64,000 nt of DNA, from NCBI GenBank assembly GCA_964494105.1, contig CAZBQI010000003.1, positions 21,737-85,736 on the forward strand. The letters run 5' to 3'. Source of the DNA: an uncultured Candidatus Saccharibacteria bacterium (lineage in GTDB: Bacteria > Patescibacteriota > Saccharimonadia > CAZBQI01). Positions 1 to 64,000 of the stretch are shown piece after piece. Below the pieces are notes generated by a model. That model saw only the letters and a list, made by a program, of their open reading frames with translations. It searched no databases and was not told where the DNA came from. How positions within the stretch are numbered: position 1 is the stretch's first letter; every line of letters begins with the position of its first letter. The position numbers and the translations under genes were made by a program.

Positions 1-177
1 GCTGTCACAGAGTTGCTGGCAGAATCCTTGCCGGTGCCGGTAATTAGAATTGGCATTAATGACGAATTCGGTGAGTCCGGCACACCGCAAGAACTAGCGA
101 AGAAATTTGGACTAACAGCACCGCAAATTGCATTTACGGTCGACCAATTTATGAAAGGCAAGGAACATAAATCGTGA
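1..177 (+). CDS. transketolase C-terminal subunit, 3' end (partial; begins upstream of the window)
   Basis: Frame-1 translation ...IGINDEFGESGTPQELAKKFGLTAPQIAFTVDQFMKG* matches the conserved C-terminal end of transketolase (FGESG..EL..FG.T). Stop TGA at 175-177 overlaps the GTG start of the next gene. Confidence 0.5.
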   Translation, partial: AVTELLAESLPVPVIRIGINDEFGESGTPQELAKKFGLTAPQIAFTVDQFMKGKEHKS

Positions 178-1085
178 GCAAGGAAGAGATAAAAAGACGC
201 ACAATAAAAGCCAGGAGGGCGTTTCGACGTGCCCAGCGTAACGGCTATGCCTTGGGTGCCTTCAATATTGATAATCAAGAAACGCTAGTAGCGGTGGCCC
301 AAGCGATGGCCAACAAGCACGCAGTTGCCATGGTCGAAGTCAGCCATGGTGAAGCTGAGGCGATGGGCCTAGACAATATTAGAGACATGGTTGATAACTA
401 CATTGCCATGTTTGGGATTGAGCTTTATATCAATCTAGACCACTCTCCTTCTGTTTCAGCCGCTAAGGCAGGCATTGATGCAGGCTTTGAATTTATCCAC
501 ATCGATATCAGTCAGGCTGATCATGAGGCAAACGAGAAGGAAATTATAAAGGCCACCAAAGAGGTTGTTAAGTATGCGAAGAAGACCGGTGCTTTGGTAG
601 AAAGCGAACCACACTATTTTTCCGGCGGTTCGAATGTATTTGAAGAAACCATTGATTATAATGAAGTAAAAAAAAGCTTTACAAAGCCAGAAGAAGCTAG
701 GCGGTTTATTGAAGCTACCGGTATAGATACCTATGCTGCTGCAATTGGTAACCTTCACGGCAAGTACCCAGTGCCAAAAAAGCTGGATATTAAACTACTG
801 AAGCAAATTAGAAGTGCGATACCAAAGCAAGCGTTTATTAGTTTGCACGGTGGGAGCGGAACGCCGGAGCATTACTATCGCCAAGCAATAAAAAATGGAG
901 TATCCAAAGTAAATATAAATAGCGACTTACGCTATGTTTATCGAACCGAACTTGAAAAAGCGCTAGATGCGAATAAGAATGAGTTTGCGATTGTTAAGCT
1001 TATGCCAAAAGTGATTGAATCTTTACGAGAAGTGGTAGAAGAGAAGCTCGAGATGTTTGGAGCAACAAGAAAGGCCAAAACTTAA
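174..1085 (+). CDS. fba: class II fructose/tagatose-bisphosphate aldolase
   Basis: 303 aa. Motifs GAFNIDNQE, LDHS, SLHGGSG and the overall length are typical of class II (zinc) FBP aldolase. GTG start. Confidence 0.8.
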   Translation: MSKEEIKRRTIKARRAFRRAQRNGYALGAFNIDNQETLVAVAQAMANKHAVAMVEVSHGEAEAMGLDNIRDMVDNYIAMFGIELYINLDHSPSVSAAKAGIDAGFEFIHIDISQADHEANEKEIIKATKEVVKYAKKTGALVESEPHYFSGGSNVFEETIDYNEVKKSFTKPEEARRFIEATGIDTYAAAIGNLHGKYPVPKKLDIKLLKQIRSAIPKQAFISLHGGSGTPEHYYRQAIKNGVSKVNINSDLRYVYRTELEKALDANKNEFAIVKLMPKVIESLREVVEEKLEMFGATRKAKT

Positions 1086-2038
1086 TGCGAGTTATTACTG
1101 TTGGCACCGCAACACTGGATGTGTTTTTGGCAGGAGAAAACTTTCACGCCAAGCGAGACGTGCGAACACATGACTATATCGAGCAGTTCCCGTTGGGTGA
1201 AAAGATTGAAGTTGACCAAGTGGTTTTTAGTACGGGGGGTGATGCCACAAATGCTGCGGTAACTTTTGCTCGCCACGGTTTCGACACCTCATTTATGGGC
1301 AAAATTGGTGATGATCTACCCGGACGAGAAGTTGTAGCGGCACTCAAGAATGAAGGCATAAAAACATCACTAATGGCGGTTGACACAAACGGCAGCACTG
1401 ATTATTCGACACTTTTGTTGGCTCCGAATGGCGAGCGAACCGTCTTAGTATTTCATGGCTTGTCGCGTTCCCTGGCGACTATCGATTTTGATATGTCTAG
1501 GGTAAAAGGCGATTTGTTGTATGTTACATCTATGGGCGGCAATTTTAAGTTTCTGAGTGAAGTTCTTTTGGTTGCTAAGAAAGCCGGTATGAGAGTTGCA
1601 TATAACCCCGGTACAAAAGAAATTGCAGACCCAGCCAAGCTAAAAACAATGCTCAAAAATGTTGATATTCTATCCGCTAATCGAGAGGAGATGAATAAAA
1701 TTTTTGGCAAAGCCGAGCCCAAGGAATTACTGAAGAGCGCCTCTAGCTTTTGTGAATATGTACTGCTATCCGACGGATCAAAAGGAGCTTGGGCAACTGA
1801 CGGAAAACGGATATATCGAAGTGGAATTTACAAGCAAGTAAAGATTATTGATCGGACTGGTGCCGGTGATGCGTTTGGCTCTGGCTTCGTGGCCGCACTT
1901 TTAGTTAATAGGCCGATGGAACAAGCCCTAACATTTGCGAGCGCAAATTCAACTAGTGTTGTGCAGCACATTGGAGCCAAGCAAGGAATACTACACAGGA
2001 ACACCACGTTAGAACAGATGAAAATTGATGTTATCTAG
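1085..2038 (+). CDS. PfkB-family carbohydrate kinase (ribokinase/fructokinase-like)
   Basis: 317 aa. N-terminal GGDATNAAV and C-terminal DRTGAGDAF are PfkB signatures. ATGA overlap with the fba stop. Confidence 0.7.
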   Translation: MRVITVGTATLDVFLAGENFHAKRDVRTHDYIEQFPLGEKIEVDQVVFSTGGDATNAAVTFARHGFDTSFMGKIGDDLPGREVVAALKNEGIKTSLMAVDTNGSTDYSTLLLAPNGERTVLVFHGLSRSLATIDFDMSRVKGDLLYVTSMGGNFKFLSEVLLVAKKAGMRVAYNPGTKEIADPAKLKTMLKNVDILSANREEMNKIFGKAEPKELLKSASSFCEYVLLSDGSKGAWATDGKRIYRSGIYKQVKIIDRTGAGDAFGSGFVAALLVNRPMEQALTFASANSTSVVQHIGAKQGILHRNTTLEQMKIDVI

Positions 2039-2048
2039 GCTTTAGATG

Positions 2049-2618
2049 CTACCTGCCTCTAGAGAGAATAAGAAATGCGATAAGCGTATTGATTCCAAAT
2101 ATATAAATCGGGAAAGCTGCGCTAAATAAGTCCCAGCTATTTAGTGTAAGCAAGGTAATTAAGGCTGAAATGCTACCAGCAATAAATGTGTGATAGTTCT
2201 CGGTGTGAGGATGTGTAAATGATTTTCGAACCGTTGGAACTGCTGCAAATAGATCCGCAAGAAGACTAAACAACAAACCGTAGAGGGCATTATCAGTAAT
2301 TTGCCACAAAATAATTCCAATTGCTGCAAGGATGCCACAGATATAATCAAATTTAGTAAGTTTCCAATAGGCTTTTTTATCCCAGAATGAAGCTAGAAAA
2401 ATCATGAGGGGGCTAAGTGTGATCGCTAAGGTGAATATTGACTCCATGCCTACGCCTACGTCTAACTGTGAGAAAAATACAATCATTGGGGCTATAGCCC
2501 AAAGCAACCACGTGACCCTATTTGGTTTAGTTTTTCCTTTGAGCGTATCAAGGAAATAAGACACTGAGCCAAGTACAGCAATAGCTGCAGCTAAATATAT
2601 GAAATTTTCGCTTATCAT
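2049..2618 (-). CDS. hypothetical polytopic membrane protein
   Basis: 189 aa with about 6 hydrophobic helices and no recognisable catalytic motif. Confidence 0.5.
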   Translation of the reverse strand: MISENFIYLAAAIAVLGSVSYFLDTLKGKTKPNRVTWLLWAIAPMIVFFSQLDVGVGMESIFTLAITLSPLMIFLASFWDKKAYWKLTKFDYICGILAAIGIILWQITDNALYGLLFSLLADLFAAVPTVRKSFTHPHTENYHTFIAGSISALITLLTLNSWDLFSAAFPIYIFGINTLIAFLILSRGR

Positions 2619-2672
2619 TGCCTATATTATACAGACTGCCAAAAGCTTAAGCGTATTGCTATACTATCTGAT

Positions 2673-3908
2673 ATGTCACTCTTAACAAAATTACTCTTAG
2701 CGAAAGAGCCAACTATCGAGCTAGCCATTAAGCAACTTGAGGATAAAATTGGCCGCAAAGGGGTTGATACCGAACTAATTGGTGAAATTCTGCAAAAAGG
2801 CTTCAATCACGCCGCTCAGCTTGGGCTAGATTCTGACTTTAACGCCAAAGAACTATACTACTCACTTATTAATAGAGTAAAACTTGACGATGAAAGGTTG
2901 GCTCGAGCGATTGGTGGGAAAAACATTGATGATGTGGCCGAGATGATGCCGTTAATTATTAAAAAATTCGAGAGTCTAGATTTACCTCGAAAAGGGTGGT
3001 TTCTAAAAGAATCAATTGCGCGAAAGATGTTAAAAAACCATCCACCGAAAAACATTATGGCGCGATTGGGCTACAAAGATGTAACAGTGATGCTAGAAAA
3101 AGAAAATATTTTCGAAATATTTACGGCTATTCGTTTTGGCGAAAGTGGGGAATGGCTGGATAGCTTTAATCAGCAGTACAAGTCGGTCAAGTTTAAGGAC
3201 TTTGAAAACAGACGAATACATACAGTGGTATACGATTCCAAGAAGTGGGGAGATATTGCCATTCACTTTGTCCAGAAAAAGCTTCACAACATAACTCACA
3301 GCAAAGAACTTGGAGTAATTGTTGCTGTCCCGTTGCCTAAAAAAACAATGCGTGGCATTACACTCAAAGTGCTTCCACTACTTGTACACTACTGCTACGA
3401 AGTACATTTATACAGTGCGTACTTTCATTTAATTTCAGCTCAAAAAGACTTTGGCAAAAGACTTTGTGAGACGTTAATTGCCGATACTGCACGCGTACCG
3501 ATAATTGACGGTCGTCACCATGTTCATTGGCGCGTTATTCAGCGCTACTATGGCAAGCTAAAGGGCGAAGAGCATCCGGAGGTCTTCCAGCCACACGTTC
3601 AGCCAGAGGATCTGCATTGGCGTAAAGCCGAAGACGTACTATACAAGGTTGACCCTGAATTGGATTTTTGGCGAGGTATGGATTATGTGGCGCTGGATAT
3701 TGAAGGTGAGGTAGTGACATTCAACCTTATGGACGTCGAGTTTAATTATTCAAACGGAAACAGTTTTGAAGACCGTAATCTATACCACTTTCGTGAATCG
3801 CTTTGGAATGAACTCTTCGAGCGCTACATGGGGCAAAAAATATTAGAAAAAGAGATCCTGCAACAGCTTGATAACGACCTCATAGCGCCAGAAAGAATCA
3901 AGCTTTAA
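2673..3908 (+). CDS. hypothetical protein (411 aa)
   Basis: Long ORF with coding-like composition and no motif I recognise. A TATACT -10 lies 7 nt upstream of the ATG. Confidence 0.5.
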
Positions 3909-3948
3909 TTGCTTAAAAATAAATAGCGTCGCGGGTTATACTGGAGAG

Positions 3949-5910
3949 ATGCCCAAATTTATACTCAATTCTAAATATGCGCCAACCGGTGATCAGCCGG
4001 ATGCCATTGCCAAACTTACGGCCGGACTTGTCGACGGCAACAAAGAACAAACCTTATTGGGAGTAACCGGCTCCGGCAAAACGTTTACTATGGCGAATTT
4101 GGTTATGAACACGCAGAAGCCCACGCTTGTTATTAGCCACAACAAAACGCTAGCCGCCCAGTTATATAGCGAATTTAAGAGTTTCTTCCCAGATAATGCG
4201 GTCCACTATTTTGTTAGTTATTTCGATTATTATCAACCGGAAGCTTACATTCCGGGTAGCGATACATATATCGAGAAAGATTCTCAGATTAACGACGAGA
4301 TCGATAGGCTTCGACATGCTGCCACCAAGGCTTTGCTAACACGACGCGATGTTTTAATTGTGGCTAGTGTCAGCTGTATTTATGGCCTTGGTTCGGTAGA
4401 AGATTATGCAACATTGGCCATCAAGCTAAAGGCCGGTGAACAGCGCAAACGTGATAAATTCCTGCGCCAATTAACCGACATTCAATACGAACGCAACGAT
4501 GTTGGCTTTGAACGTGGTACTTTTCGAGCTCGTGGTGACATTGTAGATGTGTTCCCTATAGGAGATGACAATGCCTATCGAATTGAATTTTTTGGCGACG
4601 ACCTAGAGAAGATTCGCCCGCTTAATCCTCTTACCGGCGAACTAGAAAAAGAACTCCAGCAAGTAAGTATCTTCCCGGCTAGTCACTACGTAACCCCCGA
4701 AGAAAAACTAAAAAGCGCGGTGGTGAAGATCAAGTCAGAACTAGCCGAGCGCACTACATACTTGAACAAACACAATATGCTGCTCGAGGCGCAAAGGCTC
4801 CAACAACGGACTAAATACGACATTGAAATGATAGAGCAGACAGGTTTCGTGAAGGGAATAGAGAACTATTCTAGGTATTTGACAAACCGAGAGCCGGGTG
4901 ACCAACCAGCAACATTATTAGATTATTTTCCAGATGACGCCCTGTTCTTAATCGATGAAAGTCACATGACTATGCCGCAAATTCGTGGCATGTACAATGG
5001 CGACCGTGCTCGCAAACAGATGTTGGTAGATCACGGATTTCGTTTGCCTAGCGCGCTAGATAACCGCCCGCTAACATTTAGTGAATTTGAATCCCACATA
5101 AGCCAGGTTGTGTATGTATCAGCTACACCGACCGAGTACGAGCTAAATCGGTCGGCCCAGGTGGCCGAGCAAATTATCCGACCCACCGGCTTAATCGATC
5201 CGGTCATTGAAGTGCGCAAAACCGAAGGCCAAGTAGACGATTTAATTGCTGAAATTCGTGATCGAACGAGCAAACAACAACGGGTGCTTGTTACCACCTT
5301 GACCAAAAGAATGTCAGAAGACCTTAAGGATTATCTGGAAGAACTAGGCATCAAGGTTCAATATCTTCACTCGGAAGTTGAGACATTAGAACGTACTGAC
5401 ATATTAAAAGATTTACGGCTTGGCGTATACGATGTGTTGATTGGAATAAATCTATTACGCGAAGGTCTTGATTTGCCAGAGGTGAGTCTGGTGGCAATTC
5501 TTGATGCCGATAAGGAAGGTTTCTTGCGTAGCGAGCAGGCGTTAATTCAGACAATTGGCCGAGCAGCGCGCCATGTAGAAGGTAAGGTAATCATGTATGC
5601 CGATAGAATAACCGGCTCAATGGAACGAGCTATAAGTGAGACCAAGCGTCGCCGTAAAAAACAAAAAGCCTACAACGATGCCCACGGGATAACGCCAGCT
5701 GGTATAACTAAAGCCATCGACGGCGGTTTACGTGATCTCATTCCAAAAGAAGAAAAACCAGGAATTAATTTAAACAAAATACCAAAAACTGAATATGAAC
5801 ATCTTATTAAAGACCTAACGGCGCAAATGGACATGGCATCGGCAAACCTGCAGTTCGAGCATGCTGCCGAGCTTCGTGATCAGATAGCTGAAATTAAAAA
5901 AGCCCTTTAG
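3949..5910 (+). CDS. uvrB: excinuclease ABC subunit B
   Basis: 653 aa. Contains [10 protein letters not shown] Walker A, helicase motifs, and a C-terminal UVR coiled coil ([22 protein letters not shown]). Confidence 0.95.
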
Positions 5911-5959
5911 CTACTGTACTGTATATAAGAGAAGGCATATAATCTGTGCAAGAGATGCT

Positions 5960-7975
5960 ATGCATTATTTTGAAATCTATACAAACAAAGACGAATTAAA
6001 AAAAGAAGACTGGCAAAAGCTTTATACGGTGCTTGGCGCATATATTGGGCTGCTTGGTACCTTCGAGGTTATTGTCAAACTGCAAGATAATCTACTGCGG
6101 TTCTTTATCGCTTCGCAAAAAGATTTAGGCGCTGTGTCAAATAACGTCAAACTCGGCGTACTACAGGCAGTGGAACCAAGGATGGTCGGGTTACCGGAGC
6201 GAGCACACGGGAGAGAACGATTAGTCCGCCTGGTAACGGGAGGTAATATTCTTGCCTTGAAAGAGAAGATTCAGGTTAAGCGTGGCAAAGAGCTGGAATT
6301 CGTGCGAATCAAAATTCGTAGGCTAAATAATGACAAGTCTGTAACGCGAGCGTTTTTTTATTTTAAGGACGCAGCCGGGCAGTGGCAACTTGCTAAGAAG
6401 CTGATGCCAATGTTCCCGGCGCACCTACTAGCTATTGATTTCAAAAAAAGTAGTGGCTATCAGCGCAAATCACAGCCAAAATATTTAAATCTGGAAAAAT
6501 CGCTCCACATGCTTACCGGACAAAGTGATGGCGCACTCTTTCAGGTCGACGCATTCCCTTATTTTAATACGCCATACTATATAAATATTGCCAATTATGA
6601 GTTCGACAAGCACTCATTTATCGTTGGTGCCAGTGGAAGTGGAAAATCAAAATTCATAGAACTATTTGTAAAAACGCTACACGAGAGCCCATATAGAATG
6701 AACTACCGGGTGGTTGTAATCGATCCGCATGCGTCTTTGGGCGAGAGCTGGCATGATTTGCCAGACACAAAAATGATGAGTTTTAGTGATGATACGGCGG
6801 AACTCTTTCCTGGTGCTGGCACCGATATAACTGCCGGCACAGAGCTGACTACCACATTGTTCAAGTCTCTTTTAGCTGACCAGTTTAATCCACGGGCCGA
6901 GCGCGTAATTCGTTTTAGTCTATACGTGCTGATGACGGCACAGGCTATGACATTGTCGAACCTCAAGCGGTTTGTGAGCGATCTTGAGTATCGTGAGCAA
7001 ATTATGAACCATGTCAAAGATCACGTACCACCAAACATAGTCCAGTTCTTTGCCACAGACTTTAATGAGCTACGGACCAAATATCACAACGAATCAATTA
7101 CACCGGTAATTTCGCTGGTAGACGAGATGGAATTACAACCGGCATTTGTAAACCAAGGGGATCAATCACTGGCAAAACTTGTGAATGATAATTTCCTTAC
7201 GCTCTTTTCGCTAAACAAAGTTAGTATGGGCGAGAAAGTGGTAAAAACAGTTGCAGGGTTAATTATCCAGCAAGTCTTTCTATTGGCTCAGGCCAGGGCT
7301 TTTAACCAAAAAGTGATTTTAATCGTTGATGAGGTTTCTGTGGTGCAAAACCCAGCTATTGCGCAAATTTTAGCCGAGGCGCGCAAGTTTAATCTTTCAA
7401 TCTTTTTAACTCAGCAGTACTTTGGGCAAGTTGAAAAAGATTTGCAGGCAGCGATATTTAGTAATGTTATTAACTACTACAGCTTTAAGGTTTCAGAGGA
7501 AGACGCGCGAGTATTAGAAGGTAACCTGAATATTGAATTACCTAAAGAAATCGTTAAAAAAGAACACGACAAAGGTGTGAAAGAGTCGGACTACAAGGTT
7601 AAGATGCTGACGGCTCTTAGCAAGCAGGAGGCTATTGTGCGAATTTCCAGTGAAGGCAAGATTCTGCCGGCCATTAAGGCCAAGACTATGAAAGTTGAAG
7701 TTACAAAAGAGGCTAAGGCCACAGCTGAACAGTTGGTTGAGCTTGCTAAGAGTGCCGAGGGGCAGCATTTACCTGAGAAGTTTGTCGAAAAATCAATTGA
7801 TCAAGCCCCAGCACTACCATTAACCGAACAGCAGCAATCTGTTTCGGCAGTAGTACAGCAAGATGTGCAGCAGGAGCACTATGTGCCTGCTGCACAACCA
7901 GTCTCAAGCCAACCTACAAACTTGTCGGAGCTGTTGGCCCAGCATTCATCAAGTAGAGATAAACAAAAGGAGTAG
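5960..7975 (+). CDS. FtsK/HerA/VirB4-superfamily (DUF87-like) P-loop ATPase with Q-rich disordered C-terminal tail
   Basis: 671 aa. Walker A IVGASGSGKSKF, then the VVIDPHASLGESW 'DPHGEY'-like motif. Walker B VILIVDEVSVV. ARKFNLSIFLTQQ matches the (A/G)RKYG...TQ sensor motif of HerA/VirB4/TraG ATPases. An N-terminal domain of about 220 aa precedes the P-loop. Confidence 0.6.
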   Translation: MHYFEIYTNKDELKKEDWQKLYTVLGAYIGLLGTFEVIVKLQDNLLRFFIASQKDLGAVSNNVKLGVLQAVEPRMVGLPERAHGRERLVRLVTGGNILALKEKIQVKRGKELEFVRIKIRRLNNDKSVTRAFFYFKDAAGQWQLAKKLMPMFPAHLLAIDFKKSSGYQRKSQPKYLNLEKSLHMLTGQSDGALFQVDAFPYFNTPYYINIANYEFDKHSFIVGASGSGKSKFIELFVKTLHESPYRMNYRVVVIDPHASLGESWHDLPDTKMMSFSDDTAELFPGAGTDITAGTELTTTLFKSLLADQFNPRAERVIRFSLYVLMTAQAMTLSNLKRFVSDLEYREQIMNHVKDHVPPNIVQFFATDFNELRTKYHNESITPVISLVDEMELQPAFVNQGDQSLAKLVNDNFLTLFSLNKVSMGEKVVKTVAGLIIQQVFLLAQARAFNQKVILIVDEVSVVQNPAIAQILAEARKFNLSIFLTQQYFGQVEKDLQAAIFSNVINYYSFKVSEEDARVLEGNLNIELPKEIVKKEHDKGVKESDYKVKMLTALSKQEAIVRISSEGKILPAIKAKTMKVEVTKEAKATAEQLVELAKSAEGQHLPEKFVEKSIDQAPALPLTEQQQSVSAVVQQDVQQEHYVPAAQPVSSQPTNLSELLAQHSSSRDKQKE

Positions 7976-7977
7976 TT

Positions 7978-8673
7978 ATGGACGAAACGGCAAAACAAAT
8001 TATCGATCAAATAGTTGGACAGGTATTTGGCTACCAAAATCCCTTTACGCTTGATCAGTTTCGCCAAAAATTTGCTTTTGATGTACGTTTGCCAAGCCAA
8101 GTAAGTGACAGTACAACCGGTCAATCCACATGGGCTTCATCAATAAACCCACAGAAGTTTATGACAATGGAAAACGCGCGCAAGCGGGTAGAAGTAGATG
8201 ACTTTATGCCCAAGCCTCGGCCTCTGAATAGCATTCAAGACATGCTTTCAGCTTGGGAAGAGATAAACTACACCTCAACTGAACGACAAATTGATTCTAC
8301 AAAAGTGGGTGGTAGTGACTGTGTTTATAACTCAGAAGATGTTTATTATTCGCAAGATATTCGCCGTTCAAAGCACATAGTTTTTTCTGATAACACTGAA
8401 GAATGTGAATACGTAGTGGCCTCACAACGATCACTCACTTCAACCTATTGCATTAAGCTCGATGACAGTAAAGAATGCTCGAAAAGTTTTCAAGTTTCAT
8501 GGAGCGCCAAAGTAGCCAGCAGTATGTTTATTCATGATTGCTACGATATTTATGAGTGCATGTTTTGCTCGCACATTAGCTCAAAGAAATTTTGCATAGC
8601 AAATATGCAGTTTAGCGAAGAGGACTACAAAAGCTTAAAGCCGATGGTAGTGCAGTGGGTGCTTACACAGTAG
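7978..8673 (+). CDS. Cys-rich hypothetical protein, translationally coupled to the upstream ATPase
   Basis: 231 aa. Eight Cys in the C-terminal ~110 aa, including CMFCSH. The ATG lies 2 nt after the ATPase TAG stop. No recognisable domain. Confidence 0.5.
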   Translation: MDETAKQIIDQIVGQVFGYQNPFTLDQFRQKFAFDVRLPSQVSDSTTGQSTWASSINPQKFMTMENARKRVEVDDFMPKPRPLNSIQDMLSAWEEINYTSTERQIDSTKVGGSDCVYNSEDVYYSQDIRRSKHIVFSDNTEECEYVVASQRSLTSTYCIKLDDSKECSKSFQVSWSAKVASSMFIHDCYDIYECMFCSHISSKKFCIANMQFSEEDYKSLKPMVVQWVLTQ

Positions 8674-8674
8674 C

Positions 8675-9883
8675 TCAGGCCGCAACAAGCATATGTGGTC
8701 GAACTGTCCCATCGCTATTCACAAACGTATAGCCTTCGCTGGTATGGCCGGCTTGTGCTTGGCCAGTCTCTGTAATTTGATCATAAACTCGAAGTAGTCT
8801 ATCCATCATTTTATGATAACGAACAAGCTTCATGTGGCCTTCGTCTCCATATACAGCAAGATGTGAATTTGGCACTCGCCTAATAAAATCACGCAGAATT
8901 GCCTGTTGTGGTGCCACGTGATCTTTTTCACCGGCAATTATTTCGTGAGGGATGTCGCCGTATGCCTCGACTTCGTCCGACCCGATGGATTCATGGCTAA
9001 TCATAACTCCGAGTTTAAGTAAGGCTGCCAGCTCCTCAGGCTTAGCTGGCAGAGTTTCCAACAGTACTTTCAAGAAGTAGGGTAGCTTTTCTGGAGGGGT
9101 ACTAACTATTGACTCAACCAAATACATAAATTCTGGTAATCCAAAATCTTTGCCGAGCCCGAATAGCGACTCTTCTTCAATTCCGGCTGGTGAAATTTGT
9201 ATATCTCCAATTATTTTGATGCCATCAAAGCCGGCAGCATTTGCAGCTTGAAGGCCGCGTCTGGCGAAGATTGTACCCATTGATTCGCTGGCGAGTACAT
9301 ATTTATGCGGTAGGTCTGACCTGTTTGCCACTACCTCAGCAACAGCCTCTAGTCTGCGCAAGCCCAAGTCTGCAAAACTCACTTCATTATCTGTATACCA
9401 TTTTAACGACGGAGGTACTGTGTCAATGGCTTCTGTTCCCATGCCGATTATGGTAATACCAGGTCTGTTGCTTGAAACTTCGCCAAGACTTGCGCGAATC
9501 ATACCGCTGCGCAGACGCGTGCCCCAAGGATTAAGCCATAGAATTCCCGGCTGATCAGGATCTCCAGGCAAAACCATTACATCCCGTTGAATTCCGTCTG
9601 ATCCCTCAATATAGTTCCTTTTGCCGTCGACTATGTCTTTGAAAGCGGTAGATTCTGCTGAGGGATCACTGCTAATAAGCTGGTGCACCCCTCGTACAAA
9701 ATCAGCCTGACTCCTATATGGATGACGCAGCAAATGCAGACCGTTTTCTACAACGCTACTGCCCATTGCAATTGCTCCTAGTAGTAATTGGTGAGGCGGC
9801 ACAGGATGGTCAGATTGAAATTCGAACGCCGGATCAAATGATTCAGCGCCGGTATCTGTGCCGGGCGAAGCAACTGAAGTCAT
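8675..9883 (-). CDS. alpha/beta-hydrolase-fold protein (hypothetical)
   Basis: 402 aa. Putative nucleophile elbow S-E-S-M-G (VLASESMGT), with later Asp/His candidates (GDEGHMK). Convergent with the ATPase pair and visibly richer in Gly/Pro/Arg codons than its neighbours. Confidence 0.4.
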   Translation of the reverse strand: MTSVASPGTDTGAESFDPAFEFQSDHPVPPHQLLLGAIAMGSSVVENGLHLLRHPYRSQADFVRGVHQLISSDPSAESTAFKDIVDGKRNYIEGSDGIQRDVMVLPGDPDQPGILWLNPWGTRLRSGMIRASLGEVSSNRPGITIIGMGTEAIDTVPPSLKWYTDNEVSFADLGLRRLEAVAEVVANRSDLPHKYVLASESMGTIFARRGLQAANAAGFDGIKIIGDIQISPAGIEEESLFGLGKDFGLPEFMYLVESIVSTPPEKLPYFLKVLLETLPAKPEELAALLKLGVMISHESIGSDEVEAYGDIPHEIIAGEKDHVAPQQAILRDFIRRVPNSHLAVYGDEGHMKLVRYHKMMDRLLRVYDQITETGQAQAGHTSEGYTFVNSDGTVRPHMLVAA

Positions 9884-9999
9884 TTTAGTTGTTCCTCATC
9901 ACACTCTGATCATTTAAACACCATTAGTATAGGCTTAATAAATTTCAAACGCAATTCTAGTAGAAGAATCCATAAATTGTCGCTATACTTATCTGTAAT

Positions 10000-10290
10000 A
10001 TGGCAAAAATATCAAATGACTCAGCAAGTAAATTAGCCAAGCTTGCGCGACTGGCTATCACTGCTCGGCAAGCTAAGAAAATATCCGCAGAATTAGAAGC
10101 TATCCTTAACTATGTTGAACAGCTGGGTAAACTAGACGTTAGTAGCATCAATGAAGTTAGTCAGGTTACCGGTCTTGAAGATGTTTGGCGATCAGATACT
10201 GTCAAGCCTTCAAAGATTTCTCAGACGGACTTACTAGCGAATGCGCCGGCAATTGAAAATGGCTACATTAAAGTCAGGCGAGTATTGTAG
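10000..10290 (+). CDS. gatC: Asp-tRNA(Asn)/Glu-tRNA(Gln) amidotransferase subunit C
   Basis: 96 aa with typical GatC size and sequence (LAKLARL...LEAILNYVEQL...). Immediately precedes gatA and gatB. Confidence 0.85.
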   Translation: MAKISNDSASKLAKLARLAITARQAKKISAELEAILNYVEQLGKLDVSSINEVSQVTGLEDVWRSDTVKPSKISQTDLLANAPAIENGYIKVRRVL

Positions 10291-11687
10291 TGAAGTGGCC
10301 ACAGTTAACTGAACTAGTGGATGACTTACAGTCAGGTAAGCGTGACGTAGTAGAGTTGGTTCAAGGCTGTCTTGATCAGATTGAAGGGGCCAAGGATTAT
10401 AATGCTGTTCTTGAAATTAACCCGGATGCGCTAACAAATGCGAAAAAACTAAAGCAATCACCTAAAAAGGGGCGACTCTACGGTGTGCCCTTTATTGCTA
10501 AAGATAACTTTTTGACTAACAGTACCCATACAACGGCGGCGAGTAACATCTTGCGACCATTCAAGGCACCATTCCAGGCGACTGCGATAGAAAAGCTTGA
10601 GGCCGAGGGCGCAATATTATTAGGAAAGGCAAATTTAGATGCGTTTGCCCATGGCTCATCTACCGAAAACAGTGATTTTGGCCCCACAAAAAACCCTCAC
10701 GATAAAACGAAAGTGCCTGGTGGATCATCCGGTGGCTCAGCTGCTGCAGTTGCCCTGGGGCTATGTGGCTTCGCTATTGGCACCGATACCGGCGGCTCAA
10801 TTCGGCTACCTGCCAGCTTTTGTGGTGTTGTTGGATTGAAGCCAACTTATGGCTTAGTATCGCGCTACGGAGTAATCGCCATGGCTAGTAGTACCGATGT
10901 TATCGGGCCTTTAACTCGTAGTGTCAGCGATGCTGCATTGGTTCTGGATATAATGGCCGGGCAAGACGGCAAAGACGCTACGTTAATCGAGCGACAAAAT
11001 AACTATACAACCACAGATGCGCAAATTTCGGGTCTTAAGGTAGGAGTAATTAGGGAGCATACTGAGGGCTTATCAGCCGAAATGAAGGCAATTGTAGATT
11101 CGAACTTGGCAAAACTTAAAAGCCAAGGTGCAAAAATTATGGAGGTTAGTGTTCCTAGCTTTAATCAGGCATTGGCTGCTTACTACATAATTGTTCCAGC
11201 CGAGGTAAGCTCTAACTTGGCTCGGTTTGATGGAATACGATATGGCTTAAGCGAAGAAGGTGAGTCACTTTTTGACGTGTACGAAGCTACTAGGTCGCGA
11301 GGCTTTAATGCCGAAAATCAACGGCGAATACTCATCGGCACGTACGTTCTGTCGAGTGGATATTACGATGCATACTACAAACAAGCTCAAAAAGTACGGG
11401 GAAAACTGATTCAAGATGTAAGTTTGGCTTTTAAAGACGTAGATATTATGATCGGCCCGGCAGCTTCTGGCCCGGCGTTTAGTTTTGGATCAAAGAGCGA
11501 CCCGCTAGACATGTATATGGTAGATGTAATGACGGTCGGGATAAATTTGGTTGGGGTTCCGGCTGTGGTACTACCGGGTGGCAAAGTAGATGGCTTACCG
11601 GCTGGTATTCAGTTAATAGCCGCTCAAAAAGACGATGCTCGCTTGCTTGCAGTGGCGGAGAGTCTAGAGGAGCAGGGTGATGAATAA
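10290..11687 (+). CDS. gatA: Glu-tRNA(Gln) amidotransferase subunit A
   Basis: 465 aa. Amidase signature GGSSGGSAAAVA and GVPFIAKDNF. GTG start overlaps the gatC stop. Confidence 0.95.
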   Translation: MKWPQLTELVDDLQSGKRDVVELVQGCLDQIEGAKDYNAVLEINPDALTNAKKLKQSPKKGRLYGVPFIAKDNFLTNSTHTTAASNILRPFKAPFQATAIEKLEAEGAILLGKANLDAFAHGSSTENSDFGPTKNPHDKTKVPGGSSGGSAAAVALGLCGFAIGTDTGGSIRLPASFCGVVGLKPTYGLVSRYGVIAMASSTDVIGPLTRSVSDAALVLDIMAGQDGKDATLIERQNNYTTTDAQISGLKVGVIREHTEGLSAEMKAIVDSNLAKLKSQGAKIMEVSVPSFNQALAAYYIIVPAEVSSNLARFDGIRYGLSEEGESLFDVYEATRSRGFNAENQRRILIGTYVLSSGYYDAYYKQAQKVRGKLIQDVSLAFKDVDIMIGPAASGPAFSFGSKSDPLDMYMVDVMTVGINLVGVPAVVLPGGKVDGLPAGIQLIAAQKDDARLLAVAESLEEQGDE

Positions 11688-13128
11688 AACAGAAATTCGA
11701 AAAAAATACCAAGTAGATATAGGCATAGAGTGCCATGTACAACTGAAAACGAAATCTAAACTATTTTGTGGCTGTGGCAATGACGCGCGTGAGGCCGAGC
11801 CTAATACTCTGATATGCGAGATTTGCTTAGGTTTTCCCGGCACCCTACCTTATTTAAACGAACAGGCAGTTTGGTTGTCGCTACGGGCTGGCTTGGCCTT
11901 AAACGCTAAAATCCCCTCGATAACTAAGTTTGATCGTAAGAATTACTTTTACCCAGATCTACCGAAAGGTTACCAAATAACTCAGTTCGACCAGCCAATA
12001 GTTGGTCAGGGACATGTTGATGTTCCGCTGGGTGATGGTTCTTTTAAAGTAGGCATTACCAGGGCACATATGGAAGAGGATGCCGGCAAGCTGGTGCACC
12101 CACCAGCAAAAGACTACAGCCTAGTTGACTTAAATCGTGCTGGCACGCCACTGCTCGAGATTGTATCTGAGCCTGATATTCACTCACCGGCCGAGGCTAA
12201 GGCCTATGTTCAGGAATTATATAACCTGATGCGTTTTGCTGATGTTTCCGAAGTAAATTTATACTACGGCAACATGCGTTTCGACGTTAATACAAGTGTG
12301 CGGCTAAAGGATTCAAAAAAACTTGGCACCCGCACTGAAACCAAAAATATTAATTCTTTTCGTAATGTTGAGCGTGCAGCCGAGTTCGAGATTGAACGTC
12401 AAATAGTGCTACTAGAAAAAGGCGAGAAGATAACTCAAGAAACTCGCGGATGGGATGATGCTAAAGGCAAAACTACCTCTCAGCGGAGCAAAGAAGAAGC
12501 AGAAGACTATCGCTACTTTCCAGAGCCAGATTTACCACCTTTAAGAATTACAGGCGACATAATTGAAAAAGCAAAAAGTGCACAACTATTAAGCTTGCGA
12601 GCAATTAGGGACAAGCTTGCAAATACCGGCCTGAGACCGGATGAAGTTGAGGAATTTATTTCTATTGGACCTGGTTTTGTAAGCATTTATCTAGCTGATT
12701 TACTGCCAAAAGCCAGCCAGCGCGCAGCAAGTTTGATTGGGCGATCATGGATTGGAGCAACTGAAGAAGCGATAGATGAACTGATAAAACAGCTTCACTC
12801 GACTGCTAAAAAGCGCATAATTGATGAACTGGCTCTAGCAGCTGAAGCAACCATTAAGGGCGAACTGACAAATAATCAGTTTAGGAACTATTCATACGAA
12901 CAAATGCTAGGCAAAAAACCAACTATGCCAAAAGCCCAAATATCTGATACCAGTGAAGTCGAAAAAATTATCGAGTTGGTTATTGGCAGAAATCAAAAGG
13001 CTGTTACGGATTATCAAAATGGTAACGAAAACTCACTGAAATTCCTGATTGGTCAAGTAATGAAGGATTCACAAGGACAAGTTAATCCGAGTGTCGCTGC
13101 AGATTTGTTACACAAGAAACTAAAGTAG
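11677..13128 (+). CDS. gatB: Glu-tRNA(Gln) amidotransferase subunit B
   Basis: 483 aa. GatB N-terminal catalytic domain (GIECHVQL, CEICLGFPGTLP) and C-terminal YqeY-like tail. GTG/ATG start at 11677/11680. Confidence 0.95.
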   Translation: MMNKTEIRKKYQVDIGIECHVQLKTKSKLFCGCGNDAREAEPNTLICEICLGFPGTLPYLNEQAVWLSLRAGLALNAKIPSITKFDRKNYFYPDLPKGYQITQFDQPIVGQGHVDVPLGDGSFKVGITRAHMEEDAGKLVHPPAKDYSLVDLNRAGTPLLEIVSEPDIHSPAEAKAYVQELYNLMRFADVSEVNLYYGNMRFDVNTSVRLKDSKKLGTRTETKNINSFRNVERAAEFEIERQIVLLEKGEKITQETRGWDDAKGKTTSQRSKEEAEDYRYFPEPDLPPLRITGDIIEKAKSAQLLSLRAIRDKLANTGLRPDEVEEFISIGPGFVSIYLADLLPKASQRAASLIGRSWIGATEEAIDELIKQLHSTAKKRIIDELALAAEATIKGELTNNQFRNYSYEQMLGKKPTMPKAQISDTSEVEKIIELVIGRNQKAVTDYQNGNENSLKFLIGQVMKDSQGQVNPSVAADLLHKKLK

Positions 13129-13144
13129 TAGTATAGGGGTAGGC

Positions 13145-14032
13145 ATGTCACAAAAAATTACGAAAGCAATTATCCCGGCAGCTGGTTTTGGTACACGCTT
13201 TTTGCCACAAACCAAAGCTATGCCCAAGGAGATGCTCCCGGTGGTTGATAAACCGGTAATTCAGTACGTAGTAGAAGAGGCCGTCGCTTCTGGTATTAAA
13301 GATGTGGTGATTGTCACCGGTGCACTCAAGCGAGCGATTGAAGATCATTTTGATACGCCAAACGCAGATCTCATTCAAAATTTAAAAATGGGTGGAAAAG
13401 AAGAATTATTAAAGCAGACTCAGGCGATTTCAGATTTAGCAAATTTCATCTACATTCGTCAAAAAGGTATTTACGGCAACGGAACTCCCGTGTTGTCCGC
13501 AGAACCGGTAGTAGCTGGCGAGACTTTTGCGGTTCTTTGGGGCGATGAGTTTATTTACAGTAAGCCACCTCGTCTGGCGCAAATGATGAAGGTATATGAA
13601 AAATACGGCGGAGCGGTTATATCGAGTGTGCGGATTGAGCGCAAGGAAGATCTAAAGCGATATGGCATAGCCGAGATTGACCCCATAGAGGGCAATGTTT
13701 TCCGAATTAAGAAAATTGTGGAAAAACCGGAGCCGGAAGATGCTCCGTCAAATCTAGCTACTCATGGTGCATATATTTTGCCTCCGGAAATATTCGACAT
13801 CTTGCGTTCACAAAAGCCGGGCACGGGTGGTGAGCTTTACTTGCCCGAAGCGATTGATGCGCTAATAAAGACTGGCTATCCGGTGTACGGTTGTGAAATC
13901 GAAAATGGTCGCTACTTTGATACCGGCAACAAGGAAAGGTATTTGGAGACAATAGTCGAGATGGCTCTAGAAGATGCGAAGCTCGGACCGAAATTTCGTG
14001 AGTATTTAAATAACATATTGAAAAAGGTCTAA
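13145..14032 (+). CDS. galU: UTP--glucose-1-phosphate uridylyltransferase
   Basis: 295 aa. KAIIPAAGFGTRFLPQTKAMPKEMLPVVDKPVIQYVVEEA is the GalU N-terminal nucleotide-binding signature. Confidence 0.9.
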   Translation: MSQKITKAIIPAAGFGTRFLPQTKAMPKEMLPVVDKPVIQYVVEEAVASGIKDVVIVTGALKRAIEDHFDTPNADLIQNLKMGGKEELLKQTQAISDLANFIYIRQKGIYGNGTPVLSAEPVVAGETFAVLWGDEFIYSKPPRLAQMMKVYEKYGGAVISSVRIERKEDLKRYGIAEIDPIEGNVFRIKKIVEKPEPEDAPSNLATHGAYILPPEIFDILRSQKPGTGGELYLPEAIDALIKTGYPVYGCEIENGRYFDTGNKERYLETIVEMALEDAKLGPKFREYLNNILKKV

Positions 14033-14046
14033 CAAACTAGTATAAT
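14018..14046 (+). promoter_or_regulatory. sigma-70-type promoter TTGAAA-17-TATAAT, arranged for a leaderless transcript of the 14054 gene
   Basis: TTGAAA at 14018-14023, a 17-nt spacer, and TATAAT at 14041-14046. The ATG at 14054 is only 7 nt downstream of the -10, with no Shine-Dalgarno. Confidence 0.55.
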
Positions 14047-14053
14047 ATCACCT

Positions 14054-14302
14054 ATGGATGCTTTTGAAATATTAGTAATAATTTTAGCAACAGCACTAGC
14101 TGTTTTTATAGTTCTAGGTATTATTCTAACTTCAATTCTAATAAAAATTGCAAAACACGTTAAGGTTGTAACCGAAAAGGCCGAAGATGTTGCTAGTAAT
14201 GTGGCGGCCGCATCGCAGTACGTGAAGCCTGCTATGTTTTCAGCGGCTGCCTCCAACTTTGTGAAGAACATGATGAATAACAACAAAAAGAAAGGTGAAT
14301 AA
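14054..14302 (+). CDS. small membrane protein (DUF948-like N-terminal TM plus helical tail)
   Basis: 82 aa with one N-terminal TM helix and a charged C-terminus. Lies in a cluster with a YtxH-like gene. Confidence 0.4.
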   Translation: MDAFEILVIILATALAVFIVLGIILTSILIKIAKHVKVVTEKAEDVASNVAAASQYVKPAMFSAAASNFVKNMMNNNKKKGE

Positions 14303-14580
14303 TGGGTAAAAAATTTGTTAAAGGGACAATAATTGGCGCAATCGCCGGTGCAGTTGCAGGAGTTTTGTTTGCCCCAAAAAGTGGTAAAGAAACTCGCGAA
14401 GACATAAAGAAAGGCGCCAAAGCAACTAAGGAAAAAGCCGCAAAAAAGTACAGTGATGTCAAAAAAAGCACGGCCAAGGAAGTGACAAAGGCAAAGAAGG
14501 TTGGAAAAAAAGTTGTATCGGGTGCAGGTAAAGAGATAAACAAAGTAAAAAAGAACGTAAGCAAACGCGTAAACAGATAA
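14302..14580 (+). CDS. YtxH-family stress-associated protein
   Basis: 92 aa. GTIIGAIAGAVAGVLFAPKSGKETRED is the YtxH signature, followed by a Lys-rich tail. Confidence 0.6.
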   Translation: MGKKFVKGTIIGAIAGAVAGVLFAPKSGKETREDIKKGAKATKEKAAKKYSDVKKSTAKEVTKAKKVGKKVVSGAGKEINKVKKNVSKRVNR

Positions 14581-14583
14581 AAA

Positions 14584-14853
14584 ATGCCCACGAAATCACG
14601 TCCTAGTGATAAGGATTATCGAGCTTTAGGCAAGGCTGTTGAAAAAGCCTTAGTGACGGATTACTCTAGTTTTGTCGACCATAAGCGAAGCTTCTATTGG
14701 ATGAGCTTTTCGAGAGGACTACTTGCCGGTTTTGGTGGAGTTATCGGTGCTACGCTGGTGGTGGCGATTGTAATATGGCTATTGTCAATTTTTGGTAATC
14801 TACCGGTAATTGGAGATTTCTTTAACACAACCAAAGAAACCATCCAGCAGTAA
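14584..14853 (+). CDS. small membrane protein (hypothetical)
   Basis: 89 aa with a single TM helix near the C-terminus. Co-oriented with the YtxH-like genes. Confidence 0.4.
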   Translation: MPTKSRPSDKDYRALGKAVEKALVTDYSSFVDHKRSFYWMSFSRGLLAGFGGVIGATLVVAIVIWLLSIFGNLPVIGDFFNTTKETIQQ

Positions 14854-14854
14854 T

Positions 14855-15829
14855 ATGTCTATTGGATATCAAGAGATAGCAACAGCCATAATTCTTTTGG
14901 CGTTTGGTGGTATATTCATTGCCACCATTTGGCTTCAACTGTCCAAGTCATTTATAGCTGAAATAATCGGTAGCTTTCCGCTTCAATTATTCTTCGGCTT
15001 AACATCGGTTGCTACTGTACTTTTTATTTTCGCCCGCGCAATAGGGGTGAACGACAATATGTTTTGGTTAATAATGGCTTTTGCATTGCTACCGGTTTGT
15101 TTCATCGTGGTCAGAGTGCTAGCGTTTTCGTTTATTCATCCGAAGGAAACAAGAACTGAGCATAGCAATTTAAACATCGGCTCTTTCAATAAGCAGATTG
15201 GTACCGAAAACGCTCATTTAATTGTAGATTACGCTCAGCAAATTGGTTTGGATATTCTTGGAATTTCCGAAGTAAAAAGAATTGATTTTGCCAAACTGCT
15301 AACCGGCGAGTACCCGTATACGTTTAATAGCAATAAAAAGTATGGAATTGGCCAGGCTGAATTTTTGATTCTTAGTAAATATAAACTTGGAGAAGTTAAA
15401 AGCATTTCACTTGACAAATTTGGCAATGGAGTCAGAACAGAAGTTAATATTAAAGGCAAGCGAGTCGCGGTTTATTTAATTCACACAACTGCGCCGATAT
15501 CACCGGAGCTTTTTTTAAAGCGCAACGAAGGTTTTGCTAAGCTGACAGAAATACTGAAGGCAGAAAAGACGAAACGCATAATTGTGATGGGCGATCTAAA
15601 CATTACCCCCTATAGTTGGGAGTACCGTCATTCTCTAGGCAGCCTAAGGCACTTGATTTATAACGCTACAAAAGGATGGGGTATACATTTCACATGGGCA
15701 TTTTTTCAGCCACTTTCCACGCAACTGGATCACATATTCGCAAGTAAAAATATTCACACAAAACAATTCATAGTCGATAAAAATTTAAAGTCAGATCACA
15801 ATTTGATTTGGGCAAAACTAAAAGTCTAG
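14855..15829 (+). CDS. membrane-anchored endonuclease/exonuclease/phosphatase (EEP) family protein
   Basis: Three or four N-terminal TM helices. The C-terminal domain carries VMGDLNITPYSW and SDHNLIWAKLKV, typical of EEP enzymes. Start is moved to the ATG at 14855, just after the upstream stop, rather than the ORF-track 14810. Confidence 0.6.
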   Translation: MSIGYQEIATAIILLAFGGIFIATIWLQLSKSFIAEIIGSFPLQLFFGLTSVATVLFIFARAIGVNDNMFWLIMAFALLPVCFIVVRVLAFSFIHPKETRTEHSNLNIGSFNKQIGTENAHLIVDYAQQIGLDILGISEVKRIDFAKLLTGEYPYTFNSNKKYGIGQAEFLILSKYKLGEVKSISLDKFGNGVRTEVNIKGKRVAVYLIHTTAPISPELFLKRNEGFAKLTEILKAEKTKRIIVMGDLNITPYSWEYRHSLGSLRHLIYNATKGWGIHFTWAFFQPLSTQLDHIFASKNIHTKQFIVDKNLKSDHNLIWAKLKV

Positions 15830-15874
15830 CTTCGCATACATGTTAAAATTAGGGTAAATAACAAGAGGTATTGG

Positions 15875-18800
15875 GTGAGTAAAACATCCGCCGATATTGG
15901 CGTTGCAAATTTAAGTGAATCAAAATATACACCCAAAGACTTTGCGCATTTACATACCCATAGTCATTACAGCCTTCTAGATGGCTTGCAAAAAGTGCCC
16001 GAGTTACTCGATCGAGTAAAGTCGCTGGGAATGAACAGTGTGGCCATTACTGATCACGGAACTTTATCTGGGGCAATTGAGTTTTATAAGGAAGCGAAAG
16101 CACGGGGGATTGAACCGATAATTGGGATTGAAACGTATGTTGCTCCGCGAAAGCACACTGATAAAGACGGAAAAGAAGACGCCAATCCATTTCACTTGAT
16201 TTTGCTGGCTATGAATAATAACGGCTATCGCAACTTAATGAAGCTCAGCACGATTGCCAATTTAGATGGTTTTTATTACAAGCCGAGGATTGACCACGAC
16301 TTACTAGAGAAGCATAACGAAGGATTAATAGCTCTTTCGGCTTGTGCAAGTGGTGAAGTAGGGAACGCTATTCGTAACGATCAATACAAAGCAGCCAAAG
16401 AAATAGCCACATGGTACAAGAAAATCTTTGGCGACAGATACTATTTAGAGGTGCAAGATCATGCTCATCAGTGGGATGTCCAAAAAAAGATTAACGACAC
16501 GGTATTAAAAATTGGCAATGAACTAGATATCGATGTAGTAGTGACGGCTGACGCTCACTATACGATAGAGCCAGACCAAGAAGCACACGAAATTCTACTT
16601 TGCGTACAAACTGGGTCTCAACTTGACGATGATCGCAGAATGTCTCTACGAGATATGCACTTATTTATGTCAGATCCGAAAGAAATCCAAAAACGCTGGA
16701 AGTCGAATCCTGAGGTCTTAACCAACACAGCCAAAATCGCTAAGCGATGTCATGTAGATATTGAACTTGGCGGAATACTAATTCCGACATTTGATACCCC
16801 GCAGGGATACGATGAGTCATCATTACTGCGCGAAAAGGCAATTCAAGGTTTGGCTTGGCGCTACGCCAATCAGTCAAAAAAAGATTCAGAAAAAATGGGC
16901 GAGAAAGATGTGAAGGCAAGTGTTGAGCCACGACAATTTACAAGGCTTGAGTATGAGCTCGATGTAATAAATAAAATGGGTTTTGCCGGATACTTTCTAA
17001 TTGTGGCGGACTTTGTAAACTGGTCAAAAAAACAGGGAATCATCATCGGTCCGGGAAGAGGGAGCGGCGCAAGTTCGATAGTTGCCTATGCCCTAAACAT
17101 TACCAATATTGACCCGCTGAAATACGATCTATTATTTGAGCGCTTCCTGAACCCGGACAGAGTGAGCATGCCTGATTTTGATATAGATTTCCAAGATGAT
17201 CGTCGAGACGAAGTAATTGACTATGTTACCAAAAAGTATGGGGCAAATCGCGTTGCGCACATTGCCACCTTTGGCAAGATGGCGGCAAGGAACGCCATTA
17301 GAGACACTGCTCGAGTATTAGGTGTTTCTTATAACGATGCGGATCGGCTAGCGAAAATGGTTCCTCCGCCTGTCCAAGGACGTCACATACCATTAGCTAA
17401 AAGTATAAAAAGCGATAAACAATTAAAGCAAGAATACACTTCTAACGAGCAGTCGAAAAAAGTAATTGATTTGGCAATAAAACTTGAAGGTACAATTCGA
17501 TCCCATGGTGTTCACGCTGCCGGAGTAGTAATTGCGCCCGAAAGTATAACTCATTTTACGCCCTTGGAAATGGCTCAAAAAGGCGTTGTAGCAACGCAAT
17601 ACTCTATGGGCCCGGTAGAGGAACTGGGTTTGTTAAAGATGGACTTTTTGGGTTTATCAAATTTAACAATTATAAAAAACGCCTTGCGCATAATTCGCAA
17701 AGTTTACAAGAAAAACATCGATATCACTAAGTTGCCACTTGATGATAGAAAAACATACGAATTACTCAGCCGAGGCGAGACTACCGGAGTCTTTCAATTG
17801 GAATCGGCCGGCATGAAGCGCTACTTGAAACAACTTAAGCCAACAGAGTTTTCCGATATTATCGCAATGGGTGCGCTGTATCGACCAGGTCCAATGGCCG
17901 AGATACCTCGTTACATCGAAGGCAAGCACAATCCATTAAAAGCAACTTACCCGCACCCATTATTGGAGCCAATCCTGAAGGACACCTATGGTGTTATGGT
18001 TTATCAGGAACAAATTATTGCCATGTTGCAGTTGATTGCAGGCTATACTCCCGGTGAAGCTGATTTAGTGAGGAAGGCTATCGGGAAAAAGAAGCGAGAT
18101 ATTATGCAGGCCGAAGAACCAAGGTTTGTCGAAGGATGCGTAAAAAAGGGTATTGGCAAGCACCAGGCAAAAGCATTGTGGGCGCTGATTCAGCCATTCG
18201 CTGATTACTCATTTAATAAGGCCCATGCTGCGTGCTACGGATTAATTGCGTTTCAAACAGCTTATTTGAAGGCTCATTTCCCATCGGCATTAATGGCGGC
18301 CTTACTGACGAGCGATTTCGAAGACACTGATCGAATAGCTATTGAGTTGGCAGAATGTAAACAGATGGGCATTAAGGTATTGCCCCCGGATGTGAACGAG
18401 AGTTTTGTGGAATTTGCTGTCCAGCCAAAAACTGGAGCTATAAGATTCGGACTAAGCGCCATTAAAAACGTCGGCGTAAGTGCGGTCGAGGAAATTCTAA
18501 GGGCGCGTAGTGAGCGTTCGTTTAAATCTATCGAAGACTTTGCCCGTCGGGTAAGCCCGCGGAGTGTTAACAAGAAAACCTGGGAGAGCCTTATTAAAAC
18601 AGGGGCTTTTGATCAATTAGAAAATCGACAGAAGTTGTTAGCAAATATGGATTTGATTATTAGTTATGCATCAAAGTTCCACAAGAAGATCGGTAGTCCC
18701 CAAATAGATTTATTTGGCGCACACAGTAAGGCTGGCGAGTTACATAGCGAACTGGTTCTAGAGAATCCGAGTGAGTCAGCCGAAGAAACGGACCAATTGC

Positions 18801-19429
18801 TATGGGAGAAGCAACTACTGGGAGTGTACTTAAATGAACATCCGCTAGATAAATATCGGAAGGTTATGATGGCGGATAACATAGTTCCAATTAATGAAAT
18901 AAGCTCGGAACACGAGGGTAAGCAAATTGACATTGGTGGTTTGGTGACAACAGTCCGGCAAATTAAGACTAAGAACGGTGCCAACATGGCTTTCGTTACA
19001 ATTGAGGATTACACTGCCAGTCTTGAGTTGGTAGTTTTTCCAAAAACCTTTGAAACAGCAATTAACTTATGGCAAGAAGACACACTACTGCGTATCAGTG
19101 GCAAAGTAAGTAGTAAAGATAAGGATGGTGTGAACACTGGGGAACCAAAGATTCTGGTAGAGAGTGCGAGAGGCCTAAGTGATATTGACGACACAGGAGC
19201 ATCGCTGGACGAAATAACAATCACTTTGCGTGACACAAGCGATGCCGAACTTTTAAACGACTTAAAGAAAGTTCTTGTTGAGTATCCGGGAAAAACTAAA
19301 GTCATTATCGTTGTCGGTGATGCTGACGAAACTAAGATTAAGTTGCCATTTGGCGTTAACTTTTCTAGTGAACTCCAACAGCAAATTGATACGATTTTTG
19401 ACCCGTCGAAAGTAAAGGTGTCGATCTAG
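15875..19429 (+). CDS. dnaE: DNA polymerase III alpha subunit
   Basis: 1184 aa. PHP domain (HLHTHSHYSLLDG), polymerase core motifs and OB fold. GTG start with AAGAGG RBS. Confidence 0.95.
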   Translation: MSKTSADIGVANLSESKYTPKDFAHLHTHSHYSLLDGLQKVPELLDRVKSLGMNSVAITDHGTLSGAIEFYKEAKARGIEPIIGIETYVAPRKHTDKDGKEDANPFHLILLAMNNNGYRNLMKLSTIANLDGFYYKPRIDHDLLEKHNEGLIALSACASGEVGNAIRNDQYKAAKEIATWYKKIFGDRYYLEVQDHAHQWDVQKKINDTVLKIGNELDIDVVVTADAHYTIEPDQEAHEILLCVQTGSQLDDDRRMSLRDMHLFMSDPKEIQKRWKSNPEVLTNTAKIAKRCHVDIELGGILIPTFDTPQGYDESSLLREKAIQGLAWRYANQSKKDSEKMGEKDVKASVEPRQFTRLEYELDVINKMGFAGYFLIVADFVNWSKKQGIIIGPGRGSGASSIVAYALNITNIDPLKYDLLFERFLNPDRVSMPDFDIDFQDDRRDEVIDYVTKKYGANRVAHIATFGKMAARNAIRDTARVLGVSYNDADRLAKMVPPPVQGRHIPLAKSIKSDKQLKQEYTSNEQSKKVIDLAIKLEGTIRSHGVHAAGVVIAPESITHFTPLEMAQKGVVATQYSMGPVEELGLLKMDFLGLSNLTIIKNALRIIRKVYKKNIDITKLPLDDRKTYELLSRGETTGVFQLESAGMKRYLKQLKPTEFSDIIAMGALYRPGPMAEIPRYIEGKHNPLKATYPHPLLEPILKDTYGVMVYQEQIIAMLQLIAGYTPGEADLVRKAIGKKKRDIMQAEEPRFVEGCVKKGIGKHQAKALWALIQPFADYSFNKAHAACYGLIAFQTAYLKAHFPSALMAALLTSDFEDTDRIAIELAECKQMGIKVLPPDVNESFVEFAVQPKTGAIRFGLSAIKNVGVSAVEEILRARSERSFKSIEDFARRVSPRSVNKKTWESLIKTGAFDQLENRQKLLANMDLIISYASKFHKKIGSPQIDLFGAHSKAGELHSELVLENPSESAEETDQLLWEKQLLGVYLNEHPLDKYRKVMMADNIVPINEISSEHEGKQIDIGGLVTTVRQIKTKNGANMAFVTIEDYTASLELVVFPKTFETAINLWQEDTLLRISGKVSSKDKDGVNTGEPKILVESARGLSDIDDTGASLDEITITLRDTSDAELLNDLKKVLVEYPGKTKVIIVVGDADETKIKLPFGVNFSSELQQQIDTIFDPSKVKVSI

Positions 19430-19441
19430 CTAATTATTGAT

Positions 19442-19807
19442 TTGCTTGATGATTCAGCGCTATACATTCATACTTCGTATATAAAGATACCGGAGAGGCA
19501 ATTGCCGAAACGAAAAGTTCGAAGAACAACCAACTTTAGCCCAAATTTAAATTTGGCTTCTGCAAATGATCGGCTATTGTTCCTTGAGTGGATGGTGGTC
19601 TTTTCGATACCGCTCTTAATGATTGGCGCCATCAGGTTTATAGCAATATTTTACACTTTTGCCGCCACTCTAGTGCTGGTGGGCAGTTACCTAATTGTAG
19701 CTATAGTTGATGCCAATAAAGGGCATCCGTCGCTCCACCTCGTTGCCACAGTGAAGTATATTGTCATTGCAACGGCTTTAACTGTAGTTATTTATTACGC
19801 TCTATAA
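19442..19807 (+). CDS. small two-TM membrane protein, paralog A
   Basis: Shares LxxxEWLIVFAIP...IRHVAIFY-like core with the next ORF (LFLEWMVVFSIPLLMIGAIRFIAIFY). TTG start is uncertain; a shorter product from an internal Met is possible. Confidence 0.4.
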   Translation: MLDDSALYIHTSYIKIPERQLPKRKVRRTTNFSPNLNLASANDRLLFLEWMVVFSIPLLMIGAIRFIAIFYTFAATLVLVGSYLIVAIVDANKGHPSLHLVATVKYIVIATALTVVIYYAL

Positions 19808-19815
19808 ACATAATA

Positions 19816-19844
19816 TTGACTAAACCGCGAAAATAGTGTAAAAT
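19816..19844 (+). promoter_or_regulatory. sigma-70-type promoter TTGACT-17-TAAAAT for paralog B
   Basis: TTGACT at 19816-19821, a 17-nt spacer, and TAAAAT at 19839-19844. The ATG at 19866 is preceded by AAGAG. Confidence 0.5.
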
Positions 19845-19865
19845 CATAAGCGTTAAAAGCAAGAG

Positions 19866-20171
19866 ATGAATTCGATGCAACATTTGCTAAAATTGCGAAC
19901 TCAGTTGAACGTTGCTGAATGGCTAATTGTTTTTGCAATTCCATTTGTCATGATTGTGCCTATTCGGCATGTCGCAATATTCTACGTTGGCTTAGCTTTG
20001 ATTCTTGTCGTTATGGCTTATGCCGGCACGGCCTCTTACGACTATTTGCATACGAGAAAGATCAATCAAAAACGACGAAAGAATCTGGTTGAGCCACAAT
20101 TTCATTACCTGAAGATGCTTCTGTACGGGCTTGTGAGTTTTATGCTGTCGTTTATGTACCTAATGCGATAA
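19866..20171 (+). CDS. small two-TM membrane protein, paralog B
   Basis: 101 aa, paralogous to 19442-19807, with an ATG start. Confidence 0.5.
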   Translation: MNSMQHLLKLRTQLNVAEWLIVFAIPFVMIVPIRHVAIFYVGLALILVVMAYAGTASYDYLHTRKINQKRRKNLVEPQFHYLKMLLYGLVSFMLSFMYLMR

Positions 20172-20690
20172 TTCGTATAGCGCTATACCAGTTGCGACAC
20201 TTACATTTAGCGACTCTTTTTTTCCGAATTGTGCAATTTCGAGTACGGAGTCGCACATCTTTAAAGATTCGTCCGAAATTCCGTTGACTTCATTGCCAAG
20301 AATAAGTGCGCAGGGGAGTTTAGGGGAAAAGCCTTCTATTGGTACAGAGTCTTTGGTCTGCTCGAGCGCATAGATTGTGTAGTGGGTTGCCATTAATTGC
20401 AGAATAGCATTTTTGGTAGTATCCACATGCAAAGATTTAACGTTTTTTTCGGCTCCAAGCGATGTTTTGGTAATCTGGGTCAATACTTTTTGCTGTATGT
20501 GCGGTAAACGCTCATCATTTGCTTCTGGTAAGTATGGGGTTATTCCGCAGCAGTAAATTGTGCCGATGCCAAAAATATCGCAAGTGCGAAGTATTGAACC
20601 AACATTATGAATACTGCGAATGTTATCTAAAACAACCACTATTTCATTTGCTGGTTTTACTTTTTGGAAATTAGTGATTGGTGAGTTCAT
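20160..20690 (-). CDS. SpoU/TrmH-family RNA 2'-O-methyltransferase
   Basis: 176 aa. VVVLDNIRSIHNVGSILRTCD and LILGNEVNGIS...SLNVSVATGIALYEL are SPOUT class motifs. Confidence 0.8.
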   Translation of the reverse strand: MNSPITNFQKVKPANEIVVVLDNIRSIHNVGSILRTCDIFGIGTIYCCGITPYLPEANDERLPHIQQKVLTQITKTSLGAEKNVKSLHVDTTKNAILQLMATHYTIYALEQTKDSVPIEGFSPKLPCALILGNEVNGISDESLKMCDSVLEIAQFGKKESLNVSVATGIALYELSH

Positions 20691-20762
20691 AAGTATATGG
20701 TAGCACTATATCTCAGTTGCTTGTTTACAGTGGTGGCTAAGATGTGGTACAGTATTGTGTCT

Positions 20763-21311
20763 ATGGATGTGACAATTAAAAAATTTGAACAGAAATACCT
20801 CAAACCAAGTATTGGCGAGATTCGCTCAGGTGATAATGTTCGCGTACATCAAACTATTCGCGAAGGTGGCAAGACCCGAGTTCAGGTATTTGAGGGCATG
20901 GTTATTCGGACTCGCAAAATGGGATCTTTGCAGGCCAGCATAACTGTAAGGCGAATTGCCAGTGGTATTGGAGTGGAAAAACTATTCGTATTGCATTCGC
21001 CAAATGTTGTTAAGGTAGACGTTGTACGTCGAAATAAAGTACGACGAAACTTACTTAGTTACATGCGACAACGCAGCGGTAAGTCAACCAGATTGACAGA
21101 GCAGAAGTTCGATGTTGAAAAATCCGGAGTTACTGAACAAAAGAAAAAGGCTCCTAAAGAAGACAATACTAAAGACCAGATGAAAGATGATAGCGAAACA
21201 GATAATCAGGCAAAAGAACAAAAAGACCAAGCCGATGATGCTAAAGCAAAAGAGAAGAAAGAAAAAGCCGAAGCTTTCCGCAAGGCCCAGGCCGAAAAAA
21301 CAAACAAATAG
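20763..21311 (+). CDS. rplS: 50S ribosomal protein L19 with Lys/Glu-rich C-terminal extension
   Basis: The core GDNVRVHQTIREGGKTRVQVFEGMVIRTRK...ITVRRIASGIGVEKLFVLHSP matches L19. Start is moved to the ATG at 20763 (MDVTIKKFE). About 70 extra residues of KE-rich tail follow. Confidence 0.85.
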   Translation: MDVTIKKFEQKYLKPSIGEIRSGDNVRVHQTIREGGKTRVQVFEGMVIRTRKMGSLQASITVRRIASGIGVEKLFVLHSPNVVKVDVVRRNKVRRNLLSYMRQRSGKSTRLTEQKFDVEKSGVTEQKKKAPKEDNTKDQMKDDSETDNQAKEQKDQADDAKAKEKKEKAEAFRKAQAEKTNK

Positions 21312-21345
21312 CATCTAAAGTTCTGCTCGGTGCTAAAATATTTAT

Positions 21346-21909
21346 GTGAATAGAATAGTGATCGGAGTAGATGAGGTCGGCCGTGGACCATGGGCCGGCC
21401 CACTGGTTTCTTGTGCGGTTGCTTTTCGGTCGGAACACTTTATATGGGGCCTCACCGATTCGAAAAAGCTAAGAAAAAGGGCGCGCGAGAGGCTATCGAT
21501 GATTATTAAAGAACAGGCCTTGGCTATTGGCATTGGTTGGGTAGAGTCAGCTACTATCGATGAATTTGGACTGACCAAGGCTACCAGCATCAGTATGCAT
21601 AGGGCGATATCACAAATAAAGCTGGTAGCAAGCGAGACGGTTATCGATGGCAACATTGATTATTTGAATACGCCGAGCTCGCACTGTGTAGTGAAAGCGG
21701 ACTCTCTTTACCCAAGCGTAGCAGCAGCTTCAGTAATCGCGAAAGTTGCTCGAGATGCCTACATGTCCCATATAGCAATACTCTACCCTGCCTATGGTTT
21801 TGCGCAACATGCTGGTTATGGCACGAAAATGCACCAGGAGGCTCTTTCGGAGCATGGTATTTCTCCGCTTCACCGCCGTAGTTTCGCCCCGGTTAGGGCG
21901 CTATTGTGA
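21346..21909 (+). CDS. rnhB: ribonuclease HII
   Basis: 187 aa. GVDEVGRGPWAGPLV N-terminal catalytic motif and DSKKL. GTG start. Confidence 0.9.
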   Translation: MNRIVIGVDEVGRGPWAGPLVSCAVAFRSEHFIWGLTDSKKLRKRARERLSMIIKEQALAIGIGWVESATIDEFGLTKATSISMHRAISQIKLVASETVIDGNIDYLNTPSSHCVVKADSLYPSVAAASVIAKVARDAYMSHIAILYPAYGFAQHAGYGTKMHQEALSEHGISPLHRRSFAPVRALL

Positions 21910-22256
21910 TGTCGAACCTCAAAGGCCACGAGGCTGAACTACTGGCAGGATTGTACTTGGAAAATATAGGATTCAAAATACTTGATCGAAATTGGCGAAA
22001 CCGCTTCTGCGAAATCGATATAGTGGCGACTCGGAATGATGCGGTGCACTTTGTCGAGGTAAAGTACCGTGCCAGCTCAGTCGCTGGGGTAGCCCTGGAA
22101 TACATAACGCCAACAAAGCTAGCACAGATGAAGCGTGGAGCTCAGTATTGGCTTATAGAGCATGAATGGGATGGTGACTGGATGCTCGATGCAATTGCGA
22201 TTACCGGAGAAATTAGCTTCACTAATTTGGAATTTATTCAGAATGTTTCCAACTAA
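21906..22256 (+). CDS. yraN: YraN-family (UPF0102) endonuclease
   Basis: 116 aa. AELLAGLYLENIGFKILDRNWR...EIDIVA...FVEVKYR is the YraN signature. Overlaps the rnhB stop. Confidence 0.8.
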   Translation: MMSNLKGHEAELLAGLYLENIGFKILDRNWRNRFCEIDIVATRNDAVHFVEVKYRASSVAGVALEYITPTKLAQMKRGAQYWLIEHEWDGDWMLDAIAITGEISFTNLEFIQNVSN

Positions 22257-24801
22257 AGTTTTCTAGGTACTCAATAAGTTTCGCATGCTCTCGCTGTTTA
22301 AATGCGGAGCGGTACTTGATGATATCAAGGCCGTTCCTAAGTCCCTGTGAATAAAGGGAGGTATCTTTGGTGGCAAAAAAATTACGTGCACGTCGTGCCA
22401 GGCGGTTATCACTATAACTTCCTAATATTGATTCAACCAAACCACTCTTCACAATTGTCCCGGCGTAGTTATCGTGAAACCATTGCCAGTTCTTTTCTAT
22501 ATATTCCCACATATAACTTTGAGTATGACGATTCCGACAAAGGTATATTACCCAAACATAAGCATCCTGCACGCGCACCTCTTTGCGCATGAATTCGAGC
22601 GCCTTTTTCCCAAGGCTTGGCTGATGAAAATTAGTCATAGCGCGAGCAATTCGGCGTTGCTCCTCACTATTATCAGTACCGCGATGCCACTTAATTAATT
22701 GGGCAAACTCTTTTCGACCACCATGTCTGGCTACAGTGCTTAGGGTGATGTCACGAATATCAGGGTTAATGTTCTTATTATTTAGGAGTTGTTTGTAGAT
22801 ATTTTGGATATTGGCCACTGCATCGCCATACTCGAATCTAGCGGCCAGATTAAGGACAGTTAATTGCAGTTTTATTTCGTTATGCGAAGCATTTTTGCCA
22901 ATCTTCCATACCAGTCTTGGGTAATGGTAAGAAATTAAGTGATGAATATAGGGCTGCAAAAGTTTATCAAATTTGTCACTACCGAAAGTTAAGTTAAGAG
23001 TACCGATACCAGAGCCAATTTGTTCCCACACCTCAGCAACATTTGATTTTCTTGCACTAATAAAGAGCTTCAAAAGCTCGGGCAAATGCGAGTAACCCGC
23101 AATTGCGAGATCAAGCTGGTCGCCTAAGAGCCCGATAGCTTCCAGTTCGTCTAGGCTGTTTTGTGAAATTTTCGCATCTAGCTTCAGTAGGTCTTCTCGA
23201 GGATAGGCGACTCGGTAAAAACCACTTTGACCAACGTTTAGATTCATAAAAGATTCAGGTTTGATTTTCAATTCGATTGTTTTCGATATAGTTTTTAGTT
23301 CTAGTTTATATGTTTTGGCATCGACTTGAATGTGCAGGGGGACTGGCCAAATAACATGTGGTAATTTTGATTTGTTATTATACCTAAAAATTGATTGATT
23401 AAACTCAATTTTACCTTGTTTTTGGCTATAGCTGATAATCGGATGACCCGGCTGATGTACCCATTTATGCATGAACTCTTTTACCGGTTTTTTTGCTACT
23501 TTTTCCAATTCCGACCATAAATCATTGCGAGTTGCATTTTTGTATGAGAAGCGAGTGAGGTATTGTTTTAGGCCGCGCCGGAAAGTCTCCTCACCCAAGT
23601 ATGATTCGAGCATTCGAATGGCACTAGAACCCTTGCGATAGGTAATTGCGTCAAACTTCTGAGCTATCTCACCCGGGTGATTAATCGTGGCATAGATTGC
23701 GTGGGTAGTTGAGTAGCTGTCGCTACGCAAAGCCCCAAACATATCTGAACTAACGTATTCCCGCCACATATGCCAATTTGGCCTGATATGATTGCTGCAT
23801 TTATACTCAATCCAGCTAGCAAAGCCCTCATTTAACCACAGATCATCCCACCACTGCATGGTTACTAAATTTCCGAACCACATATGAGCGAGCTCATGTG
23901 TAACTACAATCGTGTTGTAGATAAGCATGTCTTGAGACGTGGTTTTCGGATCTACCAAAAGCGAATCAGCTCGATATACAACACAGCCCCAGTTTTCCAT
24001 CGCTCCCACGCCCGGTTCCATATCGGGTATGGCAATCTGGTTTAAGTTTTCCAGGGGGTAGTTTATTCCAAAGTAATTCTCGTAGTATTCCAGAGCTTTC
24101 TTTGCCAGATACAGCGATTCGTCAACAAACTTAATTTGACTTGGAATTGCGTAGGTGCGAATAATAACGCCTCGTCTGGTTTTCGTCTGCTTGTACTTCC
24201 AGTCTCCCGCTGATATTGCCAGTAGGTAGCTAGACATTTTTGGTGTAGGTTTAAATACTGTGACTTTTTTAGAATCGTTTATTTCTTCAGATTCAGACAG
24301 AGTGTTGCTAATTACCACATCATCTTTAGGTGTCGTAATTGTTAGCTGAAAAACCGCTTTCGCAGCAGGCTCATCAATACAAGGCAAGAGCTGACGAGCA
24401 TAGGTGCTTTCAAGCTGACTGGTTAACAGGTATTTTTCTTTGCCCTTTTCAGTATAAGTGCTGCGGTATATTCCATGGGGGTGTTTATTAATCTTACCGC
24501 TGTATGATATTTTAAATTCGCACTTGCCAATACTAAGTTTTTTGGAAAAAACTATTTTCACTTCCTCTTTTTCTGTATCAAAGACAACTGACTTGCATGA
24601 GTTTGTAACTTTATTCTGAGTAACCTCGACTGAATTAAGCTGTAAATTCTTACTGTGCAAAGTAACCTGCTTTGTGATTTTTGGTAAGTGGCCACGTATT
24701 ACTAGCTCTGAAGTAAAAGACAGTTTATTAATATTCGGGGCCAAATTCAGGCTGTAGCGGACCGGTTGAAATTCGGGTAAAAGCTGACGGACTTTTGTCA
24801 T
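22234..24801 (-). CDS. pepN: aminopeptidase N (M1 family)
   Basis: HELAHMWFGNLVTMQWWDDLWLNEGFASW zinc-binding HExxH...E motif, and GAMEN (GVGAMENWG). Start is moved to the internal Met MTKVRQ at 24801; the upstream extension overlaps nusA. Confidence 0.9.
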   Translation of the reverse strand: MTKVRQLLPEFQPVRYSLNLAPNINKLSFTSELVIRGHLPKITKQVTLHSKNLQLNSVEVTQNKVTNSCKSVVFDTEKEEVKIVFSKKLSIGKCEFKISYSGKINKHPHGIYRSTYTEKGKEKYLLTSQLESTYARQLLPCIDEPAAKAVFQLTITTPKDDVVISNTLSESEEINDSKKVTVFKPTPKMSSYLLAISAGDWKYKQTKTRRGVIIRTYAIPSQIKFVDESLYLAKKALEYYENYFGINYPLENLNQIAIPDMEPGVGAMENWGCVVYRADSLLVDPKTTSQDMLIYNTIVVTHELAHMWFGNLVTMQWWDDLWLNEGFASWIEYKCSNHIRPNWHMWREYVSSDMFGALRSDSYSTTHAIYATINHPGEIAQKFDAITYRKGSSAIRMLESYLGEETFRRGLKQYLTRFSYKNATRNDLWSELEKVAKKPVKEFMHKWVHQPGHPIISYSQKQGKIEFNQSIFRYNNKSKLPHVIWPVPLHIQVDAKTYKLELKTISKTIELKIKPESFMNLNVGQSGFYRVAYPREDLLKLDAKISQNSLDELEAIGLLGDQLDLAIAGYSHLPELLKLFISARKSNVAEVWEQIGSGIGTLNLTFGSDKFDKLLQPYIHHLISYHYPRLVWKIGKNASHNEIKLQLTVLNLAARFEYGDAVANIQNIYKQLLNNKNINPDIRDITLSTVARHGGRKEFAQLIKWHRGTDNSEEQRRIARAMTNFHQPSLGKKALEFMRKEVRVQDAYVWVIYLCRNRHTQSYMWEYIEKNWQWFHDNYAGTIVKSGLVESILGSYSDNRLARRARNFFATKDTSLYSQGLRNGLDIIKYRSAFKQREHAKLIEYLENFSWKHSE

Positions 24802-24922
24802 GAAGACTATTGTAACATATGGGGTAGAATTGACATTTTGGCTATGGTTTGCTATCGTTATAGTCAACAAAGGTCGGCCAAGCAGGTCGGCTTTTTTAAT
24901 AGCTAGGAGTAAAGAAAAAGAT

Positions 24923-26209
24923 ATGGATGATCAGATTGACCCAAAATTATTTATCGCTACAATGCGGCAAATTGCCGAAGAAAAGAATTTGCCGTTCGAA
25001 GTTGTGCAAGATGCACTCGAGCAAGCTTTAGCTGCTGCTTATCGTAAAGACCACGGTACGCGTGACCAGCTGATACGAGTGGAATTAAATACGAAAAGTG
25101 GAGATTACAAAGTATTTGTTGTGCACAACGTAGTTGATGAGGTAGAGAACGAAGAAACCGACCTGTTACTAGATGAGGCCAAGATAATAGACAAAGACGC
25201 CAAGATTGGCGGGACTGTAGAACAAGAAGAAGAAGTTAAGCCATTTGGTCGCGTAGCAGCCCAAACTGCTAAACAAGTTATTTTACAAAAGCTACGTGAA
25301 GCTGAGCGGGATGTTGTACAAGAAGAGTTTAGCGGTAGAATTGGGAGTTTATTGAATGGCACAGTACAACGCATTGAGCCAAAAGTTGTGTATGTGGATC
25401 TTGGCAAAGCCCAAGGGATTTTACCGGGTAGCGAGCAAATTCAGGGTGAGCACTATAGCAACGGGCAACGCCTGAAAGTATTCTTGAGAGACGTAGAAAG
25501 CTCAGCTCGCGGACCGCAACTTGTGCTTTCGCGGGCAAATCCGGAGTTCGTTTCACTACTATTTGAGCGCGAAGTACCAGAAATGGAAAACAATGCTGTA
25601 GAGATTAAGGCGATTGCGCGTGAAGCAGGCGTTCGCACCAAAATTGCTGTGGCTTCAACCGTTCCTGGAGTTGACCCTGTTGGTACGTTCGTTGGTGGTC
25701 ATGGTACGCGGGTGCAGGCGGTAATGAATGAAATCGGCGAAGAAAAAATCGATATTGTAATGTATAGCGACGATATTATTACACTCATAACAAATGCGCT
25801 GTCTCCGACTAAAATTACTAAAGTTACACTTGACGAGAAAGAACACAAAGCCTCAGTAGAAGTGCCTGAGGACCAATTGTCGATCGCAATTGGTAAGAAT
25901 GGTCAAAATGTACGCCTGGCATCAAAACTTACCGGTTGGCAGATAGACATTGTTGGCGCCAGTGGCGACAGACGAGAAGCACAAGATGTACCAGAAGCAC
26001 CTACAAAAGCCGTGGCACCTAAGCGACCGGCTAGCAAGTCTGACCTAGAAGCAGCTTTAATTGGAGCTGTTGATGAGCACGGTGAAGAGCCAGCTGTTGA
26101 CGAAGCTCCAAAAACATCAGATGAGCAGTCAGAAAAACCTGTAGCTAGCGGTGACACGGAAGCTGCTAAAGATAGTTCCGAAGGCGTGACAGAAGCGAAG
26201 AAATCATAG
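24923..26209 (+). CDS. nusA: transcription termination/antitermination factor NusA
   Basis: N-terminal domain, S1 and tandem KH domains (GVDPVGTFVGGHGTRVQAVMNEIGEEKIDIV, SIAIGKNGQNVRLASKLTGWQIDI), plus an acidic C-terminal tail. Start is moved to the ATG at 24923 with AGGAGT RBS. Confidence 0.9.
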   Translation: MDDQIDPKLFIATMRQIAEEKNLPFEVVQDALEQALAAAYRKDHGTRDQLIRVELNTKSGDYKVFVVHNVVDEVENEETDLLLDEAKIIDKDAKIGGTVEQEEEVKPFGRVAAQTAKQVILQKLREAERDVVQEEFSGRIGSLLNGTVQRIEPKVVYVDLGKAQGILPGSEQIQGEHYSNGQRLKVFLRDVESSARGPQLVLSRANPEFVSLLFEREVPEMENNAVEIKAIAREAGVRTKIAVASTVPGVDPVGTFVGGHGTRVQAVMNEIGEEKIDIVMYSDDIITLITNALSPTKITKVTLDEKEHKASVEVPEDQLSIAIGKNGQNVRLASKLTGWQIDIVGASGDRREAQDVPEAPTKAVAPKRPASKSDLEAALIGAVDEHGEEPAVDEAPKTSDEQSEKPVASGDTEAAKDSSEGVTEAKKS

Positions 26210-26255
26210 GATTCATTAGCCGGTAAGCACGACTATAGTTATTAAGGAAAAATAC

Positions 26256-26290
26256 TTGACACCAGTATACTAGCATGCTAGTATACTAAA
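26256..26290 (+). promoter_or_regulatory. promoter plus perfect 24-bp palindromic operator (AGTATACTAGCATGCTAGTATACT) for the TrpR-like regulator
   Basis: TTGACA at 26256-26261. The palindrome at 26264-26287 is a perfect reverse complement of itself, contains CTAG half-sites, and covers the spacer and -10 (TAGTAT 26279-26284). The ATG follows at 26293. Confidence 0.55.
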
Positions 26291-26292
26291 TT

Positions 26293-26595
26293 ATGTTATC
26301 AAAACATGATCAAGAACTAGTTACATTATTTACAAAGACAACAGATTACAATCTGATGGAGAACTTATTGTCTGGTATTTTAACGCCCGGCGAACGCACA
26401 GAAATAGCGCAGCGGCTGCAGATTATAAAGTTGCTACTTGATGGCGTGCCACAAGCAAAAATCGCTAAAGACCTCGGAGTTGGAATTGCGACCGTAACAC
26501 GGGGTTCACGTGCAGTAAAAAGCGGCTATTTTAAGGTGTTACAACAAAAAAGTGATCAAAAAATAACGGAGCACTCGCTTCGTTGGCGCTCATAG
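26293..26595 (+). CDS. TrpR-like (YerC/YecD family) DNA-binding protein
   Basis: 100 aa. TPGERTEIAQRLQIIKLLLDGVPQAKIAKDLGVGIATVTRGSR matches the Trp-repressor-like HTH of YerC/YecD proteins. Confidence 0.7.
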   Translation: MLSKHDQELVTLFTKTTDYNLMENLLSGILTPGERTEIAQRLQIIKLLLDGVPQAKIAKDLGVGIATVTRGSRAVKSGYFKVLQQKSDQKITEHSLRWRS

Positions 26596-26654
26596 CTAAA
26601 ACATTTATTTAATAACAATAATTTTACCAAGGGTGGGGTAGAGGAGTTTTAGAT

Positions 26655-29384
26655 ATGAGTGGAATAGAAAGTGCGCACGCAGAGTCCGCAACATCAGCTG
26701 GCATTAATAGAGCTTATGCCTCGGAGTTTGTTTTAACCCTGAGTGATGCCAAATGCCAAGATACAGAATTGGCGGGTGGAAAAGCGGCAAACTTATCGAT
26801 ATTAGTGCGAAACGGAGTGGATGTGCCCGAAGGTTTCGTGCTTACGACCGAAGCATACGATGTGATCACAAGGGATCCTTATTATTATGATCTGGGAATA
26901 GCGTACGATATGTTGTCAGGCACTAGCTATGTCTCAAACGGCAATACAGAAGGCAAAGAGCCAAGTGGACAGATGCTTGATATATTGGAAGAAGCATCCA
27001 GAGCTGCGAATTACTTTGAGGATGCAATAGCATTGCGAAGCTCAGCAACAGTTGAGGACGGATCAAGAACAAGTCTTGCAGGTGTATTTGATACGCATTA
27101 TGTCAATAGAGAATCTGCTAGTACACCTGGCTTGGTAATGAATACTATTCTAGGGATATATAAACAAGCTCAATCAGAAACAACTCGGCGGGCATTGATT
27201 GAGCACGGAATTAATCCTGATGATTTAAAAATGGCAATAATTATTCAACGCTTGGTAAAGGCTGAATACTCTGGTGTTATGTATACAAGAGCGAGTGGAG
27301 ATGGTCGCTTGGTTCAGTACACTCAAGGAATGGGGGATCGTTTGGTAGACGGGGTTACTACAGGTACTTCGATCATCATAGAACCCGAAACTGGTGTAAT
27401 CACTCGTTCATTTGATTTTGAATCACGTGCCATGCCACGTGAAAACGTGAAGGAGTTAGAAAGGGTTGCCTCAGAAGTCGAGTCAGTTTTTGGCGGCACA
27501 CCTCAGGATGTTGAATTCGCTATCGATGAGCGACGCAGTGTAAAAGTTGTTCAGTCCAGACCAATGACACGAGAAGTAGAAGGTATCTCTCAGGAAATTA
27601 CGACACTCGAAGCGGTTGATATGATCAAGGCTCGAGCTGAGGCAGTTATGCAACATGAGATGTCTAGGCTGAAGACTCAAAATTCTATTCTATTTCAAGC
27701 TAACTTTTCCGAATTACTGCCAAACCCGTCACCAATGGACGTTGGGGTGTTCCAGTACATTTTCCCTGGCAGGGACGAGGTAGATGGAGCAATTCAGATT
27801 GGGCGTCGTGACATGGGGTACCCATTAAAAGATGGTTCCACTGGTTACTTGCATTATATTGGTGGCAGAGCTTACGAGAGTTTAGCTGGCGACGCACTAA
27901 CCTATTTTGGAGGATTTCCTGAGAGTGAAGCGGAGTATGTAGAAACGCTCGTAGCTGAGTATTTGAGAAAAGTACAAGAAGACCCAGATCTTGCTTCCTA
28001 CCCGGAGATGGGATTATACCTGCAGGATCCTACTCTAGAAGATTTGCAAACAAGATACGGTGATCGCGCACCAAAACTCTTTGATGTCTATCATCAACTC
28101 AGACAAAAGCTCAAGTACTCGGCAGAAGTGTTTAAGGATAATTTTGGGCAGACTGGAAATATTGAAAACGAACAGTTTATCGAATCGTTGTCAGATCAGG
28201 AACTTGACGAGCTTGACGATGATGCACTGCTATATTCCACAGTCCTGATATTGGAGCATTTGAGACAAAAATCATGTGTAGACTTTGTTCATGCAGCTAG
28301 ACTTGGCTTCTACTATACCCAAAGACTTCAATCATTTCTCGCCGATACACTTGGTTTAGCACCTGATGAAATGCAAGAGACACTAGCAACTTTAGGCCAA
28401 GGCCTCGAAGGCAGTAGTGTAACAGAAACTAACATAGCAATTAGTGAAGCAGATGATCTGGATACTGCTCTAGCGATAGCAAGACAAAGGATATCTCATT
28501 ATCCCGCGATTGGAGAAATGTTAGAAATTAGGCATCCTAGACTTAGTGAGGACCCCGATGCATTGCGGGCATATGTTGAGGAGATACGAATTAATAGAGA
28601 CTTTAGGTTTAAACATGAGGCGCAGACGAAAGAGCGCAGAGTAGCGGAGCAATCATTAACTGAGATGCTACCTCTAGAACTACAAGCTGAATTTAGAGAA
28701 GTAGCAAAAAACGCGCAAACTTACATGGCTTTGCGAGAAACCATAAAGGACCAATTTGGTCGTGAGTACGGTCTACTAAGGGAGAGATTAGTTGAAATCG
28801 AATCACGCTTGGGTATTGTGCCAGAGGGGATTTTTTATCTTTATCCGCGAGAACTACCCGAAGTTATGCTCGATCCCAGTTCGTACTATCATATAATCGA
28901 AGCGCGCAAAGCCGAATTTACAGCTTTTCAGAAGGTGAGTATGCCTACGGTGATCACTCCGAGTAGCATTAGTTCTATAGAAGTTGGCGTAAGTAATAAT
29001 AGAAAGTTAGTCGAAGAAAAAGGCAGGTTTCTTTCGCACGGCACTGCTGTTCAGGGGGTAGTTATTAAGTTAGATGACTATGGTGAACTCGAGGATGACC
29101 CACAACACACAAGGGCTGCTTTACATCAGAGGATTCAAGAACTGAAAGGCAAAGGAGTAAAAGTAATTCTAGCTGCGCGTCAGGTTAATCTTACCGATGA
29201 CCCACTTATCAATCTCGCAGATGGTTTAATATTGCAGAAAGCGGGCATTGTATCTCATGGGGCTCAAAGGGCTCGTGAACTTGGGATAGGCGCACTATCT
29301 GGTATAGATATATCTATAATAGATTCTGGTATGAAGATAATATTTGATCCGCATAACAGAATGGTAAGGAGGATTGATGAGTAG
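26655..29384 (+). CDS. PEP-utilising-enzyme-family phosphotransferase with rifampin-phosphotransferase-like architecture (N-terminal ATP-grasp/PPDK_N domain, C-terminal mobile His domain)
   Basis: 909 aa. N-terminus has GGKAANL and RSSATVEDG. The extreme C-terminus has GIVSHGAQRARELGIGALSGI (swivelling phospho-His motif). No C-terminal PEP-binding TIM barrel, so not a bona fide PpsA. Confidence 0.65.
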   Translation: MSGIESAHAESATSAGINRAYASEFVLTLSDAKCQDTELAGGKAANLSILVRNGVDVPEGFVLTTEAYDVITRDPYYYDLGIAYDMLSGTSYVSNGNTEGKEPSGQMLDILEEASRAANYFEDAIALRSSATVEDGSRTSLAGVFDTHYVNRESASTPGLVMNTILGIYKQAQSETTRRALIEHGINPDDLKMAIIIQRLVKAEYSGVMYTRASGDGRLVQYTQGMGDRLVDGVTTGTSIIIEPETGVITRSFDFESRAMPRENVKELERVASEVESVFGGTPQDVEFAIDERRSVKVVQSRPMTREVEGISQEITTLEAVDMIKARAEAVMQHEMSRLKTQNSILFQANFSELLPNPSPMDVGVFQYIFPGRDEVDGAIQIGRRDMGYPLKDGSTGYLHYIGGRAYESLAGDALTYFGGFPESEAEYVETLVAEYLRKVQEDPDLASYPEMGLYLQDPTLEDLQTRYGDRAPKLFDVYHQLRQKLKYSAEVFKDNFGQTGNIENEQFIESLSDQELDELDDDALLYSTVLILEHLRQKSCVDFVHAARLGFYYTQRLQSFLADTLGLAPDEMQETLATLGQGLEGSSVTETNIAISEADDLDTALAIARQRISHYPAIGEMLEIRHPRLSEDPDALRAYVEEIRINRDFRFKHEAQTKERRVAEQSLTEMLPLELQAEFREVAKNAQTYMALRETIKDQFGREYGLLRERLVEIESRLGIVPEGIFYLYPRELPEVMLDPSSYYHIIEARKAEFTAFQKVSMPTVITPSSISSIEVGVSNNRKLVEEKGRFLSHGTAVQGVVIKLDDYGELEDDPQHTRAALHQRIQELKGKGVKVILAARQVNLTDDPLINLADGLILQKAGIVSHGAQRARELGIGALSGIDISIIDSGMKIIFDPHNRMVRRIDE

Positions 29385-29988
29385 AGTGACTTTTCTGCGT
29401 CATGGTATTCTTCAGAATCCATATAACGACTATACTCAACTAACATTAATGCAGCTAAATGAATTAGCCGAGCAGAAAACACAGCCACATATCAACCAGG
29501 CGCAATCAACGCATCTTATCAGCAAAAAAATTGAAAGTCTCAAAAGTATAGAAGCTATTTACTGTGCCACTAATCGTCGTTCGGCTGAGACAGCTGCCTT
29601 ACTAGCACAGAGCTTAAATAAGCCATTTCCAATAGAAGCAACAGCATTATTAAATGAAATTGTTTTTAGCCCAGCTAAGATGATAGCTGAAGCTCAGTAT
29701 AAATTAGCAGGCATGGATGCAATTAGGGAGAGTTTATTTATGTCTATAGTCTCAGGGGACGGCAAAGCTGAAAGCCTGAGCGATATTTACAATCGGGTCA
29801 ATAGAATAGATGGTTTAATTAAAAAATCTAGATACGGGGATGTGCTTGTTGTAACGCATGGATTCTTAATGCGCTTTTTACAGGTACATTATTTACAAGA
29901 ACAAGTAAATTTTATGCATATAAAAGCAGAAGATATCGCACAACAGAAAAATTACTATTATTTAGATGGCTTTACTACAAAAATATAG
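29377..29988 (+). CDS. histidine phosphatase superfamily protein (phosphoglycerate-mutase-like)
   Basis: FLRHG (RHG catalytic His), RRSAETA and VVTHG motifs. AAGGAGG RBS. Overlaps the upstream gene by 8 nt. Confidence 0.7.
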   Translation: MSRVTFLRHGILQNPYNDYTQLTLMQLNELAEQKTQPHINQAQSTHLISKKIESLKSIEAIYCATNRRSAETAALLAQSLNKPFPIEATALLNEIVFSPAKMIAEAQYKLAGMDAIRESLFMSIVSGDGKAESLSDIYNRVNRIDGLIKKSRYGDVLVVTHGFLMRFLQVHYLQEQVNFMHIKAEDIAQQKNYYYLDGFTTKI

Positions 29989-29990
29989 CA

Positions 29991-30421
29991 CTAAACTTTG
30001 CGGTGGTGTCGGCGTCTAAGTTCGGCAACTTTTAGCTGCGCTAAGTGGCGTTCAATTAAGCCGGTGGCATCGGCCAGGGCTACTTGGTCTTTGGCGTTCT
30101 TCTGCATGTCTTTGGCGCGCTCTAGAGCTTCTTTGACTTCCATTTCGTTAATATCATCTGCTGCTTCAGCGGCATTAGCTAATAGGCGAACCCTCGTGCC
30201 TGAGATTTCAATTACGCCACCATCACTGGCAAAATGATCTAGCTTAGAGTCCGGATCGTTCTGTGACCTGCGCACACTCACAACGCCGGGGACAGCGATG
30301 GAAATCAGCGGTATGTGATGAGGCATGATTGTAATGATTCCAGATGGAGTAGGGAGTGAAATAGAATAGCACTCTTCGGTAAACTTTACGCCTTCTAGTG
30401 TTACAAGCTCAAATGTCAGCA

Positions 30422-30422
<1 letters not shown>
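29991..30422 (-). CDS. atpC: F1 ATP synthase epsilon subunit
   Basis: 143 aa with epsilon beta-sandwich plus helical hairpin. Last gene of the atp operon. Confidence 0.85.
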
Positions 30423-31807
<1,385 letters not shown>

Positions 31808-31817
31808 TCATGCCTCC

Positions 31818-32693
31818 TTAATTAATTGCCGCTGCACCGCCGGTTATTTCGGCTAATTCCTGGGTGATACCAGCCTGGCGAGCAGAGTTAAATGCTAGGG
31901 TTAAATCGTCGGTTAGTTCGTTGGCATTATCTGTAGCGTTTTTCATAGCCATCATTCGCATTGAATGCTCGCTGGCGATAGCTTCTAGAATTGCCTGGTA
32001 AAGCTGAGATTCTATCAGTCGTGGCACCACCAGGTTCATGACGTCTTCAACTGATGGTTCAAACTCTGCGTTTTCAATGTCTGATGCCTCGGAATCTTTG
32101 GCCATCTCTTCGAGCCTCGCTGGTAATAATACTTCGGTGCGAGCGATTTGGTTGATACTCGAAACGTATTCGGTGTAGAGCAAAACAACTTCATCGACTT
32201 TGTTTTCTAAAAAACTTTCCATAGCGGTTTTTACAAGTGGCTGAATATCACGTGCACTTGGAGCGTCCGGCCACTTTTCGTAAACACCTAATAGTTCTAA
32301 ACCCTCAAGTTTTGAGGAAAATATACTTCCTTTTCTTCCGATTACCACAGCCGAAGAAATAATGCCCTGAGCTTTATCGTCAGTTAGTTTTCGTGTAAAG
32401 AGTTTTAAGACATTACTGTTGTAGGCACCCGCAAGCCCGCGATCACTTGTAAAAACAATATACAGACGTTTCTTTACTTCGCGCCGTGCAAAGTAAGGGT
32501 ACGACTTTGCACGTGGCAGTTGTGATAACCGACCCAAAATGGAACGCCCGGTATTGCGGAATGCACGTGCTTTTAAAGTTGCTTCCTGAGCTTTACGCAT
32601 TTTGCTGGCGCTAACAAGCTCCATAGCCTTGGTGATCTGCTTGGTACTTGAAACCGATCGTATACGGCGTTTAATCACCTGAATCTGCGCCAT
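31818..32693 (-). CDS. atpG: F1 ATP synthase gamma subunit
   Basis: 291 aa with gamma-subunit N- and C-terminal helices. 1-nt TAATG overlap with atpA. Confidence 0.9.
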   Translation of the reverse strand: MAQIQVIKRRIRSVSSTKQITKAMELVSASKMRKAQEATLKARAFRNTGRSILGRLSQLPRAKSYPYFARREVKKRLYIVFTSDRGLAGAYNSNVLKLFTRKLTDDKAQGIISSAVVIGRKGSIFSSKLEGLELLGVYEKWPDAPSARDIQPLVKTAMESFLENKVDEVVLLYTEYVSSINQIARTEVLLPARLEEMAKDSEASDIENAEFEPSVEDVMNLVVPRLIESQLYQAILEAIASEHSMRMMAMKNATDNANELTDDLTLAFNSARQAGITQELAEITGGAAAIN

Positions 32694-34255
32694 TAGGCTT
32701 TAACCTCACTCTTATTTTCAGAATCTTCCGCTATGTAATCTTTGGTAATACTCTCGGCAATTTTTACAATTTCTTCTTTTTGTTTCTCGTTTAATTTTTC
32801 ACCCTTGGCCAGTGCGCCAACCATTGCTTTATTTTGAGCGTGTATGTGTTGGAGGAATTTACCTTGCGCTTCTTTAACTTTGGTAACTGGGACTTTGTCG
32901 AAAGCACCGCCGGTACCGACCACCAATACCGCCACTTGGTCGCCAACACCAAGGGGTGAATATTGCGGCTGCTTTAGTAACTCCGTTAATCGTTGACCAC
33001 GATCAATTCGTTGCGTTGTCTCGGCGTCAAGATCTGTCGAAAGTTGGGCAAAGGCAGCAAGTTCACGGTATTGGGCTAGCTCTAAGCGAAGTGAGCCAGC
33101 AACTTGTTTCATACTGGCCATTTGAGCAGCACCACCCACACGTGATACCGAGAGGCCAACGTTTACGGCTGGTCGAATTCCTTGGTAAAAAAGGTCGGTT
33201 TCGAGGAATATCTGACCATCGGTAATCGAAATAACGTTTGTTGGTATGTAGGCCGACACGTCACCGGCTTGGGTTTCAATAATTGGCAGCGCTGTTAGCG
33301 AACCTGCGCCGTTGGCATCACTCATTTTAGCAGCACGCTCTAATAGGCGAGAGTGTAGGTAAAATACGTCACCGGGGTAGGCTTCACGTCCGGGAGGACG
33401 CCGTAATAGTAAAGACATTTGTCGATAGGCCTGGGCGTGCTTGGTTAAATCGTCAAAAATAATTAGCGCATGTTGCTTGTTGTCGCGGAAGAATTCTCCC
33501 ATGGCCGCACCGGTGTAAGGCGCGAGGAACTGCAAAGAGGCAGGGTCGGAAGCGCTGGTGGCTACAACAATAGACTGATCCATAACGTCTTCTTGGCGCA
33601 AGCGCTCGACAATCTTTGCTACAGTTGAAAACTTTTGCCCAATGGCAACGTAAATATTTATCACGCCACTGTTTTGCTTGTGCTGATTTATCATGGTATC
33701 GATTGCAATGGCCGTTTTACCGGTTTTTCGATCTCCGATAATTAGTTCGCGTTGTCCGCGTCCGATTGGAATCATTGAGTCAATCGATGCAATACCGGTC
33801 ATTAGAGGTTCGTGAACGCTTTTGCGTTCGATAACGCCGGGAGCCTTTCGCTCTACCTGTGCAGTTTCCTTAGCGTTAATCGGACCTTTACCGTCAAGTG
33901 GCTCACCCAGCGGGTTAACGACTCGCCCTATCAGCTCTTTGCCTACAGGTACTTCGAGTACTTTGCCGGTGAGGTGTACTTTGGCTCCGGCTTTAACTTC
34001 GACTTCGTCACCGAGCAAGACCACACCGATTTCATCTTCCATGAGGTTGAGGGCGAAGGCGCTAATGCGTTCGGTACTGTGAGTTTCTATCTCTACCATT
34101 TCGTTAAATCCGCATTCTCGCAGTCCATATACCCAGGCGATACCATCTCCGACACGAGTGACGACACCGACTTTTTGTACATTTCCAGTGTGTTTAAGCT
34201 CTGAAATAGCCGCCTTTAGTTCATTAGAAATGTCTTTGATAGATATGTCGCTCAT
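32693..34255 (-). CDS. atpA: F1 ATP synthase alpha subunit
   Basis: [14 protein letters not shown] Walker A, 520 aa. Confidence 0.97.
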
Positions 34256-34644
34256 ACTCGTAACTCCTGTAGTTTAGTTGCTAATGAAAAGTCGAATTCG
34301 TGACTTGGGGTTTGAGCAATAAGTCCACCAATTATCTTTTTGTCAATTTCGGTGTGTAGATGTACCTGTTTTGCTCCGGTTTGTGTTTTTATCAGCTTGA
34401 TTAAGTCGTGCCTGATTGAGTCATTTAGCTCGTTGACGGCAACAACATCAACGTCAATTCGCCCACGTTGACGCAATAACTCTAGATTAATGTCATTGAG
34501 CAACAGTTCAACATTATTAGTCATTTTGTTTTTCACAACATAGTGAGCTAAGACGAGGTTGAGCCGACTGGCCGGGTATTTATCTAAGAGAGAAACGTAG
34601 GCTTTGGCTAATTGAGATCGAGTTACCTTACTCATGGTGAGCAC
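34252..34644 (-). CDS. atpH: F1 ATP synthase delta (OSCP) subunit, short form
   Basis: 130 aa. Sits between atpF and atpA, overlapping both. Confidence 0.65.
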
Positions 34645-35161
34645 CTTTGCTCAGGGCTTTTTCGATGAGGCGATGATCACGACGAACATCAAGTTTCTCC
34701 TCAATAATGCTCTGCGTAGCACCAATAACTAAATCGATAGTCTCTTGCTTGAGAGCGCGTTTGGCCGCTTTTACATCTTCTTCGATGTGAACACGAGCTT
34801 CCTTTACTAACTGTTCACCACGTGCAGCGGCTTTTTCTTCGGCCGCCTTAACCAACACAGCAGCCTCGGTTTTGGCTTGCACTATGACTTTATCGGCTTC
34901 AGCGCGACTGCGGGCAAGCATCTTTTCGTGTTCAACAGCAGCTTTTTCAGACTGCTCCTCAAGCTCTTTAGCTGTTTTTAAACCTTCCTCAATTGTAAGA
35001 CGTCGATCCTCGAGCGCCTTGAGTATAGGAGCAAAAGCATATTTCTTGAGCACAAAAAACACCAACAAAAAAGTAGCTAGTTGGAGCAAAAACGACTTAA
35101 GGTCGATCCCCAGTGCTGCTACACCGCCAGCAGTCTCTTCACCACCCTCACTGGCGAACAT
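34628..35161 (-). CDS. atpF: Fo ATP synthase subunit b
   Basis: An N-terminal TM helix followed by a long charged helix rich in A/E/K/R. Confidence 0.8.
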   Translation of the reverse strand: MFASEGGEETAGGVAALGIDLKSFLLQLATFLLVFFVLKKYAFAPILKALEDRRLTIEEGLKTAKELEEQSEKAAVEHEKMLARSRAEADKVIVQAKTEAAVLVKAAEEKAAARGEQLVKEARVHIEEDVKAAKRALKQETIDLVIGATQSIIEEKLDVRRDHRLIEKALSKGAHHE

Positions 35162-35216
35162 TTTAGCTAGTAATAGTAAACTCGTATCCAGAATTTCCCC
35201 CGCAGATTACCAATAT

Positions 35217-35489
35217 TTATGAAATCGTAAAGGCGATAACCAGCACGTAAATAGCCAAAGCCTCAACCAATGCGGCCGAGATCAATAGAATTGGCAAAAT
35301 CTTTCCGGCGAGCTCCGGATTACGTCCGAGCGCCTTCATAGTATTAGAACCGATCCAGCCTAAGCTTACTGCTGGCATTAATGCACCTAGTGCAATTGTC
35401 ATACCCTTGACGAAATTCGGGTCTGTCAAAGGTGACGCGGTTGCTGCCTCGGTAGTTTCGGCCGCGAAAGTTGTTAATAGATCTACCAT
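35217..35489 (-). CDS. atpE: Fo ATP synthase subunit c
   Basis: A two-helix hairpin with a conserved carboxylate in helix 2 (LVEALAIY), plus a short N-terminal extension. Confidence 0.85.
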   Translation of the reverse strand: MVDLLTTFAAETTEAATASPLTDPNFVKGMTIALGALMPAVSLGWIGSNTMKALGRNPELAGKILPILLISAALVEALAIYVLVIAFTIS

Positions 35490-35510
35490 TTTAACTCCTT
35501 ATATTATTAA

Positions 35511-36338
35511 TTACGTATTTATACCATTCGCTTGGCCATTAGCCAAGACCTTTTCTTTACTAGACGAATGGTCAGCTTGGGTTTCGGCGCTATCTTCGCC
35601 ACTATGATGAGTCGCTACGCTGAGGTAAACAATTGTTAACATTGTAAAAACAAATGCCTGAATTAGGCCGACAAACAGTTCCATAAAATAAAACGGAAGA
35701 GTAGTAATTGGAGACAGATAGCCGCTGATCTTTGCGATAGTTACCAGCAAAACCTCTCCAGCAAATACGTTTCCAAAAAGACGCAAAGAAAGTGATGCCA
35801 TGCGTGTGAATTCACCCAAGACTTCAAGAATACCTACGAATAAATTTATCGGGTTCCAGGGTTTATCAGAAAAGTAGTGTTTTAAGTGACCCATAACCCC
35901 AAGTTCCTTTATTGCATAAATTTGAACCAAAATAATTGTAAAAACAGCCAGAGCAAGCGTACCGTTTAGATCAGCTGTAAAGCCACGAAAAAGCGGAGCT
36001 CCGTTGGCTTGAATTGAGCCAACACCCGGCAGTAAGCCAAACCAGTTACTCATTAAAATGAACAAAAAAACGCTCAAAATGAGCGGTGCAAAACGAATGG
36101 CTTTTTTGCGGTCGTGCATGATATTGGCCGCAGTATCAATTACGTATTCGACAGCTACTTCCACCAGACTGGCAAAGGTGCCACCCGGCTTTTTTTTGAT
36201 TCTTTTAGCAGCTGCCAGCAGCAATACGATGACGGCCGCCGCCGAAAGCAACCCGTATAAGTATGAGTTACTGATTGATAGCGGGCCGATTTCAATTACT
36301 TTCTCGGCTGATAATGATGTAGCGAATAGTTCTAGCAC
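35511..36338 (-). CDS. atpB: Fo ATP synthase subunit a
   Basis: 275 aa polytopic protein. C-terminal SLSLRLFGNVFAGE contains the essential Arg. Confidence 0.85.
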   Translation of the reverse strand: MLELFATSLSAEKVIEIGPLSISNSYLYGLLSAAAVIVLLLAAAKRIKKKPGGTFASLVEVAVEYVIDTAANIMHDRKKAIRFAPLILSVFLFILMSNWFGLLPGVGSIQANGAPLFRGFTADLNGTLALAVFTIILVQIYAIKELGVMGHLKHYFSDKPWNPINLFVGILEVLGEFTRMASLSLRLFGNVFAGEVLLVTIAKISGYLSPITTLPFYFMELFVGLIQAFVFTMLTIVYLSVATHHSGEDSAETQADHSSSKEKVLANGQANGINT

Positions 36339-36610
36339 TATTTTCCTCCAAACATTCCTGGGAAGTTCTCTTTAATGTAGCGGTATATCAGCAACGTTGC
36401 AAATGCCAGTGACAGTAAAAGCCCAGTAACTGAAAGAAGTGGGTTTAGTCCAAAGTGCTGATCTAGCCGAATACCACCAATTGTGAGCACAAGTATGGGG
36501 ATAGCAACCCGCCACGTTACTTCGCCCAAATGTTGTGGCAGTCGAGCAAATTCTTCGTCGCTAGCCGATGGTTTATCGGTTTTCTTGGAGTCTTTATTCT
36601 CAGTACTCAT
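36338..36610 (-). CDS. AtpZ/AtpI-like small membrane protein, first gene of the atp operon
   Basis: Two TM helices, placed directly upstream of atpB. Start is moved to MSTENK at 36610. A TTGTGA-18-TGg-TATAGT promoter on the minus strand ends 7 nt before this ATG. Confidence 0.45.
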   Translation of the reverse strand: MSTENKDSKKTDKPSASDEEFARLPQHLGEVTWRVAIPILVLTIGGIRLDQHFGLNPLLSVTGLLLSLAFATLLIYRYIKENFPGMFGGK

Positions 36611-36688
36611 TTTACTTACTATACCATAAATGTTTACTACGTCACAAGAAGCTGACAGATACAAGGTTCTACCGTAGAATGGTCGTAT

Positions 36689-37138
36689 ATGGGTTTTACG
36701 CTTGAGATTTTAGATAAAGCTGGTCCGACTGAATATAAAGATATACAAAAGTTGGCTATTCAATTAGGCGAGAATCATTTAGGTAAAGTTAGCGGTGAGC
36801 AGAAATACATAGAACATGTAATAGATAATCACTTCGCCAAAATTGTAGTAGCTCGGGACGAAAACGCTCGTATTGTCGGGATGGCTACGGTTATTTTAGT
36901 AACCAAAATCGCTTACGACGAAGCGCACATAGAGGATGTCGTAGTGGACGAATCTATGCGTGGTCAGGGTCTTGGAAAGGCCATAATGCAAATGGCCATA
37001 GAAACGGCGTGGTCTATGGGCGCGGATAAAATTGAGCTGACATCACGCGCTAGTCGTGAGGCGGCCAACGCTTTGTACCAAAAACTGGGGTTTAAACTTC
37101 GCAAAACTAACGTTTACATTTTAAAAAAAGGTAATTAG
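36689..37138 (+). CDS. GNAT-family N-acetyltransferase
   Basis: 149 aa. RGQGLGKAIMQMAIETAWSMGADKIELTS...NALYQKLGF is the acetyl-CoA-binding motif A/B region. Confidence 0.8.
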   Translation: MGFTLEILDKAGPTEYKDIQKLAIQLGENHLGKVSGEQKYIEHVIDNHFAKIVVARDENARIVGMATVILVTKIAYDEAHIEDVVVDESMRGQGLGKAIMQMAIETAWSMGADKIELTSRASREAANALYQKLGFKLRKTNVYILKKGN

Positions 37139-37139
37139 C

Positions 37140-38309
37140 ATGGCTCGTGTTAGCATTTCTGAATACCGAGCAAAAAAGCTGCTACTTGGTGATGATTACG
37201 TGGGTTGGCAGTTAAGCGTCAAGAATGCTCGAGCCATAATTTCCAAGCTTCCACGAACAGCAACATATGTAGTTAAAGTTGATCAGGGTGTAAAGAAACG
37301 TTTCAAGCAGGGATTGCTTTCTGTAAATGTTGCCAAAGATCAGTTAGAAAGACATATTAAAAACTATGCCGCCAAAGGGTACGGACAGTTTTTAATAGAG
37401 ACGTACATACCGCACTTGCAAACGGCCGAACGCTACCTTTCGCTCGAGCGAGTGCGCCAAGGCATCAAGATATTATATTCGCTTAAAGGTGGCGTTGATA
37501 TCGAAGACAGTAGCGATTCCGTTTTGCAGGCTACTTATAGTGGTAAGCAAGTGATTCTGGAGGATATTGAGCGCGCATTAGAGGTAGAAACCGGATTTTT
37601 AGCGGGCATTGTCGATAAAATGAACGCACTACACATTAGTTTTATAGAAATTAACCCTTTGCTTGTTGTTGAGAGAAAGCCAATTCTGCTAGATTGTGCA
37701 ACTATGGTAGATTCTACCGCCAGTTGGTTTGTTGGTGGCGAATGGAGCGAGGATGATCTAATAGAGAGCGGCGGTGGTAACCCGCAGGAATTAGCTGTTC
37801 GCGAATTAAGCAAAAACTCTCCTTCGTCACTAACATTACGAGTGCTCAATCCGGATGGTTCGTTGTTTATGTTGCTCTCTGGTGGAGGCGCTAGTATCGC
37901 TTTGGCAGATGAAGCCTTTAACCTTGGCTTTGGAGCGCAAATTGCTAATTACGGGGAATATAGCGGCAACCCAACGCTAGAGGAAACTTATCTGTATACC
38001 AAACAAATTTTAAGCTTGTTACTAGAATCGGAGACTAAAAAGAAAGCTCTGGTAATCGCCGGCGGTGTAGCCAACTTTACCGACGTTTCTGCTACCTTTA
38101 AGGGGATAATTCAAGCGCTGGATGAGTGTAAAACCAAGTTAAAGAATCAGAAAATTAAAGTCTACGTGCGCCGGGGCGGGCCTAATGAGGCCAAGGGCTT
38201 GGCGATGATGAAAGATTTCTTGGAACACGCCGGCATTTTAGGCTCGGTAGCAGGCTCCGAGGAGCTCTTGGTAACACCGGTACGCGCGGCAGTAGCGAGT
38301 ATTAAATGA
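37140..38309 (+). CDS. aclB: ATP-citrate lyase beta-type subunit (ATP-grasp; AclB-like)
   Basis: 389 aa. FIEINPL, LNPDGSLFMLLSGGGASI, ANYGEYSGNPT, TFKGI and VYVRRGGPN align closely with motifs of the ATP-grasp half of ATP-citrate lyase (LEINPL, LNPKGRIW..GGGASV, ANYGEYSGAPSE, TFKGI, VRRGGPN). Confidence 0.7.
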   Translation: MARVSISEYRAKKLLLGDDYVGWQLSVKNARAIISKLPRTATYVVKVDQGVKKRFKQGLLSVNVAKDQLERHIKNYAAKGYGQFLIETYIPHLQTAERYLSLERVRQGIKILYSLKGGVDIEDSSDSVLQATYSGKQVILEDIERALEVETGFLAGIVDKMNALHISFIEINPLLVVERKPILLDCATMVDSTASWFVGGEWSEDDLIESGGGNPQELAVRELSKNSPSSLTLRVLNPDGSLFMLLSGGGASIALADEAFNLGFGAQIANYGEYSGNPTLEETYLYTKQILSLLLESETKKKALVIAGGVANFTDVSATFKGIIQALDECKTKLKNQKIKVYVRRGGPNEAKGLAMMKDFLEHAGILGSVAGSEELLVTPVRAAVASIK

Positions 38310-40081
38310 TAAACGTATCAGCCCTTCGCAAAGCCAAAAAAGGTATAGTAACGCTAGGGAGCCATCCTGGCATTATTCAGTCTATTTTAGACTTCGATTA
38401 TCTTAGCGGTGAAAGCGATCCTAGTGTGGTCGCTATTATTACCGCTAGTGCCAAAACGCAAAAATACTTTTGGGGGAATAGGGAGGTGCTGATTCCGTGC
38501 TATCCGCGGCTCGCGAGTATTCCCCGCGATAAAAAAGCCAATGTGAATCTGGCTATAAATTTAAATTCAGCCCGCCGAGTTTACGATTCAACTGTAGAAT
38601 TGTTTGAATTGTTTCCCGAAGCCTTTGGAGTACATATTTTTGCCGAGGATGTACCTGAACTGGCAGCTATCGAACTTTTTAATGCTTACCAAAAGAAGCA
38701 TTTTATTGTGGGCCCTTCAGGGGTTGGATTGGTTATAGCAAATTCCCTCAAGCTTGGTGCTGTCGGTGGGACTGACTATCAGCAGTTGCTAAAGTCTCAC
38801 TTATTTACCGAGGGCAATACGGCAGTTCTTTCGGCCTCGGGTGGCATGATAAACGAAATCATCAGGATGGTGGCAAATGGAGGCAAGCGAGTCTCGTTTG
38901 CTCTTACCCTTGGCGGGGATCGCTTTCCAGTTACGGCCCCCCTAGAAGCATTTCTGGCAGCCGAAGCCGACACGCAGACTGATCAGATTGTGTACTACGG
39001 CGAACTAGGTGGGTACGACGAATATGACCTAGTTGAGCTAATAAAAGCTAAGGAAGTTACCAAGCCGGTTGTCGCCTACATCGCGGGTAGTATTGCCGAG
39101 CAGTTCGACACGCCAGTGCAATTTGGCCATGCTAAAGCGCTCGCTGGCAACAAAAGCGAATCTGCTAGTGCCAAGCGGGCAGCGCTCGCGGAAGTTGGCG
39201 TGCAAGTTGCAGATTCACTCGAAAGCTTCCATACTTTAATAAGTAAGATGAAGAAACCAAACAATCCTGATCCAGAGGTAGATGCGGGTGAACTTAGCGG
39301 TCGTCGCAAAAGTTTGTTTAGTACTCAAATTGGGCGCGAGTCCGAGACTGGCTATGAATTTAGTGGCAAGTCGCTTGAAGCTTGGGAGCGCCGGGGCGAC
39401 TTTATAGCTATGGTGCTGGCTGGACTGCTTGGACGCCCGGCAAAATCGAAGCTACTAGAGGAATTCACCAAGACTGTGTTTATTTTGGGTCTAGACCATG
39501 GCCCGCAGGTTTCAGGAGCGCTAAATACCATTATTACTGCCCGCGCTGGCAAAGATATGGTGTCCTCATTAAGCGCTGGGTTATTGGCAATTGGCCCCCG
39601 CTTTGGTGGCGCTGGTAACGAGGCAGCGGGCAATTGGTTTGAAGGTGCAACATCGGGGGTAGAAGCCAGTGAGTTTGTAGAGAACTTAGCCAAGCAGAAG
39701 AAGCTAATTCTTGGCATTGGTCACAAGAAATATCGCCTTGGCTACCCAGACCCACGCGTTGTACGCTTGCTTGCCTTTGCCAAGCAATTAAAAGCTCATC
39801 GCTACCTGGATTTTGCCCAGGCAGTAGAGGATATTACAACCTCTAAAAAGGGTAATCTGATCTTAAATTTTGACGGAGCATTTGCAGCGATTCTTTTAGA
39901 TATTTTAGAGCTAGAAGAAAAGATGAGTGAAGATGAGATAAAAGAACTTATAGATGCCGAGTTTTTCAACGCATTCTTTGTAATTCCACGTTCAGTGGGC
40001 TTTGTTAGCCACTTCCTCGACCAAAAACGGCTTGATGAAGGCCTTTTCCGACTGCCTGACGAGTTATTGTACGCAAATTAA
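38306..40081 (+). CDS. aclA: ATP-citrate lyase alpha-type subunit (CoA-binding, phospho-His and citrate-synthase-like domains; AclA-like)
   Basis: 591 aa. QFGHAKA matches the catalytic phospho-His loop QFGHAG of ACL. GIGHKKYRLGYPDPRV and ITTSKKGNLILNFDGA match GIGHRVKS..PD.RV and ITTSKKPNLILNVDG. ATGA overlap with aclB. Confidence 0.75.
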   Translation: MINVSALRKAKKGIVTLGSHPGIIQSILDFDYLSGESDPSVVAIITASAKTQKYFWGNREVLIPCYPRLASIPRDKKANVNLAINLNSARRVYDSTVELFELFPEAFGVHIFAEDVPELAAIELFNAYQKKHFIVGPSGVGLVIANSLKLGAVGGTDYQQLLKSHLFTEGNTAVLSASGGMINEIIRMVANGGKRVSFALTLGGDRFPVTAPLEAFLAAEADTQTDQIVYYGELGGYDEYDLVELIKAKEVTKPVVAYIAGSIAEQFDTPVQFGHAKALAGNKSESASAKRAALAEVGVQVADSLESFHTLISKMKKPNNPDPEVDAGELSGRRKSLFSTQIGRESETGYEFSGKSLEAWERRGDFIAMVLAGLLGRPAKSKLLEEFTKTVFILGLDHGPQVSGALNTIITARAGKDMVSSLSAGLLAIGPRFGGAGNEAAGNWFEGATSGVEASEFVENLAKQKKLILGIGHKKYRLGYPDPRVVRLLAFAKQLKAHRYLDFAQAVEDITTSKKGNLILNFDGAFAAILLDILELEEKMSEDEIKELIDAEFFNAFFVIPRSVGFVSHFLDQKRLDEGLFRLPDELLYAN

Positions 40082-40120
40082 TTAGCACTCTTGACGGTAG
40101 AGTGCTAATGGCTTTATAAT
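40082..40120 (+). promoter_or_regulatory. stem-loop directly after the aclA stop, overlapping a TTGACG-18-TATAAT promoter for clpC
   Basis: 9-bp stem TTAGCACTC / GAGTGCTAA (40082-40090 and 40100-40108) with a 9-nt loop containing TTGACG (40091-40096). TATAAT at 40115-40120. The clpC TTG start at 40210 gives a roughly 85-nt leader. Confidence 0.45.
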
Positions 40121-40209
40121 CTTTTTATAGGCAAACCCAGTCCAACAGAGATAAAAACTCATGTACCAGACGCAGTTTTGTCGGTAAAATAGTAGTGGGA
40201 GAATAATTT

Positions 40210-42693
40210 TTGAAAGATTTCAGTAGTTTTAAAGCCTTTAGCGAACGACTTACCGAGAATGCTCGGCTAAGTTTGGACCGTGCTAATGATATTGCCAGAG
40301 CCATGGGCTCTACCTATATTGGTACCGAACACATTTTGCTTGGTGTTCTGGCGCAAGAAGGTTCGATTGGTTCCAAAGTACTAAAAAGTGCCGGTGTAAC
40401 CTTGGATCGCGCAAAGTTGGCATTAAGCCTAACGCCAAAAGTTCTTACCAACACCTCGTCTCGTGGATTGAGCGAAACGGCTAAGTTAACACTTACTTTA
40501 AGCTGGAAGATCGCCAAAGAATTTGGCCAAGACTACTGCGGTACCGAGCACATTTTATTCGCAACCCTCAACCAAAAGAATGCGCGCGCAACCATATTAT
40601 TGCGAGATATGAATGCCGATCTAGAAGTTGTGCGCGGCGAACTAGAACAATACCTATCGAACCAGCAGTATTTTTATGAAGAGCGAGCAAAGCGTAGTAA
40701 TACCAAAACACGCGCCAAAAAGAGCAAAACACCAACAATTGATTACTTTGGGGTGGATATTACCGCTCAAGCTCGCAAAGGCAAGCTTGATCCGGTAGTT
40801 GGTCGTGAGGTGCAAATAAAACGCATGATAACCATACTTAATCGCCGGACCAAGAATAATCCGGTGCTAATTGGCGAACCGGGAGTAGGTAAAACTGCCA
40901 TCGTAGAGGGTTTAGCTCAGCGAATCGTTACCGAGGAAGTTCCCGATAGTTTGCTCGACAAGCGCATTGTAAATATCGATCTATCGAGCCTTATAGCAGG
41001 TACCAAATATCGTGGTGAGTTCGAGGATCGCTTAAAGCGAATGCTCGAAGAGCTTAAAAAGAACGACAACATCATGTTATTTATTGACGAGCTACATCTG
41101 ATTGTTGGTGCTGGTGCAGCCGAAGGCGCAATAGATGCCGGTAACATTTTAAAGCCAGCTTTGGCACGTGGGCTTATTCGCGTAATTGGCGCAACCACAA
41201 TTGATGAATACCGCAAACATGTCGAAAAAGATGCCGCCCTTGAAAGACGCTTTCAAACAATTATAGTGCCAGAAGCCACGCCCGAGGAGACTGCTCAAAT
41301 TTTACGTGGGCTCAAGAAGCACTACGAGCACTTTCACGGCGTAAAAATTAGCGACGAGATTGTGGACGAGACTGTGAAATTATCTAAGCGCTACCTAAAC
41401 GATCGCTATTTGCCAGATAAGGCCATAGATATTTTGGACGAGGCAGCAGCCCAGTTACGCATTGATAAGGGTGGTAAATCTAGTGTTGAGACTAAAAAGA
41501 TGTATCGCAACCTGCGCGAGCTCACCAAGCGCATGGATGAAGCAGTAGAAAACGAAGACTACGAGAGCGCAGCTAAGCTTAAAACTCAAGTAAGCCTACT
41601 AGAGCAAAAGCTTGAACAGGCTCGCATGCGCCAAGACTTAAAAGGTAAGGCCTTAGAAATTACTAGCGAGAACCTGGCGGCAGTGATTGCCTCAATTACC
41701 GGTGTGCCGGTGAAAAAGTTAGTTAAGTCCGAGGCCAACCAGCTCATGAAACTCGAGGGCGCTTTGGCGCGTAATGTAATTGGCCAGCGCGAAGCTATTG
41801 CTGCTGTGGCGCGTTCGATTCGGCGAAACCGCTCTGGCATATCCGATGCCAAACGGCCGATTGGATCATTCTTGTTTATGGGCCCAACCGGTGTTGGAAA
41901 AACCGAACTAGCCAGAGTATTAGCGCGCGAACTATTCCATAGCGATGATGCATTGATAAAGATCGATATGAGTGAATTTATGGAGCGCCACAATGTGTCG
42001 CGATTACTTGGTGCGCCAGCCGGTTACGTGGGGTACGAAGAAGGTGGCCAACTAACTGAGAAAATTCGGCGTCAGCCATATTCGCTTATTTTGTTCGACG
42101 AGATTGAAAAGGCTCATCCCGATGTATTTAATATGTTGCTTCAAATTCTGGAAGACGGGCACGTGAGTGATGCGAAGGGTCGCAAAGTCGACTTTACTAA
42201 TACGGTGATAATTATGACTTCAAATATTGGTGCCGAGCGGTTGTACAAAGAAGCCGTTCTAGGTTTTAGAGCGGAAAAGACCGGTAGTGCCCAAGAGCTT
42301 ACCAGTCTACATGCAGAAATTGAAGACAGAGTGCGCGAAGATCTAAAGGAAACCATGCGACCAGAAATGCTTAATCGCATAGATAAGATTGTGGTGTTCA
42401 GAGCACTTTCGCATGCCAATGTGCGTAAGATCTTGCAGTTGCGCTTAAATGAACTAACAGAACGCCTAGCTGAAAAAGGCTTGGGTATCACTATGAGCCC
42501 GGCTGCTCGCAAGCACATAATAGATGAAGGCTACGAACCAAGCATGGGGGTGCGCCCCCTCCGCCGAGTCCTGGAAGAGAAGGTAGAGGATCCAATTGCC
42601 ACCGGCATATTAGACGGCACTTACAATGAGGGCGATTTAATTCACGTAGGTTTAAGGAATAAAGAACTTTCTTTCGAAGTAGCGAAAGAGTAA
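40210..42693 (+). CDS. clpC: ATP-dependent Clp protease ATP-binding subunit ClpC
   Basis: 827 aa. Two Clp_N repeats ([20 protein letters not shown]), AAA1 [10 protein letters not shown], a UVR-like linker, AAA2 [11 protein letters not shown] and the sensor region. TTG start with GGGAGA RBS. Confidence 0.9.
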
Positions 42694-42697
42694 AACC

Positions 42698-43039
42698 ATG
42701 CCAGAGCAAATTGATGCTAACGCAAGCGGAAAAGAAAACCCGGCGTTTACATCGCCCGACTGCATCATAATTGCTATTGATCCAGCTACAGATTTCATGC
42801 TACTAGAGACTAAGGAGCCAGAACCAAGGAGGGTATTGTTTGGGCTTAGCCGATACGCAAGTGCTTCTGGAGTGGAGGCAAACAGATTTGAGCCTGGTGC
42901 TGTAATTAGCTGGAGAGAACCTGATAATGAGGCAGATTTAACCGGCAAAATTAAAATAACTCCGCCAGCGGATGCTAGTAAAGATGAAGATACTAGTGCG
43001 ATCATAGCGGAATTTTTGAATGCTGGAACAATAAAATAG
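42698..43039 (+). CDS. hypothetical acidic protein (113 aa)
   Basis: ORF with no recognisable motif. First of three small ORFans after clpC. Confidence 0.4.
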   Translation: MPEQIDANASGKENPAFTSPDCIIIAIDPATDFMLLETKEPEPRRVLFGLSRYASASGVEANRFEPGAVISWREPDNEADLTGKIKITPPADASKDEDTSAIIAEFLNAGTIK

Positions 43040-43097
43040 TTGTTGTAAAACGCACTGTTTAAAGAGTAAGATGCCTTTATAACTGAGGTCTTATTCT

Positions 43098-43409
43098 TTG
43101 TCGATTGATCGAGATCCGACGCCAAGTCGGGAGCAGCTAGCATTTGAAGCTTATGAAGTAACAGGCGTAGATACTGTTGCTTCAATGGTACATGTTATTG
43201 GGTTTGAGGATGGAGCTCAGATAGATATGCGAATACCTGTTTTTCGTATAGAGTCTGCTAATCCCGGTGTTGTTGAGGAGTTAGCACCTGGTGATTATAT
43301 TATTTACACATTGGTGCGTGTTGGTGAGCTACGGGGTTTAAGTCCACCAATAATGACTGAAAGCTATCAGAGGATTCCGCCTGTAGATGTTGAGACAGAT
43401 TTCTCTTGA
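43098..43409 (+). CDS. hypothetical acidic protein (103 aa)
   Basis: Apparent TTG start; no recognisable motif. Confidence 0.35.
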   Translation: MSIDRDPTPSREQLAFEAYEVTGVDTVASMVHVIGFEDGAQIDMRIPVFRIESANPGVVEELAPGDYIIYTLVRVGELRGLSPPIMTESYQRIPPVDVETDFS

Positions 43410-43472
43410 GCGTAAGATATATTTCAAATAGAATACGGGTGTTAATAACTTATAGGAGGCTTGGAGATAGGC

Positions 43473-43967
43473 ATGGGTACAGATATTCAATCGGGTAGCA
43501 TTGATCCATCGATACGCGTCGGGAATGAGGTGGTTGGTGCTGATGTTATTCGGTCATTTCTTGACCGCAACGACGTATCTCCTTTTTTTGCAGGGTTTGG
43601 AGATGTATTGTCTGCCCAAACGCATTCGTATCACGAAATAGTCGAGCTAAACTCAGGTGGCAATATATTGTTTGCAATTCGGACTGGCAGATTTGACCAT
43701 TCAGGCGCGACAGATGCAGACGTAGATACGGCTGACCTTGACACAATTCTATTTGACTCTGCCGACTTAGTGTCCGATTATAGGTCTTTTGCGGGTTCAC
43801 GTGGGTTAGTGGAGTTACCGTTAAGTGGACCTAGTAGAGTGGCTCATTTTGCGTCAGGTGATAAGGTTTATGTTATCGCGGAAACTAACACCAAAATTCC
43901 ATCACTCAGCGCAGACTTCGATCCCGATGCCACAATACCCACGCCCCCGGTGTCGGCACACTCATAA
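43473..43967 (+). CDS. hypothetical acidic protein (about 165 aa)
   Basis: AGGAGG at 43455-43460 with ATG at 43473. Asp-rich (DADVDTADLDTILFDSADLVSD). No recognisable motif. Confidence 0.4.
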   Translation: MGTDIQSGSIDPSIRVGNEVVGADVIRSFLDRNDVSPFFAGFGDVLSAQTHSYHEIVELNSGGNILFAIRTGRFDHSGATDADVDTADLDTILFDSADLVSDYRSFAGSRGLVELPLSGPSRVAHFASGDKVYVIAETNTKIPSLSADFDPDATIPTPPVSAHS

Positions 43968-43986
43968 GGTTGGTATAATAGTGTCA

Positions 43987-44232
43987 ATGATATGGCAGGA
44001 TTTAGTTTTCGGCATTGGGAGTTTTATATTTTCAATTGCATTAGTGCCAAGCATTATCGGTAAAGATAAACCAGCAATCGGGACGAGTTTAAGTACAGCT
44101 CTGGTTTTAACAACATTTGTTATTGCATACATTACATTGAGCTTCTGGCTAGCAGTCATTGCAATTAGTATGACTATGATGGCTTGGTACATTCTAGCTT
44201 TTCAAAAATATTTACAAACAAAGCAAAAATGA
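43987..44232 (+). CDS. small two-TM membrane protein
   Basis: Start moved to an internal ATG (MIWQDLVFGIG...). ATGA overlap with the downstream IMPase-family gene. Confidence 0.4.
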   Translation: MIWQDLVFGIGSFIFSIALVPSIIGKDKPAIGTSLSTALVLTTFVIAYITLSFWLAVIAISMTMMAWYILAFQKYLQTKQK

Positions 44233-45023
44233 CACAAGATCTAGTATCGCTACAGAAACACGCTGAACAGATCGTTAAAACTGCTGCCGACAAGCTAAAG
44301 CCATACTTTGGCAATGTTAAGTACGAACAGAAGTCCAATGCTGATTATTTTGATGTAGTAACCGAATTAGACAAATCAACAGAGAAAACAATTTCATCAG
44401 AACTTGAAAAGGTTGACCCCAGCTTTGGTTTTTACGGAGAAGAATTTGGCCAGGCAAGAAAAGGTAAACGGCAATGGATACTAGACCCAATTGACGGAAC
44501 ATCACTGTTTATTCGTGGCATTCCGTTTTGTAGCACGATGTTGGCGTTGGCTGAAGGCCCCGATGTGCTCATATCTATAATAGTGAATATTGCCAATGGG
44601 GATGTATACACTGCCATTAAAGATGGCGGGGCTAAGAAGAACGGTAAAGCTATTAAGGTCAGTACTCGAAGTTTGAATGAAGCTTACATTGGCTTTGAAA
44701 TAAATCGAAGTATTGCTGGCAATAATGAAATTGCAGAGCGGTTTAGCTCCTTAAGTGCTCCGTATAAAACAATGAACAGCGGATGGGAATTTTGCATGAC
44801 AGCCGAAGGCAAGCTGGATGGTCGCATCCAAAAAGACCCTTGGGGCGGTATTTACGACTTCGCGCCTGGTTCCTTATTGGTGCGCGAGGCTGGAGGCATA
44901 GTTAATAATATAGGCGAATCTACCTTCGATTATCGAAATTTAAATATTATTGCTACAAATAAGCGAATTTATAGTGAGTTGACAGAGGGCAGAGATGCCC
45001 TTTTCCCGGTAAGCAAGAAATGA
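44229..45023 (+). CDS. inositol-monophosphatase/FBPase-family phosphatase
   Basis: WILDPIDGT metal-binding motif and FYGEE. Start moved to the ATG at 44229. Confidence 0.8.
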   Translation: MTQDLVSLQKHAEQIVKTAADKLKPYFGNVKYEQKSNADYFDVVTELDKSTEKTISSELEKVDPSFGFYGEEFGQARKGKRQWILDPIDGTSLFIRGIPFCSTMLALAEGPDVLISIIVNIANGDVYTAIKDGGAKKNGKAIKVSTRSLNEAYIGFEINRSIAGNNEIAERFSSLSAPYKTMNSGWEFCMTAEGKLDGRIQKDPWGGIYDFAPGSLLVREAGGIVNNIGESTFDYRNLNIIATNKRIYSELTEGRDALFPVSKK

Positions 45024-45550
45024 AGATAGCTGTCGGTTCAGAAAATCCGATTAAGCTAGAGGCTGTAGAAGATGGCTTTCGTAAGGTGTTTCCACAAGAA
45101 AAAATAGATGTTATTGGAGTCAATGCAAAAAGTGGCGTCAGCGAACAGCCACTTAGTGACGCCGAGATGATGAGAGGCGCCAAGAATCGCGCTAAGTCTG
45201 CTATCAAGAAAGTTGCAGGAGCTGATTACGGCGTGGGCTTAGAGGGCGGGCTAAACGAGCATGATGGTGAATGGTATGGACGTAGCTGGATGTCGATTAT
45301 AGATAAAAAAGGTACTCGTGGAATGGGATCGAGTGTTAGCTGTTATATTCCTCCCAAAATGATGGAGCTTGTGCATAAGGGTAAAGACCTTAAGACGGTT
45401 TGCGAAGAGCTATTTGGTATCGAAGACATCGGTCGCAAAGAGGGCTACTTTGGCTTACTTACTAATAATGCCATTACCCGTACCAGCGGCTATAGCGACG
45501 GTATTGTTATGGCTCTATCTAATTTTGTGCGACCGAAAAACGTACGTTAA
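45020..45550 (+). CDS. inosine/xanthosine triphosphatase (YjjX-like, Maf/Ham1 superfamily)
   Basis: 176 aa. SENPIKLEAV...GVSEQPLSDAEMMRGAKNRA resembles the YjjX N-terminus (NPAK...GVPEQP...E...GA.NRA). Confidence 0.65.
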   Translation: MKIAVGSENPIKLEAVEDGFRKVFPQEKIDVIGVNAKSGVSEQPLSDAEMMRGAKNRAKSAIKKVAGADYGVGLEGGLNEHDGEWYGRSWMSIIDKKGTRGMGSSVSCYIPPKMMELVHKGKDLKTVCEELFGIEDIGRKEGYFGLLTNNAITRTSGYSDGIVMALSNFVRPKNVR

Positions 45551-45564
45551 TTCGCTATAATATA

Positions 45565-46512
45565 GTGATGAAGCGACTTTGGGCACTGCTACCAATAGTA
45601 ATTGTACTGATAATGGCTACGCAGTACCAAGCAATTATCGATTGGTATAACTTACAAACTTTTCAGCCGAGCGCTCAAGTGCAGGCAATTGCCGAGCAAA
45701 CCACTATGACTCCAGAAGGCAAGCGATATTTTTATTTAGCCAGGCCTCAGCTTGATAATAAAACAACGTTTAATCAGCACTGTCCTACCGGTGAGCTTAC
45801 TCAGGTTTTGGGTTGTTACAACCGAAATAGAATATATATTTTAGATGTAGATAAAGCCGAGCTAGAGAAAGTAGAAGACGTCACCGGTGCACACGAAATG
45901 CTTCATGCTGCTTACGACCGCCTTACTGCTGGTGAAAAATCTAAAGTAGATGAAGAACTTGAAAGTTATTACGCCACAGTTATCGACCCAAAACTGCGTG
46001 AGCTAATAGCTCAATATGATCGAGCCGAGCCGGGCGAACGGCTCAATGAGCTTCATTCAATTTTACCGACTCAGGTAGAGACACTAAGCCCGACACTTGA
46101 GGAATACTACAAGCGGTATTTCACAAACCGCCAAGCGATTGTGGCAAGCTATAAGCAGTACGAAGGTGTTTTTGATAGCTTGCAGTCACGTTACGATACG
46201 CTGAAAAACGAGATAGACTCGTTGAAAAAAGAGATTGATGTTGCCAAAGCAGAATATGAAGATGCAGCTGCCGAAGCGGATAGACTTACCGCTCAAATTA
46301 CTAGTTTGCGTAACAGAGGTAAGAGCGCCGAATCTAATCAGCTGGTACCCGCCCAAAATGCAGCGGTAAATAAGGTTAACGCGTTGGCTAATGAGATAAA
46401 AGTAATGGTAAACACCTATAATGCCGACGTAGATGAGGTCAATCGCCTGGCGCTAGAGCAAAATGAGCTTGTGCAGTCGCTGAATAGTAGTCAGCTTGCG
46501 CCAGCAAGATAG
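45565..46512 (+). CDS. membrane-anchored HExxH (zincin-like) protein with C-terminal coiled coil
   Basis: N-terminal TM helix, HEMLHAAYDRL, two Cys pairs, and a roughly 120-aa heptad-rich tail. Confidence 0.45.
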   Translation: MMKRLWALLPIVIVLIMATQYQAIIDWYNLQTFQPSAQVQAIAEQTTMTPEGKRYFYLARPQLDNKTTFNQHCPTGELTQVLGCYNRNRIYILDVDKAELEKVEDVTGAHEMLHAAYDRLTAGEKSKVDEELESYYATVIDPKLRELIAQYDRAEPGERLNELHSILPTQVETLSPTLEEYYKRYFTNRQAIVASYKQYEGVFDSLQSRYDTLKNEIDSLKKEIDVAKAEYEDAAAEADRLTAQITSLRNRGKSAESNQLVPAQNAAVNKVNALANEIKVMVNTYNADVDEVNRLALEQNELVQSLNSSQLAPAR

Positions 46513-46544
46513 CATAATACGTCCTACTCTCGTAAGATTAAATA

Positions 46545-47156
46545 ATGACAGATACAGTAAATCAAGAATCGAGCAATCCGCCTAACGGCCCTGAGTTTTT
46601 CGATGTCTTAGCGGTGCACAAGGCGATTGATGAGGCTAGAAGGGTGGGAATTGGTCATGGTCATGGTTTTCTTCGATCGGGTTTAGCCTTACCTGGAGTC
46701 AAAGACTATATAAGTGCAAGCAAAAAGCGTAGCGATACGAGACAATTTCCAGCAACTAAAAATATGATTGTTGATAATCCCCTGGTTCTTACATTCAAAA
46801 ATGGTTTTTCTCTAGATCCAATTATTGCAGCATTAGATAGCGCAGTCGCAGTGCACTATAATGTTGAAAATCTTCAGACGGAATCCTCAAGTATGGTTAT
46901 ATATGAACCAAGTGGACATACGCCAATGCATTCAGATCCTGCAATACTTAGGCTAGTTCTTACTCTGGCTGGTGAAGGTACAGAGGAGTATCGTGAATGG
47001 GGTGAAAACAGAACTGAGCACCACCACGCTTCACCTGGCAACATTACTGCTATGATGGCGATCCCAGGAGAAGAATTCCTACCATTACACGGAGTTTTGC
47101 CTGTGACAGAAGGGCGTGCAATAGTTGAGACTTCATATAAACTACAGAGAACTTAA
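46545..47156 (+). CDS. putative Fe(II)/2-oxoglutarate dioxygenase (PhyH-like), tentative
   Basis: PSGHTPMHSDP resembles the PhyH GGTPWHQD HxD facial-triad motif. Distal His (LPLHGV) and Arg (TEGRAIV) candidates are present. Confidence 0.35.
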   Translation: MTDTVNQESSNPPNGPEFFDVLAVHKAIDEARRVGIGHGHGFLRSGLALPGVKDYISASKKRSDTRQFPATKNMIVDNPLVLTFKNGFSLDPIIAALDSAVAVHYNVENLQTESSSMVIYEPSGHTPMHSDPAILRLVLTLAGEGTEEYREWGENRTEHHHASPGNITAMMAIPGEEFLPLHGVLPVTEGRAIVETSYKLQRT

Positions 47157-47164
47157 GGGGTAAA

Positions 47165-48475
47165 ATGGCTAAAAACAGCGCTAGATTTGTCTGTCAAGAG
47201 TGCGGTAATGTTGAATCCAAATGGAGTGGTAAGTGTGGCAACTGCGGCTCGTGGAATAGTTTTGTCGAAGAAAAGGCTGTAACGAACTCGGCCGGAATAG
47301 CCAGTGGCGCTAAGCTCCAGGCAACACCGGCAACGAAAATAAAAGCCAATACGCAAACAGCTCGTTTAAGTTCTGACATCGACGAGGTTGATCAAGTTTT
47401 AGGCGGAGGCATTATTCCCGGTAGTGTTATCTTGTTAGCTGGTGAGCCTGGGATTGGCAAATCTACACTTCTATTGCAGCTTGCAAACTCTTTAGCTCAG
47501 AAATCTCGTGTGCTTTATGTCAGTGGCGAAGAATCGTTGAATCAGATAAAATTGCGGGCTGATCGGCTGAATACTCTAAACGTGATGCTTGAATTGGCGA
47601 CATCTACCAGTAGTGATGATATAGCGGTGACTATTTCTAGCGGTGAATATCAGCTGGTAGTTGTGGATTCTATTCAAACGATGGCAACGGCGGGTGTGTC
47701 TTCCAGCGCTGGTACGGTTAGTCAAATTACCAACAGTGCGCAGTTACTGCAAAATGCCGCCAAAAATAGCCATACGGCCGTATTAATTGTTGGTCATGTC
47801 ACCAAAGAAGGCAACATTGCGGGCCCGAAAATACTCGAGCACCTGGTAGACGTAGTACTGCATCTAGAGGGCGAGCGTTTTGGAGGGTTCAAGTTGTTGA
47901 GGGGCGTAAAGAACCGCTTTGGTTCTACCAATGAAGTCGGTATTTTTGAGATGAATTCTGATGGCATGAAACCGGTGCAGAACCCGTCTGAGGCATTTTT
48001 GGCCGAACGCAGTGGAGGTGATGGTTCCGTAGTGTTCCCAAGTCTAGAAGGCTCCCGAGCGGTGCTTGTAGAGGTTCAAGCGTTAGTGAGCGCCAGTCCT
48101 TTTGGCTACCCCAAACGTACAGCCGTTGGTTTTGACTTAAATCGGTTAAATCTACTCGTAGCCGTTTTAAGCCGTCGCGCCGGACTAAATCTGGGCACAC
48201 AAGACATATACGTAAATATAGTTGGTGGCTTAAGGCTGGCTGAGCCAGCGGCCGACTTAGCCGTGTGTATGGCAATCGCATCCGCTTTTCGTAAAAAGCC
48301 ACTAATAGACAAAACAGTTGTTTTTGGCGAAGTTGGCTTAAGCGGAGAAGTAAGGCGTGTAGAACAACCGGAAAAGCGTCTGTCTGAAGCTAAGAAGTTG
48401 AAGTTTACAAATTATATTAGCGTGGCTAACACAAGGACTATTGTAGAGGCCATCAAGAAAGGAATTACTACATGA
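47165..48475 (+). CDS. radA: DNA repair protein RadA/Sms
   Basis: C4 zinc finger CQECGNVESKWSGKCGNCGSW, RecA-like GEPGIGKSTLLLQ with KNRFG motif, and a Lon-like C-terminal domain. Confidence 0.95.
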   Translation: MAKNSARFVCQECGNVESKWSGKCGNCGSWNSFVEEKAVTNSAGIASGAKLQATPATKIKANTQTARLSSDIDEVDQVLGGGIIPGSVILLAGEPGIGKSTLLLQLANSLAQKSRVLYVSGEESLNQIKLRADRLNTLNVMLELATSTSSDDIAVTISSGEYQLVVVDSIQTMATAGVSSSAGTVSQITNSAQLLQNAAKNSHTAVLIVGHVTKEGNIAGPKILEHLVDVVLHLEGERFGGFKLLRGVKNRFGSTNEVGIFEMNSDGMKPVQNPSEAFLAERSGGDGSVVFPSLEGSRAVLVEVQALVSASPFGYPKRTAVGFDLNRLNLLVAVLSRRAGLNLGTQDIYVNIVGGLRLAEPAADLAVCMAIASAFRKKPLIDKTVVFGEVGLSGEVRRVEQPEKRLSEAKKLKFTNYISVANTRTIVEAIKKGITT

Positions 48476-49170
48476 TAATTGTTATTTTACTATTACAGCT
48501 ACTAACCATCATTTTAGTTATTTGGCTGAGAGGAAGAATGCAAACTAGTACTGCAGGGAATGTGCCAAAATACGTGGTCGATACGTCCGCCCTAATTGAT
48601 GGTCGCATGGAAAACGTAGCCAAACATGGTTTTATGCCAGGAACCATATTTATCCCAAAGTTCGTCTTGGCAGAGTTGCAACACATTGCCGACAGTACAA
48701 ACGAACTAAGACGTTCTCGCGGGCGATTTGGCCTTGAGCTTGTGCGCACATTACAAGCATCATCTGAAACTGACGTTATCATTATTAATGATAACCCAAC
48801 CAAAATAGCCAAAGTAGACGACAAGTTAGTAGAGGTGGCGAAAAAAAGGCGCGCCGCCATTATTACTACCGATTTTAACTTAAATCGAGTAGCCGTAATT
48901 CAGGATGTAACAGTGTTAAACGTTAATGAACTGGCTCATGCCTTAAGACCCATCGTTTTGCCCGGGGAAGAAGTTGTAATTAAGCTTGTTCAAAAAGGAA
49001 GCGATGCTCATCAAGGGGTTGGCTATCTAGAGGATGGAACAATGGTCGTGGTTGATCATGCCAATCGCTTAATTGGGCGCGAAGTAAAAGTAAATGTAAC
49101 CAGAATAATGCAAACAGTAGCAGGTAAAATGCTATTCGCTAGTTTGGTTAAAAGAGCGCAAAAAGATTAA
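48472..49170 (+). CDS. PIN/TRAM-domain protein (YacL-like)
   Basis: N-terminal TM, PIN domain (VVDTSALIDGR, TTDFNL) and a C-terminal TRAM-like beta domain. The radA-yacL adjacency is as in Bacillus. Confidence 0.7.
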   Translation: MIIVILLLQLLTIILVIWLRGRMQTSTAGNVPKYVVDTSALIDGRMENVAKHGFMPGTIFIPKFVLAELQHIADSTNELRRSRGRFGLELVRTLQASSETDVIIINDNPTKIAKVDDKLVEVAKKRRAAIITTDFNLNRVAVIQDVTVLNVNELAHALRPIVLPGEEVVIKLVQKGSDAHQGVGYLEDGTMVVVDHANRLIGREVKVNVTRIMQTVAGKMLFASLVKRAQKD

Positions 49171-51898
49171 ATAGCTCTTGAAAGACTGGCATGTTCTGAA
49201 TTCTTCTTAGTGTTGTTGGTGCTTGGGTGTAGTCGATACTAACAGTTGCCGCTCCACTGTATAGCGCGGCATCAGTGACTTCTGCTGTGAATGTATAGTT
49301 GCCTGTGGCTGTGGGAGTATAGGTAGTTACAAAAGTACCACTTCCGTTGATGGCCGGTGAGTTTATTACCTGGCCGTTGTATTTAATTTCAAGCTTGTTA
49401 GCAATATGTGTGCCGCTACTAACGCTAGTGGTTATCTGGATTGTGTTACCAGATGTTTGTGCAGTTAAGCTCACTGTTGGTTTTACGTCAGTACATTTGT
49501 GCAAGTCGTCGGTTGCCGAACCGGCGGGCACATTGCCACCACCGCCGATACCCAGGCCGAGTGTAGCTCCCAGTTGCTGAACCGGCGGGTTCCAACGAGC
49601 AAAAGCCGGATCGCTGGGTGGAATCTCGGCCTCAAGTCCTTGCCCGGTAACTGTTTGTTTGGCGGCCTCGGGCGTACATGCCGTTGCAATCTTGTTTGAT
49701 ACTTTGTCGATTACTACCGTTTGACTACCTGCTGGTGGTTTGGCTGTGTACCAAGAAGGAAAAACATCGGTATGTCGCACACGAGTATTTGGCCCGGGCA
49801 TTTTGCCGGTGAAAGAATCAAGTGTAACCTGCTTAATGCCTGCGGGCTTATCGAACTGCTTATTTGGTACCCCTTCTAGTGCTTTCTTCATAAAGGCCGC
49901 CCAAGTTGTACCGGTTAAACGACTGGTAATACCTGACATGCTGCGGTTTTGTGTATGGCCAACCCAAACTCCAGTGACCAAATCAGGTGAATAGCCTATC
50001 ATCCAGCCGTCTTTATTTTTATCGGTAGTTCCGGTTTTAACTGCCGTTACATGGCCAGGTATGTTCATGTCCGGGTTGTTGCGACCAAACGTAGTTGTAC
50101 GGGTACTGTCGTCGCTGAGGATGTTATTAATTAAATACGAAACCTGGGGGTCTAGAACTCTTTTGCCTTTTGGATTTGAATTATCAATTAGAGTTTTGCC
50201 CTGAGGATTAGTGACTTTTAGAATCGGTGTTTGTGGATAGTGCATGCCACCGTTGGCAAATGATTGGTAAGCATTGACGTGATCTGCCAGTTTAATTTCA
50301 CCGGCGCCAAGCACCAGGCTTAACCCGAAATCACTTGGATTCTGCAGAGTGGTTATCCCCATGCTGTGGGCTGTATCTAAGGCTGCCTGCAAACCGACAA
50401 TATACAGCATTTTTACGGCTGGAATATTAAATGAGTTGTTTATTGCACTTCTTATGGTCATTTGGCCATGAAAGCGGTTGTCGTAGTTATTTGGAACGTA
50501 GCCGCCAAAATCGGTTCTGACGTCATACATAACGCTTCCTGGACCCCAGTTATTTGTTTTAAACCCAGTTGCATATACGTATGGCTTAAAGCTCGAACCC
50601 GGCTGTCTCCGTGCTAGTGCCGCATTAAATGTACCGAACTCCGGATAGTTGAAGTCCCGACTTCCAACCATAGCGAGGACTTGTCCGTTCTTTGGATCAC
50701 CAGCAACAAGCGCGATATTGTTTCCGCCGGCTCTATCTACCACACCAATACCATTTTTAACTGCTTCCTCGGCTTTTGCTTGTTTATCAAGATCAAGGGT
50801 AGTAATAACTTTTAGACCACCTTCGGTAACCTGCTTGTTGCCAAGTTTTTCTTCTAATACCGATTGGGCATGTAGCACAAAGTGGGGTGCGGTCATGTCA
50901 CGGTAGAGGTTGGGCGTATTGTTGACTTTGGCCAGAGTATCGGTAGCTTTAGCGGTTTTCGCCTGATCGGCTGTAATATAGCCTTGTTCTTGCATTTGAG
51001 TAATAACTAAATCACGACGGTTTTTGAGGTCTTCGGTATTTGCACCGTATGGAGAGTAGTAGCTTGGAGCTCTCGGTAGGGCCGCAAGCATGGCCGCCTC
51101 ATCAATCGTTAAGTCTTTGGCCGGTTTAGAAAAATACGTCTTTGAGGCCGCTTGTACGCCATAGGCCAATGTGCCGTAGGGTATTTCATTTAAATAAAGT
51201 TCTAGGATGTCGTCTTTGCTGTAGAGCTGCTCAATTTGAATCGATAAAATTAGCTCTTTTATTTTTCGAGAAAAGGTTCGCTCTGGCGATAACAAGGCAT
51301 TCTTGACGTACTGCTGGGTAATGGTAGAGCCACCCTGAATGGTATCGCTACTTTTAAAGACATTATTAACGGCAGCGCGCAGTATCCCAAAACTACTAAA
51401 AGCCCCATGATTATAAAAATCCTTATCTTCTATCGCAATTGTCGCGTGCTTGATGTTGTCGTTCATATCATTTAGGTCGACAACGGTGCGATTTTTATCG
51501 CCGTATACCTCATATAACAATTTTTGCCCTGTGCGGTCATAAAATCGAGTTGTTTGAGCGAGTCCAAGACTATTTACTTTACCCGGGCTCGGCAAGTCCT
51601 TGGCAAAGAACAGGAATAAACCGGCAATACTAATGAATAGCAATCCTGCGCTCACGCCGGCAATTTTGAGTGCTGTTATTTTACCTTCATGGGTAAACCA
51701 AAAATCGGTAAACCGTTTCGGATTCATGTACCACAGCCATCGGCGATACCATTTATTCGGTGGGTTCACATTGGCATGCGCGCGGAGTTTGCGTGCGACT
51801 CTAGCTGAGTCCGCAGTACTCTTGAAACGTTTTACCGGAGATTTTAGGATGCGCTTTATTCGACTCATAAGGTTGTTATATTCTACCCCAAATATCAC
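49148..51898 (-). CDS. class A penicillin-binding protein (transglycosylase plus transpeptidase) with C-terminal Ig-like extension
   Basis: GT51 motifs (IAIEDKDFYNHGA, GGSTITQQYVKN), transpeptidase SxxK/SxN/KTG (KTGTTD), and a C-terminal Thr/Gly-rich beta domain of about 170 aa. Confidence 0.9.
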   Translation of the reverse strand: MIFGVEYNNLMSRIKRILKSPVKRFKSTADSARVARKLRAHANVNPPNKWYRRWLWYMNPKRFTDFWFTHEGKITALKIAGVSAGLLFISIAGLFLFFAKDLPSPGKVNSLGLAQTTRFYDRTGQKLLYEVYGDKNRTVVDLNDMNDNIKHATIAIEDKDFYNHGAFSSFGILRAAVNNVFKSSDTIQGGSTITQQYVKNALLSPERTFSRKIKELILSIQIEQLYSKDDILELYLNEIPYGTLAYGVQAASKTYFSKPAKDLTIDEAAMLAALPRAPSYYSPYGANTEDLKNRRDLVITQMQEQGYITADQAKTAKATDTLAKVNNTPNLYRDMTAPHFVLHAQSVLEEKLGNKQVTEGGLKVITTLDLDKQAKAEEAVKNGIGVVDRAGGNNIALVAGDPKNGQVLAMVGSRDFNYPEFGTFNAALARRQPGSSFKPYVYATGFKTNNWGPGSVMYDVRTDFGGYVPNNYDNRFHGQMTIRSAINNSFNIPAVKMLYIVGLQAALDTAHSMGITTLQNPSDFGLSLVLGAGEIKLADHVNAYQSFANGGMHYPQTPILKVTNPQGKTLIDNSNPKGKRVLDPQVSYLINNILSDDSTRTTTFGRNNPDMNIPGHVTAVKTGTTDKNKDGWMIGYSPDLVTGVWVGHTQNRSMSGITSRLTGTTWAAFMKKALEGVPNKQFDKPAGIKQVTLDSFTGKMPGPNTRVRHTDVFPSWYTAKPPAGSQTVVIDKVSNKIATACTPEAAKQTVTGQGLEAEIPPSDPAFARWNPPVQQLGATLGLGIGGGGNVPAGSATDDLHKCTDVKPTVSLTAQTSGNTIQITTSVSSGTHIANKLEIKYNGQVINSPAINGSGTFVTTYTPTATGNYTFTAEVTDAALYSGAATVSIDYTQAPTTLRRIQNMPVFQELFNLFALF

Positions 51899-51984
51899 TC
51901 CATTATAGCGAAAAACTGGCCATTTTGGAACTGATTAGTCTATACTCATAAAGAATCGAACTACCCCTATAAAAATGGAGAGAC

Positions 51985-53160
51985 ATGAGTAATAATACCG
52001 AAATTTTAACCCGTCGAGTAGCCAATGTTCTCCCAGGTGGCGATGGACTGGCCAAATTAATGGCTAAGCGTAAGATTCGCCTTTACCAGGGTTTTGACGC
52101 TACGGCGCCTAGACTGCACCTAGGGCACGCCGTCGGGTTAAAAAAACTGATGGAATTCGCAGACGCCGGCCATGAGGTAATTTTTCTTTTCGGCACTGGT
52201 ACAGTAGTTGTAGGTGATCCCTCACAGCGCGATACTGGCCGAAAGCTCATTACTCAAGAGGAGATTGATACAAACATCAAAGACTGGCAGCGCCAAGCAG
52301 CTAAGGTTGTTGATCTTAAAAAAGTTCAAGTTAAGCGCAATGGAGATTGGCTGCTTAAGCTTGGTTTAACAGATATAGTTAAGATTGCTTCAAATATTTC
52401 TGCAATTCAGTTATTTAAACGCGATTCGTTTCAGCGCCGGCTTGATAAGGGTGAAACAGTTTGGTATCACGAAACCATGTACCCGCTTTTACAGGGTTAT
52501 GACTCAGTAGTTATGGATGTTGATCTTGAAATTGGTGGAACTGATCAGGAATTTAACATGCTTATTGGCCGTGAACTACAGAAGAAAATGAACCATAAAG
52601 ACAAGTACGTTCTAACAGTGCCTATGATTGTAGGAACAGATGGACAGCCGATGAGTAAAAGTCGTGGCAACTGCGTGTGGTTAGATGACGAGCCAAACGA
52701 AATGTATGGAAAGCTCATGCGTCTGCCAGACAGCGAAGTTATGAGTTACTTTACTAATGTTACCGATGTTTCGTATGAGGAACTTAAATTGCTCGAGGCA
52801 GACCTAAAAGCAGGTATAAATCCACGCGATATCAAAGCACGGCTGGCGAGCGAAGTCGTTGCAATGTTGCACGGCCAGGAGGCTGCTACAGCTGCTGCTA
52901 GCGCTTTTGACGCTCAGTTTAAGGATGGCAATATTCCAGCCGATATTCCCGAAATAGCGCTCTCTAAAGCCAATTGGACGCCTGCAGAGCTACTTACGGA
53001 AGCAAAACTAGTGAATAGTAAATCCGAAGCCAGAAGAGTTATAGAGCAAAACGGCGCTAAGTTGAATGGTGAAACTATAAAAGACAAAGAAATCGCAGTT
53101 AAGTCTGGCGATGTGCTTCAGGTAGGCAAGCGAAAATTTGTAAAAATTAGTACTAAATAA
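51985..53160 (+). CDS. tyrS: tyrosine--tRNA ligase
   Basis: HLGH (PRLHLGHAVG), KMSKS (PMSKSRGN) and a C-terminal S4 domain. Confidence 0.95.
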   Translation: MSNNTEILTRRVANVLPGGDGLAKLMAKRKIRLYQGFDATAPRLHLGHAVGLKKLMEFADAGHEVIFLFGTGTVVVGDPSQRDTGRKLITQEEIDTNIKDWQRQAAKVVDLKKVQVKRNGDWLLKLGLTDIVKIASNISAIQLFKRDSFQRRLDKGETVWYHETMYPLLQGYDSVVMDVDLEIGGTDQEFNMLIGRELQKKMNHKDKYVLTVPMIVGTDGQPMSKSRGNCVWLDDEPNEMYGKLMRLPDSEVMSYFTNVTDVSYEELKLLEADLKAGINPRDIKARLASEVVAMLHGQEAATAAASAFDAQFKDGNIPADIPEIALSKANWTPAELLTEAKLVNSKSEARRVIEQNGAKLNGETIKDKEIAVKSGDVLQVGKRKFVKISTK

Positions 53161-53215
53161 TACTATTGCAAATAAGTACATAATATAGTAGAGTATCTCC
53201 ATATAAGGGGATTGT

Positions 53216-54859
53216 ATGTCTGATATTCCGGGAGCAAATATGGGTGCGGGTGAAATCGTCGCTGGTAGCCGGCCAGAATTAGCATTCCGTACCAGTAGTA
53301 GCGAATTTGAGCAGGGTCATCAAGTGGTAGAAATACCGCTAATTCGAAGTGATCTTGAGTTAACCGCAACAACACAAATAGTTAGGCCAAACGGAGAGGT
53401 TATTGACCCTCTAGGTACAGATGAGCAGCGATTTGAAGCAGTGCGCTCGACTGGTGCGGACCTTAGTTATACATTGAGGTCTAGCGAGGAGACACCAACA
53501 TTCCTGACTGCCCTCAGGGCTTATGACGGTTGGAGATATTCGCGTACTAGTGAGGTAGCAACCGCACCGCTTGAAGGTAACGAGGCTAATGGCTATCGCC
53601 CTCAGCACGTGTTTGAAATACCTCTGAGCGCAGTTAATTTTAGTGGCTTAGCAAGCAGTATTATGTCTACAGGTGACCGCGCTATTTATGCACACACGGA
53701 AGACCTAAACCCAGATGGTTCAGACGCTCATATTGGAGTGGCAATGTACGGCGTTGATATCTCTACAGATGGGATTTCTATTTCAGCCGTCGAGCCTGAT
53801 GATGCTGGAGAGCTTCATGTGGCAAAAATAACTGCAGAAGACTCAAGTAAGCGCAGTGGCGTTGATTTATATCTTGAGCTAAACGAAGCCGAAGATACAC
53901 TAAGAATTATAATCCAAAGCGCAAGTGAACAGCTTATCTCAAAAATAGCCTCGCGCGTTGCCAGAGTGTATGCCGGAGGAGTAGGTTCCATTACTGGGAA
54001 TAGATTAGGTGACTATACCCAACCGCTTAAAGATGCACTACCGGGGCGAATTAAGTATGTACCATTTCAAGATAGAGTTGTTAGTAGCCGGGAAGCTGAG
54101 ATTAAGCGTCGACTAATGGATGGCTATAGGCCTGACCAAGGTATTGAATGGCCAAAGTTACCAGAAATACCCTGGGGAACCCTAGGTAAAATTGGTGGTG
54201 TAGTTGCCGTAATCGCTTTGTTAAGTATGCTGCGTTCATGTGATTTCGATTTTGATTTTAGTGGTCCTGAGCCAAAGGCGCAGGCACCCGACTTGCTTAG
54301 TTGTGCTGCAACGGACTTTGAAGTACCAGGTGACTTTTCATCTCAAGTTGCAAATATGACGCCGGATGAGTTTACCGAAAGTCTACGCCGACAAGGTTTG
54401 AGTGCGGCGGATGCAGACGAATTACAGCAGTTAGCCGGTGTCGTATTAAGCCTTGATGGAGAGAGCGAAACCACAAGTCAATTGAATGCGTTAAATGCGC
54501 TTGGTGTAATCGCTGACCACGCTCAGAATATCGATAGTGGTTCTTTATTGGAAGAGAAAACCGGTGTCTTGGTAACTGCTGTGTGTCATATTAATGGCTT
54601 GCCACTACATAAAAGCTTTACAGTTGAGGCAAGTGGACCATGGTTACTAAGTTCATTGCATGATTTAGACACAGAGGGCGTTTTAAGCGAACAACAAAAA
54701 GTCGCTATTGTCCGATTACTAATGGCTGTGAGAAATCCGGTCGAAATGGACCCAGATACCAATGGCAACCCAACCATCAGCGATTGGCAGGGAATTACAA
54801 CCGAAAATAGCCACATTCAGGTTGGCCAAAACGGCCGAGTTGCCATTTTCCCTAATTAA
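53216..54859 (+). CDS. hypothetical bitopic membrane protein (547 aa)
   Basis: No signal peptide. One central TM helix (LGKIGGVVAVIALLSML) between two soluble domains of 310 and 210 aa. Acidic; no known motif. Confidence 0.45.
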   Translation: MSDIPGANMGAGEIVAGSRPELAFRTSSSEFEQGHQVVEIPLIRSDLELTATTQIVRPNGEVIDPLGTDEQRFEAVRSTGADLSYTLRSSEETPTFLTALRAYDGWRYSRTSEVATAPLEGNEANGYRPQHVFEIPLSAVNFSGLASSIMSTGDRAIYAHTEDLNPDGSDAHIGVAMYGVDISTDGISISAVEPDDAGELHVAKITAEDSSKRSGVDLYLELNEAEDTLRIIIQSASEQLISKIASRVARVYAGGVGSITGNRLGDYTQPLKDALPGRIKYVPFQDRVVSSREAEIKRRLMDGYRPDQGIEWPKLPEIPWGTLGKIGGVVAVIALLSMLRSCDFDFDFSGPEPKAQAPDLLSCAATDFEVPGDFSSQVANMTPDEFTESLRRQGLSAADADELQQLAGVVLSLDGESETTSQLNALNALGVIADHAQNIDSGSLLEEKTGVLVTAVCHINGLPLHKSFTVEASGPWLLSSLHDLDTEGVLSEQQKVAIVRLLMAVRNPVEMDPDTNGNPTISDWQGITTENSHIQVGQNGRVAIFPN

Positions 54860-55062
54860 AAAGAGTCTTCTGATAAGCCCAAGGTTGGAATCGAGTTTTA
54901 GTAAAGCGAAAACGGGAACGACACAGCCCAAGCATTAGCGATTGATAAGATTTACCTGCAACTACGAAATTAAATCGTAACTCACAAACTGGAGTGTTCT
55001 CGCTCGAGCCAGCTTTACATTAATCCGTGTAATAGCTAATTAGCTGTAAAATAAAAGCAATA

Positions 55063-57090
55063 ATGAAGTTGTCTGACGAAGTGAAGTTTCTAAAAGGTGT
55101 TGGTAATGCGCAAGCTAATAAATTAGCTAAGCTCGGCATTGTGAGTGTCGAGGACCTAATAAATCACTACCCACGACGTTATGATGATTTTTCGCAAATA
55201 ACTCCAATTTCTGAACTTAAGCCTGGACAGGTAACTGTAAAAGGGGAAATTACACGCTCTGCTATGCGTAGGTCTCGTCGCGGTACCTCTATTACAGAGG
55301 CACTAATTGAAGATGGCTCCTCAGCCGTAAAAGCCGTTTGGTTCAACCAGCCATATCTGGCAAAGAGTTTACTCAAAAATGAACCGGTTTATGTCTCTGG
55401 CGTTCTAGAATTTAAATATAATCAGTTTGCGCTACAGAGTCCAAGCGTAGAGCGCGTAAGCGATTTTCCCAAAAATACAGCCCGAATAGTACCTGTATAT
55501 GGTGAAACTGCCGGTTTAAGCACAAAGCAGATTAGAAGCTTAATTCTGCAAGTAATTCCAGCAATAAAGAAACAGCCAGAGAATTTGCCAGCAGAAGTGG
55601 TTAAGGCCTCAAAACTCATGAGTCATGCAGAAGCATTGACACAAATACACTATCCAGAGAGTAATAAACTACTTGATGAAGCCAAAAGACGCATTGCTTT
55701 CGAGGAATTATTCTTCTTAATTCTAACTGGGCTAATTATTAAGCGCGAAGTTAAAACGGAATCTAGTGTGCAGATTGCCTTTAAAGAGGACGCTGCCAAG
55801 GCTTTTACGTTGAAATTACCGTTTAAGCTAACCAACGCGCAGCGCAAAAGCGCTTGGGATATTCTGCAAGATATTGATAGCAAAAGTCCTATGAATAGGT
55901 TACTCGAAGGTGATGTTGGTAGTGGAAAAACAGTGGTGGCGGCTATGGCAATGGAAATGGCCTTAGCAAATGGCTACCAGAGCGTATTAATGGCACCTAC
56001 CGAGGTTTTGGCCAGGCAACATTTAGCTACATTTACTAATTTAAAGTTGTTTGGCAAGCAGGTTGTGTTTTTGGCTTCAGGTGTATCAAAAAATGAAAAA
56101 GGCGAGGTTTATCAGTCACTCCAATCAGGCGAAGCAAGCATCGCTATTGGCACGCATGCATTGCTAGAGGACACAGTTAAGTTTAAAAATCTCGGACTGG
56201 TAATTATTGATGAACAGCATCGGTTTGGTGTTAAGCAGCGTCAAGCGCTAAGAGCGAAAGCCAAGCACCAACCTCATTTATTGGCTATGAGCGCTACGCC
56301 GATCCCGCGAAGTCTGGCATTGACTGTTTATGGTGACTTAGATGTAACTGTTATTAACGAGATGCCACCGGGGCGCATGCCAGTGGAAACAAACATCGCT
56401 ACAACCTATCAGCGTGATGAGGTCTATACGCACATTGATGCTGAAATAAACAAAGGCAGGCAGGTGTTCGTAATTTGTCCAATGATCTCGGATTCCGACA
56501 CGCTAGGAGTAAAAAGCGTAGAGTCTGAAGCCAATCGGTTAAAGAGAGGCATATTCAGGCACCGAAAAATAGCAGTCGTACACGGCAAAATGAAGCCAGC
56601 CGAAAAACAGCAGGTGATGGATGATTTTAAGGGTCGAAAGTCAGATATATTGGTCGCAACAACTGTGATTGAAGTTGGTGTAGATATACCCAATGCCACC
56701 ATTATGTTAGTTGAAGGCGCAGAGCGCTTTGGCTTGGCTACACTACATCAGTTACGTGGTCGAGTTGGCCGCGGTAAAGCTAAGGGTTACTGCTACTTAA
56801 TTTCAAGTGTCGATAGGCAATCAAGGCAGCGACTTGAGCTTCTAGAGCAGTACAAGGATGGATTCGTTTTAGCGCAAAAAGACCTCGAACTCAGGGGTCC
56901 GGGCCAATTATATGGGCAGTTGCAGCATGGGCTGCTAGATTTACGCATGGCCGATATTGGCGATACCAAACTTATTGCCGAAGTGCGAAAGAGTGCGCAG
57001 AGTTTCATAGAAGCAAATGCAAGTCTGGTAAAATACCCACAAGTATTGGAGCGAGTGAACAAACTAAAAAACCTAACCTCACTTGATTAA
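55063..57090 (+). CDS. recG: ATP-dependent DNA helicase RecG
   Basis: Wedge/OB N-terminal domain and SF2 helicase motifs (GDVGSGKTVVA, DEQHRFG, SATPIPR). Confidence 0.95.
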   Translation: MKLSDEVKFLKGVGNAQANKLAKLGIVSVEDLINHYPRRYDDFSQITPISELKPGQVTVKGEITRSAMRRSRRGTSITEALIEDGSSAVKAVWFNQPYLAKSLLKNEPVYVSGVLEFKYNQFALQSPSVERVSDFPKNTARIVPVYGETAGLSTKQIRSLILQVIPAIKKQPENLPAEVVKASKLMSHAEALTQIHYPESNKLLDEAKRRIAFEELFFLILTGLIIKREVKTESSVQIAFKEDAAKAFTLKLPFKLTNAQRKSAWDILQDIDSKSPMNRLLEGDVGSGKTVVAAMAMEMALANGYQSVLMAPTEVLARQHLATFTNLKLFGKQVVFLASGVSKNEKGEVYQSLQSGEASIAIGTHALLEDTVKFKNLGLVIIDEQHRFGVKQRQALRAKAKHQPHLLAMSATPIPRSLALTVYGDLDVTVINEMPPGRMPVETNIATTYQRDEVYTHIDAEINKGRQVFVICPMISDSDTLGVKSVESEANRLKRGIFRHRKIAVVHGKMKPAEKQQVMDDFKGRKSDILVATTVIEVGVDIPNATIMLVEGAERFGLATLHQLRGRVGRGKAKGYCYLISSVDRQSRQRLELLEQYKDGFVLAQKDLELRGPGQLYGQLQHGLLDLRMADIGDTKLIAEVRKSAQSFIEANASLVKYPQVLERVNKLKNLTSLD

Positions 57091-57093
57091 TTA

Positions 57094-57924
57094 ATGTATC
57101 CAGGCCTGACACTCACTAAACATTCCGGTAGTTGGATTGGCGCCCACCAGCGGCTGAATCGCATTGCTTATCGAGTAATCGCTCCGGAAGTGAAAGCTAA
57201 ATCATTTCCGGCACTTAAGCAAATAAACTATTTTGAGGGTACGAATGGCCCGGACGGCTTGAAACGAAAATCCTCGGGCAAGCACGAACCACTGCATTTT
57301 TATGATCCGGCAACCGACAAGGGGGGCGTGAAAGCTGAAATTACCAACCACTACAATCAGCTTGTAATCGCCTTGAAACAGCGCGACGGTATTCGCTCAG
57401 CATTCGAGGCTAGCTGGTTGGCTCATGCTGTTACTGACGGCTTAACACCGGCACACCATTACCCGTACGTTGAAAAGATGAACGAATTGCTAGAAAACAG
57501 CAATCACGAGGTTAATCGGTTTAAAGACAAGGCAATTGTGCACGGCAACACCAAGCGTGAGACGGTAAAGCAGACGTGGAAGTTGGTAGGTTCAAAGGGG
57601 TTAATTTCGATGCATGCCCATTTTGAAATCGGTTTTTCCGCGGTTTTACTTGGCAAAAAAATAACCGTTCGTTTGGATCGGCTAGAGCTTGAGAGAGCCC
57701 GAAAGATCGGGGCACTTGGGTTTTTTAAAGAACAGGCAAGAATGGTAGCAGAGTTAAAAATGTACGAACGTTTTTATCAAAAAGCTTGGACAGTCGGTTT
57801 GGCTCGTCAGGCACGTAATGTCCTGGCGCCCACTATTGCTCAAACAGTAGCCATTATATGGTTGTTAGCTTACGAAGAGGCCGGGTATCAGCTAAAGAGT
57901 TCTCTTCTCGGAAGAATAGGGTAA
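57094..57924 (+). CDS. zinc-dependent phospholipase C / S1-P1 nuclease superfamily-like protein, tentative
   Basis: AHAVTDGLTPAHH fits the HxxxDxxxPxH zinc-ligand motif of the PLC/P1-nuclease fold, with additional conserved His residues. Otherwise unannotatable. Confidence 0.35.
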   Translation: MYPGLTLTKHSGSWIGAHQRLNRIAYRVIAPEVKAKSFPALKQINYFEGTNGPDGLKRKSSGKHEPLHFYDPATDKGGVKAEITNHYNQLVIALKQRDGIRSAFEASWLAHAVTDGLTPAHHYPYVEKMNELLENSNHEVNRFKDKAIVHGNTKRETVKQTWKLVGSKGLISMHAHFEIGFSAVLLGKKITVRLDRLELERARKIGALGFFKEQARMVAELKMYERFYQKAWTVGLARQARNVLAPTIAQTVAIIWLLAYEEAGYQLKSSLLGRIG

Positions 57925-57930
57925 GGGGCG

Positions 57931-58467
57931 GTGCGTATTACCGGTGGTGAACTGCGCGGACAAGAGATATCATTTCCAAAAAGCGATAAGACTCGACCGC
58001 TAACTGATCGTGGAAGGTCTGGACTATTTAGCGCTCTTGGTGATGTTTCAGATTTAAAGATGATAGACGCGTATGCTGGTAGCGGCGCGGTTGGTTTAGA
58101 TGCCATTAGCCGTGGAGTTAAGCATGTAATTGGTATCGAAAAATATTATGCTATAGCACAAAATTTGTCTAAGAATATACAGAAATTGCAATGCAAAGAC
58201 AAATATTCGTTAGAGCAAATGACGGTTGAAAAATGGGCGAGAGTAAATACTGAAAAACACGGCGATTTTGACCTTATTTTTGCCGGTCCACCGTTTGAAC
58301 AACTAAGCGTTAGCGAACTTAATTTATTGGTGCCATATCTTAGGAAGGGTGGCATGTTAGTGGTTGAGCATTATAAGAAATTACCAATATCGGAATTGAC
58401 CGGCGCAGTTCACCTGGATAACCGTCAATTCGGTGAAAGTGTATTAAGCTTTTACCGTAAACAGTAA
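57931..58467 (+). CDS. rsmD: 16S rRNA (guanine966-N2)-methyltransferase
   Basis: Size and motifs (DAYAGSGAVGLDAISRG, FAGPPF) match RsmD. GTG start with AAGGGG RBS. Confidence 0.8.
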   Translation: MRITGGELRGQEISFPKSDKTRPLTDRGRSGLFSALGDVSDLKMIDAYAGSGAVGLDAISRGVKHVIGIEKYYAIAQNLSKNIQKLQCKDKYSLEQMTVEKWARVNTEKHGDFDLIFAGPPFEQLSVSELNLLVPYLRKGGMLVVEHYKKLPISELTGAVHLDNRQFGESVLSFYRKQ

Positions 58468-58496
58468 ATAATCTATAATCAATTAAGTTGGTGCTA

Positions 58497-58583
58497 GCCG
58501 CGGTGGCGGAATTGGCAGACGCGCTAGGTTTAGGACCTAGTGAGGTTACACTCGTGAGAGTTCGAGTCTCTCCCGCGGCACCA
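58497..58583 (+). tRNA. tRNA-Leu (anticodon TAG), type II with long variable arm and encoded CCA
   Basis: 7-bp acceptor stem GCCGCGG/CCGCGGC. Anticodon stem CTAGG/CCTAG with loop TTTAGGA. T arm GAGAG-TTCGAGT-CTCTC. Discriminator A plus CCA. TATAAT at 58474-58479 lies upstream. Confidence 0.85.
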
Positions 58584-58711
58584 TTGACAAACATAGTATT
58601 TATGTTTATTATTACTTTTATGTTAAAACTTACAGCTAATCAGTTGCATGCACATATCGAGCCGGAGGCTATTGGCTAGATATTCCTATTGTAATTTTTT
58701 GGATACATTTC

Positions 58712-58736
58712 GCCGGTAGCAACACCGGCTTTTTTT
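58712..58736 (+). terminator. rho-independent terminator (GCCGGT-agcaac-ACCGGC followed by T7)
   Basis: 6-bp GC-rich stem with a 6-nt loop, followed by TTTTTTT at 58730-58736. Downstream of tRNA-Leu. Confidence 0.6.
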
Positions 58737-58738
58737 AT

Positions 58739-58761
58739 GCCCTGATTCATTGAATCAGGGC
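58739..58761 (+). terminator. second hairpin (10-bp stem GCCCTGATTC/GAATCAGGGC) with weak U-tract
   Basis: Perfect 10-bp inverted repeat immediately after the first terminator, followed by GTTTGTATT. Confidence 0.35.
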
Positions 58762-58798
58762 GTTTGTATTCAATTAATTTAACAAGAAGGAATTTATA

Positions 58799-60124
58799 AT
58801 GAGAATTTTAGATATTACAGATACGGACAAAGTTCCCTACCAAGCTACAGATGTGTGGCGGGAGGCATTTAGTCGACCGCCTTATATGGAACAATATACT
58901 CCTGCAGAGGCTCAGGATATTTTGATCGATTTAGTTGGCCAAAACGGCGATTTATTGCTTGGCCAGGTAGACGGAGAAATTATTGCTGTTGCAGGTGGTC
59001 AATTTGATGGTGAATCAACATATTGGCTAGAAGAATTAGCAGTAAAACCAGAGCTACAGGGTCGTGGTTTAGGAAGAGAAATCTTTAGAGCCCTAATTGA
59101 TCGCGCATTAAATAAAGTACCGGAAAATTTAGCTCTTCGTACCAGTACCGAAAACTCAAAGGCACTTCAGCTTTATGAGTCCGAAGGTTTTACGCCTAAT
59201 GGCAAAAAAATTGTCGTGCCAAGTCGTAGAACAGATGGGCGAATTCGCTTAGACGAAAGAGTATATTTAACCAAACCAAATCAGGAGGTAGATGTGAAGG
59301 AGCCAATAACACTAAATAGACTGGCCGTTGTCTACCCGTCGGGCAATACAACGGCTCTAGTTTTCGATCAACTACTAGATAGCAATAGGCAAGAGCTAAA
59401 CGAGGGAATAATGCAGGCATGGAAAATTGAACACCCTGAGGAATCAGAAATTGAACAATGTTGTTTTGTGACTATACCAAATGATTCACTTTCAATAGCG
59501 CGAGTGGAAATGTTCGGCGGAGAGTTTTGCGGCAATGCGACTCGTAGTGTAATTGCACTACTAACAAAAGGCCAAAACTACAGAGGCTTTATCGAAGTTT
59601 CTGGCGTGACTAAACCATTGCAATTTAAAGTTAAAGACGGAGATATAGAGCTAGAGATGCCCTTACCACCAGCGAATAAAGTATCTAAGGTAATAAATGA
59701 AGGAACGCTTGTAACTCTTGACGGAATTACTCAGCTTGTTGTTATAGATCCTGAACAGCGTGAATCGCAGACAGCTAGAGAACTTCTGGAGTCACTCTTG
59801 GCAGAAAATAAATACGGTCTAGGTGGACAGCCGGCTGTAGGAGTGAGCTACTACGATGAAGACTCAAAGAAAGCTAACTTCTGTGTTTGGGTTAAAGAGA
59901 TCAATACAATATTTGACGAGACTGCATGTGGTAGTGGCACCTGTTCGATAGGAGTGGCGGTGGCCACTAGCCAGGGTGAAGATGTCGCGCTTGAAGTTGT
60001 TCAACCTTCTGGGGAAATCATCGCTACTTCTGCAACTGTTGCTAACGGAACAGAATTAGTAACATCTTCTAAAATTTCAGGCCCTGTTAGTGTCATGTAC
60101 GATGGTAGGATGGAGATCGCATGA
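58799..60124 (+). CDS. fusion protein: N-terminal GNAT acetyltransferase plus C-terminal DapF/PhzF-fold (diaminopimelate-epimerase-like) domain
   Basis: The N-terminal ~160 aa carry a GNAT motif (LAVKPELQGRGLGREIFRALIDRA). The C-terminal ~270 aa carry two DapF-type active-site Cys motifs, FGGEFCGNATRSV (cf. MCGNGxRC) and ETACGSGTCSIGVA (cf. ETxACGTGxxA). Confidence 0.55.
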   Translation: MRILDITDTDKVPYQATDVWREAFSRPPYMEQYTPAEAQDILIDLVGQNGDLLLGQVDGEIIAVAGGQFDGESTYWLEELAVKPELQGRGLGREIFRALIDRALNKVPENLALRTSTENSKALQLYESEGFTPNGKKIVVPSRRTDGRIRLDERVYLTKPNQEVDVKEPITLNRLAVVYPSGNTTALVFDQLLDSNRQELNEGIMQAWKIEHPEESEIEQCCFVTIPNDSLSIARVEMFGGEFCGNATRSVIALLTKGQNYRGFIEVSGVTKPLQFKVKDGDIELEMPLPPANKVSKVINEGTLVTLDGITQLVVIDPEQRESQTARELLESLLAENKYGLGGQPAVGVSYYDEDSKKANFCVWVKEINTIFDETACGSGTCSIGVAVATSQGEDVALEVVQPSGEIIATSATVANGTELVTSSKISGPVSVMYDGRMEIA

Positions 60125-60807
60125 GGAAGAGTGAAATTTACTCTCTGCTCAGACGAAAAGTAGTTCAGTACAAAGATTTGGTAGATGTCGATGTTAAGGA
60201 CTGCGGAGAAGGCCTGGCGGCTATCAGAAAAACGCAGATGCTTAGTGGGCTACAGACCGATCAAGACATGGTAGATTTTACGGGCAAGAAAGTATATGTC
60301 CGACAAACAGTTTCTCGTTTGCTTTTACTAGCCGCTAAGTCATTAAGGCAGGTGGATGGGCGATTGAGCTTACAGGTTGTTTATGGCTATCGCGCAAACA
60401 GCGTGCAAAAAGCTATGTTTAGTTCGGCACTAAAACAACTTAACAAGAAATATGCTGGCGACGAGCTTTATTCCGAAGCACACAAGCTCATCGCTGTACC
60501 AGATGTAGCTGGGCACCCTACTGGCGGAGCTGTTGATATACGTATTTTAAAAAGTGGAGTACCTGTTGATATGGGGACCGAGGTCGACGCATTTAACAGC
60601 CCAGATATTTTGGTGTTCTCTCCGTTTATTTCTAAAAATGCGTGGCGCAACCGAATGCTTCTTCGTCGCGTGATGATGAATGTTGGGTTTGCGCCTTTTG
60701 ATGGCGAGTGGTGGCACTTTTGTTACGGCGATAAAGAATGGGCGAAATATTATGCCAAGCCAAATGCAATTTACGAGCAAGTCGAGTTCAGTGAAATCAG
60801 TAAGTGA
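60121..60807 (+). CDS. D-alanyl-D-alanine dipeptidase-like (VanX/DdpX, M15D) protein
   Basis: VPDVAGHPTGGAVD (SxHxxGxAxD zinc site) and FDGEWWHF (catalytic E-W-W-H), with VanX-like size. ATGA overlap with the upstream fusion gene. Confidence 0.7.
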   Translation: MRKSEIYSLLRRKVVQYKDLVDVDVKDCGEGLAAIRKTQMLSGLQTDQDMVDFTGKKVYVRQTVSRLLLLAAKSLRQVDGRLSLQVVYGYRANSVQKAMFSSALKQLNKKYAGDELYSEAHKLIAVPDVAGHPTGGAVDIRILKSGVPVDMGTEVDAFNSPDILVFSPFISKNAWRNRMLLRRVMMNVGFAPFDGEWWHFCYGDKEWAKYYAKPNAIYEQVEFSEISK

Positions 60808-60841
60808 AAACATTATCTGATACACTCAGAAGGAGAAGAAA

Positions 60842-62119
60842 ATGGCAAAGCTAAGTACACAACCATATAAGGGCGCTCGGGACTTTTACCCCGAGGATAT
60901 GCGTCTGCAGAAGTACATCTTTAACACCTGGCGAGCAGTAGCCGAACGCTACGGTTTCGAGGAATACGATGCACCACTACTTGAGCCAACAGATATGTAC
61001 CGGGCTAAAACTGGTGAGGAGATAGTAAATGACCAAACCTATAGCTTTACAGACCGCGGTGGTCGCGAAGTAACAATCCGGCCGGAAATGACACCCTCGG
61101 TAGCTCGACTAGTTGCCGCCCGCCAGCAGGAATTACCGTATCCGTTACGCTGGTATAACATAGGCACGCGTTGGCGGTACGAACGCCCGCAGCGCGGACG
61201 CTTGCGTGAATTTTACCAATTCGATGCTGATATTTTTGGTGTTGAAAGTATAGACGCCGAGTTTGAGCTGATAAAAATGGCGTCGAACATGATGAAGGCC
61301 TTTAAAGCACAGGATGACATGTTCAAAATTCGTATCAATAGCCGAAAACTATTTAGCTTGCTGATGGGTGAGTTCTTAAGTCTTGGGATTGAAGACTCGC
61401 ACAAGCTTTCAAAGTTGTTAGATCGTAAAGCTAAAATGACCGACGATGCGTTTGAGAGCCAGGCAAAAGTAATTTTAGGTGATAACACCGTGAAGCTGAT
61501 GGAGCTTATAAGTGTGAAAGACATAAATGAACTTCCTTCAAGTGTAGTCGAAAGCGGACTGGTAGAAGAGTTGCGATCGTTATTTGCCCAGCTTGAAGCA
61601 CATGAAGTTACGAATTTTGAGTTCGACCTAACTCTGATGCGCGGGTTTGATTACTATACCGGCATAGTATTTGAAATATTCGATACCAGCCCCGAAAATA
61701 ATCGCTCGTTGTTTGGTGGCGGTCGTTACGACGAGTTGACTTCAATTTTTGACGCTCCGGCAGTGCCGGCCATTGGCTTTGCTGTGTCAGACGCCGTGAT
61801 TACTAACTTTTTGGAAACTCACCAGCTGTTACCGGCTTTTCCATCAACCACGCAGGTTTATATTGCGACCGTTGGAGATTTTGACGAGCAGGCTCAGGCA
61901 TTAGCGTCAGAATTGCGCAAAGAGGGCATTAACGCGGCGGTAGACGTAACTGACCGCAAGCCAGCCACAAAGATTCGTCAGGCGGATAAGCAAGACATTG
62001 GCTTGGTAATTTTTGTAGGTGAAAATGAAATTAGTGAGGAAAAGTATACTCTCAAGAATTTAAATAGCGGTGATGAACAAAAATTGAGTGTGTCTGACCT
62101 TGCCAAGGCGATAAAATAA
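60842..62119 (+). CDS. hisS: histidine--tRNA ligase
   Basis: Class II aaRS motifs (RDFYPEDM, TIRPEMTP, GGGRYDEL) and a C-terminal anticodon-binding domain. AAGGAG RBS. Confidence 0.95.
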   Translation: MAKLSTQPYKGARDFYPEDMRLQKYIFNTWRAVAERYGFEEYDAPLLEPTDMYRAKTGEEIVNDQTYSFTDRGGREVTIRPEMTPSVARLVAARQQELPYPLRWYNIGTRWRYERPQRGRLREFYQFDADIFGVESIDAEFELIKMASNMMKAFKAQDDMFKIRINSRKLFSLLMGEFLSLGIEDSHKLSKLLDRKAKMTDDAFESQAKVILGDNTVKLMELISVKDINELPSSVVESGLVEELRSLFAQLEAHEVTNFEFDLTLMRGFDYYTGIVFEIFDTSPENNRSLFGGGRYDELTSIFDAPAVPAIGFAVSDAVITNFLETHQLLPAFPSTTQVYIATVGDFDEQAQALASELRKEGINAAVDVTDRKPATKIRQADKQDIGLVIFVGENEISEEKYTLKNLNSGDEQKLSVSDLAKAIK

Positions 62120-62178
62120 TTACTCCTGTGTAGGCCGCTTAGTTTTATTAGATTCGTATATCTGTATAATAGACAACC

Positions 62179-63456
62179 ATGAAACACGTAATTCAAAAAC
62201 AAGAAGATACCGAAGTAGTTCTAAGTGTAAATCTCGACAAAGCTGATCTAGATGTTATTGTTGATCACGTTTTCGACGAATTACGACCAAAAGTAAAAGC
62301 AGCTGGTTTCCGCCCAGGCAAAGCGCCGAATAACATTGTGGAGCGCGAGCTAGGTGCTGAGCAAGTACAGGGCGAGGTCATAGAGCACGCGGCCAGTGAA
62401 CACTACGCCAAGGCTGTAGACAAGCTAGATGTTCGCCCGTTAAGTCGGCCAAAAGTTGACCTAAAAAAATTCGTTCCGTATAGCGAGCTAGAATTTACCG
62501 CAACCGTCGAGGTAATGCCTCCAGTTAAGCTGGCTGACTACAAAAAGATCAAAAAAACTTTGCTAAAAGTAGATGTTACAGATAAAGAAATTGATGATGT
62601 AATTGAAGGCTTGCGTAGTCGGGCTGCAGAAAAGTCCGAAGTGTCGCGAGTGGCTAAAGATGGGGATGAAGCAACTATAGACTTCGCCGGTGAACTTAAT
62701 GGCAAAGCTGTGCCAGGTGCCGATGGCAAAGGCTACCCGCTACTGCTTGGTTCTGGTCGGTTTATTCCCGGCTTTGAGGATGAAATTATTGGCATGAAGC
62801 CCGAGGGCAAGAAGAGTTTTGATATCACTTTTCCCAAAGACTATGCCGAAGCTACTTTGCGAGGGAAAAAAGTAAAATTTAGCGTAACACTACGCAAGCT
62901 CAATGAACTTAAACTACCAAAAGTAGATGATGCTTTTGCCAAAACTGTTGGGCCCTTTGCAGACCTGAGCGCGCTCAAGGCCGACATAAAAAAGCAGATT
63001 ATGAACGAAAAAACCACTAAGGAACGCCAAGCACTAGAGAACGAAATATTAGACGAGATTGTAAAGAAATCAAAGTTGTCTTTGCCGGCGCGCATGGTTG
63101 AAAACCAGCTGGAACAACTAAAGGCCGACTTTGAGCGGTCGTTAAAGAGCCGCAACATTACCCGCGAAGAGTACCTAGTGCAACAGAAACAAACCGAAAA
63201 AGATTTGGCCAAGGAATTCGAGCAAGAAGCCGAGCGCCGGGTTAAGCTGTCGCTAATACTTACCGAAATCGCCCATGTCGAAAAGCTAGAAGTTACCCCC
63301 AGTGAATTTGAAATACGCATGCAACTACTGCAAGGCCAATACCAAGACCCGCAAATGCAGGCCGAGCTAGGTAAGTTAGAAGCCAGACGAGAGATTGCCA
63401 ATCAGCTATTAGCCGAAAAAACGGTGGCTAAGTTGGTGGACTACGCCACAAAGTAA
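62179..63456 (+). CDS. tig: trigger factor
   Basis: N-terminal ribosome-binding domain (GFRPGKAP), FKBP-type PPIase (DFAGELNGKAVPG...) and C-terminal arm. A TATAAT lies 8 nt upstream of the ATG. Confidence 0.9.
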   Translation: MKHVIQKQEDTEVVLSVNLDKADLDVIVDHVFDELRPKVKAAGFRPGKAPNNIVERELGAEQVQGEVIEHAASEHYAKAVDKLDVRPLSRPKVDLKKFVPYSELEFTATVEVMPPVKLADYKKIKKTLLKVDVTDKEIDDVIEGLRSRAAEKSEVSRVAKDGDEATIDFAGELNGKAVPGADGKGYPLLLGSGRFIPGFEDEIIGMKPEGKKSFDITFPKDYAEATLRGKKVKFSVTLRKLNELKLPKVDDAFAKTVGPFADLSALKADIKKQIMNEKTTKERQALENEILDEIVKKSKLSLPARMVENQLEQLKADFERSLKSRNITREEYLVQQKQTEKDLAKEFEQEAERRVKLSLILTEIAHVEKLEVTPSEFEIRMQLLQGQYQDPQMQAELGKLEARREIANQLLAEKTVAKLVDYATK

Positions 63457-63497
63457 TATTGCTGTATAAGCAAAAAGATGTTAATATAACTCTGTTT

Positions 63498-64000
63498 ATG
63501 AGTGACGTTGTTACTGTAGCTGAAGCCCCGCATTTAGATCGTGCCAACGAGCTGCTTACTGCTGAGGCGATAAGTACGATTGACCAGCTTGCCAGTCGAT
63601 TTAGCGGAGTTAATCAGTTTGATGGTCATCTTGAATCTTTGGAAGCATTAAGCGAAATATTAGAAGACCCACATAGACAAACCGAATTTTCAGAAAAACT
63701 GCCACTGACAGAAAGAACGCAACATCAGCTTGGCGAACTGGGTGAGGTGCTATTTACTGCTTCTCCCGACACTATTTATGATGCGAGCGAACCTGATTCT
63801 ACTCATACTGATGCAGCAGTTGTTGTGCGTGATGCCGCCTACGCAGTACAAAACGTACGCTCACCCATAAGATCATCAGGTTATGATGTAGTTGCGAAAA
63901 TAAGAGAGCCAATTGAGCCGGGGCTTGTTGATGCTAGTGAGGTTATCCGGATTCTTAAAGATGACTCGACGTCATACGGTGAAGTAGCTCAAGCGATTAA
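63498..64000 (+). CDS. hypothetical acidic protein (partial; continues past the window end)
   Basis: Open frame from the ATG at 63498 to the window end (167+ codons), with coding-like composition and no known motif. Confidence 0.35.
   Translation, partial: MSDVVTVAEAPHLDRANELLTAEAISTIDQLASRFSGVNQFDGHLESLEALSEILEDPHRQTEFSEKLPLTERTQHQLGELGEVLFTASPDTIYDASEPDSTHTDAAVVVRDAAYAVQNVRSPIRSSGYDVVAKIREPIEPGLVDASEVIRILKDDSTSYGEVAQAI

Follow-up and report, generated by a model that had tools for sequence, protein, structure and literature searches.

A conserved two-gene module of a VirB4/HerA-like ATPase and a predicted beta-solenoid protein in Saccharibacteria, small-genome gut Bacillota and Micrarchaeota

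Genes and protein features between uvrB and gatC

The window (the whole stretch of DNA that was analysed, 64,000 nt from an uncultured Candidatus Saccharibacteria bacterium, GCA_964494105.1) carries on its plus strand uvrB (3949-5910), a 49-nt spacer (5911-5959), a gene for a 671-aa ATPase (5960-7975) and a gene for a 231-aa partner protein, CysP (7978-8673). These are followed by a convergent 402-aa ORF (8675-9883, minus strand) and by gatC (10000-10290, plus strand), the start of the housekeeping operon gatCAB, with gatA and then gatB downstream. uvrB, a flanking housekeeping gene, and the 402-aa ORF lie outside the module described here. A reading made earlier from the sequence alone had listed these genes and their motifs, and ORF calling located them where it had put them. 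In the spacer, a TATAAT hexamer was read by eye at 5938-5943, and a consensus scan called no sigma-70 site between 5911 and 5959; a putative promoter at this position is possible. At the junction of the two genes (7967-7980, plus strand), AAGGAG (7967-7972) lies inside the 3' end of the ATPase gene, followed by the stop codon TAG (7973-7975), a 2-nt gap and the ATG of the partner gene (7978-7980). With this arrangement in place, translational coupling from the ATPase to the partner, as proposed in the sequence-only reading, is plausible.

The ATPase consists of an N-terminal domain (aa 1-170, nt 5960-6469), a core (aa 216-580, nt 6605-7699) and a disordered Q-rich linker (aa 581-652) leading to a conserved C-terminal motif (linker and motif, nt 7700-7972; all features of the two proteins are on the plus strand). 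In the core we found Walker A GASGSGKS (aa 223-230, nt 6626-6649), VVIDPH (aa 252-257), Walker B ILIVDE (aa 453-458, nt 7316-7333) and an ARKFN...QQ sensor/Arg region, ARKFNLSIFLTQQ (aa 474-486, nt 7379-7417). Between Walker A and Walker B, the AF2 model shows an all-alpha insertion (aa 290-391, nt 6827-7132). In an alignment of 32 ATPase sequences, G223, S225-K231, D457 and E458 were invariant, as were R475/K476 after Walker B. In the C-terminal motif NLSELLAQHSSSRDKQKE (aa 654-671, nt 7919-7972), S663 was invariant and L659, S664, S665 and R666 nearly so; homologues from Bacillota show the same L..LL..SSSR pattern and a Lys-rich end. The disorder that had been proposed for the Q-rich tail agrees with pLDDT values below 50 over residues 607-652.

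The Walker motifs are conserved and in canonical order, and the core fold superposes on solved members of the FtsK-HerA superfamily (VirB4/HerA/TrwB clade), which upholds the proposed placement in the HerA/VirB4 clade. The closest folds include HerA and TrwB, which are DNA translocases/helicases, and DptH; the Pfam model TrwB_AAD_bind (PF10412) matched at 30.2 bits (cut-off 20.5). The ATPase was searched for membrane segments and none was found, the maximal KD19 hydropathy (1.72) falling in a predicted soluble helix/strand region. It is a soluble, probably ring-forming NTPase of the VirB4/HerA/TrwB/DptH clade. Its N-terminal domain, described in the sequence-only reading as HAS-barrel-like, is a real domain (AF2 pLDDT 80-90 over residues 1-165), but the model shows two alpha/beta subdomains, for which no fold match was obtained. 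This domain is strongly basic (charge +13.8, pI 10), with median charges of +7 in Saccharibacteria, +12.5 in Bacillota and +5.5 in archaeal homologues; the archaeal homologues keep the domain, as the tblastn alignment starts at query residue 25.

The partner is an acidic protein (pI 4.96, charge about -8 in bacteria). Its N-terminal alpha/beta domain (aa 1-102, nt 7978-8283) carries the highly conserved motifs GQxFGYQNP...AFDVRLP...TW; AF2 gave a pLDDT of about 60-87, and Foldseek returned no PDB fold match for it. The domain is followed by a hexad/dodecad repeat region with a Ser/Cys ladder (aa 105-212, nt 8290-8613), which includes a conserved ECMFCSH motif (nt 8554-8574), and by a C-terminal helix (aa 213-231, nt 8614-8670) with W227 and L229 invariant. 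Autocorrelation of residues 105-212 peaked at lags 6, 12, 18 and 24, and residues 1-100 gave no such peaks. The repeat region is predicted, at low confidence, to fold like a beta-solenoid; since this part of the AF2 model has a pLDDT of 40-57, the assignment leans mainly on sequence periodicity. The label Cys-rich applies modestly: of the 8 Cys in the protein, C197 and C206 alone are invariant across 31 homologues from Saccharibacteria. The partner has no detected nuclease or other catalytic domain, and searches of Pfam, NCBIfam, PADLOC and the PDB returned no match; in line with the earlier remark that it matches nothing recognised, it falls into no described family.

Conservation and genomic context of the pair

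Each of the two proteins has more than 1,200 homologue clusters, at 55-60% identity. The ATPase and partner genes are direct neighbours in an unchanged order in 79 of the 80 genome loci, which come from Saccharibacteria and small-genome gut Bacillota, and four more distant loci (L165-L167 and L169) show the same pairing. The distance matrices of the two proteins correlate with r = 0.95 for the whole set, 0.75 for Saccharibacteria alone and 0.95 for Bacillota alone, a mirror-tree correlation that partly reflects shared species history. The adjacency and the correlation bear out the claim that the ATPase is functionally paired with the downstream protein. Between phyla, the partner diverges less than the ATPase (52% versus 63%), which suggests many constrained surfaces. 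Compared with L014, a locus of the window's own clade, identities are 58% for the ATPase and 50% for the partner versus 58% for GatA and 48% for GatB, so the pair diverges at housekeeping rates.

Throughout the window's own clade (L014 and L161-L163), the pair is syntenic beside uvrB, and only within this clade is uvrB its upstream neighbour. In L014, uvrB occupies the same position and is 74% identical to that of the window; the uvrB orthologues of L161 and L162 contain the Pfam UvrB domains. In Southlakia epibionticum ML1, uvrB (SEML1_0540) is followed by a hypothetical gene, a branching-enzyme-like gene and gatCAB (PMC10633639, supplement). The pair appears to be absent from this genome, so that at least one Saccharibacterium would manage without it; what lies between uvrB and gatC differs across Saccharibacteria.

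Outside the window's clade, the neighbours of the pair are also housekeeping genes. Among 137 neighbours of related loci, we found no T4SS or relaxase genes and no enrichment of defence genes, the PADLOC matches being only generic; in the window, the large ORFs scanned between positions 20 and 43 kb included no T4SS or relaxase genes, and the lack of T4SS partners had been noted before. No partner homologues were found in plasmid, phage and viral collections (IMG/VR), and the composition of the pair is native to the genome. These results show that the ATPase and its partner are a single conserved module of two genes, inherited on the chromosome, and not a mobile element or a recognisable defence island. 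The original framing as an accessory island does not agree with the housekeeping neighbours, the native composition, the strong conservation and the clade-wide synteny beside uvrB.

Nor do the three genes belong together. Among 5.8 billion proteins, the 402-aa ORF has only two homologues (100% and 82% identity), and it never joins the pair outside the clade; in at least 75 other loci it is not beside the pair, and it can hardly be aligned with its counterparts by position in L161 (428 aa) and L014 (326 aa). It had been called an alpha/beta hydrolase. An SESMG elbow-like motif (aa 199-203, nt 9275-9289, minus strand), followed by DH/GH motifs read by eye, and sub-threshold matches of the L014 counterpart to Hydrolase_4 (21.5 bits, E 1.5e-4, cut-off 27) and Abhydrolase_1 speak for this assignment, but the window ORF itself has no match in Pfam, NCBIfam or PADLOC. 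Its supposedly distinct composition was not confirmed: GC (0.473) and GC3 (0.390) are within the range of housekeeping genes of the window (gatA 0.468, atpA 0.477). The ORF is a fast-evolving, lineage-restricted local orphan unrelated to the pair.

Directly upstream of the pair, 54 Bacillota loci and L165/L166 have an AraC HTH_18 plus GyrI-like/Cass2 gene, and a MerR-family gene adjoins the pair in L167. The ligand-sensing AraC plus GyrI-like regulator in Bacillota suggests an inducible, stress- or xenobiotic-linked role.

Employing an HMM of the partner, we matched 182 proteins in 80 metagenomic loci. Distant relatives of the partner occur in tandem, with 1-8 paralogues per array. In 20 of these loci, which are of the Micrarchaeota type, the array is accompanied within about 1.5 kb by a homologue of the ATPase (HMM E 1e-56 to 1e-61 for the four loci detailed). 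The two directly abut in 19 of them, separated by no more than 286 nt and mostly by 1-20 nt; in L143 the distance is 1.5 kb. These clusters also contain an HTH_10 gene. Paralogues inside one archaeal array are 38-43% identical. Many of the paralogues are internally duplicated to about 530 aa, with halves about 30% identical, and two of the duplicated proteins carry the NCBI name Candidatus Micrarchaeota. Unlike the bacterial partner, the archaeal paralogues have no acidic character (median charges +0.4 to +3). The pair is thus widespread in Saccharibacteria, small-genome gut Bacillota and Micrarchaeota, and was previously uncharacterised.

Possible functions of the module

The best explanation, which we put forward tentatively, is that the ATPase acts on solenoid client proteins of the partner family. 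The ATPase, which has a basic N-terminal domain of its own and a flexible tail that closes with the conserved SSSR and polybasic motif, would recognise the conserved N-terminal domain of its clients and spend ATP on assembling, disassembling or translocating the beta-solenoid bodies of these proteins. There would be one client per ATPase in bacteria and several paralogues in Micrarchaeota-type archaea; with many paralogues per ATPase, a client or subunit relation fits better than that of an effector or regulator. The pair is not linked to any membrane channel or export component, which leaves "translocation" without a destination. As a separate observation that weighs against the client model, the basic N-terminal domain and the polybasic tail suit nucleic-acid binding equally well.

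The module may instead work on nucleic acids in the manner of HerA-NurA, DptH or Ced, as a machine in which a ring ATPase translocates on DNA and the acidic solenoid partner serves as regulator, DNA mimic or non-canonical effector in DNA repair or stress tolerance. The nearest ATPase folds (HerA, TrwB and DptH), the N-terminal domain that is basic in all lineages and the polybasic C-terminal end are consistent with this, as are the co-directional position downstream of uvrB in the window's clade, the GyrI-like sensor regulators upstream of the pair in Bacillota and the acidity of the bacterial partner, since DNA-mimicking pentapeptide-repeat solenoids are acidic too. However, acidity is not shared by the paralogues in archaea, as many as 8 paralogous partners for one ATPase are odd for a regulator or effector, the partner has no detected nuclease or catalytic domain, and adjacency to uvrB is limited to one clade. 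We consider this function unlikely.

Anti-phage or anti-plasmid defence of the HerA-plus-effector type, the sequence-only interpretation, fares less well. PADLOC gave weak matches to the ATPase (mad8, 6.9e-11; HerA, 8.6e-6), the pair is present at the uvrB-gatC junction of the window genome versus absent in Southlakia, and genomic contexts differ among Saccharibacteria. But the PADLOC matches span the P-loop core only and no system was matched at the locus: no other MADS genes lie beside the mad8 match, and neither the partner nor the 402-aa ORF matches PADLOC-DB v2. The NCBIfam model HerA_antiphage (NF042943) reached 16.6 bits against a cut-off of 800. Nor do the high conservation that tracks housekeeping genes, the housekeeping neighbours, the native composition and the absence of the partner from the plasmid, phage and viral collections fit such a role, in which dedicated small-molecule-type regulators would also be unusual. 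Nothing specific supports defence, and we regard it as decidedly improbable.

It is very improbable that the ATPase acts as an orphan type IV coupling protein and hands the partner or DNA to a Patescibacteria T4SS encoded elsewhere in the genome. In favour of this, TrwB_AAD_bind scores above its cut-off, the two Walker motifs flank an all-alpha insertion, as they do in TrwB, the pair adjoins a TraG-D_C-type ATPase in L169, 5,713 VirD4-like homologues are reported from 2,918 CPR genomes, mostly far from virB4 and possibly exapted (bioRxiv 10.1101/2025.01.22.634366), and the Southlakia T4SS cluster contains no recognisable coupling protein (PMC10633639). Against it, the ATPase lacks an N-terminal membrane anchor and a TraG-D_C domain, the pair also occurs in gut Bacillota and archaea with no T4SS genes in the examined regions, and the partner is far better conserved than typical secreted effectors.

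Returning to action on solenoid clients, its wider form is somewhat doubtful: an undescribed ATP-driven system across Patescibacteria, small-genome Bacillota and DPANN Micrarchaeota, in which a soluble VirB4/HerA-like motor would assemble, remodel or export a new Ser/Cys-laddered beta-solenoid family. In Micrarchaeota, this family has expanded to as many as eight paralogues per array. If the wider form is true, the module would be an intracellular filament or cargo machine of a new kind, and not a further version of T4SS, HerA-NurA or a defence system already known.

Comparison with known systems

The ATPase is only 13% identical to the C-terminal ATPase domain of Thermoanaerobacter VirB4 (PDB 4ag5). 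Unlike VirB4/TraC of T4SS, it lacks the VirB4 N-terminal domain, has no match to the CagE/TrbE/VirB4 family in Pfam or NCBIfam, and has no VirB3, VirB6 or VirB8 neighbours; its neighbours are cytoplasmic-looking solenoid paralogues of about 250 or 530 aa, not pilins. It resembles TrwB/VirD4 in the all-alpha insertion and the PF10412 match, but is soluble, without a transmembrane anchor, TraG-D_C (PF12696) or relaxase/T4SS context, and is distinguished by its unique basic N-terminal domain and solenoid partner; TIGR TraD models gave about 19 bits (cut-offs 366-521).

Compared with HerA-NurA, Nezha HerA-Sir2, HerA-DUF4297, TdpAB and DptH of DndFGH, the partner has neither a nuclease/NADase match nor a detected catalytic domain, and the context is not a defence island. 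The HAS-barrel N-terminal domain of HerA helicases is not demonstrated in the ATPase, and HerA models score far below their cut-offs. To our knowledge, multi-paralogue partner arrays are not found in HerA-plus-partner systems.

Among beta-solenoid proteins (left-handed beta-helix hexapeptide enzymes, insect antifreeze beta-helices, curli CsgA, bactofilin and pentapeptide-repeat DNA mimics), the partner shares its hexad periodicity with the hexapeptide-repeat class. It matched no Pfam Hexapep, bactofilin or pentapeptide model, and differs in having its own conserved N-terminal domain and an obligate ATPase linkage, the fold itself being predicted at low confidence. EccC/EssC of type VII secretion, with small paralogous substrate arrays, offers no more than an analogy: the protein described here carries one ATPase domain, lacks a membrane domain and has no other T7SS components nearby, and its putative clients are solenoids, whereas T7SS substrates are WXG100 helical hairpins.

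The pair and its setting between uvrB and gatCAB

In the window, uvrB (3949-5910, + strand) is followed by the genes for a 671-aa ATPase (5960-7975, +) and its 231-aa partner protein (7978-8673, +), by a convergent 402-aa ORF (8675-9883, -) and by gatC, gatA and gatB (from 10000). An AAGGAG at 7967-7972 lies within the final ATPase codons, upstream of the stop codon (7973-7975) and the partner ATG (7978), a spacing that makes translational coupling plausible. The sequence-only reading had described this arrangement and the coupling, both in agreement with the ORF map, and was largely correct as an observation. Its interpretation fared less evenly: an ATPase with a dedicated partner, not a T4SS, was upheld, whereas a three-gene accessory anti-phage island was not. 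The rest of the window as scanned is housekeeping (pepN, nusA, F-ATPase, clpB and others). Homologue names assign the source to Saccharibacteria/Saccharimonadales.

The order uvrB, ATPase, partner, convergent ORF, gatCAB is kept in the clade of the window, at the homologous loci L014, L161 and L162/L163. Relative to L014, the ATPase and the partner are 58% and 50% identical, compared with 58% for gatA and 48% for gatB; the pair therefore diverges like housekeeping genes. The context of the pair varies between Saccharibacteria families, with ValRS, YchF, SmpB, P-type ATPases and PolA as neighbors elsewhere, and in Southlakia epibionticum ML1 the same uvrB-gatC junction is filled with other genes (PMC10633639 supplement). 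In that strain, PF10412/PF01935 occur in a single protein, a non-essential 921-aa paralogue whose architecture differs (PMC10633639 supplement). The gene content of this junction thus varies, and the pair is widespread and stably inherited within clades, not universal.

GC, GC3 and codon usage of the pair are native, and no partner homologue was found in 72,556 plasmids, 50,697 phages or IMG/VR. These results established that the pair is not carried on mobile elements. A conjugation remnant was likewise rejected, since neither the window scan nor the neighbors at related loci showed T4SS or relaxase genes nearby; the lack of T4SS partners stated earlier was borne out. Membership of MADS via mad8 was also rejected: the other mad genes are absent, and the MADS paper gives mad8 no function.

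The 402-aa ORF, previously read as an alpha/beta hydrolase, is outside the module. Only two homologues (100% and 82% identity) were found among 5.8 billion proteins, and it showed no linkage to the pair outside the clade of the window. Its counterparts by position, of 428 aa in L161 and 326 aa in L014, could scarcely be aligned to it; an elbow-like motif is common to all three, and the L014 counterpart gave sub-threshold alpha/beta-hydrolase matches. The ORF is not compositionally distinct, contrary to the earlier impression, and we take it to be a clade-specific, rapidly evolving gene located there by chance.

Several other genes were observed in passing. A 234-aa WhiB-like gene (Pfam Whib, 5.8e-7) lies between uvrB and the ATPase gene in L162 (5222-5926) and L163 (1728-2432), the closest relatives of the window (partner 90% identical), but not in the window itself, indicating that this junction takes small insertions. 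Directly upstream of uvrB, a 411-aa ORF (2673-3908, +) without a Pfam or NCBIfam family keeps its position in L014 (50% identity), L161 and L162, and is another clade-conserved hypothetical. Two adjoining ATP-citrate-lyase-type genes (37140-40081, +), encoding Citrate_bind plus an ATP-grasp N-domain and then CoA-ligase plus a Citrate_synt C-domain, are unexpected for a metabolically reduced Saccharibacterium. At 26655-29988 (+), genes for a 909-aa PPDK_N/PEP-utilizer protein and a histidine-phosphatase-family protein may form a kinase/phosphatase-type pair.

Features of the ATPase and the partner

All ATPase motifs quoted previously were found: GASGSGKS (aa 223-230), VVIDPH (252-257), ILIVDE (453-458) and ARKFNLSIFLTQQ (474-486). 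Pfam returned DUF87/HerA-central and TrwB_AAD_bind, barely over the cut-offs; NCBIfam and PADLOC gave far sub-threshold matches at the P-loop level, and the relatives among PDB sequences were P-loop-level HerA matches alone. In the ATPase comparison, the values were 25.3 for the VirB4 C-terminal domain, 24.5 for the DptH/DndH C-domain, 22.3 for HerA, 21.4 for TrwB and 17.6-19.8 for defence-type HerA proteins. On these values, placement in the HerA/VirB4 clade is solid, with no subfamily preferred.

In an AlphaFold2 model based on 32 homologues (mean pLDDT 69), the N-terminal domain (aa 1-165) was well predicted, at pLDDT 80-90. An all-alpha segment (aa 290-391) interrupts the RecA-like core between the Walker motifs, and the core is followed by a disordered Q-rich linker and a short C-terminal helix. 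The extreme C-terminus, NLSELLAQHSSSRDKQKE, recurs in homologues from Saccharibacteria and Bacillota as L..LL..SSSR with a Lys-rich end, a motif absent from the sequence-only reading.

Searches of Pfam, NCBIfam, PADLOC and PDB sequences yielded nothing that matched the partner. Searching PDB with its model by Foldseek gave nothing below E = 1, and its N-domain remained without a match. Alignment of 31 Saccharibacteria homologues gave a mean column identity of 66%. Within aa 105-212, autocorrelation of hydrophobicity was 0.33 at lag 6 and 0.51 at lag 12, and that of small-residue occupancy 0.39, 0.35 and 0.32 at lags 6, 12 and 18; by the same analysis, aa 1-100 showed no periodicity. We infer, with moderate strength, that the partner begins with a conserved alpha/beta domain, continues as a beta-solenoid of hexad repeats bearing a Ser/Cys ladder and ends in a C-terminal helix. 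A zinc-finger or metal-cluster reading of the cysteines was rejected, because C197 and C206 are the only cysteines fixed across the Saccharibacteria homologues, and Cys and Ser replace each other at most positions of the ladder. The Cys-richer Bacillota and archaeal forms may have a metal role.

The viral family phrog_15341 (function unknown) weakly matched the solenoid region of partner-family sequences (L015 9995-10693, 2.6e-5; P0303 aa 393-482, 1.8e-3); these matches may stem from the pattern of Cys repeats and not from homology. A 2026 preprint on 'cysteine-rich repeats' covers a different, secreted motif and is unrelated.

Linkage of the two families in bacteria and archaea

The ATPase and the partner each have more than 1,200 homologue clusters (90% identity clustering), mostly 55-60% identical to the query. 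Scanning a single genome for each GTDB species, within the bounds of the search patterns, returned 80 loci; by tblastn, the partner directly follows the ATPase in 79. About 14 were from Saccharibacteria/Patescibacteria (partner 50-62% identical) and about 65 from uncultured small-genome gut Bacillota, labeled Bacilli, Tenericutes, Erysipelotrichaceae and similar (partner 43-48%, ATPase 33-39%). The pairwise distance matrices of the two proteins correlated at r = 0.95, and between phyla the partner is better conserved than the ATPase.

At 54 Bacillota loci and at L165/L166, the pair directly follows a gene whose product joins an AraC-type HTH to a GyrI-like/Cass2 effector-binding domain. Sensors of this kind are generally triggered by small molecules, which suggests that in those organisms the function of the pair is inducible rather than constitutive housekeeping. 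L165/L166, in the order AraC-GyrI regulator, ATPase, partner, lie on a 449-kb contig that also holds biosynthetic and transport genes, which tempers the idea of a reduced-genome symbiont signature. Like L165/L166, two further distant relatives keep the ATPase-partner arrangement: in L167, a MerR-family regulator gene lies beside the pair, which adjoins rpoBC; in L169, the pair is followed by a TraG-D_C-type ATPase. The latter, seen in this single case (3830-6067, directly after the pair), is a 745-aa T4CP-like protein with DUF8128, TrwB_AAD_bind and TraG-D_C domains, and resembles the Southlakia 'orphan' coupling protein SEML1_0293.

Searching 1.84 billion representative proteins with a profile, we found 1,328 partner relatives, including a large family of ~525 aa that holds the partner module twice. 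Two duplicated-family members are annotated as Candidatus Micrarchaeota, and one 246-aa relative as Candidatus Dojkabacteria. No Pfam family was found for the relatives, the duplicated family included, and no solved structure related to the latter by sequence. The 80 metagenomic loci fetched for the duplicated family contained 182 proteins matching the partner HMM, and at 20 of these loci an ATPase homologue (E = 1e-56 to 1e-61 in the four shown in detail) adjoins a tandem array of 1-8 paralogues, often convergently. Most gaps are 1-20 nt, and none of the 20 exceeds 286 nt except that in L143 (~1.5 kb). L111 has seven paralogues and L117 eight; L168 carries seven in tandem, of ~240 aa each. 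Array paralogues are 38-43% identical, and the halves of duplicated forms ~30%. HTH_10 and Lrp/AsnC regulators at the array loci fit an archaeal origin.

The results show a conserved ATPase-solenoid module, with linkage across both prokaryotic domains. That the two families cooperate is supported most strongly by the depth and recurrence of this linkage.

Solitary duplicated paralogues, far from any ATPase gene, were seen on the same large archaeal contigs (L110, L141, L152, L155 and L159, at ~8000-9600 in each), so members of the partner family occur both dispersed and in clusters. At several archaeal loci, a PLP-dependent (PALP) enzyme with a C-terminal membrane/Cys-containing region adjoins the ATPase, sometimes in multiple copies (L105 13289-14821; L139 3867-5327; L140 14866-16356; L143 10407-11879 and 13972-15627).

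Possible roles of the pair

The many paralogues per ATPase favor a client or subunit relationship. We tentatively prefer, at somewhat less than even confidence, that the solenoid proteins are clients, which the ATPase would assemble, disassemble or translocate. A machine directed at DNA, in which the solenoid protein serves as regulator or mimic, is rather doubtful, although the N-terminal domain of the ATPase has a charge of +14 and is basic in homologues of all three lineages examined. A HerA-type defence system is unlikely: PADLOC gave generic P-loop, PolA, AAA and ABC matches only for the three window proteins and 137 neighbors, which rules against a known system. An orphan coupling protein supplying the CPR T4SS is very improbable; a membrane segment was sought in the ATPase and none was found.

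Genomes are tiny in Saccharibacteria and other ultra-small organisms, and the pair is kept at 55-60% identity over more than 1,000 clusters, so an important role is likely. Neither protein has a described function, the partner lacks a Pfam family, and our literature search found no description of the partner family or the pairing. Conservation in Saccharibacteria, the pairing in gut Bacillota with a ligand-sensing regulator and the Micrarchaeota arrays together offer three independent handles on a putative new ATPase-client system. Saccharibacteria are now genetically tractable, so the role of the pair is directly testable, and it merits experimental follow-up.

VirD4-like ATPases are near-universal in CPR, mostly unlinked to virB4 and possibly exapted (bioRxiv 10.1101/2025.01.22.634366). 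The subfamily described here, a putative member of those counted, bears on the role of such 'orphan' ATPases, being soluble and having its own dedicated partner. The pair represents an uncharacterised variation on the theme of a HerA/VirB4-clade ATPase plus partner; its partner family is new and its phylogenetic distribution unusual.

What the first reader, a model, noticed from the sequence alone, without database searches (positions are those of the whole stretch)
26256..26595. Autoregulatory perfect 24-bp palindrome with CTAG half-sites upstream of a TrpR-like regulator
AGTATACTAGCATGCTAGTATACT (26264-26287) is a perfect palindrome that overlaps the spacer and -10 of a TTGACA promoter. It ends 5 nt before the ATG of a YerC/YecD (Trp-repressor-fold) gene. 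E. coli TrpR operators are built from ACTAG half-sites (GTACTAGTTAACTAGTAC), so this looks like a cognate operator and a textbook self-repression site. The arrangement also implies a leaderless or near-leaderless transcript.
Basis: partly seen in the sequence, partly recalled or inferred. Interest (0 to 1): 0.55.

Follow-up and report, generated by a model that had tools for sequence, protein, structure and literature searches.

The report
Trp-repressor operator inside its own promoter
The 24-bp palindrome is very probably the DNA site where the small Trp-repressor-type protein encoded just downstream shuts off its own promoter; this is a familiar kind of switch, but here it sits in a Saccharibacteria genome and also appears to control an uncharacterised enzyme pair.

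Summary
AGTATACTAGCATGCTAGTATACT (26264-26287) is a perfect palindrome and the longest in the window. It lies between TTGACA and covers an extended -10 (TGcTAGTAT), ending 5 nt before the ATG.

The 100-aa protein is a TrpR-family repressor. It is closer to E. coli TrpR than to YerC/YecD.

In 57 of 82 related loci from many lineages, arrays of ACTAG spaced 8 bp apart occupy the same place. In 26 of 42 loci with a strong promoter match, the -10 lies 6-8 nt from the ATG, which implies a leaderless mRNA. The site is 24/24 conserved in a relative whose gene is only about 70% identical at the DNA level. The residue equivalent to E. coli Arg69 co-varies with the base flanking the site.

In 28-29 of 53 loci the next gene is trpE, trpB or trpC, so the family is a genuine Trp regulator. 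Here the next genes are a rifampicin-phosphotransferase-like ATP-grasp enzyme and a histidine phosphatase. In other Patescibacteria the same pair sits behind TrpR operators, T-box-like leaders or a Trp-Trp leader peptide.

The operator is a new member of a known kind. The downstream genes are the more interesting lead.

The parts
26256..26261 (+). -35 hexamer TTGACA
   Evidence: Promoter scan. TTGACA or a near-match is found at the same distance in most orthologous loci.
26264..26287 (.). Perfect 24-bp palindrome, the proposed TrpR-type operator
   Evidence: It is 24/24 identical in L001 and L002.
26269..26282 (.). Operator core ACTAG-CATG-CTAGT: two CTAG tetramers 8 bp apart, centre to centre
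   Evidence: The core is identical to the E. coli ACTAG-N4-CTAGT. CTAG-CTAG spacing is 8 bp in 53 of 60 cases in orthologs.
26262..26265 (.). Degenerate outer repeat CCAG (CTAG in relatives L001 and L002)
   Evidence: Alignment. Relatives carry the 28-bp palindrome CTAGTATACTAGCATGCTAGTATACTAG, which has four CTAG.
26286..26289 (.). Degenerate outer repeat CTAA (CTAG in relatives L001 and L002)
   Evidence: Alignment.
26276..26284 (+). Extended -10, TGcTAGTAT. The TG comes from the palindrome centre CATG.
   Evidence: TG before the second hexamer. TGCTAGTAT recurs in many orthologs.
26293..26595 (+). trpR-like gene (100 aa). The ATG lies 8 nt after the -10 and there is no Shine-Dalgarno sequence.
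   Evidence: The 18 nt upstream, ATGCTAGTATACTAAATT, contain no SD-like tetramer.
26587..26661 (+). Predicted RNA hairpin pairing the end and stop codon of trpR-like with the start codon of the next gene. Candidate translational coupling.
   Evidence: Inverted repeat I2. RNA fold -24.7 kcal/mol, z -3.1. Arms are present in L001. Function is inferred.
26655..29384 (+). Downstream gene 1: 909-aa protein with a PPDK_N (ATP-grasp) domain and a PEP-utilizers swivel domain, rifampicin-phosphotransferase-like architecture
   Evidence: No terminator-like site between it and trpR-like.
29374..29988 (+). Downstream gene 2: His_Phos_1 histidine phosphatase (204 aa), overlapping gene 1 by 11 nt
   Evidence: The same pairing is seen in L094, L098, L100, L101 and L103.
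24800..26209 (+). Upstream neighbour nusA. Its stop codon lies 46 nt before the -35.
   Evidence: The synteny nusA - trpR-like - atpC is shared with L001 and L002.

Best explanation
The palindrome is the operator of the TrpR-family repressor encoded immediately downstream, and it is built into the core promoter.

A repressor dimer, most likely loaded with L-tryptophan as corepressor, would place one helix-turn-helix on each ACTAG half-site (26269-26273 and 26278-26282). That covers the promoter spacer and the extended -10 (TGcTAGTAT), so RNA polymerase cannot bind. When the corepressor is scarce, the promoter fires.

Transcription should start at or within 3 nt of the A of the ATG. The mRNA is therefore leaderless and carries no Shine-Dalgarno sequence.

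The transcript probably continues through the 59-nt gap into the 909-aa ATP-grasp/swivel-His phosphotransferase-like gene and the overlapping histidine-phosphatase gene. If so, the repressor controls itself and these two genes as one unit, an arrangement like Chlamydia trpRBA.

Close relatives have four CTAG at 8-bp spacing, which would allow tandem dimers as on E. coli trp operators. This window retains only the inner two.

Shown here: the sequence, the promoter geometry, family membership and fold, conservation, and co-occurrence across lineages. Inferred: binding, the identity of the corepressor, the transcription start site, and co-transcription of the downstream genes.
For: Anatomy.

Protein: Pfam Trp_repressor 70.3 bits. 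E. coli TrpR is the best solved relative by sequence (8.9e-9) and by predicted fold (pLDDT 90.9; 1trr/1tro TM 0.70, 34-35% identity). By alignment, the residues equivalent to E. coli T44, R54, T81, R84 and G85, and the helix GIAT-x-TRGS, are conserved.

Operator core: identical to the E. coli consensus.

Conservation: 24/24 in L002, against 70.5% identity (49% at third codon positions) in the rest of the gene.

Family-wide pattern: ACTAGNNNNCTAGT (up to 1 mismatch) lies within 120 nt upstream of the start in 57 of 82 loci, with 2 unrelated hits in 375 kb. CTAG spacing is 8 bp in 53 of 60 cases, and the -10 to ATG gap is 6-8 nt in 26 of 42 strong promoters.

Protein-DNA co-variation: loci with Arg at the E. 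coli R69-equivalent position have G at the flank (GTACTAG) in 32 of 42 half-site flanks. Loci with other residues have A in 79 of 96. The window has Ala and ATACTAG.

The family is Trp-linked: the next gene is trpE in 18, trpB or trpB-like in 9, and trpC in 2 of 53 loci.

Autoregulation of trpR is the conserved core of the TrpR regulon in Gammaproteobacteria (PMC5343134) and operates at Chlamydia PtrpR (PMC7755916 abstract).

Operon inference: no terminator-like site between the genes, an 11-nt overlap between downstream genes 1 and 2, and the coupling hairpin.
Against: No binding, footprint, transcription-start or expression data exist for this organism.

The protein falls just below NCBI's TrpR equivalog cutoff (60.0 against 67.25). 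E. coli S88 and R69 are not conserved (Ala74 and Ala55 here), so the ligand or affinity may differ.

With TAGTAT as the -10, the ATG is 8 nt downstream, slightly long for a start exactly on the A. A 2-3-nt leader is equally possible.

No trp biosynthetic gene lies in the 64-kb window, and Saccharibacteria are not expected to make tryptophan, so what the switch is for remains inferred.

The Arg/G co-variation is concentrated in a few clades and is not phylogenetically corrected.

The same 18-mer also occurs next to unrelated regulators, namely a ribbon-helix-helix gene in Caulobacter and GntR-type genes in Lactobacillaceae. The sequence alone therefore does not prove TrpR binding.
Confidence: 0.8

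Rival explanations
1. The site is an operator bound by this protein, but the effector is not L-tryptophan. It could be another indole or aromatic compound, or there could be no ligand. The switch would then report something other than Trp supply.
For: E. coli S88, a pocket residue, is Ala here and Glu in most family members. The downstream genes in this lineage are not trp biosynthetic genes. The protein scores below the TrpR equivalog cutoff.
Against: Residues equivalent to T44, R54, T81, R84 and G85 are conserved. The family heads trpE, trpB or trpC genes in 28-29 of 53 loci. The same downstream gene pair is found behind T-box-like leaders with a UGG-containing loop and behind a Trp-Trp leader ORF in other lineages.
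Confidence: 0.12
2. The palindrome acts as RNA. It would be either a terminator hairpin for the upstream nusA gene, or a 5'-UTR hairpin on read-through transcripts that masks the start codon of the regulator.
For: The simple scan lists it as terminator-like (10-pair stem, 3 G-C pairs). It lies 55 nt after the nusA stop codon, and the ATG follows 5 nt later.
Against: The tail AAATTATGTT is not a U-run. The motif keeps its place relative to the -35 and the ATG in loci whose upstream gene is different or divergent. What is conserved is CTAG at 8-bp spacing, often as three or four direct repeats, not stem complementarity. From the overlapping promoter the palindrome would not be transcribed at all.
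Confidence: 0.04
3. The palindrome is bound by some other protein or is a chance feature of an AT-rich promoter. Its position next to a TrpR-like gene would be coincidental.
For: The identical 18-mer occurs beside unrelated regulators in Caulobacter and Lactobacillaceae and at sites with no obvious regulator. One of 200 shuffles of the window gives a 24-bp palindrome.
Against: The motif co-occurs with TrpR-like genes across dozens of independent lineages. It is perfectly conserved against a diverged background. Its core is identical to the experimentally defined E. coli TrpR operator. There is residue-base co-variation.
Confidence: 0.03

Closest known systems
E. coli TrpR and its operators (trpEDCBA, aroH, trpR, mtr, aroL)
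   Same: Same fold and nearly the same recognition helix. Same operator core ACTAG-N4-CTAGT. Same 8-bp repeat of CTAG; my own knowledge of the tandem-binding literature, plus the title of PDB entry 1trr, links this spacing to tandem dimer binding in E. coli. Same logic of an operator overlapping the promoter and of trpR autoregulation (PMC5343134).
   Different: The protein is shorter in most family members (80-100 aa) and scores below the TIGR01321 cutoff. Arg69 is replaced by Ala, and the flank base is A rather than G. The operator fills the whole core promoter and supplies the extended -10 TG. The mRNA is leaderless, whereas to my knowledge E. coli trpR has a normal leader. The downstream genes are not trp genes.
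Chlamydia trachomatis trpRBA operon
   Same: The repressor gene is first in the operon that it represses from its own promoter, in an organism that cannot make tryptophan de novo (PMC7755916 and PMC6504234). Many loci found here are trpR-trpB, trpR-trpE or trpR-trpC.
   Different: The genes downstream here are an ATP-grasp/swivel-His enzyme and a histidine phosphatase, not trpBA. The gap between regulator and downstream gene is 59 nt and contains a coupling hairpin, not a long intergenic region with a second promoter.
YerC/YecD family TrpR-related proteins (TIGR02531; PDB 3kor, 3frw, 3g1c)
   Same: Same overall all-helical TrpR fold (TM 0.74-0.76).
   Different: Only 18-22% identity, against 34-35% to E. 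coli TrpR. TIGR02531 scores 25.2 bits against a cutoff of 42.2. phmmer to 3kor gives 2.5e-3, against about 1e-8 to TrpR.
Rifampicin phosphotransferase / PEP synthase-like enzymes (closest known relatives of downstream gene 1)
   Same: PPDK_N ATP-grasp domain at the N-terminus and a PEP-utilizers swivel domain at the C-terminus. Homologs also hit Rph_4th.
   Different: Only about 100 bits and about 28% identity over a third of the protein to any named member. About 78 Patescibacteria-type homologs form a separate group at 500-700 bits. All NCBIfam scores are far below cutoff. The substrate is unknown.

Membership tests
Trp repressor family (Pfam PF01371) | Significant match to the family profile above the gathering score | tested here: met
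   70.3 bits against a cutoff of 27; residues 7-78 match profile positions 4-76 of 88.
Trp repressor family (Pfam PF01371) | All-helical TrpR fold with a helix-turn-helix (helices D and E) | tested here: met
   AlphaFold2 model with pLDDT 90.9 and six helices. The best PDB matches are E. coli TrpR 1trr, 1zt9 and 1tro, TM 0.70-0.71, rmsd 2.2-2.4 Å.
TrpR proper (NCBIfam TIGR01321, equivalog) | Score at or above the curated equivalog cutoff | tested here: not met
   60.0 bits against a cutoff of 67.25. It is the nearest family but falls just below threshold. NCBI names relatives 'Trp family transcriptional regulator'.
TrpR proper (functional definition) | Corepressor-pocket and DNA-reading residues (E. 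coli T44, R54, T81, R84, G85, S88; I79, A80, T83; R69) | tested here: inconclusive
   By alignment, T31, R41, T67, R70, G71, I65, A66 and T69 are conserved. S88 is replaced by Ala74 and R69 by Ala55. The roles assigned to these residues come from my knowledge of the E. coli structures.
TrpR proper (functional definition) | Operator made of ACTAG half-sites, 8 bp centre to centre, overlapping a promoter | tested here: met
   ACTAGCATGCTAGT at 26269-26282, inside the TTGACA/TAGTAT promoter. E. coli reference sequences are. The 8-bp spacing holds family-wide.
TrpR proper (functional definition) | Tryptophan-dependent binding of the protein to that operator | not testable with these tools
   Needs purified protein with and without L-Trp (gel shift or footprint).
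TrpR proper (functional definition) | Control of tryptophan-related genes | tested here: inconclusive
   Family level: the next gene is trpE, trpB or trpC in 28-29 of 53 loci. In this window the next genes are an uncharacterised ATP-grasp enzyme and a phosphatase. Their link to Trp is by association only.
YerC/YecD TrpR-related proteins (NCBIfam TIGR02531) | Score at or above the curated cutoff | tested here: not met
   25.2 bits against a cutoff of 42.2. Identity to the YerC-like structures 3kor and 3frw is 18-22%.
Leaderless mRNA | Transcription start at or within a few nt of the start codon, with no Shine-Dalgarno sequence | tested here: inconclusive
   The -10 ends 8 nt before the ATG and there is no SD-like tetramer. 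The gap is 6-8 nt in 26 of 42 orthologous strong promoters. The 5' end has not been mapped.

The most novel reading that the evidence does not exclude
The operator may be the visible handle of an unrecognised tryptophan-starvation regulon in Patescibacteria. Its core would be a rifampicin-phosphotransferase-like ATP-grasp/swivel-His enzyme paired with a His_Phos_1 phosphatase; in the closest relatives a DUF3182 ATP-grasp protein takes their place.

In different lineages the same gene pair sits behind three unrelated Trp-sensing devices:
- TrpR operators: this window, L007, L100 and L103.
- T-box-like leaders whose short stem-I loop reads GGUUGGAA (UGG followed by A): L094 and L101.
- A leaderless 18-codon ORF with tandem Trp codons followed by a hairpin and U-run: L100.

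That would point to a new enzymatic activity tied to tryptophan or tRNA-Trp supply in organisms that lack the classical pathway.
Probability: 0.45. Interest if true: 0.7.

Novelty: new member of a known kind. Interest (0 to 1): 0.45.

Why it matters
On its own, the site is a clean and easily testable example of a classical repressor-operator pair in Saccharibacteria, a group for which almost no transcriptional regulation has been worked out. A full-text search found no paper that mentions TrpR together with these phyla.

The site gives a ready-made promoter/operator module that could be used in the newly tractable Saccharibacteria. The module consists of a -35, a CTAG array, a -10 and a leaderless ATG.

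It also shows that this compact design is shared across many lineages.

More importantly, it labels two uncharacterised enzyme families as probable members of a tryptophan-responsive gene set in bacteria that depend on their hosts for amino acids. These are the RPH-like PPDK_N/swivel-His protein with its His_Phos_1 partner, and DUF3182. This turns 'function unknown' into a specific biochemical question.

Tried and rejected
1. **Regulon search in the window.** There is no second copy of the palindrome at up to 3 mismatches, and no second ACTAGNNNNCTAGT at up to 1 mismatch. The 2-mismatch hits look like background.

2. **Regulon search in 185,579 species genomes** with the 18-mer ATACTAGCATGCTAGTAT.
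   - It gave 11 hits, about the number expected by chance.
   - Four are next to TrpR-like genes (L084, L088, L089, L093).
   - The rest lie next to a ribbon-helix-helix gene (Caulobacter), next to GntR-type genes (two Lactobacillaceae), or at sites with no obvious regulator.
   - No genome had two copies, and the window's own genome was not hit. No regulon could be defined.

3. **Terminator or RNA-hairpin reading of the palindrome.** Rejected on geometry and on the pattern of conservation.

4. **Rfam at gathering thresholds** on six related loci found nothing. The T-box matches appear only below threshold, at 31 and 48 bits against 93, so they are called T-box-like.

5. **Homology between the alternative downstream genes.** BLASTP of DUF3182 against the 909-aa protein shows no similarity. 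They are distinct genes inserted at the same place. DUF3182 has no PDB relative by sequence.

6. **CTAG at +25 of the coding region as an auxiliary operator.** Eight of 72 orthologs have CTAG at +25 to +31, but this coincides with the conserved Glu-Leu-Val codons, so the result is inconclusive.

7. **Terminator after the L100 leader ORF.** The simple scan did not call it. The hairpin and U-run are seen only in the fold.

8. **Literature searches** for TrpR in Patescibacteria and for T-box/Trp in Patescibacteria found nothing relevant.

Full report
**Observation**

The window reads TTGACA (26256-26261), CC, AGTATACTAGCATGCTAGTATACT (26264-26287), AAATT, ATG (26293). The 24-mer is a perfect palindrome. 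It is unique in the window even at 3 mismatches. It is the longest perfect palindrome in the 64 kb; the next longest are 16 bp, and 1 of 200 shuffles reaches 24 bp.

A consensus scan finds TTGACA, 17 nt, TAGTAT with a TG one base upstream of the -10. The palindrome therefore occupies the spacer and the extended -10, and its CATG centre supplies the TG. The ORF 26293-26595 (100 aa) starts 8 nt after the -10 with no Shine-Dalgarno-like sequence.

**The protein**

It matches Pfam Trp_repressor at 70 bits. Among NCBI's curated models it is closest to TrpR proper (TIGR01321, 60.0 bits, cutoff 67.25). It is far from YerC/YecD (TIGR02531, 25.2 bits, cutoff 42.2).

E. coli TrpR is the best solved relative by sequence (about 1e-8). 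The YerC-like S. aureus protein 3kor scores only 2.5e-3.

An AlphaFold2 model (pLDDT 90.9) superposes best on E. coli TrpR, including the operator complexes 1trr and 1tro (TM 0.70, 34-35% identity). YerC-like structures share the fold at 18-22% identity.

In an alignment of 38 homologs, LGVGIATVTRGS is essentially invariant; E. coli has LGAGIATITRGS. By alignment, the positions equivalent to E. coli T44, R54 and R84 are conserved. S88 and R69 are not conserved here (Ala74 and Ala55).

**The organism**

ATP synthase beta from the window is 82-83% identical to proteins named Candidatus Saccharibacteria or Saccharimonadales. The exact TrpR-like and 909-aa proteins come from a 95.7-kb NCBI contig with no names attached.

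**Orthologous promoters**

The two closest relatives are L001 (protein 94% identical) and L002 (78% identical). Both keep the order nusA - trpR-like - atpC. Both carry the palindrome unchanged and extended to 28 bp, CTAGTATACTAGCATGCTAGTATACTAG, which gives four CTAG at 8-bp spacing.

Between the window and L002 the palindrome is 24/24 identical. The rest of the gene is 70.5% identical, and 49% at third codon positions. The window has lost both outer CTAG (CCAG and CTAA).

A metagenome scan with the family alignment returned 80 further loci.
- Almost all show a -35-like hexamer followed by arrays such as tACTAGtatgCTAGTAt, ACTAGtatACTAGTA or GTACTAGTAC. These arrays end 0-10 nt before the ATG.
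- ACTAGNNNNCTAGT (up to 1 mismatch) falls within 120 nt upstream of the start in 57 of 82 loci. Only two unrelated positions match in the remaining roughly 363 kb.
- Successive CTAG are 8 bp apart in 53 of 60 cases. Among 42 non-redundant loci with a strong promoter match, 26 have 6-8 nt between the -10 hexamer and the ATG.

The leaderless, promoter-embedded operator is thus a family trait and not a peculiarity of this window.

**Specificity**

The core ACTAG-N4-CTAGT is identical to the E. coli operator. The 1TRO DNA is TGTACTAGTTAACTAGTACA (PMC2504314). The E. coli TrpR motif is GTACTAGTTAACTAGT (PMC2811016).

The residue after the invariant Gln aligns with E. coli Arg69. To my knowledge, that residue contacts the flanking G. 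It co-varies with the flank base:
- Arg-type proteins have G (GTACTAG) in 32 of 42 flanks.
- Proteins with Ala, His, Lys or Gln have A (ATACTAG) in 79 of 96 flanks.
- The window has Ala and ATACTAG.

This is what one expects if the encoded protein reads the adjacent site. However, the Arg/G class is concentrated in a few clades and the test is not phylogenetically corrected.

**What the family regulates**

Of 53 distinct same-strand downstream genes:
- 18 are anthranilate synthase I.
- 9 are PALP enzymes. Eight of these are at least 51% identical to a TIGR00263-qualified TrpB.
- 2 are indole-3-glycerol-phosphate synthase.

In two Nomurabacteria genomes the exact 18-mer of this window lies between trpS - trpR-like and either trpB or an amino-acid racemase gene.

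The family is therefore a genuine tryptophan regulator that often heads the operon it controls, as in Chlamydia trpRBA. Autoregulation is already known as the conserved core of TrpR regulons (PMC5343134).

**Mechanism proposed for this window**

A holorepressor dimer on the two ACTAG half-sites occludes the spacer and extended -10. Derepression gives a leaderless (0-3-nt leader) mRNA for the regulator.

The transcript probably continues into the next two genes. No terminator-like site intervenes. The two downstream genes overlap by 11 nt. A predicted hairpin (26587-26661, z -3.1) pairs the regulator's stop-codon region with the next start codon, which suggests translational coupling.

Binding, ligand, start site and co-transcription are all inferred.

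**Rivals**

A nusA terminator or 5'-UTR hairpin is unlikely for four reasons:
- The tail is not U-rich.
- The motif persists where the upstream gene differs or is divergent.
- The conserved feature is CTAG periodicity, not pairing.
- The overlapping promoter would not transcribe the palindrome.

A site for another protein is unlikely given the co-occurrence and co-variation. Still, the same 18-mer sits beside unrelated regulators elsewhere, so sequence alone is not proof.

A non-Trp effector remains possible, because S88 is not conserved and the downstream genes are unusual.

**The downstream genes (a side finding)**

In the window the downstream genes are a 909-aa protein and a His_Phos_1 phosphatase. 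The 909-aa protein has a PPDK_N ATP-grasp domain and a PEP-utilizers swivel domain, the domain layout of rifampicin phosphotransferase.

In L001 and L002 the same slot holds a DUF3182 protein instead. DUF3182 is also downstream of TrpR-like genes in L010, L028 and L038. It has been assigned to the ATP-grasp fold (PMC4431377).

The 909-aa protein belongs to a sharply separated group of about 78 homologs (500-700 bits, then a drop to about 100 bits). Where homologs are named, they are from Patescibacteria.

Ten genomic contexts were sampled:

| Context | Arrangement |
|---|---|
| Window, L007 | TrpR-like gene directly upstream |
| L100, L103 | Enzyme - His_Phos_1 - TrpR-like, with an ACTAG array upstream |
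| L094 | Racemase - TrpRS - enzyme - His_Phos_1 - tRNA_edit, behind a T-box-like leader |
| L101 | T-box-like leader directly in front of the enzyme, with a divergent 340-aa class-Ib aminoacyl-tRNA synthetase gene (TrpRS-like by length, not model-checked) |
| L098/L099 (same arrangement, one context) | TrpD-like gene, chorismate mutases, an aromatic-type decarboxylase and a class-Ib tRNA synthetase nearby |
| L095 | PrnB-like gene |
| L096/L097 (same protein, one context), L102 | Asparagine synthase; no Trp link |

In L100 the operator overlaps a promoter. That promoter's -10 lies 7 nt before a short ORF, MNQRKQFTQNYWWLPKYI, which is followed by a hairpin and U-run.

The T-box matches are below Rfam's threshold, and the specifier assignment (loop GGUUGGAA) is my reading.

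Taken together, this is association evidence that the enzyme pair responds to tryptophan or tRNA-Trp status. Its substrate is unknown.

**Comparison and verdict**

The switch works like E. coli TrpR at its own promoter and like Chlamydia trpRBA in layout. It is a member of the Pfam TrpR family, not a YerC/YecD protein, and sits just under the equivalog threshold for TrpR proper.

It differs in three ways: the mRNA is leaderless, the operator coincides with the core promoter, and the downstream genes are not trp genes.

The finding as stated is correct and is a new member of a known kind. The higher-value lead is the downstream gene pair.

Noticed in passing
window 26655-29988; L001 2126-3265; L002 6279-7349: Gene replacement directly behind the regulator. 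The window carries a 909-aa PPDK_N/swivel-His enzyme plus a His_Phos_1 phosphatase. The 94%- and 78%-identical relatives carry a DUF3182 (ATP-grasp) gene in the same slot. In L001 the intergenic sequence is conserved right up to the start codon.
   Followed up: partly
L094 913-1130; L101 3704-3918; L100 3743-3908; L103 3638-3800: Homologs of the 909-aa enzyme and its His_Phos_1 partner sit behind three kinds of element in other Patescibacteria-type contigs. Two are T-box-like leaders (31 and 48 bits, below Rfam's 93; loop GGUUGGAA). One is a TrpR-type ACTAG array combined with a leaderless short ORF that has tandem Trp codons (MNQRKQFTQNYWWLPKYI) and a hairpin with U-run.
   Followed up: partly
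window 26587-26661: A predicted RNA hairpin pairs the last codons and stop codon of the regulator gene with the start codon of the next gene (z -3.1). This may provide translational coupling. The arms are also present in L001.
   Followed up: partly
window 26293-26323: The first 31 nt of the coding region are 31/31 identical to L002, including 10 of 10 third codon positions, against 49% third-position identity in the rest of the gene. The stretch contains AACTAGTT at +23. This may reflect a constraint from leaderless initiation or an extra half-site. The family-wide test was inconclusive.
   Followed up: partly
window 26262-26265 and 26286-26289: Both outer CTAG of the ancestral four-CTAG, 28-bp operator are mutated in this genome (CCAG and CTAA), leaving two. 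The same genome is the one with the different downstream genes. This may mean fewer tandem repressor dimers and looser repression.
   Followed up: no
L084 3706-3723; L093 3859-3876: In two Nomurabacteria genomes the identical 18-mer lies downstream of trpS - trpR-like. In L084 it is followed by trpB. In L093 it lies 4 nt before the ATG of a small ORF that is followed by an amino-acid racemase-like gene. The operator there serves the next transcription unit rather than the regulator's own promoter.
   Followed up: partly
L091 1199-1216; L087 6860-6877; L090 6004-6021: The same 18-mer occurs in two unrelated settings. In Caulobacter it sits between TTGACA and the ATG of a 58-aa ribbon-helix-helix-like gene. 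In two Lactobacillaceae it sits in a region conserved between them, next to a GntR-type regulator. These may be unrelated regulators using the same palindrome, or chance matches.
   Followed up: no
L003-L082 (table): The residue at the E. coli Arg69-equivalent position tracks the base flanking ACTAG: Arg goes with G, and Ala, His, Lys or Gln go with A. This is a candidate specificity rule for the family. It has not been corrected for phylogeny.
   Followed up: partly
window 24800-24870: The longest ORFs of nusA (+ strand) and the divergent aminopeptidase N gene (- strand) overlap by 71 nt at their 5' ends. The NusA_N domain starts only at residue 51, so the true nusA start is probably the internal Met near residue 42.
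   Followed up: no

Follow-up and report, generated by a model that had tools for sequence, protein, structure and literature searches.

An operon with a trp-type operator couples an RPH-superfamily dikinase to a phosphatase and probably serves an undescribed function in tryptophan starvation

Glucan water dikinase, a swivel-His dikinase of plant starch, works in an obligatory cycle with the dedicated phosphatases SEX4 and LSF2, and it is, to our knowledge, the only well-known enzyme of its type in such a phosphatase cycle. It differs from the kinase described here in its unrelated substrate-binding modules (CBM45), its polymer acceptor and its domain order. The synthases of Desulfatiglans anilini reportedly activate aniline to phenylphosphoamidate, as a paper on them has it in its title. 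The prodiginine-condensing enzymes PigC, RedH and HapC have the same domain architecture as our kinase and depend on phosphoryl activation for the coupling reaction with a pyrrole nucleophile. As for the phenolic dikinases (phenylphosphate synthase PpsAB, CreHI and HpeHI; PDB 9GOJ), they belong to the same superfamily and share the phospho-His mechanism; HpeHI substrates are phosphorylated, carboxylated and then dephosphorylated, for which scavenging or trapping has been suggested as the role (PMC12167813). They are two-component enzymes of catabolic clusters with carboxylases, whereas the enzyme described here is a single chain under TrpR control, without a carboxylase, in hosts of minimal metabolism. 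In RPH-Lm (PDB 5HV1/5FBS; NF041857), His825, Arg666, Glu667 and Lys670 are essential for the second half-reaction, and distant RPH clades do not confer rifampin resistance (PMC4844700).

The window, i.e. the whole stretch of DNA analysed, comprises 64,000 nucleotides from an uncultured Candidatus Saccharibacteria bacterium. Three genes on its + strand, coding for a TrpR-like protein, a dikinase and a phosphatase, span positions 26293-29988 and form one operon, whose promoter overlaps a classical trp operator (Table 1). The kinase and phosphatase genes overlap by 8 nt, from the phosphatase ATG at 29377 to the kinase stop codon TAG at 29382-29384. Similar junctions are the rule in the family, with -17 to +4 nt from kinase stop to phosphatase start in 24 of 25 loci. 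The open reading frames are just as a preliminary description of this DNA had given them, and the junction sequence agrees with the overlap that it reported.

Table 1. Positions of the features of the operon in the window
Feature	Position	Strand	Remarks
Sigma-70-type promoter	26256-26284	+	TTGACA, 17-nt spacer, TAGTAT with extended -10 TG; 10/12 matches
Perfect 24-bp palindrome AGTATACTAGCATGCTAGTATACT	26264-26287		core TACTAG-N4-CTAGTA at 26268-26283
TrpR-family repressor	26293-26595	+	100 aa; Pfam Trp_repressor E 1.5e-19
RPH-superfamily dikinase	26655-29384	+	909 aa, zero Trp residues
ATP-grasp (PPDK_N) nucleotide-binding domain	26727-27569 (residues ~25-305)	+	Pfam; Foldseek vs 5hv6 E 2.4e-11
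Predicted family-specific acceptor-binding domain	27570-28964 (residues 306-770)	+	465 aa; mostly helical, acidic
R694-E695-T-I-K698	28734-28748	+	corresponds to Arg666-Glu667-x-x-Lys670 of RPH-Lm, site of the second phosphotransfer
Swivelling phosphohistidine domain	29007-29372 (residues ~785-906)	+	C-terminal; Pfam PEP-utilizers
Shine-Dalgarno AAGGAGG of phosphatase	29365-29371	+	within 3' end of kinase gene; translational coupling
His_Phos_1 phosphatase, 'type A'	29374/29377-29988	+	204/203 aa, zero Trp

The core of the palindrome overlaps both the promoter spacer and the -10 hexamer, and we predict it to be a trp-operator-like site. Its TACTAG half-site and 4-bp spacer are identical to those of the E. 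coli trp operator consensus, GTACTAGTTAACTAGTAC. The motif CTAG-N4-CTAG occurs at 14 sites in 538 kb, 13 of which match TACTAG-N4-CTAGTA, and 12 of these 13 lie directly upstream of the operon, one site in the window and 11 elsewhere. Loci with the motif ahead of the operon include L010, L012, L022, L023, L026, L029, L032, L035 and L042, and the 12 sites comprise two tandem pairs with an 8-bp offset, in two loci. As only 9 nt separate the -10 hexamer from the trpR-like ATG, the transcript probably has no leader or hardly any.

The repressor scores 70.3 bits with PF01371 (Trp_repressor; cutoff 27) and 60 bits with TIGR01321 (TrpR), slightly below the cutoff of 67.25. Aligned to the E. coli TrpR structures 1jhg and 1tro, it keeps T44, R54 and G78-I79-A80-T81-x-T83-R84-G85-S86, so that the corepressor-pocket and DNA-reading residues of the TrpR family are conserved, whereas R69 of the E. 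coli protein is not. Fold, key residues and a palindromic CTAG-N4-CTAG operator over the promoter thus place it among the TrpR proteins, as the preliminary description had supposed for the upstream regulator, and we infer that tryptophan is its corepressor. Like E. coli trpR, which is autoregulated, its gene stands behind its own operator; unlike E. coli TrpR, it controls a dikinase-phosphatase pair and not trp biosynthetic genes.

The kinase is neither a PEP synthase nor an RPH but falls, within the RPH superfamily, into a discrete clade of small size. The N-terminal part matches PPDK_N (PF01326; E 6.5e-35, 121 bits), with the invariant ATP-grasp residues G41, K43, R128-S-S-A131, E134, D135, D285, E287, Q300 and R302 present in the alignment, and residues 836-898 of the 909 match the PEP-utilizers mobile domain (PF00391; 27.8 bits against a cutoff of 23.1). 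The catalytic His868 (codon 29256-29258), which lies in the motif VSHGAQRARELGIG, aligns with His825 of RPH-Lm and is invariant in 36 homologues. An AlphaFold model (pLDDT 88, pTM 0.86) has RPH-Lm (5hv1) as its top Foldseek matches, with an E value of 3e-29 over an alignment of ~1000 columns including gaps. RPH-Lm is the best PDB match by both sequence and fold, at a structure-based identity of 17%; HpeI is also matched (E 2.8e-11), and the PEPS and PPDK structures align over the N-terminal part only. The Pfam search found no PEP/pyruvate TIM barrel (PF02896) in the 909-aa protein. Curated PEP-synthase and RPH models give 94-110 bits against cutoffs of 740-999, among them TIGR01418 (PEP synthase; 94 against 739.75) and NF041857 (100 against 999); TIGR01828 gives 39.5 against 843 and NF000283 45.6 against 1700. 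The N-terminal ATP-grasp and C-terminal swivelling His proposed at the outset are therefore confirmed, and the RPH rather than PpsA layout read from them is supported, by domains, motif and scores.

The central domain was said in the preliminary description to be unlike the rifampin-binding domain. At the level of sequence this largely holds: with single-sequence HMMs only its last third is recognisable, the domain alone gives an RPH match restricted to residues 319-463 (E 8.5e-4), and its first two-thirds are only 15% identical to RPH-like proteins. However, profile-profile comparison (hhalign of the kinase against RPH-like proteins, probability 100%, E 5e-66, 759 columns) and the predicted fold show it to be homologous to the rifampin-binding (acceptor) domain of RPH, though diverged. 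It keeps the Arg-Glu-x-x-Lys signature, with R694, E695 and K698 invariant in our alignment (A1), and PF27448 (Rph_4th region) is recorded for many homologues. PF01326, a homologous helical acceptor domain and PF00391 together make the protein a member of the RPH-like small-molecule dikinase superfamily. With RPH clade A it shares the domain order, the C-terminal His and the block-9 motif, but it falls outside that clade as defined by the equivalog cutoff, or by more than 42% identity to RPH-Lm with conserved rifampin-contact blocks. The net charge of the central domain is about -22, and a nucleic acid is therefore an unlikely acceptor.

The phosphatase matches His_Phos_1 (PF00300) with an E value of 2.7e-12 (47.2 bits against a cutoff of 21.7), and the RHG and THG motifs noted earlier lie at residues 9-11 and 161-163 (TTG numbering). 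Of 25 aligned phosphatase sequences, 23 have R9 and H10 and all have R69, E95 and H162, which gives the RH(G) His, two Arg, Glu acid and second His of histidine phosphatase branch 1. An insert of ~25 aa after RHG replaces the usual xTxxN. No match to the NCBIfam GpmA model was found, nor any PDB sequence match at E <= 0.01, and the best NCBIfam match, cobC-like TIGR03162, reaches 43.9 bits against 162.9. The protein is thus neither an ordinary cofactor-dependent phosphoglycerate mutase (GpmA), a possibility that the preliminary description had left standing, nor a CobC.

The three-gene operon is conserved, mainly across candidate-phyla-radiation (Patescibacteria) bacteria, in which most of the kinase clade is found. 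In 44 distinct loci with sequence downstream of the kinase, a phosphatase almost always accompanies it, usually with translational coupling. The next gene encodes a type-A His_Phos_1 protein in 24, an LMW-PTP in four and an AsnB-like protein in ten; in these last the AsnB-like gene stands between the kinase and a His_Phos_1 gene, sometimes on the other strand, or a HAD phosphatase gene in two loci (L017, L019). The partner phosphatases hence come from three unrelated families. The pairing cannot be put down to chance, since it is seen again in dozens of loci although the kinases there share only ~40% identity and the remaining flanking genes are unconserved, and a dedicated kinase/phosphatase pair under a TrpR-type regulator, as first proposed, is borne out by this recurrence and by the operator. 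Across the family the acceptor domain is conserved no less than the ATP-grasp domain (52% versus 45% identity), and only three positions are peculiar to one or other of the TrpR-linked and AsnB-linked classes.

Other neighbours are more variable. In 12 distinct loci the operon adjoins a tryptophanyl-tRNA synthetase (TrpRS) gene, identified by TIGR00233 with 243-293 bits (cutoff 176.75); the locus L011 has two TrpRS copies, and a membrane protein gene is often adjacent. Two chorismate mutases with TrpD (L002), PrnB (L006) and a chorismatase-like gene (L028) hint at aromatic chemistry of the acceptor, each of these neighbours being found in one or two loci only. In the sister clade the kinase gene lies downstream of four Peptidase_U32 genes. 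Neither a trp operator nor TrpRS was detected in the AsnB-linked subclade, so it may be wrong to read the acceptor's chemistry from the link with tryptophan. If one and the same molecule were phosphorylated by the kinase and dephosphorylated by the phosphatase, the cycle would be futile without some step in between that modifies, transports or consumes it; no third enzyme of this kind is encoded nearby in the window or in many other loci.

Tryptophan is nearly absent from these proteins. The kinase family has 42 W in 65,871 residues (0.06%), with 49 of 77 proteins devoid of it; type-A phosphatases have 0.07%, and LMW-PTP partners one W in 808 residues. By comparison, RPH-like relatives have 1.49% and neighbouring genes 1.05%. 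For the kinase and phosphatase of the window, zero Trp in 1112 residues gives P ~3e-4 against a background of 0.74%, and the window contains other Trp-free ORFs too, so the depletion argument rests on the whole family.

The operon thus probably serves an undescribed function in tryptophan starvation. Our preferred reading, to which we give an even chance, is that of a TrpR-repressed operon built for this condition, whose kinase phosphorylates, and whose phosphatase dephosphorylates, one conserved acceptor. When tryptophan is plentiful, the Trp-loaded repressor would shut the operon off, and its exhaustion would lead to derepression; since both enzymes are devoid of tryptophan, they could still be translated. 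If the kinase works like its homologues RPH, phenylphosphate synthase and HpeHI, the ATP-grasp domain would move the beta,gamma-pyrophosphoryl group of ATP onto His868 of the swivel domain, the gamma-phosphate would leave as Pi, and AMP would be released. The swivel domain would then bring the beta-phosphate to the central domain, where R694, E695 and K698 would position it for transfer to the acceptor, so that the overall reaction, ATP -> AMP + Pi + acceptor-phosphate, is presumably shared with RPH-Lm. The coupled phosphatase would strip the phosphate from the product or a derivative of it. All members of the family would share one highly conserved acceptor molecule, and our best guess is that it is a small metabolite of aromatic or amino-acid type. 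The cycle might serve tryptophan acquisition or sparing, for instance by trapping or activating a scavenged precursor, much as phenolic dikinase pathways phosphorylate, modify and then dephosphorylate their substrates.

Alternatively, the pair might be a reversible protein phosphorylation switch, in which the phospho-His dikinase modifies a conserved protein (e.g. on Tyr, His or Arg) as a signal of tryptophan starvation and the phosphatase resets it. Signalling systems typically have co-operonic kinase and phosphatase pairs, protein phosphatases are known in both the His_Phos_1 and LMW-PTP families (e.g. SixA, Sts-1 and YwlE), the module is self-contained in many loci, and the highly conserved acceptor domain would suit a conserved protein partner. 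A precedent is VadK, a PPDK-derived regulatory histidine kinase (PMC13400623). Nevertheless, the characterised enzymes with an RPH-type acceptor domain all use small molecules, the order of kinase, AsnB-like amidotransferase and phosphatase in one subclade resembles a metabolic pathway, and the HAD hydrolases that substitute in some loci are usually small-molecule enzymes. With no candidate target gene nearby, we consider such a switch rather unlikely.

An ATP-dependent condensing enzyme akin to PigC or RedH is a still more doubtful proposal. A carbonyl or hydroxyl of one substrate, activated by the phosphoryl group, would be attacked by an indole- or pyrrole-type nucleophile to yield tryptophan or a precursor, and the phosphatase would clear off-pathway phospho-intermediates. 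The shared three-domain architecture and the PrnB, TrpD and chorismate mutase genes of some loci speak for it, as does the depletion of tryptophan: according to Alves and Savageau in 2005, biosynthetic enzymes are reportedly depleted of their cognate amino acid. However, the kinase scores 86 and 72 bits with the NCBIfam PigC and RedH models, far below the curated cutoffs of 1300 and 1350, which places it outside these ligases, and its acceptor domain and genomic context differ from theirs. No second-substrate or PLP enzyme is consistently linked, and we know of no counterpart in prodiginine clusters of the near-universal partner phosphatase.

We find it equally improbable that the phosphatase regulates the kinase itself, by removing the phosphate of His868 (or of Ser867), as SixA acts on PTS/HPt or PSRP/PDRP on PEP synthase/PPDK. 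Phosphohistidine phosphatases do exist within His_Phos_1, the tight 1:1 translational coupling would suit a protein partner, and no futile cycle on the product would be needed. In contrast, three mechanistically different phosphatase families interchange, for which a shared small phosphomonoester substrate is an easier explanation than a shared protein interface, and AsnB-linked loci separate the phosphatase gene from that of the kinase.

Antibiotic or xenobiotic inactivation, raised in the preliminary description, might concern rifamycins or else an inhibitor of TrpRS, for example one like indolmycin. RPH is indeed the closest solved structure, and the two TrpRS copies of one locus recall resistance-type auxiliary TrpRS genes. 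Yet this is very unlikely because the coupled phosphatase would reverse the modification of a drug, because the acceptor domain is under strong purifying selection over very diverse hosts, as conserved as the ATP-grasp, which does not fit a xenobiotic target, and because trp operator, TrpRS linkage and Trp-free composition wire the operon to tryptophan. These three features and the dedicated phosphatase also set it apart from RPH-Lm. The low identity to RPH-Lm, the divergence of the acceptor domain, the NF041857 score and the lack of rifampin resistance in distant RPH clades (PMC4844700) also count against it. As for a gluconeogenic PEP synthase of the ordinary kind (pyruvate, water dikinase), suggested by JGI names such as 'pyruvate,water dikinase' on homologues and by the match of the N-terminal domain to PEP synthase models, the domain analysis refutes it, with no PF02896, a swivel domain that is C-terminal and not central, a TIGR01418 score far below cutoff and structural alignment limited to the N-terminal part.

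To return to our preferred reading of a phosphorylation-dephosphorylation cycle on a conserved acceptor, the earlier wording 'reversible small-molecule phosphorylation module' remains the fairest description, but the operator, TrpRS and Trp-free proteins set it in the context of tryptophan starvation. It is tempting to speculate, more tentatively, that Trp-auxotrophic bacteria of the candidate phyla radiation possess a hitherto unknown, TrpR-controlled route for obtaining tryptophan, in which an aromatic or indolic precursor from outside is captured, activated or converted by the ATP-driven dikinase together with the phosphatase. If so, tryptophan metabolism would have a further, new enzymatic branch, run by proteins purged of their own tryptophan.

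The three co-directional genes lie between nusA and a convergent atp operon (Table). The factual details of the preliminary description were all correct, and the finding that it reported is real. The kinase and phosphatase genes are translationally coupled, with the phosphatase ATG at 29377 lying within the 8 nt that end with the kinase stop codon (TAG, 29382-29384), and a strong AAGGAGG sequence is found 6 nt upstream of that ATG. On the other side of the operon, the longest nusA ORF overlaps the start of a divergent M1 aminopeptidase ORF by ~70 nt, and the true start codon of one or both probably lies further inside the ORF. Elsewhere in the window, two adjoining genes look like those for the two ATP-citrate lyase subunits: Citrate_bind and ATP-citrate synthase ATP-grasp domains are found in one, CoA-ligase and Citrate_synt C-terminal domains in the other. 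They are unexpected if this genome is of the minimal candidate-phyla-radiation type.

Coordinates of the operon, its surroundings and selected features of related loci (L numbers)
Feature	Sequence	Coordinates	Strand	Details
nusA	window	24800-26209		ATG at 24800
M1 aminopeptidase ORF start	window	24870		TTG
Operator palindrome	window	26264-26287		called 'terminator' in scan
-10 hexamer to trpR-like ATG	window	26284-26293		
trpR-like gene, 100 aa	window	26293-26595	+	Pfam Trp_repressor, E 1.5e-19
Kinase gene, 909 aa	window	26655-29384	+	PPDK_N, N-terminal, E 6.5e-35; PEP-utilizers mobile domain, residues 836-898 (Pfam)
Phosphatase gene, 203/204 aa	window	29377/29374-29988	+	Pfam His_Phos_1, E 2.7e-12
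atp operon	window	29991 onward		convergent
ATP-citrate lyase-like gene pair	window	37140-40081	+	
Trp-free ORF, 653 aa	window	3949-5910	+	
Trp-free ORF, 425 aa	window	62179-63456	+	
Tandem operator-like pair	L010	4544-4567		
Tandem operator-like pair	L029	7504-7527		
Membrane protein gene	L012	6516-7535		
Membrane protein gene	L011	6455-7528		
TrpRS genes (two)	L011	5197-6450; 10967-11968		
Long kinase gene	L004	5001-8513		
AAA_21/DUF4435 ATPase and TIR effector genes	L025	12017-14876		

No PEP/pyruvate TIM barrel was detected by Pfam in the 909-aa protein, and its scores with curated PEP synthase models (94-110 bits) fall far under the cutoffs of 600-1060 bits, which rules out a true PpsA or PPDK. 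A bona fide rifampin phosphotransferase (RPH) is ruled out as well, by a score of 100 bits against a cutoff of 999 bits and by the low identity to the Listeria enzyme, RPH-Lm. Nevertheless, RPH-Lm structures are the best PDB sequence matches, with the N-terminal ATP-grasp and C-terminal swivel domains aligned and His868 of the kinase paired with His825. A confident AlphaFold model made with 36 homologues (pLDDT 88, pTM 0.86) had RPH-Lm as its top Foldseek match (E 3e-29, ~1000 columns, 17% identity), whereas PEPS and PPDK matched the N-terminal part only. In single-sequence searches, the central 465 residues, or acceptor domain, had no Pfam match and weak NCBIfam matches confined to their last third; profile-profile comparison of the kinase family with 16 RPH-like proteins covered 759 columns at 100% probability. 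A full-length match to PRK05849 (NF004508) vanished when the central domain was searched alone, and therefore the ATP-grasp domain had driven it. The second phosphotransfer of RPH-Lm requires Arg666, Glu667 and Lys670, whose equivalents are kept even in remote clades of unknown specificity (PMC4844700). The corresponding motif, R694-E695-x-x-K698, is invariant across the kinase family. Because of the model scores, the fold and profile matches and the retained motif, we predict that the kinase is a catalytically intact swivel-His dikinase of the RPH superfamily that is neither RPH nor PpsA. The RPH-type layout initially proposed was thus the right structural reading.

Among 5.8 billion proteins, we found ~77 full-length relatives with 37-43% identity and scores of 497-707 bits, beyond which the next matches fall to 102 bits. 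With the central domain as the sole query, an exhaustive HMMER search of 1.84 billion cluster representatives gave just 172 proteins at E <= 1e-3, of which 46 reached E <= 1e-30. A scan of genome contigs with the single kinase protein gave no match, and a scan with the family alignment found relatives. On sequence grounds, the family defines a small, discrete clade. Its record titles mention Saccharibacteria, Amesbacteria, Peribacteria, Wirthbacteria, Daviesbacteria and 'Patescibacteria group', and several third-party assembled-genome records carry a Gammaproteobacteria label, which is a record label only. Members also occur in two cultured isolates, Paenibacillus ferrarius and Tenacibaculum amylolyticum. 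The locus of the latter (L025) has no phosphatase; a Cys/Met PLP enzyme gene adjoins the kinase gene, a YqcI/YcgG gene lies upstream, and genes for an AAA_21/DUF4435 ATPase and a CAP12/Pycsar-type TIR effector lie downstream, in what is probably a defence island. PADLOC found no anti-phage defence match for any of the three proteins of the operon.

To analyse gene neighbourhoods, we called ORFs in 61 related loci and annotated them using HMMs of the genes that recur nearby. Removal of near-duplicates left 49 distinct kinase loci, 44 of them with at least 500 nt downstream of the kinase gene. The first downstream gene codes for an unusual His_Phos_1 phosphatase, called type A, in 24 of these 44 loci, for a protein of the low-molecular-weight (LMW) phosphotyrosine phosphatase family (Pfam LMWPc) in four and for an AsnB-like amidotransferase in ten; the other six comprise one TrpR, one split kinase gene and four unassigned genes. 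After the AsnB-like gene comes a gene for a canonical His_Phos_1 protein or, in the two Peribacteria-type loci (L017, L019), for an HAD hydrolase. In 24 of 25 cases, the phosphatase start lies -17 to +4 nt from the kinase stop. As the kinases of the compared loci share only ~40% identity and the remaining flanking genes vary, inherited synteny fails to explain the adjacency, and the pairing is real and conserved. The presence of three unrelated phosphatase families in one slot argues that selection acts on a predicted phosphatase activity toward the kinase product or a derivative. Type A phosphatases retain R9-H10, R69, E95 and H162 but have a ~25-residue insert in place of the usual xTxxN after RHG. 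With no match to any GpmA model or PDB sequence, the phosphatase is not an ordinary cofactor-dependent phosphoglycerate mutase, an alternative that the preliminary description had raised. A word-indexed homologue search with this protein returned one relative only.

A promoter (TTGACA-17-TAGTAT) immediately precedes the trpR-like gene and overlaps a perfect 24-bp palindrome with the core TACTAG-CATG-CTAGTA, whose half-site and spacing match the consensus trp operator of E. coli (GTACTAGTTAACTAGTAC). A scan called a 'terminator' at this place, but the feature is the operator palindrome. The general pattern CTAG-N4-CTAG occurs only 14 times in 538 kb of distinct related loci; 13 of these sites fit the extended motif, and 12 of those 13 lie directly upstream of a trpR-like gene or kinase operon. 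These 12 include two tandem pairs (in L010 and L029), each with an offset of exactly 8 bp, as described for the binding of tandem TrpR dimers in E. coli. Further trp-operator sites in the window are weak, with two mismatches, and at chance level, and the sole Rfam match in the window is a tRNA, with no T-box or riboswitch. The trpR-like ATG lies only 9 nt past the -10 hexamer and has no Shine-Dalgarno sequence, unlike the kinase and phosphatase genes, which have strong ones; this suggests a leaderless or near-leaderless transcript. In alignments with E. coli TrpR structures, residues T44, R54, I79, A80, T81, T83, R84 and G85 are conserved; they make up the pocket for the corepressor and the head that reads the DNA. 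The regulator, found in 14 distinct loci, and its operator thus agree with TrpR on the testable points.

The neighbourhood also points to tryptophan. A tryptophanyl-tRNA synthetase (TrpRS) gene is present within a few genes in 12 distinct loci (TIGR00233, 243-293 bits for a cutoff of 176.75). It is often accompanied by a gene for a multi-pass membrane protein of ~340 aa (seven distinct loci, including L012, L011, L024, L047 and L039) without Pfam or NCBIfam family match, a candidate transporter of tryptophan or a precursor. In L012, the membrane protein and kinase genes diverge, with the operator in the intergenic region that separates them. Two TrpRS genes flank the kinase operon in L011; the 418-aa copy contains five Trp and the 334-aa copy none, and the latter may be an auxiliary synthetase that is starvation-proof.

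It is an established pattern that proteins needed when an amino acid is scarce are depleted of it, and Trp is nearly absent from the proteins of this operon (Table). For the window alone, 0 Trp in 1112 residues has P ~3e-4 against a local background of 0.74%, and therefore the family-wide figure is the convincing one. The window also contains two other long Trp-free ORFs. Low Trp contents in YbaK-like, AstE/AspA-type and racemase neighbours hint at a wider Trp-starvation gene set. Taken together, operator, repressor, neighbours and composition indicate that, most likely, the operon is under Trp repression and made for expression in Trp starvation.

Tryptophan content of the operon proteins, their relatives and neighbours
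Protein set	Trp / residues	Frequency
Window kinase	0/909	0%
Kinase family (77 proteins, 49 without any Trp)	42/65,871	0.06%
RPH-like relatives, same search		1.49%
Sister tier		0.62%
Type A phosphatases		0.07%
LMW phosphotyrosine phosphatase partners	1/808	0.12%
Repressors	2/1,046	0.19%
Adjacent TrpRS		0.41%
YbaK-like tRNA_edit proteins near operon (L001, L036, L037, L055)	0/568	
AstE/AspA-type deacylases near operon (L002, L036, L039, L047)	2/941	
Asp/Glu-type racemases near operon (L001/L016, L021)	0/469	
Unrelated neighbouring genes		1.05%
AsnB-like genes		2.0%

As for the acceptor, the central domain is at least as conserved as the ATP-grasp domain both within TrpR-linked loci (52% versus 45% identity) and between TrpR-linked and AsnB-linked loci (49% versus 44%). 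The two contexts differ at only three positions. A neighbour-joining tree places the AsnB-linked kinases in a single derived clade within the TrpR-linked group. The acceptor therefore appears to be a single conserved molecule throughout the family rather than a range of variable xenobiotics, which makes the antibiotic inactivation first envisaged unlikely. Some AsnB-linked kinases (L004/L018, P0063, P0049) reach 1170-1174 aa, with an N-terminal extension of ~310-350 aa that gave no Pfam match (348 aa searched). The central domain carries a net charge of ~-22, and this strong acidity makes a nucleic acid acceptor unlikely. In a few loci, the neighbouring genes suggest aromatic metabolism: L002 has two chorismate mutases, TrpD and a decarboxylase, L006 has PrnB, and the Paenibacillus cluster has a chorismatase-like/RidA protein. 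In the nearest sister clade (~30% identity; L062 and L063, from Methylomirabilis oxygeniifera and Rhodoblastus acidophilus), the dikinase gene comes last in a conserved gene block, which also has four Peptidase_U32 genes and an NMT1/phosphonate-binding-like gene. This is another uncharacterised dikinase system, possibly with aromatics as substrate. The glutamine kinase Cj1418 is a further characterised relative, and phenylphosphoamidate is reportedly formed from aniline. Other characterised relatives phosphorylate an alcohol (rifampin; PMC4844700) or phenols (PMC12167813). Based on these neighbours, the sister clade and the characterised relatives, our best guess is a small aromatic or amino-acid-type metabolite.

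The kinase would work like RPH or a phenylphosphate-synthase-type dikinase. By homology, the beta,gamma-pyrophosphoryl group of ATP would be transferred to His868, Pi and AMP would be released, and the swivel domain would move to the central pocket, where R694, E695 and K698 would assist phosphate transfer to the acceptor. Along with these three, the conserved residues of the pocket are N350, E353, D362, Y389, Y407, R537, H615, R661 and R751. In this genetic context, Trp would serve as the corepressor, with induction of the operon on starvation, the phosphatase would hydrolyse the kinase product or a derivative, and the role would be tryptophan acquisition or sparing. The main weakness of this proposal is the futile cycle that results if both enzymes act on one molecule and no transport, modification or consumption step intervenes; in the window, no such step is encoded near the operon. 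HpeHI substrates are phosphorylated, carboxylated and dephosphorylated, and scavenging by metabolic trapping was proposed for them (PMC12167813). Alternatively, the phosphatase might act on the phospho-enzyme, or the pair might form a protein-phosphorylation switch. A PigC-like condensing enzyme is a further rival, for which the kinase scores 86 bits with a model cutoff of 1300 bits.

We found no paper on the dikinase clade, its phosphatase partner or the tryptophan wiring, and nothing on TrpR in Saccharibacteria. In this operon, a new, predicted acceptor specificity in the known RPH superfamily comes together with regulatory and compositional features that form a coherent signature. Of the new facts, the most informative are the coupling to a phosphatase across the family, with replacement by non-homologous phosphatases, the conserved trp operator and the near absence of tryptophan from the encoded proteins. 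Public records name clade members 'pyruvate,water dikinase', 'PEP synthase', 'rifampicin phosphotransferase' or 'phosphohistidine swiveling domain-containing protein'; membership tests bear out neither 'pyruvate,water dikinase' nor 'rifampicin phosphotransferase'. The labels 'pyruvate, water dikinase' and 'PEP synthase' wrongly credit minimal genomes with a gluconeogenic step, and 'rifampicin phosphotransferase' wrongly inflates resistome counts.

The recurrent pairing of a dikinase with a phosphatase extends the logic of 'phosphorylate, then dephosphorylate' beyond starch and the catabolism of lignin aromatics. It is also rare for the regulation, neighbourhood and amino-acid composition of an operon to converge on a single physiological condition, as they do here on tryptophan starvation. 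The carriers of this operon, mostly uncultured organisms, rely on hosts for amino acids, and one repressor, one operator and two soluble enzymes provide a concrete handle on how they cope with tryptophan limitation.
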